Positions 1-64,000 of a stretch of 64,000 bases of DNA are shown here, piece by piece. Location: assembly GCA_023254095.1 (NCBI GenBank), contig JALNLM010000006.1, positions 28,146-92,145 on the forward strand. Direction: 5' to 3'. The notes below the pieces were generated by a model. It saw only the letters and a program-made list of their open reading frames with translations, was not told where the DNA came from and did no database searches. Position 1 is the stretch's first letter; the number at the start of each line of letters is the position of its first letter. The DNA comes from Candidatus Geocrenenecus huangii (GTDB lineage Archaea > Thermoproteota > Nitrososphaeria_A > Caldarchaeales > Wolframiiraptoraceae). Position numbers and translations under genes: made by a program.

Positions 1-163
1 ACTCCACCGTACTTTAATTTGAAGACATTAGTAATGCTTATCTTATTCTCCCAAATCATGTTTATTATTTTTTACAACCACTATATAACTTGCTATATCC
101 TACAAGGTTCAGATACTTCAGATATAGGCTTTTCAAAACATGTCCGTGGTTTCACTATATTGC

Positions 164-1636
164 TTACTGCCCAATATTTACTTCTTCCCCCTCATACATT
201 ATTTCTACTTTAATATCTTCTTTTTCGAGTAGCCTCTTGAATTCTCTCGGGTTCTCAGTATGGATGGGGATGACTATTTTCGGCCCTATTTCTTTGACTA
301 ATTTTAGCAGGTCTTCTCTATTGGCGTGGCCTGAAGCATGTATCCTTCTAGTATCGAGCCTAAGGAGGTTTATCCATCTCTCAACTTTTTCCCACTCTAT
401 TTCTTGTTCTTCATCATGGGGCTCACTTGTCGATTCAATGAATAGTGATCCAGGAATCGGCTGTATCTCCGCTAGCTCAAATAGACATTGATGACTATTG
501 AAGATAAGAAAGAATTCATCTTGATCTTTAGATATTTCCTCGGACTTGATAAGCTTGTCAGTTCCAGACAAAGATTCATAGATCTTCTTTACCCAGCCTC
601 TGTAATGAGGGGATCCGAGAAAGTAGCCTTCATCGATTATGGACCTTTTCTCAAAATATATCTTCGCATTTTCTAGTTTCGGAAGCTTAACTTTGCTTTC
701 TACTTCATGCAGCGTCTTTATTAAATGATAGATCCTAGGTGAGAGAACTGGTATCCTATCGCATTCTTCTGCAGCTTCGATTAATGTTCTGATTCTATCT
801 ATATCTAATGATGAAACCAGCACGGTGATAAGTTTTTCCTTCTTCTTCAAGGTTTCTGATACAACTTCTTTCTTAACATCGTCTTCAGACTTGGTTGTTG
901 AATCATTTATTCTAGTTCCTTCGACTAAGAGAACGTCTATGCCCTTCACATTTTCCACGAAGTCCTGCGTGTATGTACTAACGATACCGTGAAACCTGAT
1001 ATCACTCGTGTAAGCTATTGAGGCTTTACTTGTCTCTATTCTGAAGCCGAAGGTAGCTGGAATTGAGTGGTCAACCGGGATCGGCAAGATTTCAATAGGT
1101 GCTCCACGGATCTTTTTGTCTTCCTCAAAAATTATCAATGGACGTTCTACTTCCTCTACTTCCTCTTTCCCGGTTTTCTTTCTTAACTCTTCCTTCTTCC
1201 TATCCTTGTAGATGAAAATCTCTCTATCGATACCGGATCTCCCAGATGTTTCAATTGCATGTTCAATCAATGCTTTCATACTCTTACTTACTGCTATAGG
1301 TGTCTCCATCTTTAGAAACGTTACTGCACCGTAATGGTCTAAATGCCCATGGGAGACTATACAACAATCTATTGAAAAAGCTCTTTCGCTACTGATAAGC
1401 CCCTCATCCAACATCAAGTCTTCCCTGTATATCCCGTTAATCTTCGGAAGTATACCTACGAGTAAATAATTCTTCAATATCCTGTTCGTCCTCTCGAACC
1501 CGTAACCTATTTCGTATTCTCTCCTCTTCTTAAGACTGAGACCAAAATCTAAGAGTATAGCCCATTCCTTTTCATGTAAGAGTATTTTGTTCCCTCCAAT
1601 CTCTCCAGCTCCACCTAGTAAACAAATACTAACCAA
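164..1636 (-). CDS. Metallo-beta-lactamase/beta-CASP ribonuclease (archaeal RNase J / aCPSF2-like)
   Basis: HxHxDH motif 'VSHGHLDHYG'. N-terminal 'LGGAGEIGGN' typical of beta-CASP RNases. Long intact ORF. Confidence 0.6.
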   Translation of the reverse strand: MVSICLLGGAGEIGGNKILLHEKEWAILLDFGLSLKKRREYEIGYGFERTNRILKNYLLVGILPKINGIYREDLMLDEGLISSERAFSIDCCIVSHGHLDHYGAVTFLKMETPIAVSKSMKALIEHAIETSGRSGIDREIFIYKDRKKEELRKKTGKEEVEEVERPLIIFEEDKKIRGAPIEILPIPVDHSIPATFGFRIETSKASIAYTSDIRFHGIVSTYTQDFVENVKGIDVLLVEGTRINDSTTKSEDDVKKEVVSETLKKKEKLITVLVSSLDIDRIRTLIEAAEECDRIPVLSPRIYHLIKTLHEVESKVKLPKLENAKIYFEKRSIIDEGYFLGSPHYRGWVKKIYESLSGTDKLIKSEEISKDQDEFFLIFNSHQCLFELAEIQPIPGSLFIESTSEPHDEEQEIEWEKVERWINLLRLDTRRIHASGHANREDLLKLVKEIGPKIVIPIHTENPREFKRLLEKEDIKVEIMYEGEEVNIGQ

Positions 1637-1760
1637 TCCTAATAGAGTATTGTTTGAAGCATATTTAAAGATAGAATATAAAATCTTCGAACTACTTGAC
1701 TAGTATGCGAAGCATATTCCTTAAGGATATATCCTAGATAATCTATATACTCTATCAGAG

Positions 1761-2939
1761 TTGTCCATGTCTTCACCTATTCCAAGTGTTGAAGAATACA
1801 TGAGGAGAGAAGCATATTTTATCGATGTAGAAGACACTCTAAGTAGAGTCGTCGGAATATTTAGAGAAACAGGCATCCCCATAGTTATCGTCTTAAGTAA
1901 TTCTCAAAACTATCTCGGAGTCATTACGGATAGGATAGTATTGAGATCTATGTTAAACATTGATGCTGTAAAAGCAAAAAATGTTGTTATGAAGGTTCCA
2001 ACGGTCAATATATCTGACTCTATCGCAAAGGCTGCACGGATAATGCTCGAGAACACGGTTAAAGGCTTACCCGTCTCTGGACATGATGATCGAATAGTAG
2101 GTATAATTACGGTAGACGATATAGGTAGAGCTGCTGAGAAACTTTATCCGTCATTAAAGATTAGAGAAATTATGACTAGAGACCCTATAACGATATCGGC
2201 TGATTCCACAATAGGTAAAGCATTAGTGCTCATGAGAGAGAACGGAATATCTAGGCTGCCGGTAGTCGAGAATAATAGACTGGTAGGACTAGTTACTATT
2301 AGAGATATAATTGATAAAGTACTGCAGCCTAAGACGAGGGCAACACGAGGAGAGGTGGCTGGAGAGAAGATTAGAAGCCTCGGATACAAGGTCTCGGATA
2401 TTATGACCAAGAGTGTGGTTCAGGCCTCTCCTGAAGAAGAACTTTCTACTGTTGTCAAGAAGATGATTAAAAACGATGTTTCATGTCTAGTAATCGTCTC
2501 TCATAATAGAGTGTCGGGAATAATCACTTGGACAGACATACTCGAGATCGTTGCTTCTCTAGAAGAAAGAGGGAAACCGCCAATCCATATCCAGGTAAGC
2601 TTCAAGATTGAAGACATATCTCCCGCTGAGAAATCCGAGATAATTAAAATCTCAGAAAAGTATGTTTCAAAACTTGGGAAGGCTTTGGGCAATGGACATC
2701 TCTTACTACACTTCAAGGAACATAAAGAGAAACATGGTGAAACTCATTTGATACATTGTAGGGCTGTTCTTAGAACAGATAAGGTGAACTTCACAGGTGT
2801 CGGTGAGGCATGGAGTGCCAGCCAAGCGGCCAGGGTAGCTTTAGATAAGATCGAGAGGCAGTTATTAGTAGTTAAGGAATTAGCTGAGAAATATCCATAC
2901 AGTGAGGAAATCTTGAAGAGGTGGATTGCAGAGTTCTAG
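1761..2939 (+). CDS. Four tandem CBS domains fused to a C-terminal HPF/RaiA-like domain (ribosome hibernation factor fold)
   Basis: Repeated CBS-like blocks ('GIPIVIV', 'GLPVSG', 'ISRLPVV', 'VSCLVIV'). C-terminal ~100 aa ('IQVSFKIEDISPAEK...HLIHCRAVLRTDKVNFTGVGEAWSASQAARVALDKIERQLLVVKE') matches the HPF/YfiA beta-alpha-beta-beta-beta-alpha pattern, including the 'DKLERQL' signature. Confidence 0.6.
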   Translation: MSMSSPIPSVEEYMRREAYFIDVEDTLSRVVGIFRETGIPIVIVLSNSQNYLGVITDRIVLRSMLNIDAVKAKNVVMKVPTVNISDSIAKAARIMLENTVKGLPVSGHDDRIVGIITVDDIGRAAEKLYPSLKIREIMTRDPITISADSTIGKALVLMRENGISRLPVVENNRLVGLVTIRDIIDKVLQPKTRATRGEVAGEKIRSLGYKVSDIMTKSVVQASPEEELSTVVKKMIKNDVSCLVIVSHNRVSGIITWTDILEIVASLEERGKPPIHIQVSFKIEDISPAEKSEIIKISEKYVSKLGKALGNGHLLLHFKEHKEKHGETHLIHCRAVLRTDKVNFTGVGEAWSASQAARVALDKIERQLLVVKELAEKYPYSEEILKRWIAEF

Positions 2940-3499
2940 AAATCAGGTTCAACCATTACCCTGTATAGGGTACGGGGAGAAAGAACCAGCCTAGATAAAC
3001 TTGTCTTGATCTTCACGGTAGAGTAGACCAGTATCAAAATAAGTATCACCGCCGATACAATATGCAGGATGAGAGATGCATAGAAGTAACCTAAGGTTAT
3101 CGTTAGAGGACCCTCGAAGTAGATAGGTAGAAGAGGCCACAGCAATGGATTATAGGAGTGGTGTAGATAGTCTATTATTACGTGGCTTAATGCTCCAATA
3201 CTAGCAATTGCCCATAAGTACCCTATATCCTCTCTAAGATTATTTTTTATTCCAAGCACCTTTCTTACCTTCATAGAACTGTAGAGTAACCTTGCGGTTA
3301 AGACGGCAAGTAAGCTATCGATGGTTATAGCCCCTATTATTGAGTGCGCTAATCCTCTAGGGATACTGTATCCTAGCACTGCCAAGATCGGTATCTCGAT
3401 GTCAGGGATCATAGATCCGAGGAACAGCGTGATCCTTCCATTCTTTAGTTTCCTCAAGATCGGCCAAACATAGACTATGTGGAGAATCGTAACTGGCAT
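2936..3499 (-). CDS. Membrane-bound metal-dependent hydrolase-like protein (YdjM/DUF457-like)
   Basis: Multi-TM small protein. N-terminal 'HIVYVWPI...GSMIPDIEIPI' resembles the DUF457 family. Confidence 0.4.
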   Translation of the reverse strand: MPVTILHIVYVWPILRKLKNGRITLFLGSMIPDIEIPILAVLGYSIPRGLAHSIIGAITIDSLLAVLTARLLYSSMKVRKVLGIKNNLREDIGYLWAIASIGALSHVIIDYLHHSYNPLLWPLLPIYFEGPLTITLGYFYASLILHIVSAVILILILVYSTVKIKTSLSRLVLSPRTLYRVMVEPDF

Positions 3500-3598
3500 C
3501 TAGCTCAGCTCCCTGCTAGAGTCACTATTCGGCTAAAGCTTATCTTAAGATGTAGCTTCCTCATATTATAGTGTTGCTATTCATCATTAATGGAATCC

Positions 3599-4051
3599 CT
3601 ACAACCTATATTTTGAAACCTTTAACGTTATCTCATATTCTGATGGAGGGATCTCCATTTTATCTGGATACTCTCTCTGAGGTTCAACTCGTAATAGTTC
3701 AACAACATATCCTCTAAATTCTTTTACATCTTCGACTGGGATAGTTAAGTTAAATCTACCGATAGGCGTATTCTTGTCTATGAACTCTAATTCTACTGTT
3801 ACTCTACCTGCCCAGAAGCAATAAACATTTACAGGACATCTAGTATCTTCAACAACCCTTACAAAAAATAGGGATATATCAGCTTCGCGAATTAATGCTT
3901 TCTCACCTATTCTAAGCTGGAATTCTTTGTCTAGCGATGTAGTTACCACGGCAGCATCTTTTCTCTTCTCACAGAGGGTAATAAGACTTACTGCAAGAAG
4001 AATAATAATGAAGGCTGTAATCAAAGCTATTCGAAGAGGCTTTTTAGGCAT
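3599..4051 (-). CDS. Hypothetical membrane-anchored protein
   Basis: N-terminal TM helix followed by a soluble domain. No recognisable motifs. Confidence 0.35.
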   Translation of the reverse strand: MPKKPLRIALITAFIIILLAVSLITLCEKRKDAAVVTTSLDKEFQLRIGEKALIREADISLFFVRVVEDTRCPVNVYCFWAGRVTVELEFIDKNTPIGRFNLTIPVEDVKEFRGYVVELLRVEPQREYPDKMEIPPSEYEITLKVSKYRL

Positions 4052-4117
4052 ATATAGTAGATTGGGGTCTGTTAGAAAAACTTTTCATCATTGCTCTTAG
4101 CTGACCTAGATTGTGTT

Positions 4118-5560
4118 CTAGACGTCGAAGTATAGATAGAATTCATACGGGTGTGGCTTAGAGTTTACTTCAATGAAGTAATTCATTTCTAGTTCAATTA
4201 TAGTATCGATTAAGTCATCTGTCATGACAGGCTTCAAAAATTCTCTATCAGATTCCAGAGATTCCACGGCATCCTTTAAGCTTACAGGCAATTCTTTTAT
4301 CCCTAGTTCTCTTCTACGTTCTGATGTCAGCTTATAGATGTCTTCGTCAACCGGGTCTCCAGGATCGATCTTATGTCTCACACCATCAAGTCCAGCTGCA
4401 AGTATAGCTGCGAAGGATAGATACGGATTAGCTGAAGAATCAGGCGTCCTAAATTCTATTCTTTTGAAGGATGAGTTATTTCTTCCTCGATGATATGCGG
4501 GGACCCTGATGTTCGCGGACCGGTTAGACTTACTCCATGCAATGTATATTGGAGCTTCGTAACCCGGAACAAGCCTTCTATAAGAATTCGTTGTCGGTGC
4601 AACAATCGCTGCTAGAGCTCTACTATGTTCAAGTAATCCTCCAATAAAGTATCTCGCAGTCTGGCTTAACTCAGCATATTCATCCTCCGAATCGTAGAAT
4701 ACGTTTTCCCCATCCTTCCATATGCTTACGTGTACATGCATCCCGGAGGCATTATCCCCATAGATTGGTTTAGGCATAAAAGTAGCGATCAAACCCAATT
4801 GTTTAGCAACGTTTTTAACTACATACTTGTATGTCTGAACATTATCAGCAGTTTTTACTAACGTGCTATACTTCAAATCAATCTCACATTGACCTGCAGT
4901 TGCTACCTCGTGGTGATGAGCGTCTACATCTATGTTAAAGTAATCCATCAAGATTTCGCAAACCTTGTTCCTGAAATCCATTAAAGTATCTTGAGGTGGT
5001 GCGGGGAAATATCCTTCTTTGACCCTAATAGGATATCCTTGAATAGCATCCAACGTATTCCAGGGAGCTTCTCTAGATTCTATATAGTAGCACATACCTC
5101 TACTCGGGTTCGAGGTATCCCAGTACACCTTATCGAATACGAAGAATTCTACTTCAGGTCCCCAGTAAGAAAGGTCGTATCCAAATTCTCTTAGGTACGC
5201 CTCAGCTTTTTGGGCAACATATCTCGGGTCTTTGCTAGACCTTCCTCTACCATATCCAAGGTATACATCACATATCATTCTACAGGTCTTACCAGTAGCA
5301 TGATGCCATGGAAGTACTGCGAAAGTCGAGAGGTCAGGCTTTAAAACCATATCAGAGTTGTATATCTCTGTAAAACCCTTAATCGACGATCCATCAAGTT
5401 TAGGTATTCCTTCCTCGAATGATTGCTCATCTATGTATTCGGTCGTTACAGTAGTATGGTGTAGCTTACCTAGAATATCCGTAAAATGTAAATCGATAAA
5501 CCTGACGCTATTTTTCTTCAAATAATCAATTATCTGCTCTACGGTAGTTTCCGCCCTCAT
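4118..5560 (-). CDS. glnA: Glutamine synthetase type I
   Basis: Full-length 480 aa with typical GS-I blocks: beta-grasp N-domain 'FIDLHFTDILGKLHH' and catalytic-domain motifs. Confidence 0.93.
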   Translation of the reverse strand: MRAETTVEQIIDYLKKNSVRFIDLHFTDILGKLHHTTVTTEYIDEQSFEEGIPKLDGSSIKGFTEIYNSDMVLKPDLSTFAVLPWHHATGKTCRMICDVYLGYGRGRSSKDPRYVAQKAEAYLREFGYDLSYWGPEVEFFVFDKVYWDTSNPSRGMCYYIESREAPWNTLDAIQGYPIRVKEGYFPAPPQDTLMDFRNKVCEILMDYFNIDVDAHHHEVATAGQCEIDLKYSTLVKTADNVQTYKYVVKNVAKQLGLIATFMPKPIYGDNASGMHVHVSIWKDGENVFYDSEDEYAELSQTARYFIGGLLEHSRALAAIVAPTTNSYRRLVPGYEAPIYIAWSKSNRSANIRVPAYHRGRNNSSFKRIEFRTPDSSANPYLSFAAILAAGLDGVRHKIDPGDPVDEDIYKLTSERRRELGIKELPVSLKDAVESLESDREFLKPVMTDDLIDTIIELEMNYFIEVNSKPHPYEFYLYFDV

Positions 5561-5584
5561 CCTAGCCGATCTATCTGACAGATG

Positions 5585-5600
5585 CTCTATATAACCGTTC
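5585..5600 (-). promoter_or_regulatory. Candidate TATA box for glnA (TTATATA about 30 nt upstream of ATG on the minus strand)
   Basis: The reverse complement of 5561-5620 contains 'ggTTATATAgag' at the spacing expected for an archaeal promoter with a short or absent leader. Confidence 0.3.
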
Positions 5601-5825
5601 TTCTTCTAGAAAAATGAACAACAAATCTAAATAATGGACGACAAATGAACATTGATCTGCTAGATTTCTAGTTAAATATTCGCTAATAAGTTTTACTATA
5701 TTCGGACAATGCAAATTTCAATAATTGAATAAATGCTAAACCTAGAAATTGAGGACTTCTCAGCTAGTAATACGGTAAATAGCAAAGTTTAAACTTAAAT
5801 TTTAAAAAGAAACCATACGATGCAG

Positions 5826-5991
5826 GGGGCGTAGCCTAGCAATCCAAGAGGGCTAAAGGTCTACGGCGCCGGGCTCCAGCGCTAAAGATATTCGGGACAC
5901 TACTGATCCATTTGGAGATGAAGATGCGCTGGAGCGCAGTCCTGTTGAAGGAGATACCCGGAGACCGTGGGTTCAAATCCCACCGCCCCCA
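5826..5991 (+). tRNA. Intron-containing tRNA, probably tRNA-Trp(CCA); canonical 37/38 intron of about 77 nt plus a likely second non-canonical intron in the D-arm region
   Basis: Acceptor stem GGGGGCG/CGCCCCC with discriminator A. T-arm GTGGG-TTCAAAT-CCCAC. Anticodon stem CCGGG/CCCGG with loop C-U-C-C-A-G, giving anticodon CCA. About 165 nt in total, so roughly 90 nt of intron. Coordinates are accurate to about 2 nt. Confidence 0.6.
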
Positions 5992-6285
5992 AATAGCTTA
6001 CACATTTATTAAAAGGTTAGGAGGCTTTGGGAACTACCATGTTAAGAGTCCTCTATTTCTAAGATGTTCTTCTAGTCTCTTTCCCTCCCTTATAATAGTG
6101 AAGTTCACTTTTTGATAGAACCTTAGTAGACTATTTCTTCTAATGTATATGTGGTAAGCGTCCTTCTTTATTCTATACACTCTTCCAGTTTTTAGACAAG
6201 TCATTGGGGTTCCCTTCTTTTTATAAAGATACAGACCAGCCAATCAAAGGAAAGAGTTTAATGGACGGCACTAATATCTACTTGT

Positions 6286-7083
6286 GTGGATCTACCGAAA
6301 TTGTATGATTTAATTTCTTTGAAAGGTAAGAAGGCGCTAGTTACAGGTGCGGCTTCAGGTATAGGTAGGGCAACAGCATTCCGGCTAGCTGAAGCAGGTG
6401 CAGACCTACAACTAATAGACATAAATCTCGAAGGGCTGGATACGGTTGTAGAGGAAGTTTCATCACATAGTGTAGAAGCGGAGAAATTTAGAGTTGACCT
6501 CTCGAGTAAGAAAGAAATAGACAATTTTTGGAATACGATTAAGGGAGATGAGCCAGACATACTTGTAAATAATGCGGGGATATATGTTTTCAGAGAATTT
6601 CTAAAGATTGAAGAAGAGTTTCTAGATAGAATTATGAGAGTAAATCTTTATTCAATGTTCTGGATGTGTCAACATATGATCAGGTCTAGACTTGAGAAAG
6701 GGGGCGTAATAGTGAATGTCAGCTCTATTGAGAGCATGCTGCCGTTTGCTAAGAATCTGGTCCATTATGATATTAGTAAGATAGGTGTAATAGCTTTGAC
6801 TAGAGCTTTAGCGAAAGAATATAGTAAATATGGTTTTAGGATAAACGTTATCATACCAGGCGGTATAGAAACTGAGAGTGTAAAGAAACTTAAAGAAAAG
6901 ACATTACTAACACTAGATATAGATGTAATCAAGAGTGGAGTAGAATTCAAGTCTAGACTACCTATAGGAAGATTTGGGCATCCAGATGAGGTGGCAAGAG
7001 TAATCCTATTCCTAGCAAGCGATCTGTCAAGCTATGTTACAGGGGCAGCAATAGTTGTAGATGGAGGCTTTACATCAACATAA
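6286..7083 (+). CDS. Short-chain dehydrogenase/reductase (FabG-like)
   Basis: 'KGKKALVTGAASGIGRA' Rossmann motif and an SDR catalytic region with Y...K spacing. Confidence 0.85.
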   Translation: MDLPKLYDLISLKGKKALVTGAASGIGRATAFRLAEAGADLQLIDINLEGLDTVVEEVSSHSVEAEKFRVDLSSKKEIDNFWNTIKGDEPDILVNNAGIYVFREFLKIEEEFLDRIMRVNLYSMFWMCQHMIRSRLEKGGVIVNVSSIESMLPFAKNLVHYDISKIGVIALTRALAKEYSKYGFRINVIIPGGIETESVKKLKEKTLLTLDIDVIKSGVEFKSRLPIGRFGHPDEVARVILFLASDLSSYVTGAAIVVDGGFTST

Positions 7084-7344
7084 ACATACTTACCAGTTTT
7101 ACTAATACTAATAGATGAATTAATTTCTGAATATCTTGGGTAAAGACTGCAGAGTAATTAATTTAAGCAGAATGGACCTACTTGAACATCGAATCATATT
7201 TCTATGACTGTTTTCCAAAACTACACGCAGCCTCCATCTGCTCGTTATACCACCTATTCATTGTCCAAATTAACACTATAATTTCCATTTCTCGGATTCA
7301 ATAGGTAATAGATATATTTTATCGATTTCTATCAATATTGTGGT

Positions 7345-8667
7345 ATGGGTTTCTCTGATAGATTGGAAGGATATACAGGTAAGGTTAGAGAAGTCCTTGA
7401 GTCTGCTGAGGTAGATATTGGTGATGAAGTCGAGATAGTTGTTGATGAAAGTAAAAAGTTTAGAGGTATCCTGATGAGTAGATACGAGTTAGCTGATCCG
7501 GATTTTATCGTATTAAAGCTTCCGAACGGATACAACCTAGGTATAAGATTCAGAGAAAAGATTAAGGTGGAGAAACTTTCAGAAACAAAGAAACCCATCT
7601 TCAAGCCTTTGGGAAAACCTCAACATCTTCCTAGTCTACCTAAAGTAACGATAATAGGCACGGGGGGAACAATAGCTAGTAGAATCGATTATAGAACAGG
7701 CGCTGTCAGACCCGTCCTCACAGTTGAAGACCTTCTTTCGATCATGCCTGAGCTTGCGAGCATAGCTGAACTTGACGCATCAATCTTATTCTCAATGTTT
7801 AGTGAAGATATGACTCCAAGGGAATGGTCCATGATGGCGGAGAAGATTGATCAGTATATTAAGAAAGGGGTAGACGGGGTAGTCATTGCTCACGGAACAG
7901 ATACGATGGGATATTCGGCTGCAGCCTTAAGCTTCGCTCTCCAGAAACCTCCTATACCGATAGTACTCGTAGGAGCTCAGAGATCTTCTGATAGACCATC
8001 GAGTGATTCAGCTACGAATCTAATCGCCGCCGTTAAAGTAGCTGGACATGCTCCTTTCGGAGAAGTATGCGTAGCGATGCATCATTCTTATTCTGATGAT
8101 ATAATAGCAATTCACAGAGGAACTAGAGTTAGAAAAAATCATACTAGCAGTAGGGATGCCTTCAAGTCAGTAAATACAGAACCTGTAGCTTTTTACAAGA
8201 ATGGTGAAATAATTGTAAATAGGAAGGATCTGAATACTAGGTATAGTGGACAATATGTTTTCAATCCAAAGTTTTCTGATAAAGCATTATTGTTAAAATT
8301 CTTCCCAGGAATGAGCAGTGAGATAATTGAGGATATTTGGATGAGGGGCTACAGAGGGATAATCATTGAGGGAAGCGGTCTAGGCCATGTTGCTAGAAGA
8401 TTACTGCCTATGCTTAAGAAGATCCTGGATGACGGCATATTCGTCGGGATGACTTCTCAATGCATTTACGGCAGAGTAAACATGAGGGTCTATTCTACGG
8501 GAAGAGACCTCTTAAGAATAGGCGTCACACCCCTAGATGATATGCTTCCGGAGACCGCCTATGTTAAATTATCGTGGGCTCTCGCACAATCAACAGACAT
8601 CGAGGAAATAGTGAAGATTATGCTGACTCCCTTGGCGGGAGAGATAGGTGAGAGAAGCCTACCATGA
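7345..8667 (+). CDS. gatD: Glu-tRNA(Gln) amidotransferase subunit D
   Basis: Asparaginase-like 'IGTGGTIAS' and 'HGTDTM' motifs. N-terminal GatD-specific domain. Sits immediately upstream of gatE. Confidence 0.9.
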   Translation: MGFSDRLEGYTGKVREVLESAEVDIGDEVEIVVDESKKFRGILMSRYELADPDFIVLKLPNGYNLGIRFREKIKVEKLSETKKPIFKPLGKPQHLPSLPKVTIIGTGGTIASRIDYRTGAVRPVLTVEDLLSIMPELASIAELDASILFSMFSEDMTPREWSMMAEKIDQYIKKGVDGVVIAHGTDTMGYSAAALSFALQKPPIPIVLVGAQRSSDRPSSDSATNLIAAVKVAGHAPFGEVCVAMHHSYSDDIIAIHRGTRVRKNHTSSRDAFKSVNTEPVAFYKNGEIIVNRKDLNTRYSGQYVFNPKFSDKALLLKFFPGMSSEIIEDIWMRGYRGIIIEGSGLGHVARRLLPMLKKILDDGIFVGMTSQCIYGRVNMRVYSTGRDLLRIGVTPLDDMLPETAYVKLSWALAQSTDIEEIVKIMLTPLAGEIGERSLP

Positions 8668-8679
8668 AAGGTGAAGTGA

Positions 8680-10584
8680 ATGGAGCACGATTATAGGAAG
8701 ATAGGGTTGAAAGTAGGGTTGGAGATTCATAGACAGCTCGATACTATACATAAGCTTTTCTGCGAATGTCCAACGGATCCTCATGAAACAGGTAGAGAAA
8801 TAGTATTCACTAGATGGCTGAGAGAGGCTCAGAGTGAGCTTGGAGAAGTTGATCCAGCAGCTGTCTTCGAAGCAAAGAAGAGAAAGAAGATATTTTATCA
8901 CGGTGATGATAAGTCTATATGTCTCGTTGAGATGGATGAAGAACCTCCACACGACTTGAATAAAGAAGCAGTTGAAATATCTTTAATTGCTTCTCTCTTA
9001 ATGAACAGTAATCCCGTTGACGAAATTCATGTAATGAGGAAGATCGTAATCGACGGATCGAATACCACTGGATTCCAGAGAACATGTATAGTCGCTTTAG
9101 GCGGATGGATCGAGGTAGCTGGAAAAAAGATACCTATACAGACTATATGCCTTGAAGAAGATGCGGCAAAGATACTAGAACAGAAAAGAGGCGAAGTACA
9201 TTACGATTTAAGGAGGCTTGGAATCCCGTTGATAGAGGTCTCGACCGCTCCAGTCATAGAATCTCCGAAAGAAGCTTATGAGGTCGCCTACGCAATCGGT
9301 AGGCTTCTTAGAGCTACAGGGAAGGTGAAGAGAGGTATTGGAACCATCAGACAAGACCTCAATGTTTCTATTAGAGATGGCGCACTAGTTGAGATTAAAG
9401 GTGTTCAAGAATTGGAACTGATTCCAAAAGTAGTTGAGCTCGAAATAGTAAGACAACTCCACCTACTAAGAATTAAAGAAGAATTATTGGGTAGAGGTGT
9501 AACCGTAGAAGAAATCCTGACGCAGCCGATAATTGACGTAACAGATGTCTTCGTTAATACTAATTCAAAGATTTTGAAGAAGAAGATAAATGAAGGCTGC
9601 AAGGTCTTAGCATTAAGGCTACCAAAGTTTAGTGGTCTAATTGGATTGGAGGCCGCTCCAGGCATCCGGCTTGGTGTGGAGTTTGCCAGTAGAGCAAGAG
9701 CATGGACCGAGGTTGAAGGACTATTTCATACGGATGAATTGCCAGGGTATGGTATAACAGTTGAAGAAGTTAATAACCTCCATCAAAAAACTAATTCAAA
9801 CGATATTGATGCGATAGTGATAGTCGCAGACGAAGAAGAAAGAGCGAGAGAAGCATTGGAGTGTGTTAGGGAGAGAGCTATAGAAGCTTTGCATGGTGTT
9901 CCGTCAGAGACTCGTGCAGCAAGACCTGATGGTACAACTATATATATGCGTCCTAGACCAGGTGCTGCAAGAATGTATCCAGAGACAGATCTTCCGCCAT
10001 ACCCAATAAGTCCAGAATATATTAGTAGGCTTAGAGAGAATCTTCCGCCAACCCTAGACGAGGTAGCGAAAAAACTTGCAGAAAAATACAATCTAAGTAA
10101 GCAGATAGTTGATGAACTGATCGATATGGAGAAAGTTGATTTATTTGAGAAGGTGTTTGATGAGACAAAGTTGCAGCCGACTATCATAGCATCCATTCTT
10201 ACAGAGCATGTGAAAAGCTTGAAAAGAGAAGGTGCTAGAGTAGAAGAGTTAAAGGATGAGCATTTCATAGAGTTTTTCAAATTGGTCTCAGAGGGGATAG
10301 TGGCTAAGGAGGCGGCGTATGATGTATTCAAATGGTTGACTGAGAATCCCGGTAAGAATATTTTAGAAGCAGTGGATGCACTCGGACTTGGACCTGCAAG
10401 AATGGATGAAGTTGAGGAAAAAATAGCTCGATTAATTGATCTTCACAAAGAAATTGTTTCAATAAATCCTGGTAAAGCCATCTCTATAATAATGGGCGAG
10501 TTAATGAAGGAATATCGTGGGAAGATCGATGGTGCAAGGCTACATAGGATGGTTTCTTCCAAGGTCTATGGCCAAAAATCTTGA
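8680..10584 (+). CDS. gatE: Glu-tRNA(Gln) amidotransferase subunit E
   Basis: 634 aa. GatB/GatE catalytic core ('GLEIHRQL', 'HYDLRRLGIPLIEV') with an insertion domain and a C-terminal GatB/YqeY-like tail. Confidence 0.9.
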   Translation: MEHDYRKIGLKVGLEIHRQLDTIHKLFCECPTDPHETGREIVFTRWLREAQSELGEVDPAAVFEAKKRKKIFYHGDDKSICLVEMDEEPPHDLNKEAVEISLIASLLMNSNPVDEIHVMRKIVIDGSNTTGFQRTCIVALGGWIEVAGKKIPIQTICLEEDAAKILEQKRGEVHYDLRRLGIPLIEVSTAPVIESPKEAYEVAYAIGRLLRATGKVKRGIGTIRQDLNVSIRDGALVEIKGVQELELIPKVVELEIVRQLHLLRIKEELLGRGVTVEEILTQPIIDVTDVFVNTNSKILKKKINEGCKVLALRLPKFSGLIGLEAAPGIRLGVEFASRARAWTEVEGLFHTDELPGYGITVEEVNNLHQKTNSNDIDAIVIVADEEERAREALECVRERAIEALHGVPSETRAARPDGTTIYMRPRPGAARMYPETDLPPYPISPEYISRLRENLPPTLDEVAKKLAEKYNLSKQIVDELIDMEKVDLFEKVFDETKLQPTIIASILTEHVKSLKREGARVEELKDEHFIEFFKLVSEGIVAKEAAYDVFKWLTENPGKNILEAVDALGLGPARMDEVEEKIARLIDLHKEIVSINPGKAISIIMGELMKEYRGKIDGARLHRMVSSKVYGQKS

Positions 10585-10702
10585 AGATACAGTCATCCTA
10601 GATGACTGTGCTTATTGCGTGCCAAACCATCGTTTTAGCTTGAGTCCATTTTAACCTATCCGTAAAAAGCTTATAATATAGGATTAGGAAGCAGAAAATA
10701 GT

Positions 10703-11185
10703 ATGTGTGCACAGACTACGTACAGGATCAGATTGAACTTAAATGGGTTGGAGATAGAAGTTGAGGGTGATAAGGAATTTGTTGAATCTAAAATATCCGA
10801 CTTAAGCTGGATAGATACATTGTCTCAAAAACTTCAAGCACAAGTGGCTCGACATGCTACACCTACTTCAAAGACCATATCTACTGAGAGTAAGCTATCG
10901 TTTACAGAATTCTCCACAGAGATTAATCCACAAACCCATCTGCAAAGAATTCTTACTATTGCATATTATCTCTATAGGTTTGAAAATCGTGATTTTACTT
11001 ATGATGATGTAGAAAGTTTCTATGAGCAGAGGAGGTGGCCACGGCCATCGAACCCTAGACAGGCTGTCTCAGACTTAATAGAACAAGGATACATAGAAGA
11101 AGCCGGGAAATCGAATGGTAAGAAAAGCTTTAGAATACTTGAGAAGGGAATAAGATATGTTGAGTCTAGATTCAAGGAGGAGTAG
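10703..11185 (+). CDS. Hypothetical protein: N-terminal beta domain plus C-terminal winged-helix (putative regulator)
   Basis: C-terminal 'LQRILTIAYYLYRFE...VSDLIEQGYIEEAGKSNGKKSFRILEKG' is wHTH-like. Paralogous to the next gene. Confidence 0.45.
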   Translation: MCAQTTYRIRLNLNGLEIEVEGDKEFVESKISDLSWIDTLSQKLQAQVARHATPTSKTISTESKLSFTEFSTEINPQTHLQRILTIAYYLYRFENRDFTYDDVESFYEQRRWPRPSNPRQAVSDLIEQGYIEEAGKSNGKKSFRILEKGIRYVESRFKEE

Positions 11186-11187
11186 TT

Positions 11188-11652
11188 ATGGAGGAAAAAA
11201 GAATTAAGGTTACGATAAAAACTTCTGAAAACGAGGTTGTCGAGTTTGAGGGCAGATATGAAGAGGTTTGGATGAGCGTAAACAAGTACTTCTCTGAAAT
11301 TTACCCTTCTCTATCAACTGTCAGGAAACTTGTCGGAGCAGTGGACGTCGAAGAACTTATAAACAAGCTCTCGGGAAAAATCGAGATCAAAGAAGGCAGA
11401 ATAAATATAGTTTCTGGAGGAGATGCTAAGCAAAAGATATTGTTATGCTTGGCGGGAGCATTCATAGGTAAAAGACTCGGCTTATTCGAGAAAGAATTTT
11501 TAACACCGAAGGAGATCGCTAATTATACAGGGATAGATGAAAGAATAACGAGAGCTAGATTGAGTGAGCTTAGGAAGGATGGGTTAGTCATAAGAAAAGA
11601 AGATGGATTATATGGGTTTACCATTGCTTCACTTAAAGAAATAATCGATTAA
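11188..11652 (+). CDS. Hypothetical protein: paralogue of the upstream gene, N-terminal beta domain plus C-terminal winged-helix
   Basis: C-terminal 'LTPKEIANYTGIDERITRARLSELRKDGLVIRKEDGLYGFT' is wHTH. Start lies 3 nt after the upstream stop. Confidence 0.45.
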   Translation: MEEKRIKVTIKTSENEVVEFEGRYEEVWMSVNKYFSEIYPSLSTVRKLVGAVDVEELINKLSGKIEIKEGRINIVSGGDAKQKILLCLAGAFIGKRLGLFEKEFLTPKEIANYTGIDERITRARLSELRKDGLVIRKEDGLYGFTIASLKEIID

Positions 11653-11795
11653 TAGACTGCGTAGATCGTAGACGACGAGACCTTCTGTTATGGACTTTAA
11701 CCCATCGTCTTGTTTTCTTTTCAGATAACCATCATAGTCTACTATTTATAACACAGTCTTTAACTTACTATACCCGAGAATAGGGGTAGATCTAG

Positions 11796-13187
11796 ATGAG
11801 GACTAAGATGGCTGTAACAATAGGTCCAGCATCAGCAGATCCTGAGAAGATTAAGAAATTCATCGAGCTCGGAGTCTCAGCTTTTAGAATAAACTTCAGC
11901 CACGGAGATGTTGAAGAATGGAAGAATTATGTAGATCTAATACAAGACGCATGCAGAAAGTATGATAGATACGTTGCTTTGATAGGAGATCTTCCAGGGC
12001 CATCCATTAGGCTCGGTGAATTAAAAGATAAAATACGTTTAGAAAAGGATGATGTAGTAAAGATAATTCATGGAGACAGGTCAGAAGAGGCCGATGAGAA
12101 AGTTTTACCGATACCGCTTGAACTCTTCTTCAAGAACATAAGTGTTAGAGACATTCTATTGATGGATGATGGACGGATCCAGCTAGTTATTCAAGAAGTC
12201 GGTAAGAATGAAGCTACAGCTAAAGCTTTAACATCTGCAGAGATAGGTTCGAGGAAAGCCGTAGTAATAAAAAATAAAGAAATAGGTTTACCAACACTCT
12301 CGAGCAGAGATCTTGAAGCTCTCAAGTTCAGCGTAGAAAATGATTTTGACTACATTGGGTTAAGCTATGTGAGAAACATAGGAGACGTAGAGATCCTTAG
12401 GTCTACTCTAGTCTCACTAGGTAGTAGAGAGATTGGGGTAATAAGTAAGATAGAAACGGTGAGCGCGTTCAATAATCTCGAGGAGATAACTGATTCTTCT
12501 GATGCATTACTTGTGGCGAGAGGCGACCTCGGAATGCATTTCGGATTAGAGCAAGTTCCCAGACTTCAAGAATTAATTGTTGAGAAATGCTTAGGGAAAG
12601 GTAAGCCAGTCATCGTGGCCACGCAGTTACTGGGCTCGATGGTAGAGAACCCTGTTCCAACTAGAAGCGAAATAGTAGACATCTTATCAGCCGCTAGAGA
12701 TGGAGTAGACACTTTAATGTTAACAGGTGAAACGGCTGCGGGTAAGTACCCCCTAGAAGCCGTAGAATGGTTGAAGAAGATTATTGAAACGTATGATTCA
12801 ACAATTACCCCTAGGAAGATCAAGCTAACGAGAGATGCTGATGTCAGAGATAGATTCGCAGAAGGGATAACAATGCTTGCTGAATCTCTTAGAGCTTCTA
12901 TAGCGATCTACACCAAGACAGGAAGAGTAGCTCTAAGGATATCGCGTAACCGTCCAAACGTAAACATATATGCTTGCTCAGGCTCGATCAAGACAATCCG
13001 TAGAATCTCGATATTATGGGGGGTGAAGCCGGTGAAGGTTGATGCCCAAGAATACTTTGAAGGTCTGGAGGAGATGCTTTCTACATTAAGATCTTCCGGA
13101 GAAGTTAAAAACGGAGATGTTGTGATCCTAACTTATGGTTTGAAAGATGAGCCTATGCATCTTGTTAAGATAATCCAGGTTCGGTAA
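11796..13187 (+). CDS. pyk: Pyruvate kinase
   Basis: 'MAVTIGPAS', 'FRINFSHG' and 'ISKIE' are characteristic PK blocks. 463 aa. Confidence 0.9.
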   Translation: MRTKMAVTIGPASADPEKIKKFIELGVSAFRINFSHGDVEEWKNYVDLIQDACRKYDRYVALIGDLPGPSIRLGELKDKIRLEKDDVVKIIHGDRSEEADEKVLPIPLELFFKNISVRDILLMDDGRIQLVIQEVGKNEATAKALTSAEIGSRKAVVIKNKEIGLPTLSSRDLEALKFSVENDFDYIGLSYVRNIGDVEILRSTLVSLGSREIGVISKIETVSAFNNLEEITDSSDALLVARGDLGMHFGLEQVPRLQELIVEKCLGKGKPVIVATQLLGSMVENPVPTRSEIVDILSAARDGVDTLMLTGETAAGKYPLEAVEWLKKIIETYDSTITPRKIKLTRDADVRDRFAEGITMLAESLRASIAIYTKTGRVALRISRNRPNVNIYACSGSIKTIRRISILWGVKPVKVDAQEYFEGLEEMLSTLRSSGEVKNGDVVILTYGLKDEPMHLVKIIQVR

Positions 13188-13203
13188 CCCGATTCACAGA
13201 ATC

Positions 13204-13776
13204 CTAGATAGCAAGCTCAGGTCTAACTTCTCTTATAATTGGCAGAATCCTGAAATAGATTTTTCTCAAGACTTCCAGATCGTCTCTACAATGCTTTTTT
13301 ATCTTTGCAGCAGATCGTCTATCATTTTTCATGGCTTTAAGATACAGTGAAGGGACATCTATTCCTTCTACACTGACATCTTTAGATATATCGAGAAATC
13401 TAGCAACATGATATAGATTTACGAGTGAAAGCTTCAAGTAGTTTCGGACGAATTCGGCAAGATCGAAGTGTGACGCCCTATATATCAATTCTACTCTAAG
13501 ATCATGCTTGAGCGCTCTTGCCGCTAGGAACGGTATATCGAATTTACTGCCATTCCAAGTGAATACTATATGATATTTAGACAAGTAATTTATAATTGAA
13601 GATAATGCTTCTCTTTCCTTCGAAGGAGTACTTGCATAAAACCATTTGAATCTACCTTCCTCATCCATGAATCCTCCTCCAACAAGATAACCTACATCTG
13701 CATCTAGAGAAGTGGTCTCCAGATCCATAAAACAGATCCTAGGCTTAACTATTCTCATCTTCCCGGTCTTAGACAT
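13204..13776 (-). CDS. DEDDh-type 3'-5' exonuclease (DnaQ/PolB-exo-like, RNase H fold)
   Basis: Exo I 'FMDLETTSL', Exo II 'FTWNGSKFDIPFL', Exo III 'HCRDDLEVL'. Confidence 0.6.
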   Translation of the reverse strand: MSKTGKMRIVKPRICFMDLETTSLDADVGYLVGGGFMDEEGRFKWFYASTPSKEREALSSIINYLSKYHIVFTWNGSKFDIPFLAARALKHDLRVELIYRASHFDLAEFVRNYLKLSLVNLYHVARFLDISKDVSVEGIDVPSLYLKAMKNDRRSAAKIKKHCRDDLEVLRKIYFRILPIIREVRPELAI

Positions 13777-14012
13777 CTAGAGATTAATTCATGCTCTGCT
13801 AGATAAGATTTCCTAATCAATACTCTCGTCAAATTTTTGATAGAGGAAGTGGCCTCTTCAAATTCCGTTGGAAGATAAACTTTCACAATACTAGGGAGAA
13901 AATAAAGCTAAGAAGAACCATTATGAAGTAGATTATTGAGGATAGACCTAATCACATCCACGTTATTAAACTTACATCATTAGTCAAGATTGCTTGAAGA
14001 CATACCAAATGT

Positions 14013-14096
14013 GCGGGGGGTGGGATTCGAACCCACGAACCCCTACGGGACAGGGTCCTAAGCCCTGCGCCTTTGACCAGACTTGGCTACCCCCGC
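14013..14096 (-). tRNA. tRNA-Leu(UAG), long variable arm
   Basis: The reverse complement reads GCGGGGGTAGCCAAGTCTGGTCAAAGGCGCAGGGCTTAGGACCCTGTCCCGTAGGGGTTCGTGGGTTCGAATCCCACCCCCCGCA. Anticodon loop CUUAGGA gives UAG. The variable arm is of the Leu/Ser type. No encoded CCA. Confidence 0.85.
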
Positions 14097-14131
14097 TTCT
14101 CTGGATCATGTAACAGGCTGATTTTTATCTT

Positions 14132-14494
14132 TTAGCCGCATGGATACTCATAGACTAACTTGTAAATCTTATCGTTATGTCTTATTTTTGCATGGTCTCC
14201 TAATAATTTGTCTAGGATTTCTTCAGGTATTCTTCTCAACTCATCTTTAGAGATTACCAGTATAGCTGGTTCGGGCAGCGTCCAGACATATTCCTCGTTT
14301 ATCTCTATTCCATACTCTCGGCGAATCTTGCTTAGATGTTCTTCAAACTTAATGTCCGCCTCCAGAAGTTTTGCCACTAACCCACTTATAGAATCTAAAA
14401 AGGAGCTATCGAATATTTTCTCTCCTAGATCGGTGGTTAAAGCGTATCTCCAGATCTTTATCTTTACATTGTCCGGCAATTCATCTAGATCCAT
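14132..14494 (-). CDS. Hypothetical protein
   Basis: 120-aa acidic ORF with no recognisable motif. Confidence 0.35.
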   Translation of the reverse strand: MDLDELPDNVKIKIWRYALTTDLGEKIFDSSFLDSISGLVAKLLEADIKFEEHLSKIRREYGIEINEEYVWTLPEPAILVISKDELRRIPEEILDKLLGDHAKIRHNDKIYKLVYEYPCG

Positions 14495-14623
14495 AACTCA
14501 CATAGAATTTGGTAGATCCCGGGATATAGATTTAATCAGGTCAGAAAATTATGTGTAGTCCTCGATAGAGTATTAGAGGACCATGAAAGCAATGTCAAAA
14601 TACTAGTCTTACAGAGATTCTAG

Positions 14624-14697
14624 ATGGCTGTGATGAATGAACGTCGCGTAGGAGCGGGGTTGGAGCCGTGACAGAACCTCCTCTCATCTGAGCCGCC
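14624..14697 (+). ncRNA. Candidate C/D box sRNA (2'-O-methylation guide)
   Basis: Box C 'GTGATGA' at 14630-14636 and box D 'CTGA' at 14688-14691, flanked by a 'ggc...gcc' terminal stem. About 70 nt. Degenerate internal C'/D' boxes (GTGACAG, TAGG). Intergenic. Confidence 0.4.
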
Positions 14698-14912
14698 GCC
14701 CGATAACTCATACAGAATAGAATGTCAATATTGCTACGGATTCCATCGGAATTTCTAGGCGGATATAAATCCGCATATCGATGAACTGGCTGAATAACCA
14801 GTTTCTAGTTCTCTACAACTGGCATAAACATTCTAGGAATATAATAGCATTCTTAAAGTGATGGTGTTAAGATTTTTTACTAAGTATTCTCATAAATATT
14901 TGAGAGTATTCT

Positions 14913-15449
14913 TTGAGGAGGATAGCTTTAGCCTCTATGTTTGCAGCTGTATACGCTGTATTGGTTGTTGGGCTAGCGCCGGTAAGCTTCCTCCCTTTCC
15001 AAGTAAGATTTGCAGACGCATTAATACCCTTAAGCATCGCTTATGGATGGCCAGCTATCATCGGGCTAACCATAGGATGCACAGTATCAAATTTTATCGC
15101 TGGCCAAGCATTCTTCGGTGGATGGACAGTAATAGACGTAGTAGGAGGTTCACTAGCAAACTTTCTAGCATGCTTTATCGGATGGAAAATATGCTTAAAA
15201 CATGCTAAGAAGATTATATTCCCAACAACAATTCTCCAATCAATTATAGTATCGATGATCGTTGGAAGCTATCTATGGTACATCTTCGGAGCCCCACAGT
15301 ACTATAATCTTTACTCACTTACTCTACCGGGCCTACCCGCCTTTATTTTATCTATATTCATAGGTTCTTTCATCTCAATAGTGATCTTAGGCAACATCCT
15401 GCTAACAGCTATCATAAGGACAGGCTTCCCAACCCAAAAGAAAATTTAA
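14913..15449 (+). CDS. Small polytopic membrane transporter (QueT-like / ECF S-component-like)
   Basis: Five or six TM helices and glycine-rich 'AGQAFFGGW'. Size and pattern fit the QueT/ECF S-component families. The assignment is tentative. Confidence 0.4.
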   Translation: MRRIALASMFAAVYAVLVVGLAPVSFLPFQVRFADALIPLSIAYGWPAIIGLTIGCTVSNFIAGQAFFGGWTVIDVVGGSLANFLACFIGWKICLKHAKKIIFPTTILQSIIVSMIVGSYLWYIFGAPQYYNLYSLTLPGLPAFILSIFIGSFISIVILGNILLTAIIRTGFPTQKKI

Positions 15450-15553
15450 AATACTCTAGATTCTTCTATCCTTAGATGTCTATTGAGGAGCCAAAAACAC
15501 CGATCAGTAAAAATTAGACAATATGAAAGACGATACTGGAAAATGTAGTATGG

Positions 15554-15772
15554 ATGGGGTCCAACATGAATGTAAAAGAGTTCCTTAAGGAGTCTTTGAT
15601 GCTTGCATTATTAATGACTACCCCACCTATAGCCTTGCTAGTATTGATTAAGATAACTGAGCCTAGGATTTCTTGGCTCTCTCTATTTTTATGGACCGTC
15701 TTAGCAGTATCATGGACGATCTTCGTAGCTTTAACATACTATAGGAAGAGTTTAAAAACAATAAGAAAATGA
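15554..15772 (+). CDS. Small membrane protein (2 TM), hypothetical
   Basis: 72-aa ORF with two hydrophobic helices, immediately upstream of pheA. Confidence 0.3.
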   Translation: MGSNMNVKEFLKESLMLALLMTTPPIALLVLIKITEPRISWLSLFLWTVLAVSWTIFVALTYYRKSLKTIRK

Positions 15773-15781
15773 TGTAGAGGT

Positions 15782-16612
15782 GTGAATTTGAAGTTAAAGA
15801 TAGCTTTCCAAGGAGAAAGAGGTGCATACAGTGAAGAAGCTGCACTCCAATTCTTTAATCAGGAAGTAGAGTTCATCCCATGTAGAGATTTATCAACAGT
15901 ATTTAACGTAGTCGAGGCAGGGATCGCGAACTACGGTGTAGCTCCAATAGAGAATAGTATCGAGGGGTCAGTCAATGAAACATATGACCTACTCTTATCG
16001 ACAGGTTTGAAGGTTTCAGGAGAAATATACCTAAAAGTATCGCACTGCCTGATAGCTCATCCAGATGCGGAACCGAAAAACATAAAAAAGGTGATTTCTC
16101 ATCCACAAGCTCTAGCTCAATGCAGGATATACTTGATGAGCAAAAAGCTTGAAGCTATACCAAGCTACGACACGGCGGGAAGCGTAAAGAAGATATTTGA
16201 AGAAAGAATTCTAGATACGGCAGCTATAGCGAGTGAGCGAGCGGCCAAGATATATTCTATGAAGATTCTAGATAGAGAGATAGAGGATTATGGTAGAAAC
16301 TATACGAGATTCTTGGTCATGAGTAGGAATGATGCTGAGCCGACTGGTGAGGATAAGACCTCGATAATCTTTTCTTTACCACATATTCCAGGCTCACTAT
16401 ATCATACACTTGAAGAATTCGCTGTTAGAAACATAAACTTAACCAAGATCGAGTCTAGACCTACTAAACATAGACCCTTCGAGTATTATTTCTACGTGGA
16501 CTTTGAAGGACATAGAAAAGATCCCCTAATAGAAGAGACATTGAATGCTATAAGCAAAAAGACGCTTCTACTAAAAGTCCTCGGCTCCTATCCTAAGGCT
16601 AGGTTAGTATGA
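15782..16612 (+). CDS. pheA: Prephenate dehydratase (PDT + ACT domains)
   Basis: 'KIAFQGERGAYSEEAA' at the PDT N-terminus, 'ESRPT' in the ACT domain. Apparent GTG start. Confidence 0.9.
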   Translation: MNLKLKIAFQGERGAYSEEAALQFFNQEVEFIPCRDLSTVFNVVEAGIANYGVAPIENSIEGSVNETYDLLLSTGLKVSGEIYLKVSHCLIAHPDAEPKNIKKVISHPQALAQCRIYLMSKKLEAIPSYDTAGSVKKIFEERILDTAAIASERAAKIYSMKILDREIEDYGRNYTRFLVMSRNDAEPTGEDKTSIIFSLPHIPGSLYHTLEEFAVRNINLTKIESRPTKHRPFEYYFYVDFEGHRKDPLIEETLNAISKKTLLLKVLGSYPKARLV

Positions 16613-16631
16613 CATATACGGGTCGAAATAC

Positions 16632-17246
16632 TTGGAAGAATGGGTTATCTTTGTTACTGGAGTAGCATCAGTCGGCAAAACGTTATTCAGTATGAAACTT
16701 GCAGAAAAACTTGGAATAAGATTTATCGATCTCCCAGAAGTTATCATGGAGATGAAGCTCTATGAGTATTATGATGAAGTAGCTAGAGAGTATGTTGTTG
16801 ACTTCAGGAAAGTTTCAGGCAAACTAGGATCACTGCTAAAAAAGGATAAAACGATTATTGCGTCTGTTTACTTGTTTAAACCTAGGAATATAACTGTTAG
16901 GCTGGTGATAGTGTTAAGAGTTCGACCAGATATTTTGATGCTGAGATTAAGGGAAAGAGGCTACCCTGAATGGAAGATCGCAGAAAACCTTCTAGCCGAG
17001 ATAGTTGATAAGCCACTCCATGATGCTTTAAAGACCTTTGGTAAGAGAAAAGTAATACAGATAGATGTTACCGACAAGAACATTGATGAACTAGTAGAAA
17101 ACGTCTATTCAGCTTACCTATCAAGCAATCTAAGGAACCTGGATGTTAGAGTAGACTGGATAGGCGAATTAGAAAAGGTCGAAAGAGGTCATGATGTTCT
17201 ACAATTCTTGGCAAGATACACTAAATTTATTTCCAAGCAGATCTAG
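16632..17246 (+). CDS. P-loop nucleoside/nucleotide kinase (adenylate kinase / Fap7-like)
   Basis: Walker A 'TGVASVGKT' near the N-terminus. About 200 aa, with an NMP-kinase-like layout. Confidence 0.5.
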   Translation: MEEWVIFVTGVASVGKTLFSMKLAEKLGIRFIDLPEVIMEMKLYEYYDEVAREYVVDFRKVSGKLGSLLKKDKTIIASVYLFKPRNITVRLVIVLRVRPDILMLRLRERGYPEWKIAENLLAEIVDKPLHDALKTFGKRKVIQIDVTDKNIDELVENVYSAYLSSNLRNLDVRVDWIGELEKVERGHDVLQFLARYTKFISKQI

Positions 17247-17258
17247 GAGATTCAGGAG

Positions 17259-17813
17259 ATGAGGATTGCAGTAGACCTAGATGGTGTTCTAGCAAACTCT
17301 ATGAAGACCTGGCTCAAGATATGGTATCAAAGAACAGGCCAGCTTATAGAATTCGAAGAGTTAACTGATTGGTTCTTCTGGAGGAAGCTCAACATCGACG
17401 AAGAAACTTTCATAGGAATATTGAATACCGCATGGGCAAGATGGATCGAGATACCTCCGACAGAAGATAATATTGGTGAGAAGGTTCGTAGACTGAAGAT
17501 TCTGGGAAATGTAGATATAGTTACGGCCAGACCTAGAAATACTGAAAAATACGCTATAAGATGGTTAAACTATCACAGGATACCCTTCGATAAATACGTA
17601 TGGACTCAGAACAGCATGGCTAAAGTAAGACTCGGTTATGACGTATACATTGATGATTCGCCTAGCATGATCGAGGTCTTAGAAAATACGGGTAAGGTCC
17701 TCCTACTATACGCTCAACCATGGAATAGAAACATTCAAGAGAAAGAAAACGTGAAGATGATTAATAATCTAGATGAAGCATACTCGTTCCTAAGAGAGAA
17801 AAAGAGTTTTTAG
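17259..17813 (+). CDS. HAD-superfamily 5'(3')-deoxyribonucleotidase (NT5C family)
   Basis: 'IAVDLDGVLA' (DxDGV) nucleophile motif and a C-terminal 'YIDDSP' HAD motif. Confidence 0.7.
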   Translation: MRIAVDLDGVLANSMKTWLKIWYQRTGQLIEFEELTDWFFWRKLNIDEETFIGILNTAWARWIEIPPTEDNIGEKVRRLKILGNVDIVTARPRNTEKYAIRWLNYHRIPFDKYVWTQNSMAKVRLGYDVYIDDSPSMIEVLENTGKVLLLYAQPWNRNIQEKENVKMINNLDEAYSFLREKKSF

Positions 17814-17839
17814 GTTGATTTAGAAACTATATCCGAGAA

Positions 17840-18346
17840 TTGAAAGCAAGCTATCTGAGCAAGAAGGAAACATTAAAGCTTCTAGAAAAACTTGAAGAAC
17901 TATCTTGGTTTAAACCGTTTCTAGATAAGAAGGTCAAGAATGTATTCAGGATAGAGGCTGAAGATGCAACATTTTACAAAATCCAGAAGATACTTTTGGT
18001 CGAGAAGTCTGGACTGATCTTCCCCACTCTGATAGAACAATATAGTGGAGACGTTCTACATAGTATGCCATACATCGTTGTGGACATGGGTGCAGTGTCA
18101 CACATAGTTAACGGTGCTGATATTATGAGACCAGGCGTAAGAGAAGTATTCGGGGTCTTCAACGAAGACGATATATTGGTCGTTAAAGATGAGAAGAATA
18201 AGAAGCCTATCGCGATTGCTCGATGTCTAGTGAACCATGAGGGATTCAAATCGATGTCCAGAGGCAAAGTTGCTGAGAACATTCATCACATAGATGACAA
18301 GTTGTGGAAGATGATACGTCAGTACAAAGAATTGATTGAACGTTAA
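17840..18346 (+). CDS. PUA-domain RNA-binding protein (Tma20/MCT-1-like)
   Basis: The C-terminal half ('VVDMGAVSHIVNGADIMRPGV...VVKDEKNKKPIAIARC') fits the PUA fold. N-terminal DUF1947-like region. Confidence 0.5.
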   Translation: MKASYLSKKETLKLLEKLEELSWFKPFLDKKVKNVFRIEAEDATFYKIQKILLVEKSGLIFPTLIEQYSGDVLHSMPYIVVDMGAVSHIVNGADIMRPGVREVFGVFNEDDILVVKDEKNKKPIAIARCLVNHEGFKSMSRGKVAENIHHIDDKLWKMIRQYKELIER

Positions 18347-18364
18347 TGTAGGGTTTGTATCTTT

Positions 18365-19789
18365 TTGTACGATACCTCTACAAAGTCAAGAGTTATTAAT
18401 CTGTGCAACCATGTTGTTATCATGCCTAGATTGGCCATAACGGTTATAATGGTCTTCACACTAGCACTAATCGTTGCAACTCCCGCAAATGGAGAAGCAT
18501 ACACCGCAATACTGCAAGATGAAAATCTTAGGATTTCACTATATTATCCTCCAGAAGTAAAGATAAATTCTTGCTATAATTTTAGATTTGAGGCTCAAGC
18601 CTTTGAGTCACTAACAATAGGTGAGATTAGATTAAAAGTAAAGATGTATAGAAATGGTGTAACGGAAACTCTCCATGATAGTATACTTGTCGATGATACT
18701 GCGGTTGGAAGTGGGTGGACGTTCAGCAAGAACATCGTTGTATGTATTCCTACACCGAGGAGACCTGACCCATTCCTAGAAGCAGAGATATATGCAAGCT
18801 ACACTCTAGACAGTGGAGATACGAAGACATTATCAACAGAATGGTATATGTCTACCGTTAGAACGAAGACATATGATGAATTATTGTCAGAACTTGATGA
18901 AACGAAGAAGAAGATTAAATATCTTGAGGATAGGGTTAGAGACCTCGAAGACGATATAGAAGAGTTGGAGGAAAGATTATCTAATATGTCTAGGAGCTAT
19001 AACGAGCTGTTAACAGATTATAAAGCTTTACAGAAGAGTTTTCAGAGGCTCCAAGATGATTATGGCTCTTTACAGCAAAAGTACATTGGACTTCAAGATG
19101 AGTATAAGAATTTAAGCGAAGAATACAGGAAACTGTTAATCGATTATGAGAAGCTCAGAACGCTCTACGAAAAATTAATAGATGAAAATAAACAACTTCA
19201 ATCAAACTATAATTCTCTTAGAGAAGACTATATCTCATTAACGAAAGAATACTACAGTCTTCAGGGAGTCCACCAAGACCTGACAGAAAGATACAATGAT
19301 CTAACGAGCAGGTATGAGCTGAATATTGAGACTATAGGTCAACTCCAATCAACTATAGATGGTCTGGAGAAAACTATTAGAGAAAAAGATGAAAAAATAA
19401 ATGAACTCAACTTGATCTACTCTTCGACGGCGAGCGAGAATACGTTGACTAAGAGTATACTCTATGCTCAAACTGCGGCTGTAGTTGGAGTGGGAGCAGG
19501 CATATACATTATGAGTTTGAGGAGAAGGAAGTCGGCTCAACCATCGACTGGATTTTCTTCTCAGCCTCCGGTGCCTCCTCCTCCAACCACCCCTCTAAAG
19601 GAGGAGGTGAAAAACTCTGGGAATGGTAGAGTTCAGAAGATTCTCTCCGGCAGAAGGATAACCTTACCTAGAGATGCTCTAGAAAAGTTAAACATTAACG
19701 AGGGTGGAAAAGTAGTTGTGGAAGTATATGATGATTACGTTAAGATAATGCCGGTAAAAGGAGAAATACAAGAAAATAACAATAACTAG
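18365..19789 (+). CDS. Secreted/membrane coiled-coil protein with a C-terminal cytoplasmic AbrB/MazE-like (swapped-hairpin) domain
   Basis: Signal peptide 'MPRLAITVIMVFTLALIVATPANGEA', so the probable true start is about 18422. About 15 consecutive heptads 'xYxxLxx'. TM 'TAAVVGVGAGIYIMSL' followed by 'RRRK'. Pro-rich linker. C-terminal 'RVQKILSGRRITLPRDALEKLNINEGGKVVVEVYDDYVKIMPV'. Confidence 0.6.
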   Translation: MYDTSTKSRVINLCNHVVIMPRLAITVIMVFTLALIVATPANGEAYTAILQDENLRISLYYPPEVKINSCYNFRFEAQAFESLTIGEIRLKVKMYRNGVTETLHDSILVDDTAVGSGWTFSKNIVVCIPTPRRPDPFLEAEIYASYTLDSGDTKTLSTEWYMSTVRTKTYDELLSELDETKKKIKYLEDRVRDLEDDIEELEERLSNMSRSYNELLTDYKALQKSFQRLQDDYGSLQQKYIGLQDEYKNLSEEYRKLLIDYEKLRTLYEKLIDENKQLQSNYNSLREDYISLTKEYYSLQGVHQDLTERYNDLTSRYELNIETIGQLQSTIDGLEKTIREKDEKINELNLIYSSTASENTLTKSILYAQTAAVVGVGAGIYIMSLRRRKSAQPSTGFSSQPPVPPPPTTPLKEEVKNSGNGRVQKILSGRRITLPRDALEKLNINEGGKVVVEVYDDYVKIMPVKGEIQENNNN

Positions 19790-19945
19790 ATAAGTGTAGT
19801 AAACCATGATGGAGATGGTGAGAAGGATATATTCTTTAACAATTCCAGAAGAATTCTTGTTAAAGATTTCAGAGAACATCTACAAGTTTATAGAAGCTTC
19901 GAAGATTCTAGAATACGACTTCGTTGAAGACAATGTTCCAGAAGA

Positions 19946-21334
19946 GTGAGGAAAATGGTGGACTTAGCTAAGACGAGTATTAGAGGAATCCATCGAGAGG
20001 TAAGAAGCTTGAGGATAAAGCCTACAAAGATCATTGAAGAGTGTTTGAGGAGAATCCATAGATTAAATGACGCGTTAAGAATCTTCATACACCTGTCGGA
20101 AGAAGCAATTAAACATGCCGAGTATCTTGAGAAGGAGCTGGAAGAAGGAAAATGTAGAAGCGAGCTACATGGATTACCTATAGCTGTAAAAGATGCTTTC
20201 TATACTTATGATATGCCGACGACGGGCGGGTCAATAATACTAAAAGACTACAAACCACCTAAAGATGCAGAAGTAGTCCGTAAATTAAGAGATGCTGGAG
20301 CAATCATAATAGGGAAAACCAATATGCATGAATTCGCTTTCGGTGTAACGAACAAGAATCCACACTACGGAGTTACTAGGAACCCGTGGAGTATAGATAG
20401 AATAAGTGGAGGATCAAGTGGAGGCTCAGCTGTAGCGGTCTCCGTAGGAGTATGTATCGGAGGTCTCGGAACAGATACGGCAGGCTCTATCAGGATACCT
20501 TCAGCACTCTGCGGTGTAGTGGGATATAAACCATCCAACGGTCTTCTAAGTCTTGACGGGGTAATACCGCTATCCCACTCTCTGGATACAGTCGGTCCAA
20601 TAGTGAAGACGGTAGACGACGTGTCAATCACGTTGAATATTATGACAGGCAAGGTATTAACATCCCAGGAACGAGTAAGTGAATATGAAGATAGAGAGCT
20701 GAGACTTGGATTACCTAGAAAACTCATTGAAGAATGGGTTTCTGATGAGGTCGAAGAAGTATTCTGGAGATCTATTGGCAAAATTACTTCGAGGTCTAAT
20801 TGTAGGATTGTTGATATAGAGATTGAATGGTTTAAGACTATCTCTGATGCAAGATATATTATAGTGCTTTCTGAGTCTGCGGCATTCCATCTAAAGTGGC
20901 TTAGGAATAGGTGGAGCGAATATGATCCAGATGTTAGAGATAGGATATTGGGAGGCTTATTCATAACTGCGCCAGTGTATATTCAAGCTCAAATGATTAG
21001 GAAATCTTTAAAGAGGAAATTCCTAAAGATGATGAAGAACCTGGATGCGGTAATTCTACCAACTGTTCCTATTGAGGCACCCAGAGTAGAAGATGAAGAA
21101 CTAATCGTAAAGAATAAGAAGATAGGTGTTAGACGTGCATTACTCTTCTTGACGGAGTGCTTCAACTCTCTAGGAACGCCAGCGATAACTATTCCCTGCG
21201 GGTTAACAAAAGGCAATCTACCAGTAGGATTACAAATAGCAACTAAACCATACGAAGATACTCAACTTCTAGAGATAGCGGAAAGATTCGAAGGGGTGCT
21301 TGGGAGGCTACCCGAGCCCCCGATAATCCGCTAA
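19946..21334 (+). CDS. Amidase-signature family enzyme (GatA-like amidase)
   Basis: 'GGSSGGSAVAVS' amidase signature and Ser-cisSer-Lys triad region. 462 aa. Confidence 0.85.
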   Translation: MRKMVDLAKTSIRGIHREVRSLRIKPTKIIEECLRRIHRLNDALRIFIHLSEEAIKHAEYLEKELEEGKCRSELHGLPIAVKDAFYTYDMPTTGGSIILKDYKPPKDAEVVRKLRDAGAIIIGKTNMHEFAFGVTNKNPHYGVTRNPWSIDRISGGSSGGSAVAVSVGVCIGGLGTDTAGSIRIPSALCGVVGYKPSNGLLSLDGVIPLSHSLDTVGPIVKTVDDVSITLNIMTGKVLTSQERVSEYEDRELRLGLPRKLIEEWVSDEVEEVFWRSIGKITSRSNCRIVDIEIEWFKTISDARYIIVLSESAAFHLKWLRNRWSEYDPDVRDRILGGLFITAPVYIQAQMIRKSLKRKFLKMMKNLDAVILPTVPIEAPRVEDEELIVKNKKIGVRRALLFLTECFNSLGTPAITIPCGLTKGNLPVGLQIATKPYEDTQLLEIAERFEGVLGRLPEPPIIR

Positions 21335-21357
21335 TAAATAACCATGTATGTGGACAA

Positions 21358-21963
21358 ATGGGAGTAGAGATATCATGCTTATATATTCGAGAGGTTAGGC
21401 TCAAGATAATGGTTGAGCTCCCACCAGGGCAGATGACTGCAAAAAGATGGAATATCTACGGTGCTTTAGGCACCCCTAAAGTAAACATAGATAACTGGCG
21501 TTTGAAAATCTCTGGATGCGTACACAACCCAATTGAACTTACCTACCAAGATCTTCTATCTCTAGAACAGACTAAAGTCAGAGGAGGTTTTCACTGCGTT
21601 GAGGGTTGGAGTATAATAGACGTATTGTGGGAAGGCGTAAAGATTAAGACTATCGCTGAGAAAGTATCATATCTCCAAGATTCTAAGTGGATGATCTTTA
21701 GAGGTGTTGAAGGATACTCTGCACCCGTACCAGTCGAATATGCTCTAAGCGAAGACTCTATCATAGCCATAAAGATGAACGGTAGACCTCTACCACTTGA
21801 GCATGGTTTTCCAGCACGTCCAATAATTCCAAGACTATATGCATGGAAGAGTGTAAAATGGTTGACGGAGATAGTCTTCAATCAAACATACGTTGATGGA
21901 TACTGGGAGGCAAGAGGCTACCATCCAAGAGGAGATGTATGGCTAGAAGAAAGAAGAAAATAA
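21358..21963 (+). CDS. Molybdopterin-dependent oxidoreductase, sulfite-oxidase family (YedY-like catalytic domain)
   Basis: 'GGFHCVEGWSIIDVLWEGV' Mo-domain Cys motif. The true start is probably at 'MVELPPG', about 21418. Confidence 0.7.
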   Translation: MGVEISCLYIREVRLKIMVELPPGQMTAKRWNIYGALGTPKVNIDNWRLKISGCVHNPIELTYQDLLSLEQTKVRGGFHCVEGWSIIDVLWEGVKIKTIAEKVSYLQDSKWMIFRGVEGYSAPVPVEYALSEDSIIAIKMNGRPLPLEHGFPARPIIPRLYAWKSVKWLTEIVFNQTYVDGYWEARGYHPRGDVWLEERRK

Positions 21964-22374
21964 CCTAAAAAACTTCTCGGCTGATAAACCATTCGAAACT
22001 CTACAACTTACATTCAGGCTTCTTTCTCAAATCATCTTACGAGTTTAACCTTCATAACGCTTAGGCCTCATGTAAGTGCAGATTATACCGCGTCTTCGGG
22101 CCTCTATACTTCTTAATTCTATCAGGGAATAGTGATAGAGGAACTTCCATTATACAGTTTAGAAATAGTAGTAGGTCAGTATTCCTTAAGCGTTTCGTCG
22201 TTATTTGAGATTGGCGGGATTTCTATCTATTCGGCTCTGAAAGTGTATACGTCTTTGAATATTTAGAATTTGTATAGTTTGGAGTAATGTAGGGTTGGGC
22301 CAAGGATATGATTGTAACTATCAGCGCTATCTCTATTTTAAAGATGCTGATAGGCGAATACAGAAAAATAAATA

Positions 22375-22635
22375 TTGTGGGACTTATACTCATTCATTGT
22401 CTTGAGCTCTCGCAAAGTTGATAGACCGAAATTAGTAGACCATAGACATTGCAAGATTTGTGCTAGAGCAATCCCTCCAGGTGAGGAATTTTGTTCAGAT
22501 AAGTGTAGGCAGGTTTTCGAAGATTATAAGAAGAGAGAGAAAAGAGGCCGTTACCTATTCTACATAGTATACGGGATACTGATGGTGGCACTGCTACTCC
22601 TCTTCATCTTAAGACCACTACCATCTCCAGCCTAA
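22375..22635 (+). CDS. Zn-ribbon small membrane protein (DUF2116-like)
   Basis: 'CKICARAIPPGEEFCSDKCRQ' C4 ribbon followed by a TM helix. Confidence 0.4.
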   Translation: MWDLYSFIVLSSRKVDRPKLVDHRHCKICARAIPPGEEFCSDKCRQVFEDYKKREKRGRYLFYIVYGILMVALLLLFILRPLPSPA

Positions 22636-23159
22636 TATGGTCTATCCTTAAGACGTAAGAAATATGCTATATAATTGGTAGACAAATGTAGGAAGAACGT
22701 TATTACTAGTAGGGCAGCGAAAGTGTCTAGGCTAGCCCATGCGGGTAAACCGTAGAGTATGTACGAGAAGAATAATGAAGATATTAGGAAGCCTAATTGA
22801 TCTAGTGGGGGGAGCGGTCTCCCCCTCTCTAACCCGATTCTTCTTTTTACGAAAGATCCCAAGATGTCTCCGATCATGGCTCCTATACTCAATACCAGTG
22901 GCTGGAATACGTTGCGGAAAATATCCATCAAAAAATATATTGGTATACCTGATAATGCTCCAACGAGAATTCCAGATATAAGTCCTTCAACTGTTTTACC
23001 ATCTCCTAAGATCCGTTTATTATCCCAAGCATACATTCCCCTATCCAGCGGTGTTGACCTACCGATAATTTTCACCGAGATAACGGGCGTAGCATTTGCT
23101 ATATAGGCAGGTAGAACAAAGATCATCGCCTCTAACAGACGACTATAGAATTCTATCAA
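22632..23159 (-). CDS. carS: CDP-archaeol synthase (CarS, DUF46 family)
   Basis: About 175-aa polytopic membrane protein with 'ANATPVI' and 'GDGKT' blocks typical of CarS. Confidence 0.55.
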   Translation of the reverse strand: MIEFYSRLLEAMIFVLPAYIANATPVISVKIIGRSTPLDRGMYAWDNKRILGDGKTVEGLISGILVGALSGIPIYFLMDIFRNVFQPLVLSIGAMIGDILGSFVKRRIGLERGRPLPPLDQLGFLISSLFFSYILYGLPAWASLDTFAALLVITFFLHLSTNYIAYFLRLKDRPY

Positions 23160-23301
23160 TCCAATAGACAGAAGTCAATCTCTAATTTTAGTGTTTTCCG
23201 AAATTTCCTAAATTGTTAACTAACTACTAAATGTCATATATGTGTCCTACTATGATGTAAAGACTTAATTAGGGATTTATACTGTTAGAAATGATGGGAC
23301 T

Positions 23302-23733
23302 ATGCACCTGTTTAAAGATTACGAGATAGACTTCATAAGTAAGGCTAGAGTTATGAGGTTTGCTTCTATTACTGAGGAGAACTACCCCCACGTTGTTCCA
23401 TTATGCCATGTTTACTATAATGGATGCATATATGCTGTTACAGACTATGGTACAAAGAAGCTTGAAAACATAAAACATAATAACCGTGTAGCGGTAATCA
23501 TCGATGAGTATTATGAGCCTTGGGGAAAGAATAAAGGAATCATGATTCAGGGTAAAGCAGAGATACTTGAAGGTGGTGATGAGTTTAAGAAGGTGGCGGA
23601 ACTTCTTACAAAAAAGTTTCCATACTATAAGGATGAGCCATATGGTCCAATAATTGAAGGAGAGGCTCCGATCGTAAAGATTATCCCTGAGAAAGCAGTT
23701 AGCTGGGGGTTGAAACCAAAACGAAGAAGATAG
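23302..23733 (+). CDS. Pyridoxamine 5'-phosphate oxidase-like FMN-binding split-barrel protein
   Basis: Size and the 'HVVPLCHVYY...AVIIDEY' pattern are typical of the PNPOx-like family. Confidence 0.6.
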   Translation: MHLFKDYEIDFISKARVMRFASITEENYPHVVPLCHVYYNGCIYAVTDYGTKKLENIKHNNRVAVIIDEYYEPWGKNKGIMIQGKAEILEGGDEFKKVAELLTKKFPYYKDEPYGPIIEGEAPIVKIIPEKAVSWGLKPKRRR

Positions 23734-23827
23734 AATCTTCAGGTATCTCTCTGGAGAATACCTGCTGAATAACCTGAGAAACTATTATGGGAAGGTTTAT
23801 CATATCGTATAACGAGCAGAAGTAAGG

Positions 23828-24397
23828 ATGTGGACATTATTTAAGAAGAAGAAAGACGTTAAGGTTGTTCAACCATTGTCTAAAAAGATAGATGATGCAG
23901 TAGCTAGGCTAGAAGTTGTTAGGAATAGACTAAATAATAGAGTTAAAGTTCTCGAAGCGAGGAGTAAGGAGATCTTTGAAGCCGTAGTCAAGGCACAAGC
24001 GGAAAGAGATAAGGATAGAGCAGTATTATATGCTAATGAGTTAGCGGAATTAAGAAAAATGCTTAGAAAAGCAATACATAGCGAGTTATCATTAATGGGT
24101 GTAGTTCATAGACTACAAACAGTCAGAGACTTTGACGAACTAGCAGATGTCCTCGCCCCACTTAGAGAGATCTTGATCCAAGTCAGCGGAGACGTCAGGG
24201 GAGTAGCACCCGAGCTATCTGAAAACCTAAGAAACATTACAGATACATTTGATGAGGTATCAGTAGAGCTTGGAACATTCCCCGAGATAGTTGGCGCAGG
24301 TCCATCGGTCAGCGATGAGGCGGAAAAGATACTGGCTGAAGCTAGCGCAATCGCTGCTGAGAGATCGAAATCAAAGTTAAGCGAAGTAGAAATCTAG
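23828..24397 (+). CDS. ESCRT-III/Snf7 (CdvB-like) or PspA superfamily helical protein
   Basis: All-helical with a basic N-terminal and acidic C-terminal half. 'DKDRAVLYANELAELRK' resembles the ESCRT-III alpha2/alpha3 region. No cdvA or vps4 adjacent. Confidence 0.4.
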   Translation: MWTLFKKKKDVKVVQPLSKKIDDAVARLEVVRNRLNNRVKVLEARSKEIFEAVVKAQAERDKDRAVLYANELAELRKMLRKAIHSELSLMGVVHRLQTVRDFDELADVLAPLREILIQVSGDVRGVAPELSENLRNITDTFDEVSVELGTFPEIVGAGPSVSDEAEKILAEASAIAAERSKSKLSEVEI

Positions 24398-25035
24398 CAG
24401 CCAACTTCATTAATCTTTTTTCTGGCTAATCTATCAGCTAACTCTAGAGGCTTCGGGTAACCTCCCATAATATTGATTATCTCAGGGATCTCTTCTACCC
24501 TAACCTTATATCCTGGGCTGGCATAGAATCTTCTCTTATTTTTAAACCAGAAACCCAGTATCCTCCCCTCGAGATATACTGGCCCCTTACATCCTTCCCC
24601 TGCCTCCTCTCCAACTAGAAGTTTCTTAGCTAAACCCAAAGTTGGTTTATCGAGTATGAATCCTACAATTACGGCTAATCCAGCCTTTCTAGGATGAAGT
24701 ATGCCGTGGCCATCCACTACAAGTAGATCCCATATGTGCTCTCTGCTTATCTTTTCAACGACCTCGATAATTGAGGGGGCCTCCCTCATAAATAATAGAC
24801 CAGGAATATACTCATAGGTAGGTTTACTCAATACTTGAGCTACAGAGATGATCTCTTCACTTTTTAGACTCCACAAAACGCCTACTGTAATCATTAATTC
24901 TCCTTTATATGCTGAATCAACGGCTAAAACGGTCTCGACTCTATGAGCATCTAAACCTGACGATAAATCTATGCTTCTAGATATAGCTATCTGCAATTTC
25001 TCTAGGAACTTGTTAAGTAGAAAAGCCGACTCCAT
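24394..25035 (-). CDS. nfi: Endonuclease V
   Basis: 'YIPGLLFMRE' and 'LLVVDGHGILHPRKAGLA' are the EndoV catalytic blocks. Confidence 0.85.
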   Translation of the reverse strand: MESAFLLNKFLEKLQIAISRSIDLSSGLDAHRVETVLAVDSAYKGELMITVGVLWSLKSEEIISVAQVLSKPTYEYIPGLLFMREAPSIIEVVEKISREHIWDLLVVDGHGILHPRKAGLAVIVGFILDKPTLGLAKKLLVGEEAGEGCKGPVYLEGRILGFWFKNKRRFYASPGYKVRVEEIPEIINIMGGYPKPLELADRLARKKINEVGC

Positions 25036-25145
25036 GTAGTTTTCATCCCCGGCATCTATGGAGAGATTAAAACTTCAACCTAGATTAACTTATACTAGTG
25101 GATAAATATTGTTTTTAAGCTAGGTTGAGCTAGTTACTAAATAGA

Positions 25146-26147
25146 ATGTATAGGATCGACTTCGAAAAGCTTGATGAATGGATAAGAGAAAACAATATAC
25201 AGAAGGTATTGATACAGGCACCTCTAGGTCTTAGATTGCAGCTTCCACTAATTGTAAAGTATTTGAGAGAAAAGAAGATCAAACCGATAATCTCCACAGG
25301 GAAATGTTGGGGTGCATGCGATGTAGCTTACATGGAAGCGAAGGCGATTGGAGCCGACGGCATTATACATATGGGGCATGCGGGATTCGCAAATAACGGT
25401 GAGTTACCGGTATTTTATATGGAGTGTAGAATCACAGACCCTAAACCATTGCTAGATATAGTTGACAAGATTCCAGAAGCAATTGGAGAAAAGAAGACAG
25501 TAGGTATCGGAGCAACGATACAGTGGATCGATTTTCTAGACTTATTCTTGGAGAAGCTTGAAGAAAAAGGTGTTAAGTGTGTAATAGGTAGGAGAAGCCA
25601 CAAGACGCCTTATAGGGGGCAAGTAGTTGGATGCGAATACGCCTGTCTATGGAGTATAATCGACGAGATTGATTGTTCAATAATCATTGGTAGTAGGTTC
25701 CATGGAGTTGGAGCTTCAATAACTACTCCTAAACCTGTATACGTAGTAGACCCTGAAATGAAGAGACTATATGAAGTTAACTCTGAAGCGGAAGAAATCT
25801 TGAAACGTAGATATGCTTGGATACAAGTATTTAAGAACTCGAATAGAATAGGCGTATTAATTAGTACAAAGCCAGGGCAGAAGAAGTTCAGTACAGCCGT
25901 TAAATTAAAGAGTATTCTTGAAGAATGCGGCAAAGAAGCTGATCTTTTAACTGTTGATGAATTAAACGTTGACCAGCTCGATAACCTACCATATGAAGCG
26001 TATGTTAATACGGCGTGCCCTAGGCTCTCCATAGAAGACCAGATGAAATTCCGAAGTCCTCTACTCCTCCCATCTGAAACGCTCATAGCATGTGGAAGAC
26101 TAAGATGGGAGAATACAATTTATTGTAGGAAGTATCTTATAACTTAG
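25146..26147 (+). CDS. dph2: 2-(3-amino-3-carboxypropyl)histidine synthase (diphthamide synthesis, radical-SAM-like Dph2)
   Basis: Three-domain Dph2 pattern with conserved Cys residues ('GKCWGACDV'). 333 aa. Confidence 0.85.
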   Translation: MYRIDFEKLDEWIRENNIQKVLIQAPLGLRLQLPLIVKYLREKKIKPIISTGKCWGACDVAYMEAKAIGADGIIHMGHAGFANNGELPVFYMECRITDPKPLLDIVDKIPEAIGEKKTVGIGATIQWIDFLDLFLEKLEEKGVKCVIGRRSHKTPYRGQVVGCEYACLWSIIDEIDCSIIIGSRFHGVGASITTPKPVYVVDPEMKRLYEVNSEAEEILKRRYAWIQVFKNSNRIGVLISTKPGQKKFSTAVKLKSILEECGKEADLLTVDELNVDQLDNLPYEAYVNTACPRLSIEDQMKFRSPLLLPSETLIACGRLRWENTIYCRKYLIT

Positions 26148-26159
26148 TGAGATAGGGGA

Positions 26160-26750
26160 ATGGTTTACGTAGAAGATGGCGGGTTCGTGATGCCGGGTCA
26201 AGAGATCTGTGTTGCCGAGGAATATCTGCCAGGATTAAACGTCAGGAATACGAAAGACAACATAATCGTCTCGATGAAGACTGGTTTTGTTAAATACAAT
26301 AGAGAAAAGAGAACAGTTAATGTTCACCCAGTAAAAATCGTGGAGAACCTAAATCTGGGAGATAAGATTCTCGCTTTAGTTAGAGAGGTTCAGGAAAAAA
26401 TAGCAGTAGTCGAGATACTTGCGGTCAACATGAAACCAATAAAGCATAGAAGAGTCGCAGTTATTCTTCCTCCCGTAAAGGCGAAACAAGACATCAGTGA
26501 ATGTATAGGAGTAGGAGACCTGGTAATCGCAGAGATAGTTACATTATTCTCTGGCGTAATCGGCTTAAGCATATGGAAGAATGATCTAGGGTCAGTTATA
26601 GCAATATGTAGCAGATGTGGAAGTCCATTAAAGAGGAAGGATAGAATACTAGTCTGCTTTAAATGTGGAAGTAAAGAAAAACGTAAACTAGCATACTATG
26701 ATCCAGCGGTTCTTGATAGATGGATTCTAAGTAAGAGCCCCACCGGATAG
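26160..26750 (+). CDS. csl4: Exosome complex RNA-binding protein Csl4
   Basis: N-terminal domain, S1 domain and a C-terminal Zn-ribbon 'CSRCGSPL...CFKCGS'. Conserved dph2-csl4-rpoL neighbourhood. Confidence 0.65.
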   Translation: MVYVEDGGFVMPGQEICVAEEYLPGLNVRNTKDNIIVSMKTGFVKYNREKRTVNVHPVKIVENLNLGDKILALVREVQEKIAVVEILAVNMKPIKHRRVAVILPPVKAKQDISECIGVGDLVIAEIVTLFSGVIGLSIWKNDLGSVIAICSRCGSPLKRKDRILVCFKCGSKEKRKLAYYDPAVLDRWILSKSPTG

Positions 26751-26905
26751 ACGAGGTACTTGCCTAGAACAATCTAGGATTTAGTAATCGTATGTTCAAA
26801 CAGAAAAAGACGGCTATTCAGTCATTGGGAGCGCCCTTAGAATAGTTAAAATCAAGCATTATCGATGTATTTATATTGAGTTGAGAATGATAAGAGGGGA
26901 CTGAA

Positions 26906-27181
26906 ATGGAGTTAAAGATAGTTAGTATAAGAGATGACTTTATAGAGTTAGAGGTTCTAAATGAAGATCCATCGATTCTCGATTCGTTAGCTGAGATTCT
27001 CGAGAAGATAGAGGGAGTAGAATATTCAGGAATAATCATAGAACATCCATTAACAAACAAAACTATATTAAGGATAAGAACGAATAAAGAGAAAATATGT
27101 GCGAGAGATGCATTGGTTAGCGCTGTCGAGCTTCTCTCCTCGATTGCGAACGAGCTTGTAGAGAAAGTAAAACAATTCTGA
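26906..27181 (+). CDS. rpoL: DNA-directed RNA polymerase subunit L (Rpo11)
   Basis: 'MELKIVSIRDDFIELEVLNEDPSILDSLAEILEKIEGVEYSGIIIEHPL' matches the Rpo11 fold pattern. Position after csl4. Confidence 0.7.
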   Translation: MELKIVSIRDDFIELEVLNEDPSILDSLAEILEKIEGVEYSGIIIEHPLTNKTILRIRTNKEKICARDALVSAVELLSSIANELVEKVKQF

Positions 27182-27363
27182 TAGAAAACCTTCGTATAGA
27201 TAGGCCAAGGCTACTTTATGATTGTTGATATAGTTTAGAGATATGGCCATATACCTTTATGGAATGTAATAAAGGTAAGTATGAGAATTGATAGTTCAAG
27301 TCTTCCTTCTGAATGGTTTTCCGTAAATTAATATACTTACGGGAAACAAGATATTGATAGGAA

Positions 27364-28740
27364 GTGGAGGTTAGAAGACTTAGAACAGGTGTCGAAGGGC
27401 TGGACAAACTAATCCAGGGAGGTATACCTGAGGGTTTCTTCATAGCTGTAACAGGTGAACCAGGATGTGGAAAAACGATCTTCGCTATACACTTTATCTA
27501 TCAGGGTGTTCTCGATAATGATAAATCGATATACGTAACAACCGAGGAAAGTAGAGAATCGATAATAAAGCAGGCTTCCCAATTCAATATGGATTTCGAG
27601 AAGGCCATCCAAGAAAATAAACTAGTAGTTATTGATGCCCTAATGGGTAGAGAAGACAAATGGAGCTTGCAGAGCTTAGATCTCGAAGCATTGGTAGGTA
27701 GGATCATTGAAGCCAAGAGAGAACTCGGATATGGTAGAGCGAGAGTAGCGATAGATTCCATAAGCGCATTCTGGCTCGATAAACCTGCAATGGCTAGAAG
27801 ATACTCTTACTACGTTAAGAAAGTCTTATCAAAATGGAATTTTACGACTGTTGCAATAAGCCAATATGCAATAACAACTTCTCTCCCATATGATCAACCA
27901 ATACTAGTAAGGATAAGTGGGGAAGCGAGGACGGTGCAAATAGGTGATTTAGTAAACAAGCTAATATATGGTGCATCTCCATGGAGTATGGAGGTCGCCT
28001 GTCTCGATTGGAAAGACCTTAAGATTAAATGGGCGAAACCATGCTCGGTCATCAAACATTTGTACAGTGGATTAATCTACAAGATTAAACTACAGGATGG
28101 AAGAGAAGTCTCCGTTACGAGAGACCATAGTTTATTTGTTGTTAGGGACGGCAAAATAAAATGTGTTCCAACAAATGAAATTCGGATAGGCGATTACCTA
28201 TTGGTGCCAGCGAAGCATATTGATGAGGATAAGCGAGTCGGCAACCTTATAGGAGAACGCTTGCAACATGTGGGAGAGTACGTCTTTTCTCCTCCACGAT
28301 CTACTGGTCATTTACTCGGAAACAACGGAGAACTAGGCGATGCGAAGACATTAAGAGTTGAAGACATGGATGTTAGAAATGTTCTAGGAGTAGATGTCTA
28401 CGATATTTCTGTACTGGGTCTAGAAAACTTTATTGCAGGTGTAGGCGGAGTAGTCTGCCATAACTCTGAAGCATTTGGATGGGGGATAGAGCATATAGCG
28501 GATGGGATAATAAGATTTAGAAGGAGTATTAGGTCTGGAGAACTGAAAAGATATGTTCTCATAGAAAAGATGAGACAGACGAATCATAATAGATATCTAC
28601 ATGAGATAGACATTGTATCTGGTAAAGGACTAACCATACTAGGGCCAGTTGAGAGAAGAAGAGAAGATCTCAGTCTCCCTAAAGAGGTTTTTAAGAAGAT
28701 GATTGAATCTAGGAAGAAGGCAGAAGGAGAGATTCCCTGA
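27364..28740 (+). CDS. KaiC-like RecA-superfamily ATPase interrupted by a mini-intein
   Basis: Walker A 'GEPGCGKT'. KaiC-like 'VYVTTEES' and 'TTVAISQ' blocks. Extein resumes 'SEAFGWGIEHIADGIIRF'. Confidence 0.8.
   Translation: MEVRRLRTGVEGLDKLIQGGIPEGFFIAVTGEPGCGKTIFAIHFIYQGVLDNDKSIYVTTEESRESIIKQASQFNMDFEKAIQENKLVVIDALMGREDKWSLQSLDLEALVGRIIEAKRELGYGRARVAIDSISAFWLDKPAMARRYSYYVKKVLSKWNFTTVAISQYAITTSLPYDQPILVRISGEARTVQIGDLVNKLIYGASPWSMEVACLDWKDLKIKWAKPCSVIKHLYSGLIYKIKLQDGREVSVTRDHSLFVVRDGKIKCVPTNEIRIGDYLLVPAKHIDEDKRVGNLIGERLQHVGEYVFSPPRSTGHLLGNNGELGDAKTLRVEDMDVRNVLGVDVYDISVLGLENFIAGVGGVVCHNSEAFGWGIEHIADGIIRFRRSIRSGELKRYVLIEKMRQTNHNRYLHEIDIVSGKGLTILGPVERRREDLSLPKEVFKKMIESRKKAEGEIP
27880..28464 (+). 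mobile_element. Mini-intein (195 aa, Ser1...His-Asn / Ser+1) inside the KaiC-like ATPase
   Basis: Block A 'SLPYDQPILVRISGEARTVQIGDLV', block B 'TRDH', blocks F/G 'VYDISVLGLENFIAGVGGVVCHN' followed by S. No LAGLIDADG or HNH endonuclease motifs. Confidence 0.75.
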
Positions 28741-29606
28741 TGAGTAGGATACTGGAACACTACGTGAAGGAAGAAGTAGTGCGAGAGATAGTTGATTTTT
28801 CAGTAAATAAATGGGTTGCAATCCACTGCAGTACAACCACCGACAACCAAGAAAAAATCATGCTCAGATATTTTCCTAGAAGTAGGAGACCTCTAAGAAT
28901 AGACAGTGAAGATGATTTTAGAAGACTGTTTAATCTGGTAGGAGTCTATAGGCCTAGAACGTTTTATGCCTCGATAAACGTTTACGCTAGGATAGATTCG
29001 CTCGAATACGCTTTAGATAGAATGAATATAATCGGCTCAACTCCTACTTGGGATATAGATTCGACAGATAATGATTATAGGAAAGTTGTAGCAGCCGCAC
29101 GTGAAATCTTAGACATCCTAGAAAAACTACACATCTCAAGATCTCTAATAATTAAATGGAGTGGGAGGGGGATGCATATCCATGTTCATCCGAATGCTTT
29201 TAGCCCTGAATTATACTCGAGGATACACCCCGTGGATGTAGCATACTCGGTGACAGAGTATGTTTTAAGAAGAATTACACCCGTGGAAGGGGTAAATATT
29301 GAGAACAAAATAGATATGGGGAGAGTATTTACAACCCCTCTATCACTTCATAGAGAACTTGATAGAGTAGCTGTATGTATAAATGTAGATGAGCTTGAAG
29401 ATTTTGATTTAAGCTGGACAGATATAGGTAACTTTAAACACGATAAATCATGGAGAAGACATATAACAGGTGAAGGAGATGACTTGGCAGAGAAAGCATT
29501 CGTCGAAATAGGACCATACATCTATAAGGGTGGGAGGAGAAGAATCCATAAACCATTAGATAAACAGATTATGGAGACGTTTAATAGATTCAAGAACGTA
29601 TTCTAG
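28740..29606 (+). CDS. priS: Archaeo-eukaryotic primase small subunit (PriS-like, compact with no Zn knuckle)
   Basis: AEP motif I 'TWDIDSTD', motif II 'SGRGMHIHV', motif III 'RVFTTPLSLHRE'. The ATG overlaps the KaiC stop by 1 nt. Confidence 0.55.
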   Translation: MSRILEHYVKEEVVREIVDFSVNKWVAIHCSTTTDNQEKIMLRYFPRSRRPLRIDSEDDFRRLFNLVGVYRPRTFYASINVYARIDSLEYALDRMNIIGSTPTWDIDSTDNDYRKVVAAAREILDILEKLHISRSLIIKWSGRGMHIHVHPNAFSPELYSRIHPVDVAYSVTEYVLRRITPVEGVNIENKIDMGRVFTTPLSLHRELDRVAVCINVDELEDFDLSWTDIGNFKHDKSWRRHITGEGDDLAEKAFVEIGPYIYKGGRRRIHKPLDKQIMETFNRFKNVF

Positions 29607-30852
29607 ATTTCCTATACTCTAGCTCGGGTGAAAGTTTCTCTAATCCGTTTTCTTCAACATATCCTGCTAGATATCCCGCTGCACAACATGCCCTGAATGG
29701 ATCTACATCGTGTGATAGGAAGAATAAGGTCATTGCTCTTAAAGTCGATGAACCGATTACCCCCAATGGTCTAGAGACCCATGAAGCCTTAACCCTATCA
29801 CCATCACTAACGACGTCTACATGAGATTGATGATAGATAACTTTTCCCTGCTCAACCGCCAGCTCTCTAACTTTTCTCAACCTATCATTGAAAGGCTGCA
29901 TCTCGATAGAAAGATCTCTAACGATAGCTATAGTGGACTCTTTTCCTAACCCCTCGGTCACTATTATATTGTTTCCAGAGCATTGCTCGTGAAGATTTTC
30001 TCCTCCTTCGCCGATGTATACTATCGGAGACGCGGAGGGCTTATCCAGAATGATTTTGGAGCCAAGCTTATCGAGGATCTCGCTTATCTTTTCGCCCGGG
30101 CTTATCAACCCAATGGGTTTAGATTCTTGGGAGAGATCTATCAGGGCGTCTTGCAGATCTCCTGGCCCCATCAGTAATTCTGCTTCCAATGGTATTCCTA
30201 TAGATGCAACAATGACCTCTCCGCAGTATTCCGCAGATGCGGGTATCCCCTTCTTAATTCTGTGGAACGTTATACTCATATCTGCTTTTACTGCTATGTC
30301 TTCAACTTCTCCAGTATCCGGATTTATTCCTGAAGGTATATCTACTGAAAGCTTGAACGCTTTAGTAGAATTAATTATCTGGATCGCTGTTCTATATGGT
30401 TCTTTAATCTTACCTCTAACGCCTGTCCCGAAGATCGCATCGACTATGGCCTCGGCTTTTTCGATAATGGACCTGAGTTCCTGTAGCTTGTTAACATCAT
30501 CAGCCGTGAAGAACTTTACACTCTCTTTCATAGCTCTTACGATCTCTAAGTTTTTCCTAGCTTCGGGTGTTCGGATCTTCTCAGGTGGGGATAAGAGTAT
30601 GACCGTCGTATTGGCACCCATGGAGGCCAAGTGTCTCGCTGCCGCCATCCCATCTCCACCATTGTTTCCAGGTCCGCAGAATACTACCACATTAACTCCT
30701 TTCAATGTACCGATCCAGTTATAGACAGCTCTAGCAACATTTGCTCCAGCATTCTCCATTAAGAGGATCCTCGGTATACCAAGCCATTCAGAATTCTCAT
30801 CGGCTATCATCATTTCTCTACTCGTTATTGTAAATCTTTCCAACTCAAACAT
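29590..30852 (-). CDS. nnr: Bifunctional NAD(P)H-hydrate repair enzyme (YjeF-N epimerase + YjeF-C dehydratase)
   Basis: N-terminal 'VVVFCGPGNNGGDG' (YjeF-N). C-terminal ribokinase-like domain with 'GVIGSSTLRAMTLFF'. Confidence 0.6.
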   Translation of the reverse strand: MFELERFTITSREMMIADENSEWLGIPRILLMENAGANVARAVYNWIGTLKGVNVVVFCGPGNNGGDGMAAARHLASMGANTTVILLSPPEKIRTPEARKNLEIVRAMKESVKFFTADDVNKLQELRSIIEKAEAIVDAIFGTGVRGKIKEPYRTAIQIINSTKAFKLSVDIPSGINPDTGEVEDIAVKADMSITFHRIKKGIPASAEYCGEVIVASIGIPLEAELLMGPGDLQDALIDLSQESKPIGLISPGEKISEILDKLGSKIILDKPSASPIVYIGEGGENLHEQCSGNNIIVTEGLGKESTIAIVRDLSIEMQPFNDRLRKVRELAVEQGKVIYHQSHVDVVSDGDRVKASWVSRPLGVIGSSTLRAMTLFFLSHDVDPFRACCAAGYLAGYVEENGLEKLSPELEYRKSRIRS

Positions 30853-30937
30853 GGTTTTCCTTCAACTATCATTCAAGTAAACTATATAATTAGTTTATCT
30901 TTTTTCCCGGATACAGAGAGCCAACTCTCAGTAGACA

Positions 30938-31642
30938 TTATAGTAAGCGGAGATAACGTATGACTTTATCAGCAGCGTGCTCTACTAGTTCTTTTGGAAT
31001 ACCCTCTACTCCGTATGCAACTATCAATACCCTCTTTGTACTCCATCCTATCATTGTTCTTAAACTATCTCTATAGGGGAAGACATGTATTATACCTACA
31101 TCGTCTGATAAGACTATCGATCTCGGCTCAAGTTTTATTATTCTTCCAGTAAAATCTATGAACTCTTCACCTTGTCTTGCAAATCTTAAAACTGGTTCTC
31201 CAACGATCTTATCCAAGTCGTACAGTCCTATAGGTATGAGCGTTTCAGCTGATGCTAGATTTCCAGCATCTACAACATTATTTATTAATGGAAATGATGA
31301 TCCACCAAGTATCCTCCTGACTAGTGCTTCACTAGTAGGGCGAACCCTTGTTGGGTCAACGCCGATCTTCCAGAAAAAATCTCTAAGAGATTTGACAACA
31401 CGATTTTCTTTTAAATTTTCCAGAGTATAATTAATAGATGATCTGAGTTCTTTTACTAATTCTTCGAGATTTCTAGATTGTCTAACTTTTACGTCTACCT
31501 CTCTGGTTGAAATGTAGATTTCAGGAAATTCTTGAGCTAGCGTTGGCTCTATCTGAACTGTTACCATACGCGTTTCGTGGGTCTGCTCAACTCTTAAGGA
31601 TTCATTCTGGAGGTGGAGGCAAGTACGGAGGAGGTCTTTCAC
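30938..31642 (-). CDS. B3/B4 tRNA-binding domain protein (PheT B3_4-like, stand-alone)
   Basis: 'RPTSEALVRRILGGSSFPLINNVVDAGNLASAETLIPIGLYDLDKI' is the B3/4 core. The start is probably at the internal 'MVTVQIE'. Confidence 0.55.
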   Translation of the reverse strand: MKDLLRTCLHLQNESLRVEQTHETRMVTVQIEPTLAQEFPEIYISTREVDVKVRQSRNLEELVKELRSSINYTLENLKENRVVKSLRDFFWKIGVDPTRVRPTSEALVRRILGGSSFPLINNVVDAGNLASAETLIPIGLYDLDKIVGEPVLRFARQGEEFIDFTGRIIKLEPRSIVLSDDVGIIHVFPYRDSLRTMIGWSTKRVLIVAYGVEGIPKELVEHAADKVIRYLRLL

Positions 31643-32276
31643 GCTTGGCTTCCGGTATACTAAAGAACGATACAGCTGAGAATATTAATGATAGTAGGCC
31701 GAGTAATGCTATGCAACCTATTCCAATGAAGTATATGCCGAGTATGTTGAATATTTCTGAGGGTGTAGTAAAGAAAGGTGTGTAGAAGTCTACAGTCAAT
31801 GCTAGGAGTATGAATGATGCGATTATGATAATGCCCACGATCACGGTGATTATCCTCATCCATCCTGCTCTCTTAAACCATTTAACATCATATACAGTTG
31901 CCGCTCTGAAATGGGATACTAGCTCGAATATCCACACAACTAATGCTAAGACCGCAGATACTCCTGCCAATAACAAGAATAATCCAATAGTGTTTAGGAA
32001 TTCACTGAATAATCCTGGTGGAACACTAGGGTATCCTCCTAGAAGTGATTCACTCATTAAACTTCGCATGAAGGGGAACAAGATAGCTAATATAATCGCA
32101 CTCATTATCATGTTGATGAACATTAGTATGCCTGTTGCCTTAAAGATCCCTTGCTTAGTATCACTTCCAGCCATAATCCATGCAATTCCAACGATAATCA
32201 GCCCAACGAGATTTACAAACGGTATGAACATCAATATATATCCAATCCCACCCAGCCATTTATAACCTCTATTCAT
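31602..32276 (-). CDS. Polytopic membrane protein, hypothetical (C-terminal Pro-rich tail)
   Basis: Six or seven TM helices. Ends in 'PPPYLPPPPE'. Confidence 0.4.
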   Translation of the reverse strand: MNRGYKWLGGIGYILMFIPFVNLVGLIIVGIAWIMAGSDTKQGIFKATGILMFINMIMSAIILAILFPFMRSLMSESLLGGYPSVPPGLFSEFLNTIGLFLLLAGVSAVLALVVWIFELVSHFRAATVYDVKWFKRAGWMRIITVIVGIIIIASFILLALTVDFYTPFFTTPSEIFNILGIYFIGIGCIALLGLLSLIFSAVSFFSIPEAKRERPPPYLPPPPE

Positions 32277-32440
32277 TAGCTAAATAAGTTCACACCTAAT
32301 ATATAAAGAATGATAGGTTAAGTAACTGCATATATTATAGGGGAGTCTTCTTACTTAATGGATTAATGTCTAGATGAAGCTCTAGCTTAGAAACGACCTT
32401 GCTAAACCATGTTTAAGAGTACTCGCACATGTAAAGTCAT

Positions 32441-33019
32441 TTACAATTTCTTGAAGAGTGGTAGGATCCCTAGATGATATACGTCCGTTCTGTATTCTCC
32501 TTCTACTAGTATTGCTGCTACTTTTGTTACTTTTCCTCCTGCTTCCTCAACTATTTGCTTCATAGCTCTTATCGTTTCCCCGGTGCTGATTATATCGTCA
32601 ACTATTCCTACTCTCTTTCCCGAGATTCTATCCTTGTATCTTCCATCTATGCAGAGAACCAGCTCATGTCTACTGGTTATCGGTTTAAACTTTACCACTA
32701 TAGGGTTCTTCATGAATGGCTTCATTTCTTTTCTACATACTATGTAGTATGGATGTCTGAGCTTAAGTGATATTTCATGAACTAAAGCTATACCCTTACT
32801 CTCAGCAGTCATTAAAACATCGGTGTCCTTAAGATACTCTGACAATATGTTTGCACAGTGAGCTATAAATTCTCTATCACCTAGACTATCAAAGTATGCT
32901 ATCCACGTATCTTCGCTCACTTGAACCATAGGTAATCTCCTCTTAAATCCCTGAATATTCAGTTCATAATACTCTTGACCAGTATACGGTAAGATACTAC
33001 TTCCGCTCATATCAAACAC
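32441..33019 (-). CDS. Type I phosphoribosyltransferase (purine/adenine PRTase-like)
   Basis: PRPP-binding motif 'VGIVDDIISTGETI'. Confidence 0.6.
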   Translation of the reverse strand: MFDMSGSSILPYTGQEYYELNIQGFKRRLPMVQVSEDTWIAYFDSLGDREFIAHCANILSEYLKDTDVLMTAESKGIALVHEISLKLRHPYYIVCRKEMKPFMKNPIVVKFKPITSRHELVLCIDGRYKDRISGKRVGIVDDIISTGETIRAMKQIVEEAGGKVTKVAAILVEGEYRTDVYHLGILPLFKKL

Positions 33020-33191
33020 CTAGACGTTTCAGCAAGTAAATACGATGTCTGAACTAATAATTAAAGATATTCTTCAACCGCAGATGACCATTGAGGAATC
33101 AATCACATTCTTTCAGAATACTCTCCACTTGATACTGTAAACTTTCCAGACTACTTATCTCACCTCGTCTAGAAGCTAATGATTAAAACTA

Positions 33192-34439
33192 TTGATTTTT
33201 GAAGAGACCACCGCATTGAGTAGATACGAGATTATCCAAAGCATCAGCATAAAAGATTCTTGGAAGTATGCCGAAGATGGATGGGGAGTAAGCCTACATA
33301 GAATCTGTTCTAGAACGGGCTCATTCCCACCTCCTCTTGCCTACTACTTCATAGTAAAATATTCGAGACCTGGAGACAAGGTCTTAGATCCTTTCAGTGG
33401 CAAGGGGACTGCGCCTCTAGAAGCATGTTTGAATGATAGAGTAGGAGTAGGAAACGATCTTGCTCCTGAGGCTTACGTTTTGACTAGGGCGAAGGTCAGA
33501 CCTGTGAGCTATCGTGATGTCTCGAGATGGGCTGAGTGGGCTAAGCCGAGAGTATTACGGGAAGCACATGAATACAGAATAGAAGATATCGAAGATGAAG
33601 TCAAGATATTCTACAATAAGTATACTTTAAAGCAGATACTTGCTGTCAGAGATTTAGTCGAAGAACTTGAGGATGAAGACTTATCAAACTTCCTGAAAGC
33701 ATTAATGCTTGGAATACTTCATGGGCCCTCTGGCATCCACCTAAGTATTAGGTGTTCTCACTCTTTTTCCATGTCTCCTGGATACGTGAAGAAATACATT
33801 AAAGAAAATCATCTAAAAAAACCTCGAAGGGATGTTCTGAAATGTCTAATGCTTAAAGCTGAGAGAGTCTTTAAGGACGGCATTCCAGCAGTAAAAGGAT
33901 ATGCTTTCATGAATGATGCTAGAAGTCTCCCCATAGAGGATGAAAGTATAGATTTCGTGATCACCTCTCCACCATACTTCAACATGCAGACGTACGCTTG
34001 GGACAATTGGCTCAGATTGTGGTTTCTCGGATACCGATACAAGGATGTAAGAGAAAAACTCTTCCATACAAATTCTCTAAAGAAATTCAATGCTTTCTTC
34101 AAAGATTGTCTAAGAGAGATCTTTAGAGTATTGAAATGGGATAGAGCTGCCGTGATAGTTCTTGGAACGGTTAAACTAAATGGTAAGATAATAAATATGG
34201 CTGAAGAAGTAGCTCCGATAGCTGAGGAAATTGGCTTCAATGTTCAATCGGTAATATATGATGGTATACCAAAGTCAAATAAATACCTATGGTACCTAGA
34301 TGGAGGCCAGGGAGTAGATAAAGAAGTAGTACTGATATTGACGAAAGGAGAATTCACTCCAAACATTATCCGGATAGATTGGAGGAATGCTAAGCCGACT
34401 TCTATAATTAAAGAATGTGTTGAGGTGATGGCGACATGA
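33192..34439 (+). CDS. DNA methyltransferase (alpha-class amino-MTase; N4-cytosine or N6-adenine)
   Basis: Motif I 'VLDPFSGKGTAPLEA' N-terminal and motif IV 'VITSPPY' C-terminal, with about 190 aa between them (target-recognition region). TTG start. Confidence 0.8.
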   Translation: MIFEETTALSRYEIIQSISIKDSWKYAEDGWGVSLHRICSRTGSFPPPLAYYFIVKYSRPGDKVLDPFSGKGTAPLEACLNDRVGVGNDLAPEAYVLTRAKVRPVSYRDVSRWAEWAKPRVLREAHEYRIEDIEDEVKIFYNKYTLKQILAVRDLVEELEDEDLSNFLKALMLGILHGPSGIHLSIRCSHSFSMSPGYVKKYIKENHLKKPRRDVLKCLMLKAERVFKDGIPAVKGYAFMNDARSLPIEDESIDFVITSPPYFNMQTYAWDNWLRLWFLGYRYKDVREKLFHTNSLKKFNAFFKDCLREIFRVLKWDRAAVIVLGTVKLNGKIINMAEEVAPIAEEIGFNVQSVIYDGIPKSNKYLWYLDGGQGVDKEVVLILTKGEFTPNIIRIDWRNAKPTSIIKECVEVMAT

Positions 34440-35548
34440 TATTTGAAACACATGGAGATACATGTAGGCTGGGTTACCTAAGACTGATTCCGTGCATAAT
34501 GGAGGATGATGAACCTAGAAGCTTCGACTTCATCTCAAGTATACTCTACGACATGGTTAAGAACGTAGGTGGAGTAGAAGCTGTTTCACGAAACACCATT
34601 GGATTGATTACGAGAGCGGTAAACTCTAGAAATTACGTTACGTTGGCCGCTGAAATGAATATAATTGATAGGAAGACTCAGAAACTTGGACATTTTGGGA
34701 AGATCTATCTAATCCTGAACTCCAGCAACTTGGTTAGAGAGTTTATTGAGGGCAGGTATCTTCCATCCATGAGAGAGTTGATAACCTTAAACGATGCTGA
34801 GAAGCTCTACTTCTTATGGGTTCTAGTCTCTACAGACTACCCCTTCATAGAACTGATAATTAGCTGGATTGTAGAGAAAGAAAAATTTACAAGACAAGAG
34901 GCCATGACTTATATAATGGAGGAGGCTTATCCTGCATCATTAAGAAAGATAGTGACCACGCTTCCTGAAAGCAAGAGGAAAAGTATCGAGTTGGAAGCTT
35001 CTGAAGCAGAAAAGTTTAGAGAGAAACGTCTATCTATAAAAGATAAAACAGAGTGGATTAAGACAAGCCTGTATGCGAAGTACCGTCATATAGCTCCCCC
35101 TCGCCTTGAATGGCTAGTGGACATAGGAGTCCTGAGGAGAGACGGTAGAGGTAAATACTCGGTAGATGAAAGATTGATAAAAGGTCTCGACAAGATCTCT
35201 AGGATTCCAAGGATGAGCTTGCATAAGGTGGAAGAATACATATTTGAAGAATTTTCAAAGACTATGTTCAGTAGCTTAAGGAATGCTGGAAGGTACGAAA
35301 TATCCAAGACAATAGTTGAAGCATATAACAGTCTTGAGAGATTTGGTCTTAGACCTATTAGACTAGACTACCTAGAAAAAGTTACAGCATTACTCTTGAT
35401 TGAAAAGAAATCCTATGCAAATATATCAATGATACATGATGTCTTCAATAGCCTGGCGATAAGATTTCCGGACAAGATCTATATCTCTCCAGCTCCCAGT
35501 GGAAGTATAAATGTTGCAAAGATTGATCTAACAGATACAGAGATCTAG
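34436..35548 (+). CDS. Unknown 370-aa protein translationally coupled to the MTase (candidate restriction/defence partner)
   Basis: ATG overlaps the MTase stop ('ATGA'). No PD-(D/E)xK, HNH, GIY-YIG or P-loop motif recognisable by eye. Confidence 0.4.
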   Translation: MIFETHGDTCRLGYLRLIPCIMEDDEPRSFDFISSILYDMVKNVGGVEAVSRNTIGLITRAVNSRNYVTLAAEMNIIDRKTQKLGHFGKIYLILNSSNLVREFIEGRYLPSMRELITLNDAEKLYFLWVLVSTDYPFIELIISWIVEKEKFTRQEAMTYIMEEAYPASLRKIVTTLPESKRKSIELEASEAEKFREKRLSIKDKTEWIKTSLYAKYRHIAPPRLEWLVDIGVLRRDGRGKYSVDERLIKGLDKISRIPRMSLHKVEEYIFEEFSKTMFSSLRNAGRYEISKTIVEAYNSLERFGLRPIRLDYLEKVTALLLIEKKSYANISMIHDVFNSLAIRFPDKIYISPAPSGSINVAKIDLTDTEI

Positions 35549-35594
35549 TTCCCCCATAAGTCTTTAGCAGTTTAGTATTCTTTTCTGAGTTGAG

Positions 35595-36887
35595 TTGATA
35601 TATTTATATCATGCTTTTTATAACTATGTTATTAGAAATATGGTTAAGGTATCAGAATTCCTGAAAGAGCATGGTAAACCTCCTAGAGAAGTGTATCTGG
35701 ACCACGAGAATTGTGGATGGGTTCCGCCAGAAGTCGTTGAGGCGATGTTACCATACTTTAACAAAAAGGGATACGGGCACCCCTCGATAACCAATCTGCC
35801 TGGATGGGAAGCATATGAAGTTATAGAGTCTACAATCGAGAAAATAAATAAAAGCATTAATGCTAGAGATGGAGAATTAGTCTTAACTCATAATGGAACT
35901 GAAGCAAACAATTTAGCAATCATAGGTTCAGCTCTCGCAAGAAGCAAAGAAAGAAATAAAATCATAATATCTGCTATCGAGCATGTAAGTATTATTTTTC
36001 CCGCAAGGTCTCTTGAGGAGAATGGTTATAGAGTTGTCATGATCCCAGTAGACAAAGAAGGTTTTGTCGACCCATACATGTTAAGTACGTTGATCGATAA
36101 TGAGACTCTAATGGTAAGCATTCAAATGGTGAATCATGAGATAGGGACGATACAGAATATAAAAGAATTGGTAGAGACCGTGAAAGACAAGGATGATCGA
36201 ATAATTTTCCACACAGACGCAGTCGACGCTTATGGCAGAATAAATATCGATGTAGAAGAACTAGGGATAGACCTGTTAACGCTCAGCAGTCATAAGATTC
36301 ATGGTCCTAGAGGTGTCGGGGCACTATACGTAAGAGAAGGACTGAAATTGAAGCCAATAATGCATGGAGCCCTTAGCACTCAAAAGATGTGGCCAAGTGT
36401 AGAGAACGTTCCCGCAATCGCAGGGTTCAGTAGGGCGATCGATTTGGCTTTTACAAACTTTGAAGATAACGTTGAGAAGATGAAGATGCTTAGAGATATG
36501 CTGATAGAAGGCATATTAGAAGAAGTTCCAGAAGTATTGTTAAATGGTCCAACAGGAGAGAAGAGAGCTCCCGACAATGTAAACATGAGCTTCCTCCATG
36601 TCGAGGGAGAATCTATAACAGTAGAATTAAGTTTGAGAGGAATATACGTTTCAAGTGGAAGCGCTTGTACGAGCAGAGTCTTAGAGCCTAGCCACGTGAT
36701 CCTAGCTATAGGTAGAAAGTATGAGGAAGCGCATGGAAGTATACTCTTCAAAACATCTAGATATCAAAAAGTAGAAGACATAGATTATGTCTTGTCGCAG
36801 GTGCCTGCAGCGATCGAGAGGCTTAGAACGATAAGCCCATTAGTTAGAGAAAGTCGAGGAATACTCAAGAAGATGGTGGGAACATGA
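35595..36887 (+). CDS. Cysteine desulfurase (NifS/IscS-like class V aminotransferase)
   Basis: 'SSHKIHGPRGVGALYV' PLP-Lys region and 'SSGSACTS' catalytic Cys loop. The start is probably at the internal 'MVKVSEF'. Confidence 0.8.
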   Translation: MIYLYHAFYNYVIRNMVKVSEFLKEHGKPPREVYLDHENCGWVPPEVVEAMLPYFNKKGYGHPSITNLPGWEAYEVIESTIEKINKSINARDGELVLTHNGTEANNLAIIGSALARSKERNKIIISAIEHVSIIFPARSLEENGYRVVMIPVDKEGFVDPYMLSTLIDNETLMVSIQMVNHEIGTIQNIKELVETVKDKDDRIIFHTDAVDAYGRINIDVEELGIDLLTLSSHKIHGPRGVGALYVREGLKLKPIMHGALSTQKMWPSVENVPAIAGFSRAIDLAFTNFEDNVEKMKMLRDMLIEGILEEVPEVLLNGPTGEKRAPDNVNMSFLHVEGESITVELSLRGIYVSSGSACTSRVLEPSHVILAIGRKYEEAHGSILFKTSRYQKVEDIDYVLSQVPAAIERLRTISPLVRESRGILKKMVGT

Positions 36888-37381
36888 GTACAAGAACACC
36901 TCTTATCTATACTCCCAAGATACTTGATTTATTTAGGAATCCAAGAAATCTCGGCAGAATGGAAGATGCAACAGTTTCCTCCCAGGCCGGTAGCCCAGCA
37001 TGTGGTGATGTAATAACAATATATCTAAAGATCGATGGAGAAAAGATAACAGATGCATCATTTGAGAGTTATGGATGTGCAGCGAACATCGCCGCTGCGA
37101 GCATCATCACAGAAATGGTTAGGAATAAGACTCTTAAAGAAGCATGGAGCATCACTTGGGAAGACGTAACCAACGAGCTTGGAGGTTTACCATCGATAAA
37201 GTATCATTGTAGCATTCTGGCTGTCGGAGGATTAAAGAGGGCCATTAGAAAGTATTTTGAAGAAGTTAGAAGAGAACGTCCAGAATGGCTTCCAGAGAAT
37301 CTCAGCAAAGAAGAAAGACAAGCTTTAGAGGAAGAAGAATTGATTGAGAAAATCTATAGGAAGTATGGAGTTGCGCCATGA
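36884..37381 (+). CDS. IscU/NifU-like Fe-S scaffold with C-terminal helical extension
   Basis: Three conserved Cys ('PACGD', 'YGCAAN', 'HCSILA'). Overlapping start. Confidence 0.75.
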   Translation: MSTRTPLIYTPKILDLFRNPRNLGRMEDATVSSQAGSPACGDVITIYLKIDGEKITDASFESYGCAANIAAASIITEMVRNKTLKEAWSITWEDVTNELGGLPSIKYHCSILAVGGLKRAIRKYFEEVRRERPEWLPENLSKEERQALEEEELIEKIYRKYGVAP

Positions 37382-37617
37382 TGGAGGAGTATTTTATAGA
37401 TCTTGGTGAAAAGAAGCCCGGATGCACGGAAAACCCTGTAATTAGATTGACGCAGATGCTTTTAAGGGTAGAAGAAGGAAAAGGAGTACTAAAAGTGGCT
37501 TCAGATGAAAGAGAAATACCATTAAAGATACTTGAAATGCTTGCAGACAAGAGAAACTTAAAGCTTCAAGTCCTAGAGAAGAACGGCACGAAGGTAATCG
37601 TCCTCTACTCTAAGTAA
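37378..37617 (+). CDS. TusA-like small sulfur-carrier/sulfurtransferase-fold protein (divergent)
   Basis: 79 aa with predicted beta-alpha-beta-alpha-beta-beta topology. A single Cys at the end of beta1 ('KPGCTENP') instead of the canonical CPxP. Confidence 0.4.
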   Translation: MMEEYFIDLGEKKPGCTENPVIRLTQMLLRVEEGKGVLKVASDEREIPLKILEMLADKRNLKLQVLEKNGTKVIVLYSK

Positions 37618-37689
37618 ATTATGCCAATATTAATCGAACATGATTGTGCCATTTAGAAGATCTTATATTTATGACGACGTTAATAGTAG

Positions 37690-38928
37690 ATGATGTGTTT
37701 TTTGAATATTAATGAGATTCGTAAGGATTTCCCGATCTTGGAAAGGAAGATAAGAGGTAAAAGTTTAGTTTATCTTGATAGCGCTGCATCATCTCTTAAG
37801 CCTATACAAGTTGTCGAAGCTATTAGAGAGTTCTATTTAATAGAATACAGTAATATTCATAGAGGGGTTCATTACCTTAGTCAGTCGGCTACGTCAAGAT
37901 ACGAAGAATCTAGAGAGAAAATTGCCAAATTCATAAATGCGCATAGTTCCGAAGAAATAATCTTCACCTATGGTACGACCGACTCGCTTAATATGCTTGC
38001 ATATGGTTATGGTTTGAGAGTACTCAAACCTGGAGACAAGATACTTTTAACAATTATGGAGCATCACAGCAATATTCTTCCATGGATGTATATATCCACA
38101 CTTACTGGAGCGAAGATAGATTACATAGACATCACGGATGAAGGGGAGATTGATTATGACGAACTTGACGAAAAAATAAACGAGAAGACCAAGATTGTCT
38201 CAATAACGCATATGTCTAACGTTCTTGGAACGATAATCGACGTTAAGAAGATCGCTAAGAAAATACATGAAGTAGGAGGTGTGATAATAGTTGATGGAGC
38301 ACAATCAGTCCCACATATGCCAATAAACGTTAGAGAACTAGAAATAGACTTCTTGGCATTCAGTGGACATAAAATGCTTGGGCCGACGGGTATAGGCGTA
38401 CTATGGATCAAGCGAGACTTGCTAGATGACATGCATCCTCCCAGACTCGGCGGTGGATCTATTAGAGATGTTACACTAGATGACTTTACCTTCCTAGATC
38501 CACCACATCGTTTTGAAGCTGGAACACCTAATATAGCTGGTGTAATAGGTTTAGCAAGAGCGGTAGAGTATCTAGAGAAGATCGGGATGAATAATGTGAG
38601 AAGGCATGAAGAAGAATTAACTAGTTATGCTTTGAAAGAACTTGATAGGTTTAAGGGTCAGATCGATGTGTATGGGCCTAGCAGTGTATCGATTCGTGGA
38701 GGAATAATAGCCTTCAATGTCAAGGGTCTAGACCCGAATATGGTTGGGGGCTTGCTTGATAGCTTTGGTATAGCTGTAAGAACGGGAAAACATTGCGCTC
38801 ATCCTCTACATCAAAGATTAAGTATAGATGGGTCGGTTAGGGCAAGCATATACATCTACAACACAAAAGAAGAAATAGCCCTCCTTACATCAGCACTAGA
38901 AGAGATAACTAACGCTACAATTAGATGA
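37690..38928 (+). CDS. Cysteine desulfurase / selenocysteine lyase (SufS/CsdA-like)
   Basis: 'FSGHKMLGPTGIGVLW' PLP-Lys block and 'RTGKHCAHPL' catalytic Cys block. Confidence 0.8.
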   Translation: MMCFLNINEIRKDFPILERKIRGKSLVYLDSAASSLKPIQVVEAIREFYLIEYSNIHRGVHYLSQSATSRYEESREKIAKFINAHSSEEIIFTYGTTDSLNMLAYGYGLRVLKPGDKILLTIMEHHSNILPWMYISTLTGAKIDYIDITDEGEIDYDELDEKINEKTKIVSITHMSNVLGTIIDVKKIAKKIHEVGGVIIVDGAQSVPHMPINVRELEIDFLAFSGHKMLGPTGIGVLWIKRDLLDDMHPPRLGGGSIRDVTLDDFTFLDPPHRFEAGTPNIAGVIGLARAVEYLEKIGMNNVRRHEEELTSYALKELDRFKGQIDVYGPSSVSIRGGIIAFNVKGLDPNMVGGLLDSFGIAVRTGKHCAHPLHQRLSIDGSVRASIYIYNTKEEIALLTSALEEITNATIR

Positions 38929-38990
38929 AGAACCTTTATGAGATTAGAATTTTACGTAAACAGGTTCTTAATATTTATTATTTTCCCGAA
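38929..38990 (+). terminator. Hairpin (AAGAACCT...AGGTTCTT) followed by T-rich tract after sufS-like gene
   Basis: 8-bp inverted repeat enclosing about 27 nt, then 'tatttattattttccc'. Confidence 0.3.
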
Positions 38991-39055
38991 TGTAAAAAGA
39001 AAAATATAAATCGTAGCTGATACCTTGTTATCCTGACCCTGCAGACCAAATCTAT

Positions 39056-40187
39056 ACATGGACATAAGTATAGAGATGAAAAGAATGGAGTATTCATTCC
39101 GCCTATTTACCAGACTGCTATCTTTGAGCAGCCAGGTTGGACTAGGAAGACTGATAGAGGAGTAGACCTCAAATACAGTAGAGAAGAAAATCTAACTGTT
39201 GAATCGTTGGAAAATGTAATCACTGAACTAGAAGAAGGTGGAGACTCTCTTTGCTTTTCAAGTGGTATGGCCGCAATATCTACAATATACTTCTCCACAT
39301 TAAGAAAATACGATCAAATAGTCCTATCCGCTGAATCGTATGGGACGACTTTACAACTTGGAGAGAAACTTAGAGAATTCGGTATAGACGTTCAGGTCTC
39401 ATGGCCTGAAACAGAAAATATCATAGAATCAATAAATAGGAAGACGAAGCTCGTATTGATAGAGGTCGTAACAAACCCGACTTTAAGAGTGTTCAATATC
39501 CGAGAGATAGCTGAAGTATGTAGGGAGAACAAAACAATCCTAGTAGTGGACAATACGTTCGCTACGCCATACCTCTATAAACCCTTAAAAGATGGAGTAG
39601 ATATAGTCCTCCATAGTCTAACAAAATATCTATCAGGACATAACGATGTATTAGGTGGCTCAATAACCTCAAGTAAAGAAAAGATTCTAGAGCTATGGGA
39701 TTGGAGAAGAATGCTCGGAACGATAATTCCACCCTTCGAAGCATTCCTGATAATCAGAGGCTTGAAGACCTTTGAGTTAAGAATGGAGAAACATTGTAAA
39801 AATGCTCTAATAATAGCTGAGCATCTCCAAGAACATCCAAAGATAACCGAAGTACTCTACCCCGGTTTAACCTCCAACAAATACCACGATATAGCTAAGA
39901 AGTTATTCAATAATAAAGGATTCGGAGGAGTCGTAAGTTTTAGGATAAAAGGTGGTGAAGAAGAAGTAGTGAGACTGATGAAGAACTTGAAGATTATTAA
40001 ACCAGCACCCAGTCTAGGAGGAGCTGAATCTATCTTAACTTATCCAGTAATTAGTGCAGCCATGACTATGCCGAAAGATCTTCGAGATAAGCTAGGCATA
40101 AAAGAAGACCTCCTGCGTTTATCGGTTGGACTCGAAGATGTAGAAGATTTAATCGAAGACATCGATAAGGCTTTAGCCAGTATCTAA
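39056..40187 (+). pseudogene. Cys/Met-metabolism PLP enzyme (cystathionine gamma-synthase/beta-lyase family) disrupted by a +1 frameshift near codon 45
   Basis: The N-terminal 'MGHKYRDEKNGVFIPPIYQTAIFEQ...DLKYS' is in one frame (stop at about 39200). The rest ('REENLTVESLENVITELEEGG...SLTKYLSGHNDVLGG') is in the +1 frame. One extra A in 'cagtAagagaag' at about 39176-39186 accounts for the shift. Confidence 0.7.
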
Positions 40188-40194
40188 CTTAGGG

Positions 40195-41211
40195 CTACGA
40201 GTAAGTGATATCCCAAACCCGTTCAAACCACATTAATTCAACTTCATCTAATCTAAACCTTGGTTTAACTCTACTCTCTTCAACCGTTACTGTCTGGTTT
40301 GTCAAAAGTTGAAGCACCCCAGTCCACGCTATCATCGCTCCATTATCTCCAGCATACTCTTGAGGAACGATCATAAGTCTAGCATCATGGAGCTTAACCA
40401 TTTCCTCCACCATTTCTCTCAACCTAACACTCCTTGATAATCCTCCCACGATCAATACTTCATTCTTTTCCGTGAATGCTAAAGCCCGCTCGGTAACCTC
40501 TGTCAACATACTGAAGACTGTTTCAATAAGACTATAGCAGACGTCTTCCAGCCTAGCCCCTTCCTTTAACAATTTTAACGCCGTGGTCAGTATGCCTGAA
40601 AAAGAAACATCCATACCCTTTACTTTGTAAGGTAGATAGTAGAATTTTTTCCCTTCACGAGCTCTTATCTCCGGGTTCGGCATCGTCCCTATACATGCCT
40701 TAATCCCGAATACGTCGAGACAGTTTCCCGCGGCGATATCTAATGTTTCTCCGAAGATTCTATATCTTCCATCTTTGTAGGATGCGATGAGGGTATTCCC
40801 ACCTGCAACATAGAGGACGACGGGGTCTCTACATCTAGTAGTCAGCCTACCTATCTCTATATGAGCTACTCCATGATTTACCGATATTAAAGGAATGTTT
40901 AATCTAAGAGATAACGCTCTCGCAATCGTTGCCCCTACTCTAAGACATGGCCCCATCCCAGGTCCAGCAGAAAAAGCTATACCTTCTAACTGGGAAGGAG
41001 ATACCCCGCTCACCTTAAAGGCTTCCTTGATTATCTCGGGTGCTATTTGAGAATGATGTTGTGCAGCCTCTCTCGGATGTATTCCTCCAGACTTAGGAGT
41101 ATAAACGCTATTAACATTAGCTAGTATCTTACCTGTGGATGAAGCTATACCTACTCCGAATGTATGAGCCGTAGACTCTATACCTAAAACAATCTTCTCA
41201 TCTTTAGGCAA
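40195..41211 (-). CDS. kae1: tRNA N6-adenosine threonylcarbamoyltransferase Kae1 (unfused)
   Basis: 'LGIESTAHTFGVGI' and 'HGVAHIE' metal-binding motifs. 338 aa. Confidence 0.9.
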   Translation of the reverse strand: MPKDEKIVLGIESTAHTFGVGIASSTGKILANVNSVYTPKSGGIHPREAAQHHSQIAPEIIKEAFKVSGVSPSQLEGIAFSAGPGMGPCLRVGATIARALSLRLNIPLISVNHGVAHIEIGRLTTRCRDPVVLYVAGGNTLIASYKDGRYRIFGETLDIAAGNCLDVFGIKACIGTMPNPEIRAREGKKFYYLPYKVKGMDVSFSGILTTALKLLKEGARLEDVCYSLIETVFSMLTEVTERALAFTEKNEVLIVGGLSRSVRLREMVEEMVKLHDARLMIVPQEYAGDNGAMIAWTGVLQLLTNQTVTVEESRVKPRFRLDEVELMWFERVWDITYS

Positions 41212-41311
41212 TCAATCTCAGCCCCCACCATTCTCATAATTTGTTAATGTTGAAATAATTTATATCCTCCATCAAGAATTATCTTTTAGGCTTTGGAGGA
41301 AATACTGGGTC

Positions 41312-42331
41312 TTGATTATAGTAGATTGTTATGGTAGACCTGTAAGAGGGCTTAGAATCTCTGTGAATCCCAGTTATAGATGTAATTTTAGATGTATATT
41401 CTGCCACATGGAAGGCGTAGTAGAAAGTGGGTCTGAAGTAATGATGAATCCTGAAGAGATTGAGAAAATAGTCAAGATTCTGTTAAAATATAATATAAGG
41501 AAAGTCAAGTTGACTGGTGGAGAGCCAATGCTTAGAAGAGATATACTGGAGATAGTGGAGCGTCTCGGTAGACTGGACTTAGAAGATCTCAGCATGACTA
41601 CTAACGGCACCCGTCTAATATCGATGGCTAAGAAGCTTAAGATGGCAGGTTTAAGAAGAGTCAACATAAGTCTTCATAGTGTAAGTAGTGAAAAATATTG
41701 CTGGATTACTGGAACAACAAAAAGCGGAGACGGTCGGACAAGATATGATTACACTATAGATGCAATAAGGGCAGCTGTCGATGCAGGGTTAAACCCGGTG
41801 AAATTAAACGTAGTAGTCATGAAGAATGTGAATCAAGACGAATTGGAAAGATTAATCGAGTTTGCATCGATATTCGAAGGCAAAGTGATTCTCCAACTGA
41901 TAGAACTTATAGAAGAAGGTGCATCTGACAAAGAGTTCTTCAATAGATATTATTACGATTTACGAGAAGTTGAAGAGAGATTAGAATGTATGGCTGTAAA
42001 GATTGTTACTAGAAGCCTCCATATGAGGAGGCAGTACCTGCTACCTAATGGCGTGTGGGTTGAGGTTGTTAGGCCGAACAGTAACTACCAATTCTGTATG
42101 CATGATGATAGGATAAGGATAACACATGATGGTAAGTTTAAGCCGTGTCTGATGAGAGACGACAATCTAGTTGATTTCCTAACATATCTAAGAGCGGGAG
42201 CATCTGAAGAAGAACTTGAAAAACTATTCCTTAAAGCTATCAAGCTTAGAGAACCATACTATAGACCTCCAACCCTAAAGCCATCTGAAGACATATCAAT
42301 CATTCAGGAAGCATCTTATAAGAAGAGGTAA
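41312..42331 (+). CDS. moaA: GTP 3',8-cyclase (molybdenum cofactor biosynthesis, radical SAM)
   Basis: 'LRISVNPSYRCNFRCIFCH' radical-SAM CxxxCxxC cluster. C-terminal auxiliary-cluster Cys. Confidence 0.75.
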   Translation: MIIVDCYGRPVRGLRISVNPSYRCNFRCIFCHMEGVVESGSEVMMNPEEIEKIVKILLKYNIRKVKLTGGEPMLRRDILEIVERLGRLDLEDLSMTTNGTRLISMAKKLKMAGLRRVNISLHSVSSEKYCWITGTTKSGDGRTRYDYTIDAIRAAVDAGLNPVKLNVVVMKNVNQDELERLIEFASIFEGKVILQLIELIEEGASDKEFFNRYYYDLREVEERLECMAVKIVTRSLHMRRQYLLPNGVWVEVVRPNSNYQFCMHDDRIRITHDGKFKPCLMRDDNLVDFLTYLRAGASEEELEKLFLKAIKLREPYYRPPTLKPSEDISIIQEASYKKR

Positions 42332-42396
42332 ACTTCTCCAAGCCCTCCGAACGTCTTTTTGAAAAAAGTAATAGTTTTTAACATGGTTCCGAGAAG

Positions 42397-44205
42397 TTGA
42401 TTCTAGAGGTTAGGCTAATGAGTGCGAGGCTTCGACAACCCATTGTAGTGGTACTAGGTCATGTTGACCATGGGAAGACTTCCCTACTAGATAAAATGAG
42501 GGGAACGATAGTAGCGGTTAGAGAAGCTGGAGGGATAACGCAACATATAGGTGCCAGCTTATTCCCTCTGGACGCCTTGATAGACACATGCAAAACTCTA
42601 CTAGGCGAGATTAAAATCGAGAAACTTAGAGTTCCAGGTCTACTATTCATAGACACTCCAGGACATGCGGCATTTGCGAACTTGAGAAAGAGAGGTGGGT
42701 CGATAGCCGATCTAGCTATACTGGTAATAGATATTATTAATGGTGTTCAGGAACAGACGAGGGAGTGTATCCAGTTATTAAAATCTAGACGTACGCCGTT
42801 CGTGATCGCCGCAAACAAGATCGACCTTATACCGGGATGGAGAACGAGAGAGCTAGCACCATTTAGTAGAACTTTCGAATCTCAAAGTAGACTCGTCCAA
42901 GAAGAACTAGAAAAAAGAGTGTATGAATTGATAGGGGATCTTTCATTCTTCGGGTTCAAAGCCGACCTATATACTAGGATAAAAGATTTTGCAAGAACTT
43001 TAGCAATAGTTCCAGTAAGTGCGAAGACAGGTGAAGGCATTCCAGACCTGCTACTCATACTTCTAGGTTTAGCCCAATCCTTTATGCAAGATAGATTGTT
43101 AGCTTCTTCTGGACCAGCTGAAGGAGTCGTTCTAGAAGTCTTGGAAGAAGTCGGTATAGGTCATACAATAAATGCCATCATAAGCGAGGGAGTGTTAAGA
43201 GTTGGAGATAGGATAGGCTTGATGGGCGTTGATGGACCATTCTCAACTAGAGTTAAAGCTCTTCTCATGCCTAAGCCTCTCGATGAAATGAGGGATCCTA
43301 GAGACAAATTCAAGAGAATTGAGGAGGTCGAAGCAGCGGTCGGTGTAAAAATAGTTGCAGAAGGATTAGATAAATGCTTCGCGGGGTCACCTATCTATGT
43401 AATCTCTTCCCCTGAGAATGAACAGGAGATCCTTCAGAGAATAAAGAACGAGATTGAAGAATTCATGATAACTACGGACAAGATCGGGGTTGTCGTGAAA
43501 GCGGATACATTAGGTTCTCTTGAAGCGGCCACCCTCTATCTTCATGAGAAAGGCATACCTGTAAGAAGAGCGGACATAGGAGAAGTTAGCAAGAGAGACG
43601 TGGTTGAAGCGGAGATAGTGAAGATGAAAGACGAGTTGAAAGGCGTGATACTAGCGTTTAACGTGAAGATAGATCAGGACCTAGAGATAGATGCGAGCAA
43701 CAAAGGCATCAGAATATTCAAAGACTCGGTATTATTTAGACTGGTAAACGCGTATCTTGAATGGGTTGAGAATGAAACAACTACACGTAGACTTAGAGCA
43801 TTCGATTCGTTAATGAAGCCTGGGAAGATAAAGATAATGGAGGGGTACGTTTTTAGAAGAAGCGAGCCCGCAATCGTTGGAGTAGAAGTATTGAGCGGGC
43901 TCATCAAACCAAAGTATCCATTAATGAACTCTAGAGGCAAGATTGTCGGCACGATCTCCCAGATACAAGATAGAGGTCAAAGCGTACATGAAGCAAGAGC
44001 AGGGTCTAGGGTGGCTATATCGATGAGAGAGCCGGTAGTTGGAAGACATGTAAGAGAAGGAGAGATACTTTATACAGCTCTACCTGAGCAAGATGCAAGG
44101 CTGCTTCAGAAAGAATACTATGATATGCTAGATGAGGAGTCTAGAAAAGTTCTAGAAGAAATAGTCGAGATCAAGAGGTCGGTAGATCCCCTCTGGGCTA
44201 GATAA
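42397..44205 (+). CDS. infB: Translation initiation factor aIF5B (IF-2)
   Basis: G domain 'VLGHVDHGKTSLLD', 'DTPGH', 'NKID'. 602 aa, no intein. Confidence 0.9.
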   Translation: MILEVRLMSARLRQPIVVVLGHVDHGKTSLLDKMRGTIVAVREAGGITQHIGASLFPLDALIDTCKTLLGEIKIEKLRVPGLLFIDTPGHAAFANLRKRGGSIADLAILVIDIINGVQEQTRECIQLLKSRRTPFVIAANKIDLIPGWRTRELAPFSRTFESQSRLVQEELEKRVYELIGDLSFFGFKADLYTRIKDFARTLAIVPVSAKTGEGIPDLLLILLGLAQSFMQDRLLASSGPAEGVVLEVLEEVGIGHTINAIISEGVLRVGDRIGLMGVDGPFSTRVKALLMPKPLDEMRDPRDKFKRIEEVEAAVGVKIVAEGLDKCFAGSPIYVISSPENEQEILQRIKNEIEEFMITTDKIGVVVKADTLGSLEAATLYLHEKGIPVRRADIGEVSKRDVVEAEIVKMKDELKGVILAFNVKIDQDLEIDASNKGIRIFKDSVLFRLVNAYLEWVENETTTRRLRAFDSLMKPGKIKIMEGYVFRRSEPAIVGVEVLSGLIKPKYPLMNSRGKIVGTISQIQDRGQSVHEARAGSRVAISMREPVVGRHVREGEILYTALPEQDARLLQKEYYDMLDEESRKVLEEIVEIKRSVDPLWAR

Positions 44206-44286
44206 ACCACATAGGTGAATCTAGTTTAAATCCTACCCTCCCTACTTTGGTTTATATACTAGATTGATTCTTCAAATGATTGAAAG

Positions 44287-44736
44287 ATGTCAGAGAAGAG
44301 TGCTGCCCCAAAACTCGTACTATCTAACCCGGAAGATGGTACAGCGAAGAGTATACAGCTTGACCCGAGGGTCTTCCAATTATTTATCGGCAAGAAGATC
44401 GGAGATGAGATAGACGGATCGATACTTGGATTCAAAGGCTACAAGATAAAGATAACGGGAGGAACAGATAGAGATGGATTCCCCATGCGTCCAGAGGTTA
44501 GTGGACCTAGGAAGGTAAAATTACTAATCTCTGGTGGAGCAGGATTCCATCCTAGAGAGAAGCCGGCATCTAAAAAGAAGAAGAAAAGATTGCGCAGGAT
44601 AAAGAAGGGTCTTAGAAAGAGAAGGACTGTTAGAGGAAATGTTGTCAGCGAGGCTATAACTCAGATAAACGCAGTCCTCGTAGCTTATCAAACCGAATCC
44701 AAGAAGAAAGAAGTAGCGGAGGCTGAAGCATCATGA
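44287..44736 (+). CDS. rps6e: Ribosomal protein S6e
   Basis: 'ITGGTDRDGFPMRP' S6e signature and a basic C-terminal tail. Confidence 0.8.
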   Translation: MSEKSAAPKLVLSNPEDGTAKSIQLDPRVFQLFIGKKIGDEIDGSILGFKGYKIKITGGTDRDGFPMRPEVSGPRKVKLLISGGAGFHPREKPASKKKKKRLRRIKKGLRKRRTVRGNVVSEAITQINAVLVAYQTESKKKEVAEAEAS

Positions 44737-45047
44737 AGATAGAAAAAATAGAGAGAGACTTGTATAACAAGCTGCTGAATAGGAGAGAATTGGAATTAAT
44801 CGTCTCCTATGAATCTTCTACGCCTAAACGTGAAGAAGTAAGGGAATTCGTTTCTGAGCGGTTTGATGCATCTATTGAAAGAGTTATAGTGGAATTGATT
44901 GAAAGCGTCTTCGGTTCACGAAAAGCGAGAATACACGTCCACATATACGATGACCTAGAGGATGCGAGGAGATTTGAGAGGAGACATGTATTGAAGAAGC
45001 ATGAATTAATCGAAGTAGGAGGTGGTAAAAGTGGGAAAACAAGCTAA
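44733..45047 (+). CDS. rps24e: Ribosomal protein S24e
   Basis: S24e fold pattern with 'RELELIVSYESSTPKREEV'. Overlapping start. Confidence 0.8.
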   Translation: MKIEKIERDLYNKLLNRRELELIVSYESSTPKREEVREFVSERFDASIERVIVELIESVFGSRKARIHVHIYDDLEDARRFERRHVLKKHELIEVGGGKSGKTS

Positions 45048-45207
45048 ACTGTGGAGAAAATACAAAATCGAAAATAACGTGCTCAATAGGAAAGTAGTTT
45101 TCTGTCCTAGATGCGGGGAAGGATATGTCATGGCTGAGCATCCAGATAGATTTTACTGTGGAAACTGCCACTTCACGAAGTTTAAAACAGGAGAAAAGAA
45201 AGAATAA
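45022..45207 (+). CDS. rps27ae: Ribosomal protein S27ae (zinc ribbon)
   Basis: 'CPRCGEG...CGNCH' C4 ribbon. Canonical position after rps24e. Confidence 0.8.
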   Translation: MVKVGKQAKLWRKYKIENNVLNRKVVFCPRCGEGYVMAEHPDRFYCGNCHFTKFKTGEKKE

Positions 45208-45212
45208 CCTGT

Positions 45213-46025
45213 CTAAAGCTTTGAGAACAAGTCGAGGATCTTAGGGATCCTGGTTTTTCTTATTATGCCGTACTGGTATGATAGGAAGGGTGTAGCCCCC
45301 CATTTCATCTTAAACCTAGCTACGCCCTCGTTTGTACCCAGACCCAAGTTGACATATTTCTTTCCGCTTTCATAAGAGATCTTCAACAAATAGTGTAGAA
45401 GCAGGTCTGATACCCCTGGAACATAGTTGTCCCTCCTACTAACGATGTTAAACATGTAGAAAGAGTACTCGCCCGGGGGTAGGTCAACTATGTCGAAACC
45501 AGCAAGCCCGCCCCCCCTCTTGTACGCGTTAACTACCTTAACGGTATTAGACCTTGAAAGATAGTATTCTAAGCGGCTGCAGATGTACTTCGTTGATTCC
45601 TGGATGTCCGGTCTTTTAAGAAAATCTTCTATGAGGCTTCTATGGTCTTTTGTTAAGTTTTTGCCAAGATGTATGGTTAGTTCTCTTGAAGCTCTTGAAA
45701 CCATGTATCTTAACCTCTTACCCATCACACTTACTGGAAGTGCCGTCCTGTAGTAGTTGTCTGATTTGACCTCGTCAAACTTCAAATGGGCAGGCAGTCT
45801 CGGAGCGATAACGATTATGTTCTCTAACTTCTGTATTGATAGAAGTTCTCGAACTATCTTGGCGACATCTTCTTCGTTGAATTCTCCCTGAATTGGGTAG
45901 CCTACAACTACGGAAGTATCCGCATCCGTGTACATAAGATATCTTCCATACATTTTAGCTCTTAGACCTGAGATCGCCTCAAAGTAATCTATTATCTGCT
46001 CCGGAATATAGGGCTGAGGGATCAC
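45213..46025 (-). CDS. GNAT-fold acyltransferase-like protein (DUF2156 / FemAB-like), tentative
   Basis: Weak resemblance only: a 'KRGGGLAGFDIVD...YVNLGLG' block. Confidence 0.3.
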   Translation of the reverse strand: MIPQPYIPEQIIDYFEAISGLRAKMYGRYLMYTDADTSVVVGYPIQGEFNEEDVAKIVRELLSIQKLENIIVIAPRLPAHLKFDEVKSDNYYRTALPVSVMGKRLRYMVSRASRELTIHLGKNLTKDHRSLIEDFLKRPDIQESTKYICSRLEYYLSRSNTVKVVNAYKRGGGLAGFDIVDLPPGEYSFYMFNIVSRRDNYVPGVSDLLLHYLLKISYESGKKYVNLGLGTNEGVARFKMKWGATPFLSYQYGIIRKTRIPKILDLFSKL

Positions 46026-46254
46026 GTTCTTCAGACCTCTTCCAACCAGATTTTATCTTCAAATCCTTTTAAACATTCAATATTTAATGCTCTGCAAAGC
46101 ATGTAGAATAGTATAATTAGCCCCTTGTTAACTGGTTGTTGAACAAGATTAGAAATAAGCGGGTATGGAAAAGAGGTATAATAATATCTCTAAAGTATTT
46201 TTCGAAACCCTATTTAAGAAGAGATGTTGGAGAACGTTAGGTTAGGCTTAAAAT

Positions 46255-47721
46255 CTAGTCGAATACTAATGCGTTTCCTACCAGTTCATGAACCCCTCCA
46301 ACCGTAATGGGCATCTTATAGTGGTCAAAGTATTCAGTGAAAGCGGCTTTATCTATTGCACATATGCAGGCTAAGAAGTTTGCCCCAGTCCTCTTTATGG
46401 CCTCGATCTTCGGTTTAACGGCTTTAAGTCTTAACTCAATAGTCTCATCCGCGAGCAACCCCCCTCCAGCACAACAACATATTGTCTTCTCCCTGTTTAC
46501 GTTCGGGTCAAGTTCAACATAGTTTCTACAAACGTTCCTGAGTATGTATCTAGGTTCTTCTATCAACCCTAGGACTCTGGCTGGATTGCAGGAGTCATGA
46601 TACGTAACAATGTATTGATTGTTTGCGTCGGGGTTCAACTTTAGTTTTCCATGCTTTATCAAGTCTGCGGTGAACTCGCAGATATGGACCATCTTAGTAG
46701 ATGCAGCGTGTTCAAACTTGGTGCCTGTTACAGGTGAGATAGGCTCTTCTAAGAAATCTAGTGGTCCATTCATTGTATCCATGAACGCATGTATAACCCT
46801 CCACATATGTCCGCATTCTCCTCCAAGAATCCATTTAACACCAAGCCTCTTCGCCTCCTCTACAAGCTTCTTATTAATCTTCTTCATATGCTCGTATCCA
46901 AGCCAAGTCCCGAAATTGCCTCCTTCACTAGCATACGTGCTTATCGTATAGTCTAGCCCGATCTGGTGAAACATCTTTATTGCTCCCTTAAGTGTACCCC
47001 AATGTGGTCCTCCGAAAAAGTCGGCGGAAGGGGGAACATACAGTATCTCTGCACCCTTCTTGTTTATCGGTACTTTAACATCTATCCCAGTTTCTTCCTT
47101 GATCTCTTCTTCAGCGAATTGTATAGCGCTGAGGAGTGCTGCTGGAGGTATGCCCATATGGTTCCCTACTGTCTCACATTTCGCTATTGCCTCTGTTAGT
47201 GATCTTGGACTAAGCCCTATAGCTGTCAGAACCTCTCTAGCAGCGATCATTATCTCCGCAGTATCTATCCCGTACGGGCAGAAGACGGAACACCTTCTAC
47301 ATTGAGAACATTGATAGAAATAGGTATACCATAACTCGACTGTTTCTTCTGTAAGTTCTTCTGCCCCGACAAGTCCTCTGAATATCTTTCCCGTTAATGT
47401 AAAGTATCTCTTGTAGACAGACCTGAACAAGTCTTGTCTAGCTACAGGCATGTTATTTGGATCTAGAGTACCGAGAAAGAATGGACATTTATCTGTGCAT
47501 GCTCCGCATTTCACACAGATATCCAAGAACAGCTTTACAGACCTGAATTTATTTACTACTTCATTCATCTTCTTTAAAGCTATCTCTCTCCAGTCTGGTG
47601 GAAGATTGAATTGTGTATGACTCCACTCTCTTGGGAACGGTAGATTCAGGGTCTCCATATCACGTTTCCACGTAGCATAAAGTTTATACTTCCTCGCAGG
47701 TTGAGTAAGGTCTACTTTCAT
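46255..47721 (-). CDS. HdrD/DsrK-like iron-sulfur oxidoreductase (2x[4Fe-4S] ferredoxin + CCG domains)
   Basis: 'CVKCGACTDKCP' and 'CSQCRRCSVFCP' ferredoxin motifs. C-terminal Cys-rich 'CNPAR...CCCAGGG' CCG-type domain. Confidence 0.75.
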   Translation of the reverse strand: MKVDLTQPARKYKLYATWKRDMETLNLPFPREWSHTQFNLPPDWREIALKKMNEVVNKFRSVKLFLDICVKCGACTDKCPFFLGTLDPNNMPVARQDLFRSVYKRYFTLTGKIFRGLVGAEELTEETVELWYTYFYQCSQCRRCSVFCPYGIDTAEIMIAAREVLTAIGLSPRSLTEAIAKCETVGNHMGIPPAALLSAIQFAEEEIKEETGIDVKVPINKKGAEILYVPPSADFFGGPHWGTLKGAIKMFHQIGLDYTISTYASEGGNFGTWLGYEHMKKINKKLVEEAKRLGVKWILGGECGHMWRVIHAFMDTMNGPLDFLEEPISPVTGTKFEHAASTKMVHICEFTADLIKHGKLKLNPDANNQYIVTYHDSCNPARVLGLIEEPRYILRNVCRNYVELDPNVNREKTICCCAGGGLLADETIELRLKAVKPKIEAIKRTGANFLACICAIDKAAFTEYFDHYKMPITVGGVHELVGNALVFD

Positions 47722-48527
47722 CTTCTCTCGCCTCCCGGGCCGATAGTTTCAAGTTCCTCTTTAAACTTCTTGTAGTATTCCTCCCACGTGATTACCTCGA
47801 CGGGATAATTCCATGGATTTACATGTCTCCTCCATCTAGTTATATTTCTCATATTCCTAGTAGTAGATAGTATCCAGCCAATTAGATGTGATACTTTGCT
47901 AAATGGTATGTAGATGAATAGTATCTGTGCTAAGACGTAGTGTGTTATGAACCATATGTTCTCGGGGGGAGGAATAGGGTTAAATGTGAGGAGGCTATAC
48001 ATGTAGCTGCCTACAGATGCAACATCTACTAATCCGAAGCTTCTCATATACACTCCTAGAAACACTATTGTAATCAAGAGTATTAAGATTACGTAATCGC
48101 TCGTCTTCGAGATGTAACTCACGTTTGGGAGTACTAGTCTCCTGACTAAGAGAAAAGCTAATGTAGCTAGAAAGAATATGCCTGAGTATAGTACAGCCTC
48201 ATACCATCCATATCCAATTACTGACCAGAGGTCGTGGAAGTATACATTAATTATATGTGAGATCAATGTTATAGCTAAAGCTACGTGGAAGACATATCCA
48301 CCCAGCCATAGCTTTTTATTTCCTTTGAGCAAGCTTCGAAAAGTGAGTAAATCTAGTGACATTCTCTTTAATACGCCGGAATAGGTTATGGGGGCTGGAG
48401 CAACAGGCAACCTGAATGGAACAGGTACGGAGAGCCATCTAAGCACTCTGTATATTAGGCCTATTATTAAAGTGAAGAACGCTATGTACGGAGTTATATA
48501 TCCTATGATGAAGATTAGTGGGTCCAT
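47718..48527 (-). CDS. NarI-like membrane cytochrome b (DsrM/HdrE-like)
   Basis: Five TM helices with conserved His in TM2 and TM5 ('HVALAI', 'HYVLAQ'). The start overlaps the dsrK-like stop. Confidence 0.65.
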   Translation of the reverse strand: MDPLIFIIGYITPYIAFFTLIIGLIYRVLRWLSVPVPFRLPVAPAPITYSGVLKRMSLDLLTFRSLLKGNKKLWLGGYVFHVALAITLISHIINVYFHDLWSVIGYGWYEAVLYSGIFFLATLAFLLVRRLVLPNVSYISKTSDYVILILLITIVFLGVYMRSFGLVDVASVGSYMYSLLTFNPIPPPENIWFITHYVLAQILFIYIPFSKVSHLIGWILSTTRNMRNITRWRRHVNPWNYPVEVITWEEYYKKFKEELETIGPGGERR

Positions 48528-48791
48528 CTAGGTGGCACCTCCTTTAAGATACGTTAGTAACATTATCAGGATTATCATTCCTATGCCTGCAGCTATCCAT
48601 TCCTGGTCATAATCTTCGCTTCTATAATAGATATAAACTATCATGCTTAAGATGATTAAGCTTGAAGCAATATATCCTGCCGCCTGAATCTGCTGGGTCA
48701 CTATTATCGGGTTCACCACCCACGTTAGTACAGTTAATACGCCTTGAACGAGAAGTAGAACAACTAATATCACATCAACACTCTTAGCCAA
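48528..48791 (-). CDS. Small 2-3 TM protein, hypothetical subunit
   Basis: 87 aa, hydrophobic. Tightly packed between cytochrome b and the DsrM-like gene. Confidence 0.4.
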   Translation of the reverse strand: MAKSVDVILVVLLLVQGVLTVLTWVVNPIIVTQQIQAAGYIASSLIILSMIVYIYYRSEDYDQEWIAAGIGMIILIMLLTYLKGGAT

Positions 48792-50274
48792 TCCTAAACC
48801 ACCTCTCTAAAGCTTTAAACCTCTTCTCAAGGTTTCCAATCCTTAAATCTTCGAGATATATCGTCTTGAAGGCTTCTATGGTAGATAGTGCTAAGAGGAC
48901 TGACCCCAGCATAAGCCATACAGAGCCTATACTTTCGGTCAACGCTCCATAGATAATCCTAAATGATAAGCCTGCGCACATTATAGATAACAGGAACTTC
49001 ACAGCCGTCCATATATAATGTTTGGGATTTGGCCTCGTCTCCACCAAGTCTCTTATCTTCAGTTTACTAAACTTCTCCCATACTAGTTCAGGAGGCTTAA
49101 TGATCCTCAATCTATAGAGGTATGCAGCTAAGAATATTATTATTGTCGGGATTATTATGGAGAGTATTGCTACATCCGTAGGTATGTATGAGCCTGCGGT
49201 GGCCCAGGCTAGGTAGGTCATTAAGCCTACTTGGACTATTATCCAAGCCCCTATAGCTAGGAAGAATGGTCTCTCGGAGGGATGCCTGTCTTTCCATCTA
49301 TCTATGAATGGTAGGAATATGAAGATCAAGGTAATGATCATGAGTGTCGATACGAAGATATTGAAACCTGCTTCTCCCATCACCTCTATAAACTCCGTCT
49401 TAGCTATCGCGTAGGTCCACATGAAATACCACTCGGGCATAGGTATTGTGACGACTCCAGGAGTATATTTTTCATGTAGACCAAATGGATAAACTATTGA
49501 GGCGAACAGTATGGATGCAACGTAAACAGAAGCTATTATTACAAAGTATAAGAATACATTCGGAAACCATGGGACGAGCTTTTTTTCTTCTTCAGAGATG
49601 TATCTAGATACGGGTTCCGTTATTCCATGGACCTCGAATATGTGCAGCTTTATGGCTAGTAGTATTAGGAGCGTTGCAGGCAGTAGAACAGTATGGAATG
49701 TGAAGAATTTTCTCAGTAACTCTGCGTCCGTCCCATATCCTGAAATGACGTATTCTAGAAGACCGCTTAGAGGCTGAGGGAGATGTTTTATTATTGTTAT
49801 CCCGAATCCCACAGCTGCATATGAAAGAGCATACCATGGGAGAAGATAACCTGTGAAACCCATCATCAACGTGATTAAGCCCATGAGCATACCTACAATC
49901 CACATCAATTCTCTAGGTCTCCTGTAAGCAACCACAAAATAATTCCTCATAAAATGCAGGAACGAAACAAATATCATGGAGAAAGCTGAATATATGTGGA
50001 TGTTTCTTACGAGGTTTCCGAATGGGACCTCAACAATTATCCTGCTCACGGACTCCCATGCAGTATCGGGGTGGGGATCATAGTATTGGAGTAGGATTAT
50101 TCCAGCTATTCCCGCGGTGAAGAAAGCCAATACAGCAATCGCTCCAAGCCAGTATGAAGGATTTCTTAAAGAGTATTCAGGAGCGGGTCTCAAAATTGTT
50201 TTAGTAAAACCAAAATTTTCATCAAGCCAGCCAGCGAATCTATCGATAAGACTTTTTCTAGTCATGCCGGTCAC
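48784..50274 (-). CDS. Cytochrome b of a Rieske/cyt b (bc-type) complex, with C-terminal extra TM extension
   Basis: Qo-site 'PEWY' motif ('MPEWYFMW'). Conserved His pairs in helices B and D ('HIYSAF', 'FHTVLL'). About 12 TM, 496 aa. Confidence 0.75.
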   Translation of the reverse strand: MTGMTRKSLIDRFAGWLDENFGFTKTILRPAPEYSLRNPSYWLGAIAVLAFFTAGIAGIILLQYYDPHPDTAWESVSRIIVEVPFGNLVRNIHIYSAFSMIFVSFLHFMRNYFVVAYRRPRELMWIVGMLMGLITLMMGFTGYLLPWYALSYAAVGFGITIIKHLPQPLSGLLEYVISGYGTDAELLRKFFTFHTVLLPATLLILLAIKLHIFEVHGITEPVSRYISEEEKKLVPWFPNVFLYFVIIASVYVASILFASIVYPFGLHEKYTPGVVTIPMPEWYFMWTYAIAKTEFIEVMGEAGFNIFVSTLMIITLIFIFLPFIDRWKDRHPSERPFFLAIGAWIIVQVGLMTYLAWATAGSYIPTDVAILSIIIPTIIIFLAAYLYRLRIIKPPELVWEKFSKLKIRDLVETRPNPKHYIWTAVKFLLSIMCAGLSFRIIYGALTESIGSVWLMLGSVLLALSTIEAFKTIYLEDLRIGNLEKRFKALERWFRIG

Positions 50275-50275
50275 C

Positions 50276-50980
50276 TCATAATTTCTCTTCTAGAGTTACT
50301 TCTGAGACTAGTTTCTTGCCTAGCATTATCCTCTTCAACTCGTCGGGATTCGAAGAGCACTGAGTTACTCCGGGAACAGCTGGTGCTGGAGGGGCTAGCC
50401 CTAAAACGTAAATGTCCCCAGAAGCCTCATCATATTCTAAAACTACTCTACATAGACTACAGAATGGTGGTCCTGCGAGAACCTCACCATCTTTCTCAAG
50501 ATCATAGATTGCTGCGTGAGCTGGGCAATATAATAAATTCTTATCTGGATAAAGTTCTAGAATATTTGGTGGAACAGTCTTCAGATAAGTTAATTTTTCT
50601 GGTATTCTTTCTTCTTTCGGTGGAATATAAATAGTCCCGTAATATCTAGCGTGCTGGCATATCATGACGTATGCGACTATATCTTTGTCAGGGCCTATCC
50701 CTGACGGAATATTTTTCCCAGTCTTGACAACTAGACATGGAATATCCCTCGTAGGATAAGAGAACAAGTACCACGTTTTAGGTTTAATATCTTTAATATT
50801 CGCTAACCTGACTCGAGGCCATTCAGGGATTTCTAGAATAGCTGGAGTAATAGATTTTAAGAGTGGAGCCGCACTACCGAGACCTAGAATAAAGGAGAGG
50901 GCCGTGATAAATTTAAGAGTAGTCCTTCTACCTGTCGATATTTCATCCTTGCCATGCTCCTCATGAGCCAACTTGATCAC
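50276..50980 (-). CDS. Rieske [2Fe-2S] protein with twin-arginine signal
   Basis: Tat motif 'GRRTTLKF'. Rieske boxes 'CQHARY' and 'CPAHAAIYD'. Both boxes lack the disulfide cysteines. Confidence 0.65.
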   Translation of the reverse strand: MIKLAHEEHGKDEISTGRRTTLKFITALSFILGLGSAAPLLKSITPAILEIPEWPRVRLANIKDIKPKTWYLFSYPTRDIPCLVVKTGKNIPSGIGPDKDIVAYVMICQHARYYGTIYIPPKEERIPEKLTYLKTVPPNILELYPDKNLLYCPAHAAIYDLEKDGEVLAGPPFCSLCRVVLEYDEASGDIYVLGLAPPAPAVPGVTQCSSNPDELKRIMLGKKLVSEVTLEEKL

Positions 50981-51018
50981 CTAAACATACATTAGGAAAA
51001 ATGTATTCGGTAGCTATT

Positions 51019-51351
51019 CTAGACGCAGCCTGTAGGCTTTGGCAACCCTGCTACTTTACAAGCACCCTTCGCAGGTCCTGAAGGGAAGAGTTCATAGATT
51101 TTCTGGAGGGAGAATCCTGTCTGTTTTACAAGCATCCTTATTGGTGGAGCTACACCATATTTCTGCCAGTATTCCCTTAAGTAGTTTATTACCTTCCAAT
51201 GTTCATCAGTCAGTTTCTCCACGCCTTCGAAATGTTTTGCGAAGAATTCTGCAACCTCCGGGCTCCATTTCTCAGGTTCTTGGAGGAAACCGTCTTCATC
51301 TACTTCAAGCTTCTGTCCTTTAAACTCTACATGAGGCATGATCTTTTCCAC
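51019..51351 (-). CDS. dsrC: DsrC-family protein (both conserved C-terminal cysteines)
   Basis: C-terminus 'GACKVAGLPKPTGCV' is the diagnostic DsrC tail, with CysB and penultimate CysA. Confidence 0.8.
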   Translation of the reverse strand: MEKIMPHVEFKGQKLEVDEDGFLQEPEKWSPEVAEFFAKHFEGVEKLTDEHWKVINYLREYWQKYGVAPPIRMLVKQTGFSLQKIYELFPSGPAKGACKVAGLPKPTGCV

Positions 51352-51359
51352 CCTCGAAG

Positions 51360-51420
51360 TAGATAAATATACTGGAGTATTTAATTCTTTTTACGTAAAA
51401 ATATACTGTCAAAAACGTAA
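51360..51420 (-). promoter_or_regulatory. Promoter region of dsrC operon: direct repeat 'AAATATACTG' x2 and palindrome TTACGTAA
   Basis: Repeats at about 51365-51375 and 51398-51408. Palindrome at about 51391-51398 with a half-site 'AACGTAA' at 51414-51420. Confidence 0.25.
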
Positions 51421-51554
51421 ACGCTGATATAAAGAAAACACATATACTAGCATTTAGCATAATAGTATTCTCTGAAATTTCCTATTAGAATACACATCGT
51501 ATAACGGTTTTCTTCATACTGAGTCCCTATGTTCTTAGTCTCCTTTTTATTCAG

Positions 51555-52826
51555 TTACTCTGCTAAGTCATAGAAATATATCTTTAAAAGATTGAATAGT
51601 TGCTGCTTATCCACTATTTTATAGTTTTTTCTAAGGTTCTCTATTAGAGGGTTAAGTATCCTCTTAACTATTGCTTTAGACATGTCTTGAATAACCTCTT
51701 TACTTTTTTCATCAATCTGAATGTGTCTCATCATAGACATCGCCTCTTCAACCTCCTCCAATCGAACTCTCTCTGCATAACAACATATCTTAGAGATCAA
51801 TTCATCAACCCATACAGTTTCAATTCTCTCCTTGAACTTCGCTACGCAGTCTTCAATGAATTCTTCAATTTTTTCTAATTCTTTAACTCTATCATATACT
51901 GATGTATCTACGTACTCTCGGAGACCGTCTAACGTTATGAGTTTCACGTTTTTAAGATGTGAAACATTGGGATCAACATTCCTTGGAACCGATAAATCTA
52001 TAATCATGAGAGGCTTACTTCTCTCCTGAACAGCTTCCTCTACTTTTCCTCTAGTCAAGATGTAATGTGGTGCGGAAGTCGTAACGAATACCGCGTCTGC
52101 TATCTTCAGATAATTTTCTATTTGGTCTAATTTTAGAGCGATTCCACCACTTAGATTAGCTAGTTGTATGGCCTTCTCATATGTTCTATTTGCGAACAGT
52201 AATGTTATCTTTCTATAATTTTTCTCCATTAACGCGGAGTTTACTAGCTCACCTGTCTCTCCAGCACCTATGATAAGGATTACTTTGTCATTCAGATTTT
52301 TTAATACTTTCTCAACTACCTCGACTGCAACATGAGCTAAGCTTAACCTCTTTCTACTAATCTCAGTCGTAGACCTAACCTTCTTTCCTACTCTAATCGC
52401 TTCTTGAAAAACCATCTTGAGGAGCTGAGATAAACTATTATTAGTTAACCCTCTGTAGAATGCTTCTTTTACTTGACGTAGGATCTCTTGTTCTCCCACC
52501 ACCATTGACTCGAGTCCAGACGCTAATCTGAACAAATGCCTAACTACATCAACATCCTGTATCAATAGGATGTTTATTTTGAGTTCTGAATCTCCAGTCA
52601 GGTCTTCCCATACACTCAGTATGTCTTCTACAACTTTCTCGTCTGCCGAATCAAGGTATACCTCGACACGGTTACATGTTTGCAGTATTGCTACCCCCTC
52701 GACTCCATCAATGTTCTTGAATAATTTGAGAGCCAGCTCTAGGTCTTTGAAGAAGGCTTTCTCCAGCCTAGATATAGGCAGTTGCTTATGTGTAAGGAGG
52801 AGACCGTGAAGAGAGTTCAGAGACAT
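51555..52826 (-). CDS. hemA: Glutamyl-tRNA reductase
   Basis: 'LQTCNRVEVY' catalytic Cys block and 'IIGAGETGEL' NADPH site. Confidence 0.9.
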   Translation of the reverse strand: MSLNSLHGLLLTHKQLPISRLEKAFFKDLELALKLFKNIDGVEGVAILQTCNRVEVYLDSADEKVVEDILSVWEDLTGDSELKINILLIQDVDVVRHLFRLASGLESMVVGEQEILRQVKEAFYRGLTNNSLSQLLKMVFQEAIRVGKKVRSTTEISRKRLSLAHVAVEVVEKVLKNLNDKVILIIGAGETGELVNSALMEKNYRKITLLFANRTYEKAIQLANLSGGIALKLDQIENYLKIADAVFVTTSAPHYILTRGKVEEAVQERSKPLMIIDLSVPRNVDPNVSHLKNVKLITLDGLREYVDTSVYDRVKELEKIEEFIEDCVAKFKERIETVWVDELISKICCYAERVRLEEVEEAMSMMRHIQIDEKSKEVIQDMSKAIVKRILNPLIENLRKNYKIVDKQQLFNLLKIYFYDLAE

Positions 52827-52928
52827 ATCATCATCAGCTACACATTAAATAGCCTATGGTCCCTAAAAAGCTTCTACATTACGTTGAGTACTATGATATA
52901 TTTTAATTCTAGGTTTAAAAAATACTTT

Positions 52929-53750
52929 ATGATGCCATACGTGAATAACGAAATCTATTATGAAGTCTACGGAGAAGGCAGACCACTAATGTTAATCCAC
53001 GGTGCATGGGCTTCTCATGAATGGTGGAGAATGCAGATCCCTGAATTCTCCAAGAAGTATAAAGTGATTGCTATTGATGTTAGAGGCCATGGGAAGTCTG
53101 CTAGATTGGAGAAGCCTACAACTGTTCAGAAACTTGCAGAAGACGTTGACAAGGTCTTAAACACTTTGGGTATCAGTGAAATCGTACTAGTAGGTTGGTC
53201 GATGGGTGGCATGTTATCTACTCAATACTACTTTGAACATCCCGAAAAAGTTAAAGGACTAGTATTGATTTCGAGTAGACTGCATAAAAGACCTAGGATG
53301 CTCATAGAAGCTTACTTAAGAACAATACGTGAAATGTTCACACTCTTTATGGATTTCGCAGACTTTGAAGGTTTCGAATCATTAAAGTATGAAGATGAGG
53401 TGAAGAAAGAAGTTCAAAAAATGTTTTCATCATCCACTGACCCGGAGATCATTAGATGGGCTATTGAAGACCTGACAAAGAATAGGCGGAGAGATTACAT
53501 AAACATTGTTAAAACGCTGGCCAAATACGATGCATCGGATAAGCTTCACATGATTAAAGTACCAATGCTTATAATTGTTGGAGACAAGGATGAGAGAACA
53601 CCTCCTGAATTCGCTAAAAAGATACATGAGAAGGTCCCTCACTCCAAGCTCATCATAATTGAAGGCTACGGGCATTACATGCTAATTGAGAGGCCGGATA
53701 TTGTTAATAAAGAGATAATAGACTTCTTGCAGAGTATAGGTTATCGTTGA
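52929..53750 (+). CDS. Alpha/beta hydrolase fold protein
   Basis: 'LIHGAWASHEWW' and nucleophile elbow 'GWSMGG'. Start set at the internal Met: the longest ORF starts at 52782 but overlaps hemA. Confidence 0.7.
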   Translation: MMPYVNNEIYYEVYGEGRPLMLIHGAWASHEWWRMQIPEFSKKYKVIAIDVRGHGKSARLEKPTTVQKLAEDVDKVLNTLGISEIVLVGWSMGGMLSTQYYFEHPEKVKGLVLISSRLHKRPRMLIEAYLRTIREMFTLFMDFADFEGFESLKYEDEVKKEVQKMFSSSTDPEIIRWAIEDLTKNRRRDYINIVKTLAKYDASDKLHMIKVPMLIIVGDKDERTPPEFAKKIHEKVPHSKLIIIEGYGHYMLIERPDIVNKEIIDFLQSIGYR

Positions 53751-55123
53751 CTCATATGAGGCCACATCATTAACTTCCTGAAAACCTCAGCATTATGTAA
53801 AACGTGGATATGAGTATACATTGCTAGAAGATTCTCTTTCATGACTCCATCATGTATCCCATCTACACCATATCCTCTCTCAACCTTGAAAGCAAAATCC
53901 ACATCTTCTTTTAGGACTAAGCGAGAATGATGGAATTCATGACCTACTAAACTTTGATTGAGGCTTGTTAGAGGATTATCTTTTATCGTTGATAGGTAAA
54001 CGTATCCATGGCCTACCGGTCTCCTATACATCTCGACGTATCCATCAATCAACCCGGCCATCATGTATTCTCCTCCATCAAAAGCTATAACTCTCTCTGA
54101 GAGATAGATTAACCCCCCACATTCTGCATAGATTTTTAATCCACCTTCATACTTCTTCTTGATATCTTTTTTCAGGGGTTTGTTCTTCTCAAGTAAACTG
54201 GCATAGACTTCCGGGAACCCTCCCCCAATATAGAGTAAATCAATATCTGGAAGTGATGAATCATTAACTGAGTCTATGTAGTATACTCTGTCGGCAACGG
54301 TCTCGAAATACTCAATATTCTCAGGGTAATAGAATGAGAATATCTTATCTCTAATAACTCCTATCCTTATACTGCATCTAGTCATGGGATAGAGTTCCTC
54401 GAAGCTAGCTGGACATATCTCATCCACGTTTGAAGCTATCTCAACTATTTTATCTACATCTATCTGTTGACCGACACTCTTTATAGCTTGTATTATTTCC
54501 TTTATCTCTCCGACCCTCTCAGATGTCGGGACTAGCCCTAAATGTCTGTAACCCATCTTTGATTTAATGATGTCGCTTCTATGAATAACACCAACGATCT
54601 CGAGTCCATTAAATTTTTCTCTAAAAGCCTTAACTATTTTTTCTCCTTGTCTTTCATTTGCTACATTATTTACTATTATCCCACCAATCTTCACACTCCT
54701 ATCGAATTCTAGGAATCCCTTAACAATGGCTAGTAGCCCTCTATTAATTCTTTCTGCATCGACGATCAAGACGACGGGTGCTTTAAGGATCTTCGATAAC
54801 TCTGCTGTACTTCCTCTCTCCGTTACCCCGTCCACGCTATCGTAAAGTCCTAGAACTCCTTCTATCACCCCGATGTCTGAGTTTCTCATTGCTCTACAGA
54901 ATGAATTGATAATAGCTTCTTTTCTGAACATTACTGCATCAAGATTACGTGAAGGCCTACTCGAGAAGATGTTGTGATAAGATGGGTCTATAAAGTCAGG
55001 ACCGACCTTGAACGGTTGAACCCTGTATCCGCGTTCAGCAAGTAGGCTGATAATAGCAGACGTAGCCACAGTCTTCCCTATCTTACCGCTGACCCCTGAG
55101 ATGATTATCCTAGGCTTATTCAT
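53741..55123 (-). CDS. cbiA: Cobyrinate (or sirohydrochlorin-type) a,c-diamide synthase, CbiA/CobB family
   Basis: N-terminal P-loop 'SGVSGKIGKT' ATPase domain plus a C-terminal glutamine amidotransferase domain ('AECGG'). Confidence 0.85.
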   Translation of the reverse strand: MNKPRIIISGVSGKIGKTVATSAIISLLAERGYRVQPFKVGPDFIDPSYHNIFSSRPSRNLDAVMFRKEAIINSFCRAMRNSDIGVIEGVLGLYDSVDGVTERGSTAELSKILKAPVVLIVDAERINRGLLAIVKGFLEFDRSVKIGGIIVNNVANERQGEKIVKAFREKFNGLEIVGVIHRSDIIKSKMGYRHLGLVPTSERVGEIKEIIQAIKSVGQQIDVDKIVEIASNVDEICPASFEELYPMTRCSIRIGVIRDKIFSFYYPENIEYFETVADRVYYIDSVNDSSLPDIDLLYIGGGFPEVYASLLEKNKPLKKDIKKKYEGGLKIYAECGGLIYLSERVIAFDGGEYMMAGLIDGYVEMYRRPVGHGYVYLSTIKDNPLTSLNQSLVGHEFHHSRLVLKEDVDFAFKVERGYGVDGIHDGVMKENLLAMYTHIHVLHNAEVFRKLMMWPHMSQR

Positions 55124-55802
55124 TTTCTCTAATCCCTTTAATTTCTAATCCGTACTTCCTCAATATGTTTCTTAATATTCTTTCAGCGTCATGGACACTG
55201 CCTGATCTTAATGCGTTCCTTAAGTCATCGTTATGATAGACTTGGTAATATATCTTCATCCTGGTTTCGGGATCTGAAATACTCCTTCTTACGATTCTCT
55301 TAACCTCGTGTATCATTTCTGCTAGCCTGACCAATTCTTGCTCTCCACTAAGATAATTCACGATTCTCTGTAACGCTTCTCTCGCAACCATGCTACTCCT
55401 ACCTTCGGTAGTTACAGCAATTCTAAATGGGCCGACCGAGGAATCTATCGGTACGACGACATCTGTTCCCTCAGCATTGTTGGCTAGATTCAGTAACGAT
55501 TTATGTTTTCTAGCAATCCTCGATATCAGGTCATTATATTCTTCTGTATCTAGCGTAACCATAACGATATCCGATGATTTAATAAATTCTTCAAGTTTAT
55601 CTACTTCATCAACATCTCCCTCAACCAACTCAATGAAACCGTTACGGCCAAGCTCGACTATCTTTTCATCAAAGCTTCTACTATATACTATTACCCTACC
55701 GCCAGTTTTAGAATATTTTTCAGCCCTCTTCGCGCCTTCTCTTCCACCGCCAATAATCAGTATTGTCTTATTTGACAGCTCGATGAAAAACGGCATCCTC
55801 AT
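55116..55802 (-). CDS. sirC: Precorrin-2 dehydrogenase / sirohydrochlorin ferrochelatase (CysG-N/Met8-like)
   Basis: 'ILIIGGGREGAKRA' NAD-binding motif. 228 aa. Overlaps cbiA. Confidence 0.75.
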   Translation of the reverse strand: MRMPFFIELSNKTILIIGGGREGAKRAEKYSKTGGRVIVYSRSFDEKIVELGRNGFIELVEGDVDEVDKLEEFIKSSDIVMVTLDTEEYNDLISRIARKHKSLLNLANNAEGTDVVVPIDSSVGPFRIAVTTEGRSSMVAREALQRIVNYLSGEQELVRLAEMIHEVKRIVRRSISDPETRMKIYYQVYHNDDLRNALRSGSVHDAERILRNILRKYGLEIKGIRENE

Positions 55803-55870
55803 ATACTTCGATAAAATCTTTCACAAAACCCTTAAAAACATTTAAATAAAGTAGAAATATCTTGGAGATG

Positions 55871-56299
55871 CTAAGTCTTTGCAAGCTTTATCTTACCTGA
55901 TGGTAGAATCCTGACCCTTAAAGGTGCGGTGAGGTGGTCTCCTCTCTTCACTGCCTTCTTCCTGGCAAGGTGATAAATAGTCTCTGCACCATAAACTATC
56001 TTTATACCTAGCATATCTGCTCTATCCAATATGATTCTAGGTACGTCTGTTATCGGTGTCTCCGCCGGAACCACAACTTCATTTCTGGGGTTTAGGTCTT
56101 CAAGCATCTTAAGGGTGATCCTTGCTCTCATAATATTTACGTAAGCTCTACTCTCGAGATTTGCTACATTCTCTCTAGTAGTCTTCAGCAGCTCAGCAAC
56201 TTGCTCTTGAGTAAATCCCTTCATTCTTAACTTCAACACCTCTATCTGCCTCTTAGTTAGGAATGGTTTAATGATTTTCCCGCTTTTTTCATTGTCCAA
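55871..56299 (-). CDS. Tfx-family HTH DNA-binding protein
   Basis: 'FLTKRQIEVLKLRMKGFTQEQVAELLKTTRENVANLESRA' resembles the Tfx N-terminal HTH (sigma-70 region-4-like). Confidence 0.55.
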   Translation of the reverse strand: MDNEKSGKIIKPFLTKRQIEVLKLRMKGFTQEQVAELLKTTRENVANLESRAYVNIMRARITLKMLEDLNPRNEVVVPAETPITDVPRIILDRADMLGIKIVYGAETIYHLARKKAVKRGDHLTAPLRVRILPSGKIKLAKT

Positions 56300-56537
56300 T
56301 CCTTATCAATAATCATAGATGATGCTTATCTATTTAAGATTCATGATGCTGCGGAGCCCTAAATACTTCTAACCCGGCCTCACCATATCCGCGATGTTGG
56401 ATTGTGAACATGACCAAGTATTTGACTCGAAATATACTTAAGCAGCTTATCTATTTGGTTGATTTTACTAGATTTTTCCGAGTTAACCCTACCTTAAACT
56501 TTATTAAATTGCTCCAGCATTATCTCTTGAATAGGTT

Positions 56538-57238
56538 ATGGGTTTTAATGAAGAATTGTTAACGGTCTTGAATAATAGGCGTTTAATTTACTGGTTCCTT
56601 TCAAGAATATGTGAAAAAGAGATTAAGGGCGACTTCTTAAAAGATTTGATAAGCAGTAATAATCCAGTTTTAAGATTGGATGAATCTATAGACGTTGGGG
56701 ACGAAGAGATTAGAGAAGGCTTAAACTTGATGAAGAAATACATAGATAGGGCCCTTAAACGTGACTTGAAAGAAGTAGAGTTAGAACTGGCAGTAGATTA
56801 TGCTAACATCTTCTTAGGTGTAAAGAAGAAACCTCCTCATCCTTCTGAATCTGTTTATAAGACAGGTCTCCTTATGCAAGAACCATACACGAAGTCCTCT
56901 ATGCATACTGGGATGCGGGAGTAACTGTCGTTAAAGAAGAATTTAAGGAGCCTGCAGACCACATAGCGATAGAATTTCAGTTCATGTCTTACCTATGTAG
57001 GAAAGCTAAAGAAGCATTGGAGAAAAATGATAAAGAAAACCTTTTAAAGTTTCTAAGAAAGCAGGAAGACTTCATGGAGAAACACTTGATCAAGTGGGTT
57101 CCCCAGCTAGCTGGAGATATTCAAGAGAGTGCGGATACAGATTTCTATAAGGGCTTCGGCAAAATACTTGGCCGATACGTTCAATATGACAGAGAAGTGA
57201 TAGGCACTCTCATAAAAGAAACTCAATCCTTCACATGA
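56538..57238 (+). pseudogene. TorD/DmsD/NarJ-family redox-enzyme maturation chaperone, disrupted by a -1 frameshift
   Basis: ORF1 ('...DYANIFLGV..PPHPSESVY') and ORF2, which upstream of its Met reads '...EVLYAYWDAGVTVVKEEFKEPADHIAIEF', together reconstruct a TorD-like protein including the 'EPxDH' signature. The frames switch around 56880-56895. Confidence 0.6.
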
Positions 57239-57341
57239 TGTAGAGTGTAACGAGAGTTAGTTACAAAAGTTTATCAATTAAGTACACTATCATCGAAAAC
57301 AGTTACGTAGACTTAAAAATAATCTAACAAACTTATCTCTC

Positions 57342-58355
57342 ATGAAATCTAAAAAGACTATACTGTTATCGGTATCTACCGCCTTGGTAGTCATATTGAT
57401 TCTGTCCATAATGTATGTTCCATCAATCTTGTCTAGTAGAAAGACCTATGATACAGTAAGGCTAGCCGTGGAATTCAATAATCATGCTGCTCCTGCATAC
57501 CTTGCTAAGCATTCCAACTGGTTCTCCGAAGAAGGGCTCAACATCACAATCTTCAATTCATACGTTACAGGCGTAGCTCTAGCTAATGCTCTAGCAAGAG
57601 GGGACATTGACGCCGCCTACATATGTCTAGGACCTGCGCTTCTCTCCTACTCGAGAGGGATCGACATAGTTATAGTTGCTGGAACACACTTCAATGGATA
57701 TGCTATAGTCTCGAAAGAAGGGATATCTGATCCTAATCAATTAGAAGGGAAGAAGGTCGGAGTGGTTGAGGCAGGATCGAATGCAGACCTACTTTTCAAT
57801 CTAGCGGTGGAAAAATATGGCTTAGATAAGAAGAATATTGATGTTAGGAGAGGTAACCCGCCACTATTGATAACGTTACTTTTGACAAACCAAGTTGATG
57901 CAATAGTTGTTCCAGAACATTGGGCGACACTTGCAGCATCTAATGAAGGTCACCACATTCTCCTAAGAAGTCAAGACGTATGGCTTGATATGCAGGGTAG
58001 CGTATTGGTTGTAAAAAGAGAACTATTGGAGAAGAAACCTGAAGTAGTGGAGAAATTGGTAAAGATAACAATGAAGGGGATAGAATATATTGAGAAGAAT
58101 AAAGATGAGGCTGCCAACATCCTTATAGAAGAGTTTAGTATTGCTTCTCCAATGGGCGTTGAGCCTGAACTGGTTAAGGGAGTCTCACAAACACTCTCCA
58201 GGGAAATCATGAGTAAATCAATGGATAACTTAAGGTACAGCATTGAACTAGACATCAACTCAATACAAAGATATGTGGAGCTACTGTATAAGCTAGGCTA
58301 CATAGACAACCTCTTTGACGTCGGCAAGATTATACATAAGAGTTTCATTGGTTGA
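57342..58355 (+). CDS. ABC transporter substrate-binding protein (NMT1/SsuA/TauA-like), membrane-anchored
   Basis: N-terminal TM anchor, then a type-II periplasmic binding fold resembling the NitT/TauT family. Confidence 0.7.
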   Translation: MKSKKTILLSVSTALVVILILSIMYVPSILSSRKTYDTVRLAVEFNNHAAPAYLAKHSNWFSEEGLNITIFNSYVTGVALANALARGDIDAAYICLGPALLSYSRGIDIVIVAGTHFNGYAIVSKEGISDPNQLEGKKVGVVEAGSNADLLFNLAVEKYGLDKKNIDVRRGNPPLLITLLLTNQVDAIVVPEHWATLAASNEGHHILLRSQDVWLDMQGSVLVVKRELLEKKPEVVEKLVKITMKGIEYIEKNKDEAANILIEEFSIASPMGVEPELVKGVSQTLSREIMSKSMDNLRYSIELDINSIQRYVELLYKLGYIDNLFDVGKIIHKSFIG

Positions 58356-59122
58356 AAGTGAGATATATGTCATACAATGAATGGTTGGAAAGAATTAGCT
58401 GGCTGGCACCAATTATATCTCTATTATTTTTATGGGAGGTTCTAGCGCAGCTAAGAATCTTCCCAGAATACTTATTTCCATCATTTGTGAAAACGCTGTT
58501 CTCAGGATACCTGTTGCTTAGAGATGGGACTTTATTGATCAATCTATTGGCAAGCCTTGTAAGAGTTATCACTGGATTTCTAATAGGCTCTTTCACAGGG
58601 ATAGTTTTAGGCATAGTTATGGGGTATCGAGACACAGTATACAAAACTCTACATCCGATATTCAGCTTACTAATGCCTATCCCTGCTCTCGGGTGGCTTC
58701 CCTTGTTTATTCTGTGGATCGGAGTAAACGAGGCTTTACCAATTCTCCTAGTGTTTATCTGTTCTTTCTTCCCGGTTCTATACAACACAACCTCTGGAAT
58801 AAGAAGCGTTGATAGAAGGTATGTAGAGATGGCGAGAAGCTTGGGGGCATCATCGAGAAAAGCTTTCATCGATATAGTACTACCGCTTGCTCTCTCAAGT
58901 ATATTCACTGGTTTGAGATTGGAAGCTGGAATGGCCTGGAGGACGATCGTGGCCGCTGAGATGATAGCCATCCCCGTCGGAATAGGTGCTTTAATGATAA
59001 CTTCTCAATACTTAATGAGGGTAGATATTATTATCGTCTGCCTCGGAGTTCTCGCCTCAATGACTTTAATCTCAGAGAAGGTACTCATGTGGATGGAGAA
59101 AAAGACCATTAAATGGAGGTAG
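58352..59122 (+). CDS. ABC transporter permease
   Basis: Six TM helices with an EAA-like loop. Overlaps the upstream and downstream genes. Confidence 0.8.
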   Translation: MKVRYMSYNEWLERISWLAPIISLLFLWEVLAQLRIFPEYLFPSFVKTLFSGYLLLRDGTLLINLLASLVRVITGFLIGSFTGIVLGIVMGYRDTVYKTLHPIFSLLMPIPALGWLPLFILWIGVNEALPILLVFICSFFPVLYNTTSGIRSVDRRYVEMARSLGASSRKAFIDIVLPLALSSIFTGLRLEAGMAWRTIVAAEMIAIPVGIGALMITSQYLMRVDIIIVCLGVLASMTLISEKVLMWMEKKTIKWR

Positions 59123-59125
59123 CAT

Positions 59126-60166
59126 ATGACGGAAATCAGTTTAGAAGATGTATCTAATGAATACATATTGAAGAGCATAACCCTAACAATATGCAGCAAA
59201 GAATTATTCATGTTACTTGGACCATCAGGTGCGGGAAAAACAACTTTACTTAAAGCAATAGCAGGCTTAACGAAATACAAGGGAAGAATATATTTTGACA
59301 GGGAAGCAGTAGATGATCTTCCGCCCGAAGAGAGGATGGTTGGCTACGTCCCTCAAGACTTCATCCTTTTCCCTCACATGACGGTAGAAGAAAACATTGC
59401 ATACGGATTAAAGACTCGAAGAATACCGAACTCTGAGATTCTACGAAGGCTTGAAGACTTGCTAGATATATTCGGGCTACGGCATCTTAGTAAAAGATAT
59501 CCCAAGGATCTTAGTGGTGGAGAAAAGCAGCGTGTAGCTATTGCTAGAGCATTGGCTATACAGCCGAGGGTCCTCTTACTCGATGAACCTTTAAGTAATC
59601 TTGACCCTGAGACAAGCAAATACGTTAGGGGATGGCTTCGATCAGTTATTCGAAGATTGGGCATAACTACGCTCTGGGTTACACATGATATAAATGAAGT
59701 AGAAGAAATAGGTGATAGGATCGGGATAATATATAATGGGGTACTTGAGCAAGTTGGTAGAATTAGGGATATATTTTCTTCACCGAAGACTCGTAACGTT
59801 GTAGAGCTGCTAGGTCTCCACAATACCTTTGAATGTGAGGCTGTTAAGATTGATGGCCCCTTCGCGGAGATAGAGTTTAATGGCATAAAGCTATTAACAG
59901 TGAATGATGGAGCCAGCGTAAAGAAGATCCTAATACATCCGCAAGAGATAGTAGTTTCAACAGAGAAGATTAGAATGGTGAATACGTTTGAAGGAGTCTT
60001 ACAAGAAATAGATGAAAACGTCAGCTATGCTCGTCTAAAGATTAGAGTTGGCGAAGTTGTCTTCACTTCTGATCTACCGATAGACATGTACAGACTCATG
60101 AACCTGAAGATAGGGAAGAAGATCTTCATTAATATAAGACCCAGAGCAGTAAAGTGTATATCATAG
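59126..60166 (+). CDS. ABC transporter ATP-binding protein with C-terminal TOBE-like domain (ModC/WtpC-like)
   Basis: Walker A 'GPSGAGKTT', signature 'LSGGEKQRVAIA', Walker B 'LLLDEP'. About 100-aa C-terminal OB-like tail. Confidence 0.85.
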   Translation: MTEISLEDVSNEYILKSITLTICSKELFMLLGPSGAGKTTLLKAIAGLTKYKGRIYFDREAVDDLPPEERMVGYVPQDFILFPHMTVEENIAYGLKTRRIPNSEILRRLEDLLDIFGLRHLSKRYPKDLSGGEKQRVAIARALAIQPRVLLLDEPLSNLDPETSKYVRGWLRSVIRRLGITTLWVTHDINEVEEIGDRIGIIYNGVLEQVGRIRDIFSSPKTRNVVELLGLHNTFECEAVKIDGPFAEIEFNGIKLLTVNDGASVKKILIHPQEIVVSTEKIRMVNTFEGVLQEIDENVSYARLKIRVGEVVFTSDLPIDMYRLMNLKIGKKIFINIRPRAVKCIS

Positions 60167-60191
60167 CTTACAAGAGGTTACGTGAGAAGGC

Positions 60192-60926
60192 ATGGATTAT
60201 CTTGAAGAACTTCGAAAGAAGTGGTGGAAGAAAGTCGTGAAGAGCAACCTTGAATCTAGGAGGATACGTGTTACGGTTAAGACTCTAAAACCCGAAGAGG
60301 CGATAGGGCATCCAGCTAGGAGAGAGTATCCACTACTTAAAGGAAAAGAAGTTATGATACAGGCTGACCTAGATAATGCGATTGGTCAAGCGTTTACAGA
60401 TGAGCCAACTAATTTTGAGGGAACATTAAGAGAGCTGAATAAACTCGATATAGAAAAGAATTGTTGCAGAGCTTTGCTCACAGCAGGCATAAACGCCACC
60501 TATAGACTGTTAGGATTGGTTGAAGGTACGAGGCATTGTATAGATGATGGGCCGGAGCAATGTGCGGAGAATATACTGAAATACTTCTATCAGCTTCACA
60601 AGGGGTCGAGGATATGTATAGTGGGATTTCAGCCTGCAATAGTCTACCACCTCTCCAGAAGATTCCACGAAATAAGAGTTACAGACATGAATGAGGAAAA
60701 TATAGGCAGGGAATATTATGGTGTGGTCGTCGAATCTTACACAAGTAATGTAGAAGCGATTAGATGGAGTAATGTTGTGCTCGCAACAGGATCCACGCTC
60801 GTCAACAACACAATAAAGGAGATTATCGAGTCGGCTGAGAATAGACCATTATATTTTTATGGGGTAACCGCCGCGGCATTTTCTTACGAGTTTGGCTTCA
60901 AGAGACTTTGCTTCAAATCTCTATAA
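60192..60926 (+). CDS. DUF4213/DUF364 family protein (Rossmann-like, proposed metal-chelation domain)
   Basis: 'GLVEGTRHC' and 'ICIVGFQPAIV' blocks resemble the family. Tentative. Confidence 0.4.
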   Translation: MDYLEELRKKWWKKVVKSNLESRRIRVTVKTLKPEEAIGHPARREYPLLKGKEVMIQADLDNAIGQAFTDEPTNFEGTLRELNKLDIEKNCCRALLTAGINATYRLLGLVEGTRHCIDDGPEQCAENILKYFYQLHKGSRICIVGFQPAIVYHLSRRFHEIRVTDMNEENIGREYYGVVVESYTSNVEAIRWSNVVLATGSTLVNNTIKEIIESAENRPLYFYGVTAAAFSYEFGFKRLCFKSL

Positions 60927-61105
60927 CCTTGTAAAAAGTTCAATAAGACGATCGTTACCAGCAAATTGAAGAGGATATATATTTCCAAGATGCATCTACG
61001 TTTCCAATGAGGAAATCTAGATAACTTGTTGAAGAATGCTTTTTTAACCCTAACAGTCTTACCCCAATACTGATATCTATATGATAATGTATTTAAATAG
61101 CTACG

Positions 61106-61768
61106 TTGGAGCAAATTCCAGGGGGTTTCTCTCCCTTGACTGTGCTAATCCCACTCGAGAGGGGGAGAGCCGTCGGAAGACTGTATCTGACTTCTTTTGA
61201 GAAGCTTGAAATCGGGCATTTGTTGGAGATAGAACCTGAAATAGCGAAAGAACTGGAAGATCTTCGGAAAGAAGTTACTGAGAAGAATTGGAAACTCGAC
61301 TATTCTGACCACTTAGCAATGCTCTCGGGAGAACTACATTTAAACAATATAGAGTATCAGTTAATGTCTTGGAGCCTCTTTAAAAGCAACTATAGCATGA
61401 TGATAGATATAGGAACGGTTCTTCCAGTAGTCAAAGAAATAAAATTGAGTAAGCTCATCTACAACATACAGACCGACAAGATGACGCACGATAATATATC
61501 TATAGATCTTGTAAGAAAAGAGATTACGCATGTTAACGACATTTTCTGGAACTGGGAGGAAGGATGGGAGAAAGATCCTGAGAAACTATTGGAGGCTTTT
61601 GAGACACTAAAAGTGTTAAGATGGCTTATAGAAGAAAAAGGGTATTCTCTTAGAGGAGAACCTGATGTAGAAAAATATCGTAAAATACGTGAATCGTTAG
61701 AAAGTTCTGGAAAAATAACCAAATCAGCCATCGACTACAACTTAGCTAATCTAGATGATAGTAAGTAA
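61106..61768 (+). CDS. Hypothetical protein
   Basis: 220-aa acidic soluble ORF with no recognisable motif. Confidence 0.35.
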   Translation: MEQIPGGFSPLTVLIPLERGRAVGRLYLTSFEKLEIGHLLEIEPEIAKELEDLRKEVTEKNWKLDYSDHLAMLSGELHLNNIEYQLMSWSLFKSNYSMMIDIGTVLPVVKEIKLSKLIYNIQTDKMTHDNISIDLVRKEITHVNDIFWNWEEGWEKDPEKLLEAFETLKVLRWLIEEKGYSLRGEPDVEKYRKIRESLESSGKITKSAIDYNLANLDDSK

Positions 61769-61780
61769 TAATCGTTGTCC

Positions 61781-63484
61781 CTATCTATAGATGAACCATT
61801 TATCATATTCGGCAGGAATGAGCTTAGTCCTCTTACAGTCAGGACATAGCTTTAGAGATTCGAGCCTATCTACATTACTCGCACCAACGCTCTCGTATAA
61901 TTTCTCGATTTTTCTCAGCTTACCTTTCGTTATAAATGGTTTACCACATCTAAGACATTTTATGAGCTCCTCCGTGATAAGGGTCTTGGAAGAATCATCG
62001 AGCAATCTCGGTATAGAGATGTATTTTTTTACCATAATCGCATTTTCCGTACAGATTTGTCTACATAGATTACAGCCTATACACCTCTGGTAAACAAAAC
62101 CTAGACGTATTGTATCCGGCTCCCTAGTTATCGTGAAAGCTTTCATCGGACACTTATTGTAGCATAACTCACATATAACGCATTTTTCCTGATCTATCAT
62201 TACTTCTCCGAATGGACATGGCTCACCACATTCAATAAACTCTACTAAAGGTCTTCTATCATCCAACAAACTCTTAACAATATCTATGAACTCGGCTCTT
62301 CTATTATATGCTCCGAAATGCTTATCTATGGATTTTTCTAATTGTTCACTCTTAACACTAGACTTAAACTCGTATAATTTCTCCAGAAAGAACCCTAGAT
62401 CATTTTCTCCAAACTCGATTAAGATTATTTTTTCTTGGTTTATGCCTGCTGATTTCAAGATGTTTCTAACCATATTCGTCTTCTGATATAGTATGTGAAG
62501 ATACTCTAGCTTATTCTCATTTCTTAATACTGGAATTATTGTGCCCGCCGCTCCATACAATATCGGAACGAGTAGTATGTTTTCAGATATTAACCCAAGA
62601 GTCGGCAATTCTATTGGAAATACTTCTAAAGGTAAGCTTAACCCCTCCTCAACAAACCTACTCAATAGATAATGGTAATCATTAGAATCGACGTACATTA
62701 TAGCCTTGGATCGCATTTCTTCTCTATGATTCGTCAAGATGGTTCTTATCTGGGCTTCTAATTGTTTATCAGTAGATTTAGGTATCTGGATGGCACCTGT
62801 AGGACATACTGCTACGCAGACCCCGCAGATACTACAATAGTCATAATCTAGGTTTAGTCCACCGTCTTCCGCACTCTTTAGAATTCTTCTAGGACATGAA
62901 TCGATGCAGAAGCTACATGCTGAAGTCCCAACGCATTTCTCTCTCAGTATGACTGGGGTCGGCTGATATACAGTAAGTATCTGTGGTAAAGCTTTAAGTA
63001 AGCTTCTTCTAGTAATCTTAGATTGAGCCTTTATTCTTCTTGGCTTGACCTCCTCAATCAACCGCATATGCATCATCTTCTCAAAGATGCTGCATATCAT
63101 GAGGCCAAGCTTCAGGGTAGTATGGCTAGAATATTCTCTCGGTAGGTTTTTGAAAAGTTCTCTTGAAGGTATCAATTCTAGAGATAAAGGATTTAGGCCA
63201 GCGCTCTCAACTATGTCGGCGAAAGTCTCTTTATACAATGAACAACCGGCAAGTAATACTCCCTTAAAATTCCCTTTTTTCAGTTTTTCACGTATAGTAG
63301 CGGGTTCTCTGCAAAGTTCATTAAAGAAGTATACTGTCGGGATACTTATTGAATCCTTAATATAGTCTTCCAGCTTCTCAAAATTTACCGACTTGATATT
63401 TCTCATACATCTACATATAAGTATAGCTATCTCTGCATCTCTATGCATCATATAATTTCTCCCTATACCTTTGCATGGATACAA
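61781..63484 (-). CDS. MvhD/FlpD-like domain fused to a polyferredoxin (4x[4Fe-4S]) with C-terminal Zn-ribbon
   Basis: N-terminal 'AILICRC...VLLAGCS' (MvhD-like). 'CVGTSACSFCIDSCP', 'CSICGVCVAVCP', 'CVICELCYNKCP', 'CIGCNLCRQICT'. Terminal 'CLRCGKPF...CPDCKRT'. Confidence 0.6.
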   Translation of the reverse strand: MYPCKGIGRNYMMHRDAEIAILICRCMRNIKSVNFEKLEDYIKDSISIPTVYFFNELCREPATIREKLKKGNFKGVLLAGCSLYKETFADIVESAGLNPLSLELIPSRELFKNLPREYSSHTTLKLGLMICSIFEKMMHMRLIEEVKPRRIKAQSKITRRSLLKALPQILTVYQPTPVILREKCVGTSACSFCIDSCPRRILKSAEDGGLNLDYDYCSICGVCVAVCPTGAIQIPKSTDKQLEAQIRTILTNHREEMRSKAIMYVDSNDYHYLLSRFVEEGLSLPLEVFPIELPTLGLISENILLVPILYGAAGTIIPVLRNENKLEYLHILYQKTNMVRNILKSAGINQEKIILIEFGENDLGFFLEKLYEFKSSVKSEQLEKSIDKHFGAYNRRAEFIDIVKSLLDDRRPLVEFIECGEPCPFGEVMIDQEKCVICELCYNKCPMKAFTITREPDTIRLGFVYQRCIGCNLCRQICTENAIMVKKYISIPRLLDDSSKTLITEELIKCLRCGKPFITKGKLRKIEKLYESVGASNVDRLESLKLCPDCKRTKLIPAEYDKWFIYR

Positions 63485-63553
63485 TATAGACCTTACTTAT
63501 CAAACGACGCAATTATGGGAGATTTATATAACCCAATTTATGTGAAATCGAGT

Positions 63554-63991
63554 TTATCTACTGCTACTCGGTTGAAGAATGATTTTTAATAGCTGTGGAT
63601 ATTGTTCAGGAAGCTTTATTATTTCTGAGCGATCAATGTCTTCAAATGTTGCGAATGCATCTCCTTCAATGTCGGCTACTTCTTCTTTATCCTTAACAAG
63701 TACTATCTTTATCGCTTCTTTGTATTGTTTAATCAATCTGTAGAAACCCTCTAAGACCAGGAAGTCTATATCCTCTCCTACAAGATTTAACAATTCATCC
63801 ATGGAGTTGATGCCTCTATTCCTCCAGATTACAGTTACCTCATTTGGTGAGATTATTATGTTGGGGTTTGCCCCTGCCTCACCATGTTTCCAGCTATCTT
63901 TACCTGATTGGTCTATACTAAAATTGGCGTGATGAACATGCTTAGCGCTTGCAACCCTAAACCCCATATCTCTTAAACTCTTAATCAACAT
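63554..63991 (-). CDS. mobB: Molybdopterin-guanine dinucleotide biosynthesis adaptor MobB (C-terminal part; N-terminus beyond window end)
   Basis: 'GFRVASAKHVHHANFSIDQSGKDSWKHGEAGA' MobB core. The P-loop would lie past position 64000. Confidence 0.55.
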   Translation of the reverse strand: MLIKSLRDMGFRVASAKHVHHANFSIDQSGKDSWKHGEAGANPNIIISPNEVTVIWRNRGINSMDELLNLVGEDIDFLVLEGFYRLIKQYKEAIKIVLVKDKEEVADIEGDAFATFEDIDRSEIIKLPEQYPQLLKIILQPSSSR

Positions 63992-64000
63992 CGTTGTAAG

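Follow-up and report, generated by a model that had tools for sequence, protein, structure and literature searches.

The operon considered here raises the question of why a Rieske protein and a long cytochrome b should be encoded together with DsrC, DsrM, and DsrK. A sequence-only reading of the DNA had proposed that the two sets of proteins form an unusual quinol:DsrC (or DsrC:quinone) electron-transfer supercomplex. We have examined this proposal through the identity of each gene product, the conservation of the gene order, and comparison with known systems.

Operon architecture

Within the window (the whole 64,000-nt stretch analysed, probably of Ca. Geocrenenecus or a near relative in Wolframiiraptoraceae, Caldarchaeales) six genes, in the order dsrC, Rieske, cytochrome b, small transmembrane subunit (sTM), dsrM, and dsrK, occupy positions 46255-51351 (Table 1). 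As had been claimed, they are co-directional and overlap or abut: a check of the ORFs at these coordinates recovers every one on the minus strand, with spacings of 38, 1, −8, 0, and −4 nt along the operon, the start of the sTM gene overlapping the end of the cytochrome b gene by 8 nt. MAG gene calls place the starts of DsrC, Rieske, and cytochrome b 3-4 codons downstream of the longest-ORF starts. For dsrC, called there as 106 aa, the true start is likely the ATG at 51339, which gives a protein of 106 aa. A TATA-like TATATTTAT was noticed by eye ~20 nt 5′ of the dsrC GTG.

Table 1. Genes of the operon and accessory genes upstream of it (positions in the window)
Feature	Coordinates	Strand	Assignment	Remarks
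dsrK	46255..47721	−	Cytoplasmic Fe-S/CCG catalytic subunit	4-nt overlap with dsrM
dsrM	47718..48527	−	NarI-type dihaem cytochrome b, short "DsrM-1-like" form	0-nt gap to sTM gene
sTM	48528..48791	−	Small subunit	87 aa; three hydrophobic segments; no Cys/His
Cytochrome b	48784..50274	−	Long cytochrome b	b6-like N-terminal domain; subunit-IV-like domain with PEWY; extra C-terminal helices
Rieske	50276..50980	−	Rieske [2Fe-2S] protein, AioB/SoxF-like type	Twin-arginine motif and N-terminal helix
dsrC	51019..51351	−	DsrC	PF04358 2.9e-38; TIGR03342 5.8e-38 (profile searches)
hemA	51555..52826	−	Glutamyl-tRNA reductase	203 nt upstream of dsrC; GlutR_N/Shikimate_DH/GlutR_dimer in identical loci
CbiA/CobB family	53741..55123	−	a,c-Diamide synthase; accessory	TIGR00379 482.9 bits; CfbB 438.9 bits, below cut-off 560
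cysG_Nterm type	55116..55802	−	Sirohaem synthase N-terminal-domain protein (precorrin-2 dehydrogenase/ferrochelatase type); accessory	TIGR01470 cysG_Nterm 67.7 bits, cut-off 62.3

The role of hemA is accessory, in tetrapyrrole supply, and the gene is also found within the dsr clusters of the lineage represented by loci L009 and L101. From its context, the CbiA/CobB-family protein is a candidate DsrN (sirohaem amidase). In sister species the dsrC operon and dsrM2K2-dsrAB have a CbiA-like gene between them, and a cysG_Nterm-type gene adjoins the CbiA-like gene in all members of the clade.

DsrC, DsrM, and DsrK

The first gene encodes a bona fide DsrC. Both redox cysteines of the tail, predicted from the sequence alone, are present: the C terminus ends in GAC98KVAGLPKPTGC109V, Cys98 and Cys109 sitting in GACKVAGLPKPTGCV, and this tail is the same or nearly the same in all lineages compared. 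Judged by its sequence, the DsrK of the operon is orthodox, scoring 603.8 bits (1.7e-181) with the NCBI model NF045796, for which the equivalog cut-off is 400, and carrying two CxxCxxCxxxC motifs (at 69 and 138) and CCCAGGG at 415. In this it is unlike the paralogues K2 and K3 that adjoin dsrAB, which reach only 309 and 339 bits. DsrM matches Nitrate_red_gam (2.9e-15), and its best match is the NCBIfam DsrM model (9.9e-52), yet at 176 bits it falls under the cut-off of 300. Assignment of these NarI-type and CCG subunits to Sdh, Frd, or GlpC was rejected, the respective models giving 16-28 bits against cut-offs of 228-280; they are DsrM and DsrK.

Residues His81/His91 and His196/His214 of DsrM align with His56/His66 and His187/His205 of Escherichia coli NarI, and transmembrane helix 3 (TMH3) aligns with no insertion and with no Arg or Pro on its outer side (the single-sequence structure model, at a pLDDT of 56, is of no use here). 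By sequence, DsrM is probably of the NarI-like "DsrM-1" type, able to oxidise quinol by itself, and the Rieske/cytochrome b proteins are thus not obviously needed as the sole quinol site. A quinol site with no sign of occlusion also speaks for an explanation that we consider unlikely overall, in which the operon encodes two separate complexes that are merely co-regulated. DsrMK would then oxidise menaquinol alone, as proposed for DsrMK-only organisms, and Rieske/cytochrome b/sTM would serve an acceptor whose gene lies elsewhere (for example, a cupredoxin, an oxidase, a nitrate reductase, or an extracellular acceptor), the linkage being due to a shared respiratory regulon or a mobile dsr island. 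The translational coupling of sTM to dsrM, with its 0-nt gap, and of dsrM to dsrK, however, exceeds linkage at the level of a regulon.

The Rieske/cytochrome b module

The cytochrome b matches Cytochrome_B (4.3e-30), Cytochrom_B_N_2 (6.2e-31), and Cytochrom_B_C (4.1e-06) and has about 9-10 hydrophobic segments. Its invariant residues are His93, His107, His194, His211, His216, and Pro280-Glu-Trp-Tyr283, the last being the PEWY motif by which it had been recognised. The 87-aa protein is the small subunit of an archaeal Rieske/cytochrome b family; in all dsr-linked lineages cytochrome b is followed by a homologue of 83-87 aa (28-78% identity), and relatives without dsr in Thermoplasmata and Nitrososphaerales have one in the same place.

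In the Rieske protein, TGRRTTLKF, with Arg18 and Arg19 invariant, precedes a hydrophobic helix, in agreement with the Tat-type export signal noted earlier. The cluster ligands, Cys108-x-His110 and Cys152-x-x-His155, are all invariant across the family, and the two boxes are separated by an insertion of ~17 aa. Although the Pfam Rieske match, at 17.5, is under the gathering score of 20.3, the fold assignment is supported by phmmer matches in the PDB to AioB (8.5e-18) and SoxF (3.8e-11) and by an AF2 model (core pLDDT 85-95) that Foldseek places with AioB at a TM score of 0.75-0.85. Profile matches, motifs, and these PDB and Foldseek matches together bear out all six gene identifications of the sequence-only reading.

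Both disulfide cysteines of the Rieske protein are indeed replaced (CQHARYYGT for CQHLGC and CPAH for CPCH), as had been noticed and taken as a hint of a low-potential cluster. By comparison of the lineages, the loss is derived and confined to the Geocrenenecus-like clade. A disulfide-less, low-potential cluster does not define the system, because the other dsr-linked Rieske proteins retain CQHLGC/CPCH. What all dsr-linked Rieske proteins have is Ala or Gly at the site of the potential-raising Ser after CPxH, which, judging from bc1 mutants, we take to fit a lowered-potential cluster suiting a low-potential acceptor chain.

Conservation of the gene order and its link to dsrAB

At least six divergent lineages of hot-spring and peat archaea have the order dsrC-Rieske-cytb-sTM, and pairwise identity among them is 42-57% for cytochrome b, 39-65% for Rieske, 28-46% for sTM, and 65-78% for DsrK. 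The six-gene arrangement is not a product of chance: it is kept across lineages with proteins only 28-81% identical. The dsrMK genes directly follow sTM in the Geocrenenecus-like loci (L001-L008 and L102-L108) and in L113, L117, and L180, and they lie elsewhere in the same cluster in L009, L101, L118, and L119. The order is dsrC-R-B-t-fd-dsrAB in L101 and L118, and in the L009/L101 lineage fd-dsrAB and other genes stand between Rieske-cytb-sTM and dsrMK. The two modules are thus not co-translated everywhere, a point in favour of two separate complexes. Against such complexes, dsrC is directly 5′ of the Rieske gene in every lineage with upstream sequence except L112, and in two lineages (L113 and L180) the entire set is one uninterrupted string that runs on into (CGGC)-fd-dsrA-dsrB. 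This deep synteny, with the string joined to fd-dsrAB in some lineages, lends support to a functional quinol:DsrC unit.

The dsrAB genes are absent from the 64,000-nt window. In an assembly with an identical DsrK (GCA_038871835.1) they are present on another contig, with a 70-aa ORF after dsrB that gives a weak DsrD Pfam match, and in sister species they are 6 kb from the operon; the operon is thus part of an ordinary DsrAB-DsrC pathway. The same findings rule out a DsrAB-free use of DsrC. An Aigarchaeota bin with dsrAB, JZ bin_15, has been described (Hua et al., PMC6053391).

The loci offer the Rieske protein no evident acceptor other than DsrM. No CxxCH ORF was present in the nine dsr-Rieske loci checked, the only two CxxCH hits in the window belong to a radical-SAM protein and a ribosomal zinc-ribbon protein, and none of ~20 dsr-Rieske loci contains a gene for a c-type cytochrome or other outward-facing acceptor, including the alternative acceptor that two separate complexes would call for. 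The Rieske/cytochrome b family does, in line with separate complexes, work without Dsr in Nitrososphaerales operons and in EB_dh-linked Thermoplasmata operons; in the closest non-dsr relatives an EB_dh haem-domain gene stands directly 5′ of Rieske, the place that dsrC takes in dsr-linked operons.

A pathway running in the oxidative or disproportionating direction, with DsrAB oxidising DsrC sulfane sulfur, DsrK and DsrM reducing quinone, and Rieske/cytochrome b passing electrons to a high-potential terminal acceptor, seems to us improbable. An operon that pairs DsrMK as quinone reductase with a quinol oxidase would have the order natural to an oxidative chain, reversible Dsr systems are known from other organisms (PMC10861901), and some dsr-bearing Nitrososphaeria are described as microaerophiles (PMC10833072). 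However, the enzymes nearest to DsrA and DsrB are reductive ones of bacterial type (Firmicutes-like; 61-70% identity; see also PMC6053391), the weak DsrD match after dsrB points the same way, the Pfam families of the examined loci include no dsrEFH-like genes, no Rieske acceptor is encoded nearby, and Wolframiiraptoraceae are described as anaerobic (PMC9246946).

Comparison with known systems

DsrMKJOP of Archaeoglobus fulgidus and Desulfovibrio/Nitratidesulfovibrio has the same DsrC-trisulfide-reducing core, a DsrM dihaem cytochrome b and a DsrK with non-cubane Fe-S cluster, and likewise has a second, outward-facing quinone-reactive module encoded alongside. That module consists of DsrJ (trihaem c), DsrO (Fe-S), and DsrP (NrfD-like), whereas here it is Rieske, cytochrome b, and the 87-aa subunit, with no CxxCH ORF and a short NarI-like DsrM lacking the TMH3 insertion. 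A Q-cycle mechanism is possible with Rieske/cytochrome b and not with DsrJOP. The DsrMK-only systems of Bacillota and archaeal sulfite/sulfate reducers ("DsrM-1") share the minimal set DsrAB, DsrC, DsrMK, and a DsrN-like protein (PMC10504309, PMC10861901), as well as several DsrMK-like paralogues per genome and a NarI-like DsrM, but here the orthodox dsrMK is translationally coupled to Rieske/cytochrome b. In HdrDE of cytochrome-containing methanogens, a NarI-like dihaem cytochrome b and a CCG subunit likewise draw electrons from a membrane carrier to reduce a cytoplasmic S-S bond (PMC10861901). HdrD/TfrB-type models, however, give at most 43 bits with the operon's CCG subunit, compared with 603.8 for DsrK, and here the operon itself encodes the substrate protein, DsrC.

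Rieske/cytochrome b modules have been put to comparable uses elsewhere. In haloarchaeal pNar, the NarB/NarC quinol oxidase is tied by its operon to an anaerobic terminal reductase and not to an oxidase, and Rieske/cytochrome b genes are reportedly embedded in the nitrate-reductase clusters of Methanoperedens. In both the acceptor is an outward-facing molybdoenzyme, whereas here the terminal reaction is cytoplasmic, and electrons would therefore re-cross the membrane through DsrM. Sulfolobus SoxLN-CbsAB is an archaeal Rieske/cytochrome b operon with a presumed outward-facing b-haem acceptor. Such a protein, and not a cytochrome c, is also the presumed acceptor in the Thermoplasmata EB_dh-Rieske-cytb-sTM operons, which belong to the same family as ours (Rieske 44-53% identical to the L101 type; an 86-aa subunit kept). 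EB_dh is missing from all dsr-linked operons, which have dsrC upstream and dsrMK after instead.

The papers on dsr synteny and diversity (including PMC10504309) and on Caldarchaeales genomes that we examined make no mention of a dsrC-Rieske-cytb-dsrMK arrangement, the former name no Rieske/cytochrome b partner for DsrMK, and none of the listed papers pairing "Rieske" with "dsrC" is given as concerning archaeal dsr genes. The arrangement thus has no name in these sources.

Proposed function

We tentatively favour, by analogy with DsrJOP, the possibility that Rieske/cytochrome b/sTM was recruited to DsrC-DsrMK as a dedicated quinol-oxidising module feeding DsrM, DsrK, and then DsrC-trisulfide, the operon being the membrane end of a sulfite-respiration pathway. 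The Qo site (PEWY) of cytochrome b, at the outer membrane face, would oxidise menaquinol, and the first electron would pass through the Tat-exported Rieske cluster to the outer haem of DsrM, which would be the only outward-facing redox cofactor encoded in the dsr-Rieske clusters. Crossing the membrane by way of the two DsrM haems, this electron would reach the Fe-S clusters of cytoplasmic DsrK, where DsrC-trisulfide, the product of DsrAB, would be reduced and sulfide released. The second electron would return via the two b haems to a Qi site, in a Q cycle. We infer the Rieske-to-DsrM transfer, the Q cycle, the reductive direction, and any physical complex from the gene identities, the operon structure, the deep co-inheritance with dsrC, dsrMK, and dsrAB, and the lack of another encoded acceptor.

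In DsrMKJOP, DsrP is the site of quinol oxidation, and DsrO and DsrJ carry electrons to DsrM from the outer side; extra energy coupling from a DsrJOP-type module has been posed as a question (bioRxiv 10.64898/2026.08.25.746951). Along with this precedent, the tight operon, its recurring order, the orthodox DsrK, the dsrAB genes in the assembly and sister species, the absence of acceptors from the loci, and the Ala/Gly after CPxH count for a dedicated module. Counting against it, the TMH3 loop insertion and the outer Arg or Pro that occlude the quinol site of DsrMKJOP-type DsrM are missing here, so DsrMK may oxidise quinol without a partner; dsrMK is not adjacent to Rieske-cytb-sTM in L009/L101; and a Q cycle combined with transmembrane electron transfer would call for about double the driving force, when even the favourability of DsrC-trisulfide reduction by menaquinol is uncertain (PMC10861901).

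The two quinone-reactive cytochromes b of the operon are also consistent with bifurcation at the Qo site, with the b-haem chain of cytochrome b giving DsrK a low-potential electron for DsrC-trisulfide and the Rieske electron going back through DsrM, either to the quinone pool or to a different acceptor. This is very improbable, as DsrK partners DsrM in every known system and the dsrM and dsrK genes overlap here, cytochrome b gives no hint of a DsrK docking site, and the extra high-potential sink that bifurcation requires is not encoded nearby.

Overall, this conserved operon of an uncultured hot-spring archaeon unites a complex-III-like quinol oxidase with the DsrC/DsrMK end of sulfite respiration. 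By analogy, Rieske/cytochrome b/sTM may serve archaea in place of the bacterial DsrJOP module, and the Q cycle, if it operates, would give a higher charge yield per electron than DsrMK alone.

RESULTS

Organization of the operon

The sequence-only reading had described six co-directional genes, and all six were recovered as open reading frames (ORFs) on the minus strand between positions 46255 and 51351. From dsrC to dsrK they are spaced by 38, 1, −8, 0, and −4 nt, and the last four spacings imply translational coupling from the Rieske gene onward. A TATA-like element, TATATTTAT, lies ~20 nt 5′ of the dsrC ORF, and the annotations of the metagenome-assembled genomes (MAGs) start dsrC at an ATG four codons inside the longest ORF. 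The position of this box, together with the internal start, suggests a separate promoter for dsrC with a short or missing leader, both the TATA-like and the oligo-T features having been judged by eye. The longest cytochrome b ORF begins upstream of the annotated start.

Genes of the operon and other features of the window
Feature	Position	Strand	Basis
dsrC	51351..51019	-	ORF, profile matches
Rieske-type protein	50980..50276	-	ORF, PDB sequence and structure matches
Cytochrome b (cytb), 496 aa	50274..48784	-	ORF, Pfam
sTM, hydrophobic small membrane subunit, 87 aa	48791..48528	-	ORF
dsrM, NarI-type	48527..47718	-	ORF, profile matches
dsrK, Fe-S/CCG, 488 aa	47721..46255	-	ORF, DsrK equivalog
Alpha/beta-hydrolase	52782..53750	+	
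201-aa protein with sulfite-oxidase-type molybdopterin domain	21358..21963	+	Oxidored_molyb, 6.9e-40
KaiC-like ATPase broken by an intein	27364..28740	+	Intein_splicing, 2.8e-19

DsrC, DsrM, and DsrK

The first gene had been called a bona fide DsrC, and the call is upheld by profile matches to PF04358 (2.9e-38, 131 bits, cutoff 24.9) and TIGR03342 (129.6 bits, cutoff 53.5), by both redox cysteines, and by the presence of dsrAB in an assembly with an identical DsrK. The TusE equivalog scores 82 bits, below its cutoff of 191. DsrC is told apart from TusE/RspA-like proteins by a penultimate cysteine and a second cysteine 11 residues upstream; here these are Cys109 and Cys98 of 110 residues, within ...GACKVAGLPKPTGCV, and the C-terminal arm is conserved across all compared lineages.

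DsrK scores 603.8 bits against the NCBIfam equivalog NF045796 (cutoff 400), with TmcB (191 bits) and HmcF (151 bits) as the runner-up models. It contains CxxCxxCxxxC motifs at 69 and 138 and CCCAGGG at 415–421, and it matches Pfam Fer4_8 (2.5e-12) and CCG (7.8e-06). Among three DsrK-like paralogs, the copy in the Rieske operon alone passes the DsrK cutoff. A succinate dehydrogenase, fumarate reductase, GlpC, or Hdr identity of the CCG and NarI subunits is rejected because the NCBIfam scores fall far under the cutoffs (GlpC 28.3 and 22.0 bits, SdhB-type 16–20, TfrB 43). The DsrMK-like identity proposed from the sequence, for which Sdh and GlpC had been named as the competing families, therefore stands.

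DsrM matches PF02665 (56.9 bits), and its heme ligands His81/His91 and His196/His214 align with His56/His66 and His187/His205 of Escherichia coli NarI. On the NCBIfam DsrM equivalog, which models DsrMKJOP-type proteins, it scores 176.1 bits, under the cutoff of 300 and far ahead of other models, with 257 residues spanning 296 model positions; the predicted protein fits the shorter DsrM-1 type, the NarI-like form of DsrMK-only systems. The DsrMKJOP-type form, DsrM-2, is recognized by a TMH3 loop insertion plus two arginines or by a helix-breaking proline (bioRxiv 10.64898/2026.08.25.746951). The alignment with E. coli NarI has no insertion in TMH3, and no Arg or Pro was found in the outer part of TMH2–TMH3 in a pattern-level check that used no DsrM-2 reference sequence. 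A single-sequence AF2 model of DsrM (pLDDT 56, pTM 0.25) predicts a continuous helix at 102–131. Locus L172, considered as a DsrM-2 reference, was rejected because it is a bacterial DsrMK-only locus, and the Rieske gene that it carries is unrelated.

The Rieske protein

The cluster ligands Cys108, His110, Cys152, and His155 are invariant in the family, and the Pfam Rieske score is 17.5, under the threshold of 20.3. The PDB sequence matches are to the arsenite-oxidase subunit AioB (8.5e-18) and Sulfolobus SoxF (3.8e-11), and the AF2 model (core pLDDT 85–95) superimposes on AioB in Foldseek with a TM score of 0.75–0.85. A twin-arginine motif, TGRRTTLKF, in which Arg18 and Arg19 are invariant, precedes an N-terminal helix modeled at low confidence (18–43); at the motif level, the protein is predicted to carry an export signal and a membrane anchor.

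A loop-to-loop disulfide is typical of bc1/b6f Rieske proteins. The sequence-only reading had noted that its cysteines are missing, and both boxes are indeed altered (CQHARYYGT and CPAH), but the loss is confined to the clade of the window; the Rieske proteins of other dsr-linked lineages keep the bridge cysteines (CQHLGC/CPCH). A disulfide-less Rieske protein is thus rejected as a hallmark of the system. Bridge-less AioB proteins do occur among the PDB matches, namely an engineered variant (Af Aio C65F-C80G) and NT-26 AioB, for which the title of an F108C-G123C mutant implies Phe and Gly at the bridge positions. The disulfide-less clade has gained conserved cysteines in PPFC174SLC177, after the Pro loop, and in VTQC208S, in the C-terminal extension, and Cys174, Cys177, and Cys208 might supply a disulfide in its place.

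Every dsr-linked Rieske protein has Ala or Gly instead of Ser directly behind CPxH. Loss of this Ser lowers the cluster potential in bc1 mutants, and menaquinol-oxidizing complexes have clusters of lowered potential. By analogy, the replacement of Ser by Ala or Gly points to a cluster of lowered potential in the dsr-linked proteins.

Cytochrome b and the small subunit

Cytochrome b has both the N- and the C-terminal Pfam domains. His93/His107, His194/His211, and His216 are invariant, as is the Qo motif PEWY at 280–283. The helix-D histidines are spaced H-x13-H in classical bc1 complexes and H-x14-H in b6; the spacing here is H194-x16-H211, accompanied by the invariant His216, in 13 of 13 aligned relatives (residues 194–216). 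The small subunit sTM also follows cytochrome b in Nitrososphaerales loci, and because it follows cytb in non-dsr relatives, its place is in the Rieske/cytb module and not in Dsr.

Conservation across archaeal lineages

Homologs of the cytochrome b form nine clusters at 68–100% identity, with the next ones at ≤48%, and close homologs of the Rieske protein fall into 13 clusters. An exhaustive comparison of the Rieske protein with 1.84 billion representatives returned two matches at E ≤ 1e-30 and 32 at E ≤ 1e-10; with so few matches, the family must be small. Inspection of gene contexts, together with a metagenome scan that took the Rieske alignment as its seed, yielded the further lineages listed below, for which taxonomy outside Geocrenenecus is that of public-record labels. 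A scan with the cytochrome b alignment gave no dsr-linked locus (0/80 among the matches listed), the FTGYLLPW pattern being universal to cytochromes b.

Gene order in loci of other lineages (M3/K3, NarI-like and DsrK-like paralogs near dsrAB in relatives; the Ga01877xx series is presumably from peatland)
Locus	Source or label	Gene order
L113	hot-spring assembly	dsrC-Rieske-cytb-sTM-dsrM-dsrK-fd-dsrA-dsrB
L180		as L113, plus a CGGC protein ahead of fd-dsrAB
L114–L117	JGI Ga0074044, Ga0256914, Ga0187782, Ga0187769	dsrC-Rieske-cytb-sTM-dsrM-dsrK, then M3/K3 pair
L009, L101, L118, L119	L101, Thermoprotei	dsrC-Rieske-cytb-sTM-fd-dsrA-dsrB ... hemA-dsrM-dsrK-M3/K3
L112		Rieske-cytb-sTM-CGGC-dsrM beside a molybdoenzyme

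Between lineages, identity is 70–83% for DsrC, 65–78% for DsrK, 48–60% for DsrM, 42–57% for cytochrome b, 39–65% for the Rieske protein, and 28–46% for sTM. A block conserved at these identities is old and co-inherited, and its conservation excludes chance adjacency of the genes. The Thermoprotei-type DsrAB is 67–70% identical to that of Geocrenenecus, with the Firmicutes enzymes lower at 61–65%.

Several other genes are found in these loci. In L112 (617-5033, 5209-8958), which has no dsrC upstream of Rieske-cytb-sTM-CGGC-dsrM, a 913-aa molybdopterin oxidoreductase, a 4Fe-4S subunit, and a TorD/NarJ-like chaperone are encoded divergently upstream, and some Geocrenenecus loci have a NarJ-like gene a few kb ahead of the operon (L001 798-1184). 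The small CGGC-domain protein (PF08821) is found in the dsr-Rieske clusters of L009, L101, L112, L118, and L180 (L180:5670-6053), and the clusters of several lineages also encode, near dsrAB, a membrane protein of the YeiH family and a radical-SAM/SPASM protein.

dsrAB and the genomic surroundings

No dsrAB was found in the 64-kb window by tblastn with the DsrA and DsrB of relatives, so adjacency of dsrAB to the operon in this genome is rejected. A search for dsrAB elsewhere, which the sequence-only reading had proposed, was successful: assembly GCA_038871835.1 carries a DsrK identical to that of the window on contig JAVZHD010000012.1 and both dsrA and dsrB on contig JAVZHD010000015.1. There dsrB is called as pieces of 194 and 206 aa; six other assemblies have the gene in one piece (357 aa). 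The neighbors of this dsrAB are a 70-aa ORF with a weak DsrD match, a ferredoxin, a NarI/CCG pair of 302 and 536 aa, a TauE-family protein, and tetrapyrrole genes. The identical DsrK is on record in 48 blocks; 24 contigs were examined, including several hot-spring MAGs labeled Nitrososphaerota. In the same assemblies, DsrA groups at an identity of at least 90% with its counterparts from Ca. Geocrenenecus dongiae and Ca. Geocrenenecus arthurdayi, which are members of the Wolframiiraptoraceae (Caldarchaeales; previously Aigarchaeota group 5) (PMC9246946).

Sister species have the operon ~6 kb from dsrM2K2-dsrAB (M2 and K2 being a further NarI-like and DsrK-like pair), and the spacer holds sirC-like, CbiA-like (a DsrN candidate), and uroporphyrinogen methylase genes. 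The window keeps hemA, CbiA-like, and sirC-like genes upstream of dsrC. Between the dsrC operon and the CbiA-like gene, the alpha/beta-hydrolase is encoded on the opposite strand, a position conserved in all Geocrenenecus-like loci; it has no obvious link to sulfur or tetrapyrroles. The Oxidored_molyb protein may be relevant to sulfite handling alongside the Dsr pathway. A third NarI-like/CCG pair of 302–306 and 536–539 aa (L096:5346-7866, L101:20082-21464) adjoins dsrAB in the species of the window and dsrMK in the Thermoprotei-type lineage. Its NarI-like protein has Trp at the second heme-His position of TMH2 and may bind a single heme; its CCG protein scores 339 bits on the DsrK model, under the cutoff.

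Candidate electron acceptors in dsr-linked and other operons

The closest non-dsr relatives of the Rieske/cytb pair (L120–L132, L137, and L012, a MAG labeled Thermoplasmata) have the order EB_dh-Rieske-cytb-sTM, with an sTM of 86 aa. The EB_dh-family protein (PF09459, 9.9e-22), which is encoded directly upstream of Rieske and has a C-terminal anchor (L123:5578-9023), is probably the outward-facing heme-b acceptor of these operons. Neither the window nor any dsr-linked locus contains an EB_dh match, nor does any dsr-linked locus encode a dedicated outward-facing acceptor of another kind (cytochrome c1/f/cc, cupredoxin, or heme-b protein). The nine dsr-Rieske loci checked contain no CxxCH ORF, and no NrfD-like family is found among the neighbors of dsrMK, which leaves no DsrJ, DsrO, or DsrP beside it; the only two CxxCH ORFs of the window encode a radical-SAM protein and a ribosomal zinc-ribbon protein. 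As predicted from the encoded proteins, the distal DsrM heme is the only outward-facing redox cofactor of the dsr-linked operons.

Rieske genes also occur beside related modules in bacteria. The bacterial-type locus L172:1-10040 (Ga0105104_10004209) reads dsrB-dsrC-dsrM (247 aa)-dsrK (481 aa), followed, as read by eye from translations, by a small protein in which Cys-x2-Cys-His occurs twice, a Rieske protein (201 aa, CTHLGC/CPCH), a 124-aa putative mono-heme cytochrome c with one CxxCH, a 789-aa putative molybdopterin oxidoreductase, and a 4Fe-4S-type protein. Judged by its sequence, the locus provides another, independent example of dsrMK next to a Rieske gene, the Rieske protein being unrelated to that of the window. 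In Chloroflexota/Anaerolineales MAGs (L030:455-7220, L024:9638-13493, L044, L081), a Rieske/cytb operon, comprising a cytochrome b with an N-terminal extension bearing one CxxCH, a subunit IV with PEWY, and a Rieske protein, is followed by a fusion of 632–640 aa that joins a NarI-like membrane domain, an Fe-S domain, and two CCG domains. L030 continues with an Fe-S protein and an SdhA-like flavoprotein. The Chloroflexota set looks like a succinate dehydrogenase/fumarate reductase with a NarI-CCG anchor plus a Rieske/cytb complex.

DISCUSSION

DsrAB and DsrC yield DsrC-trisulfide, which DsrMK(JOP) reduces with electrons from menaquinol; DsrMK is the minimal module, and DsrJOP is absent from Gram-positive and archaeal reducers (PMC10861901). 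A 2026 preprint with cryo-EM structures reports that in DsrMKJOP quinol is oxidized at DsrP and that electrons travel via DsrO, DsrJ, and DsrM to DsrK, the quinol site of DsrM itself being blocked by two arginines and the TMH3 loop, whereas the DsrM-1 proteins of DsrMK-only systems look NarI-like and open (bioRxiv 10.64898/2026.08.25.746951). The authors of that preprint ask what benefit the extra module brings and suggest additional proton translocation (bioRxiv 10.64898/2026.08.25.746951).

The most economical reading of the operon, which we would place a little short of an even chance, is that Rieske/cytb/sTM form a second, independently recruited, outward-facing quinol-oxidizing module for DsrMK. 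Electrons would pass from the Qo site through the Rieske cluster to the outer and then the inner DsrM heme and on to DsrK and DsrC-trisulfide, and the second electron would be recycled through the Q cycle. A Qo-bifurcation scheme seems very improbable. The quinol:DsrC supercomplex envisaged in the sequence-only reading remains more tentative: in this form, Rieske/cytb/sTM and DsrMK would be one Q-cycle-coupled menaquinol:DsrC-trisulfide oxidoreductase in which the Rieske protein reduces the outer DsrM heme, and ~2 charges, not one, would cross the membrane per electron reaching DsrC.

The module reading is weakened because the DsrM of the window shows no sign of occlusion and its alignment with NarI runs through TMH3; such a DsrM may oxidize quinol unaided. 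It is weakened too because Rieske/cytb and dsrMK are non-adjacent in one lineage. The two could then be separate complexes that are merely co-regulated, a reading that, set beside a co-inherited block and dsr-linked loci devoid of a dedicated acceptor, we consider unlikely. A further weakness of the module reading is that a doubled charge yield would demand a driving force that the potential of DsrC-trisulfide may or may not provide. Operation of the system in the oxidative direction is a reading to which we give little credence.

All parts of the operon come from known families, but their combination does not. DsrMKJOP shares the core and differs in its second module, and DsrMK-only systems, unlike the operon of the window, have no second module. 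Archaeal Rieske/cytb operons with b-heme acceptors are among the closest known systems. Rieske/cytb genes are also contained in the nitrate-reductase clusters of haloarchaea and Methanoperedens, which likewise have a dedicated quinol oxidase, but there the reductase faces outward. A Rieske protein linked to dsr is not mentioned in the Dsr synteny study (PMC10504309), the dsrAB diversity review (PMC10591310), the 2026 paper on DsrAB evolution (PMC12948486), the Aigarchaeota/Nitrososphaeria papers (PMC6053391, PMC10833072), or the Wolframiiraptoraceae paper (PMC9246946). Of nine openly accessible papers that contain "Rieske" together with "dsrC", the seven listed concern cable bacteria, Sulfolobales, or community surveys, and an earlier description of the arrangement may exist elsewhere.

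Energy conservation in dissimilatory sulfite/sulfate reduction is still debated, including the role of DsrJOP, what it gains over DsrMK alone, and the thermodynamics of DsrC-trisulfide reduction by menaquinol (PMC10861901; bioRxiv 10.64898/2026.08.25.746951). A natural alternative second module could help with all three points. Rieske/cytb complexes couple through the Q cycle, a mechanism known in detail, and have specific inhibitors, which makes it possible to probe directly whether DsrMK was elaborated under selection for extra charge translocation. The dsrC-Rieske-cytb-sTM genes provide a marker set for a group of uncultured sulfite-reducing archaea from hot springs and peat, and reconstructions of the ancestral archaeal Dsr system, which currently list only DsrABCMK(N), are affected. 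DsrMK would represent a new type of partner among the electron acceptors of Rieske/cytb complexes. If the supercomplex is real, it would be the first case in which the electrons of a Rieske/cytb complex finish at a cytoplasmic sulfur-reducing site, and it would represent an archaeal answer, with an evolutionary origin separate from that of DsrJOP, to the coupling of sulfite reduction with energy conservation.
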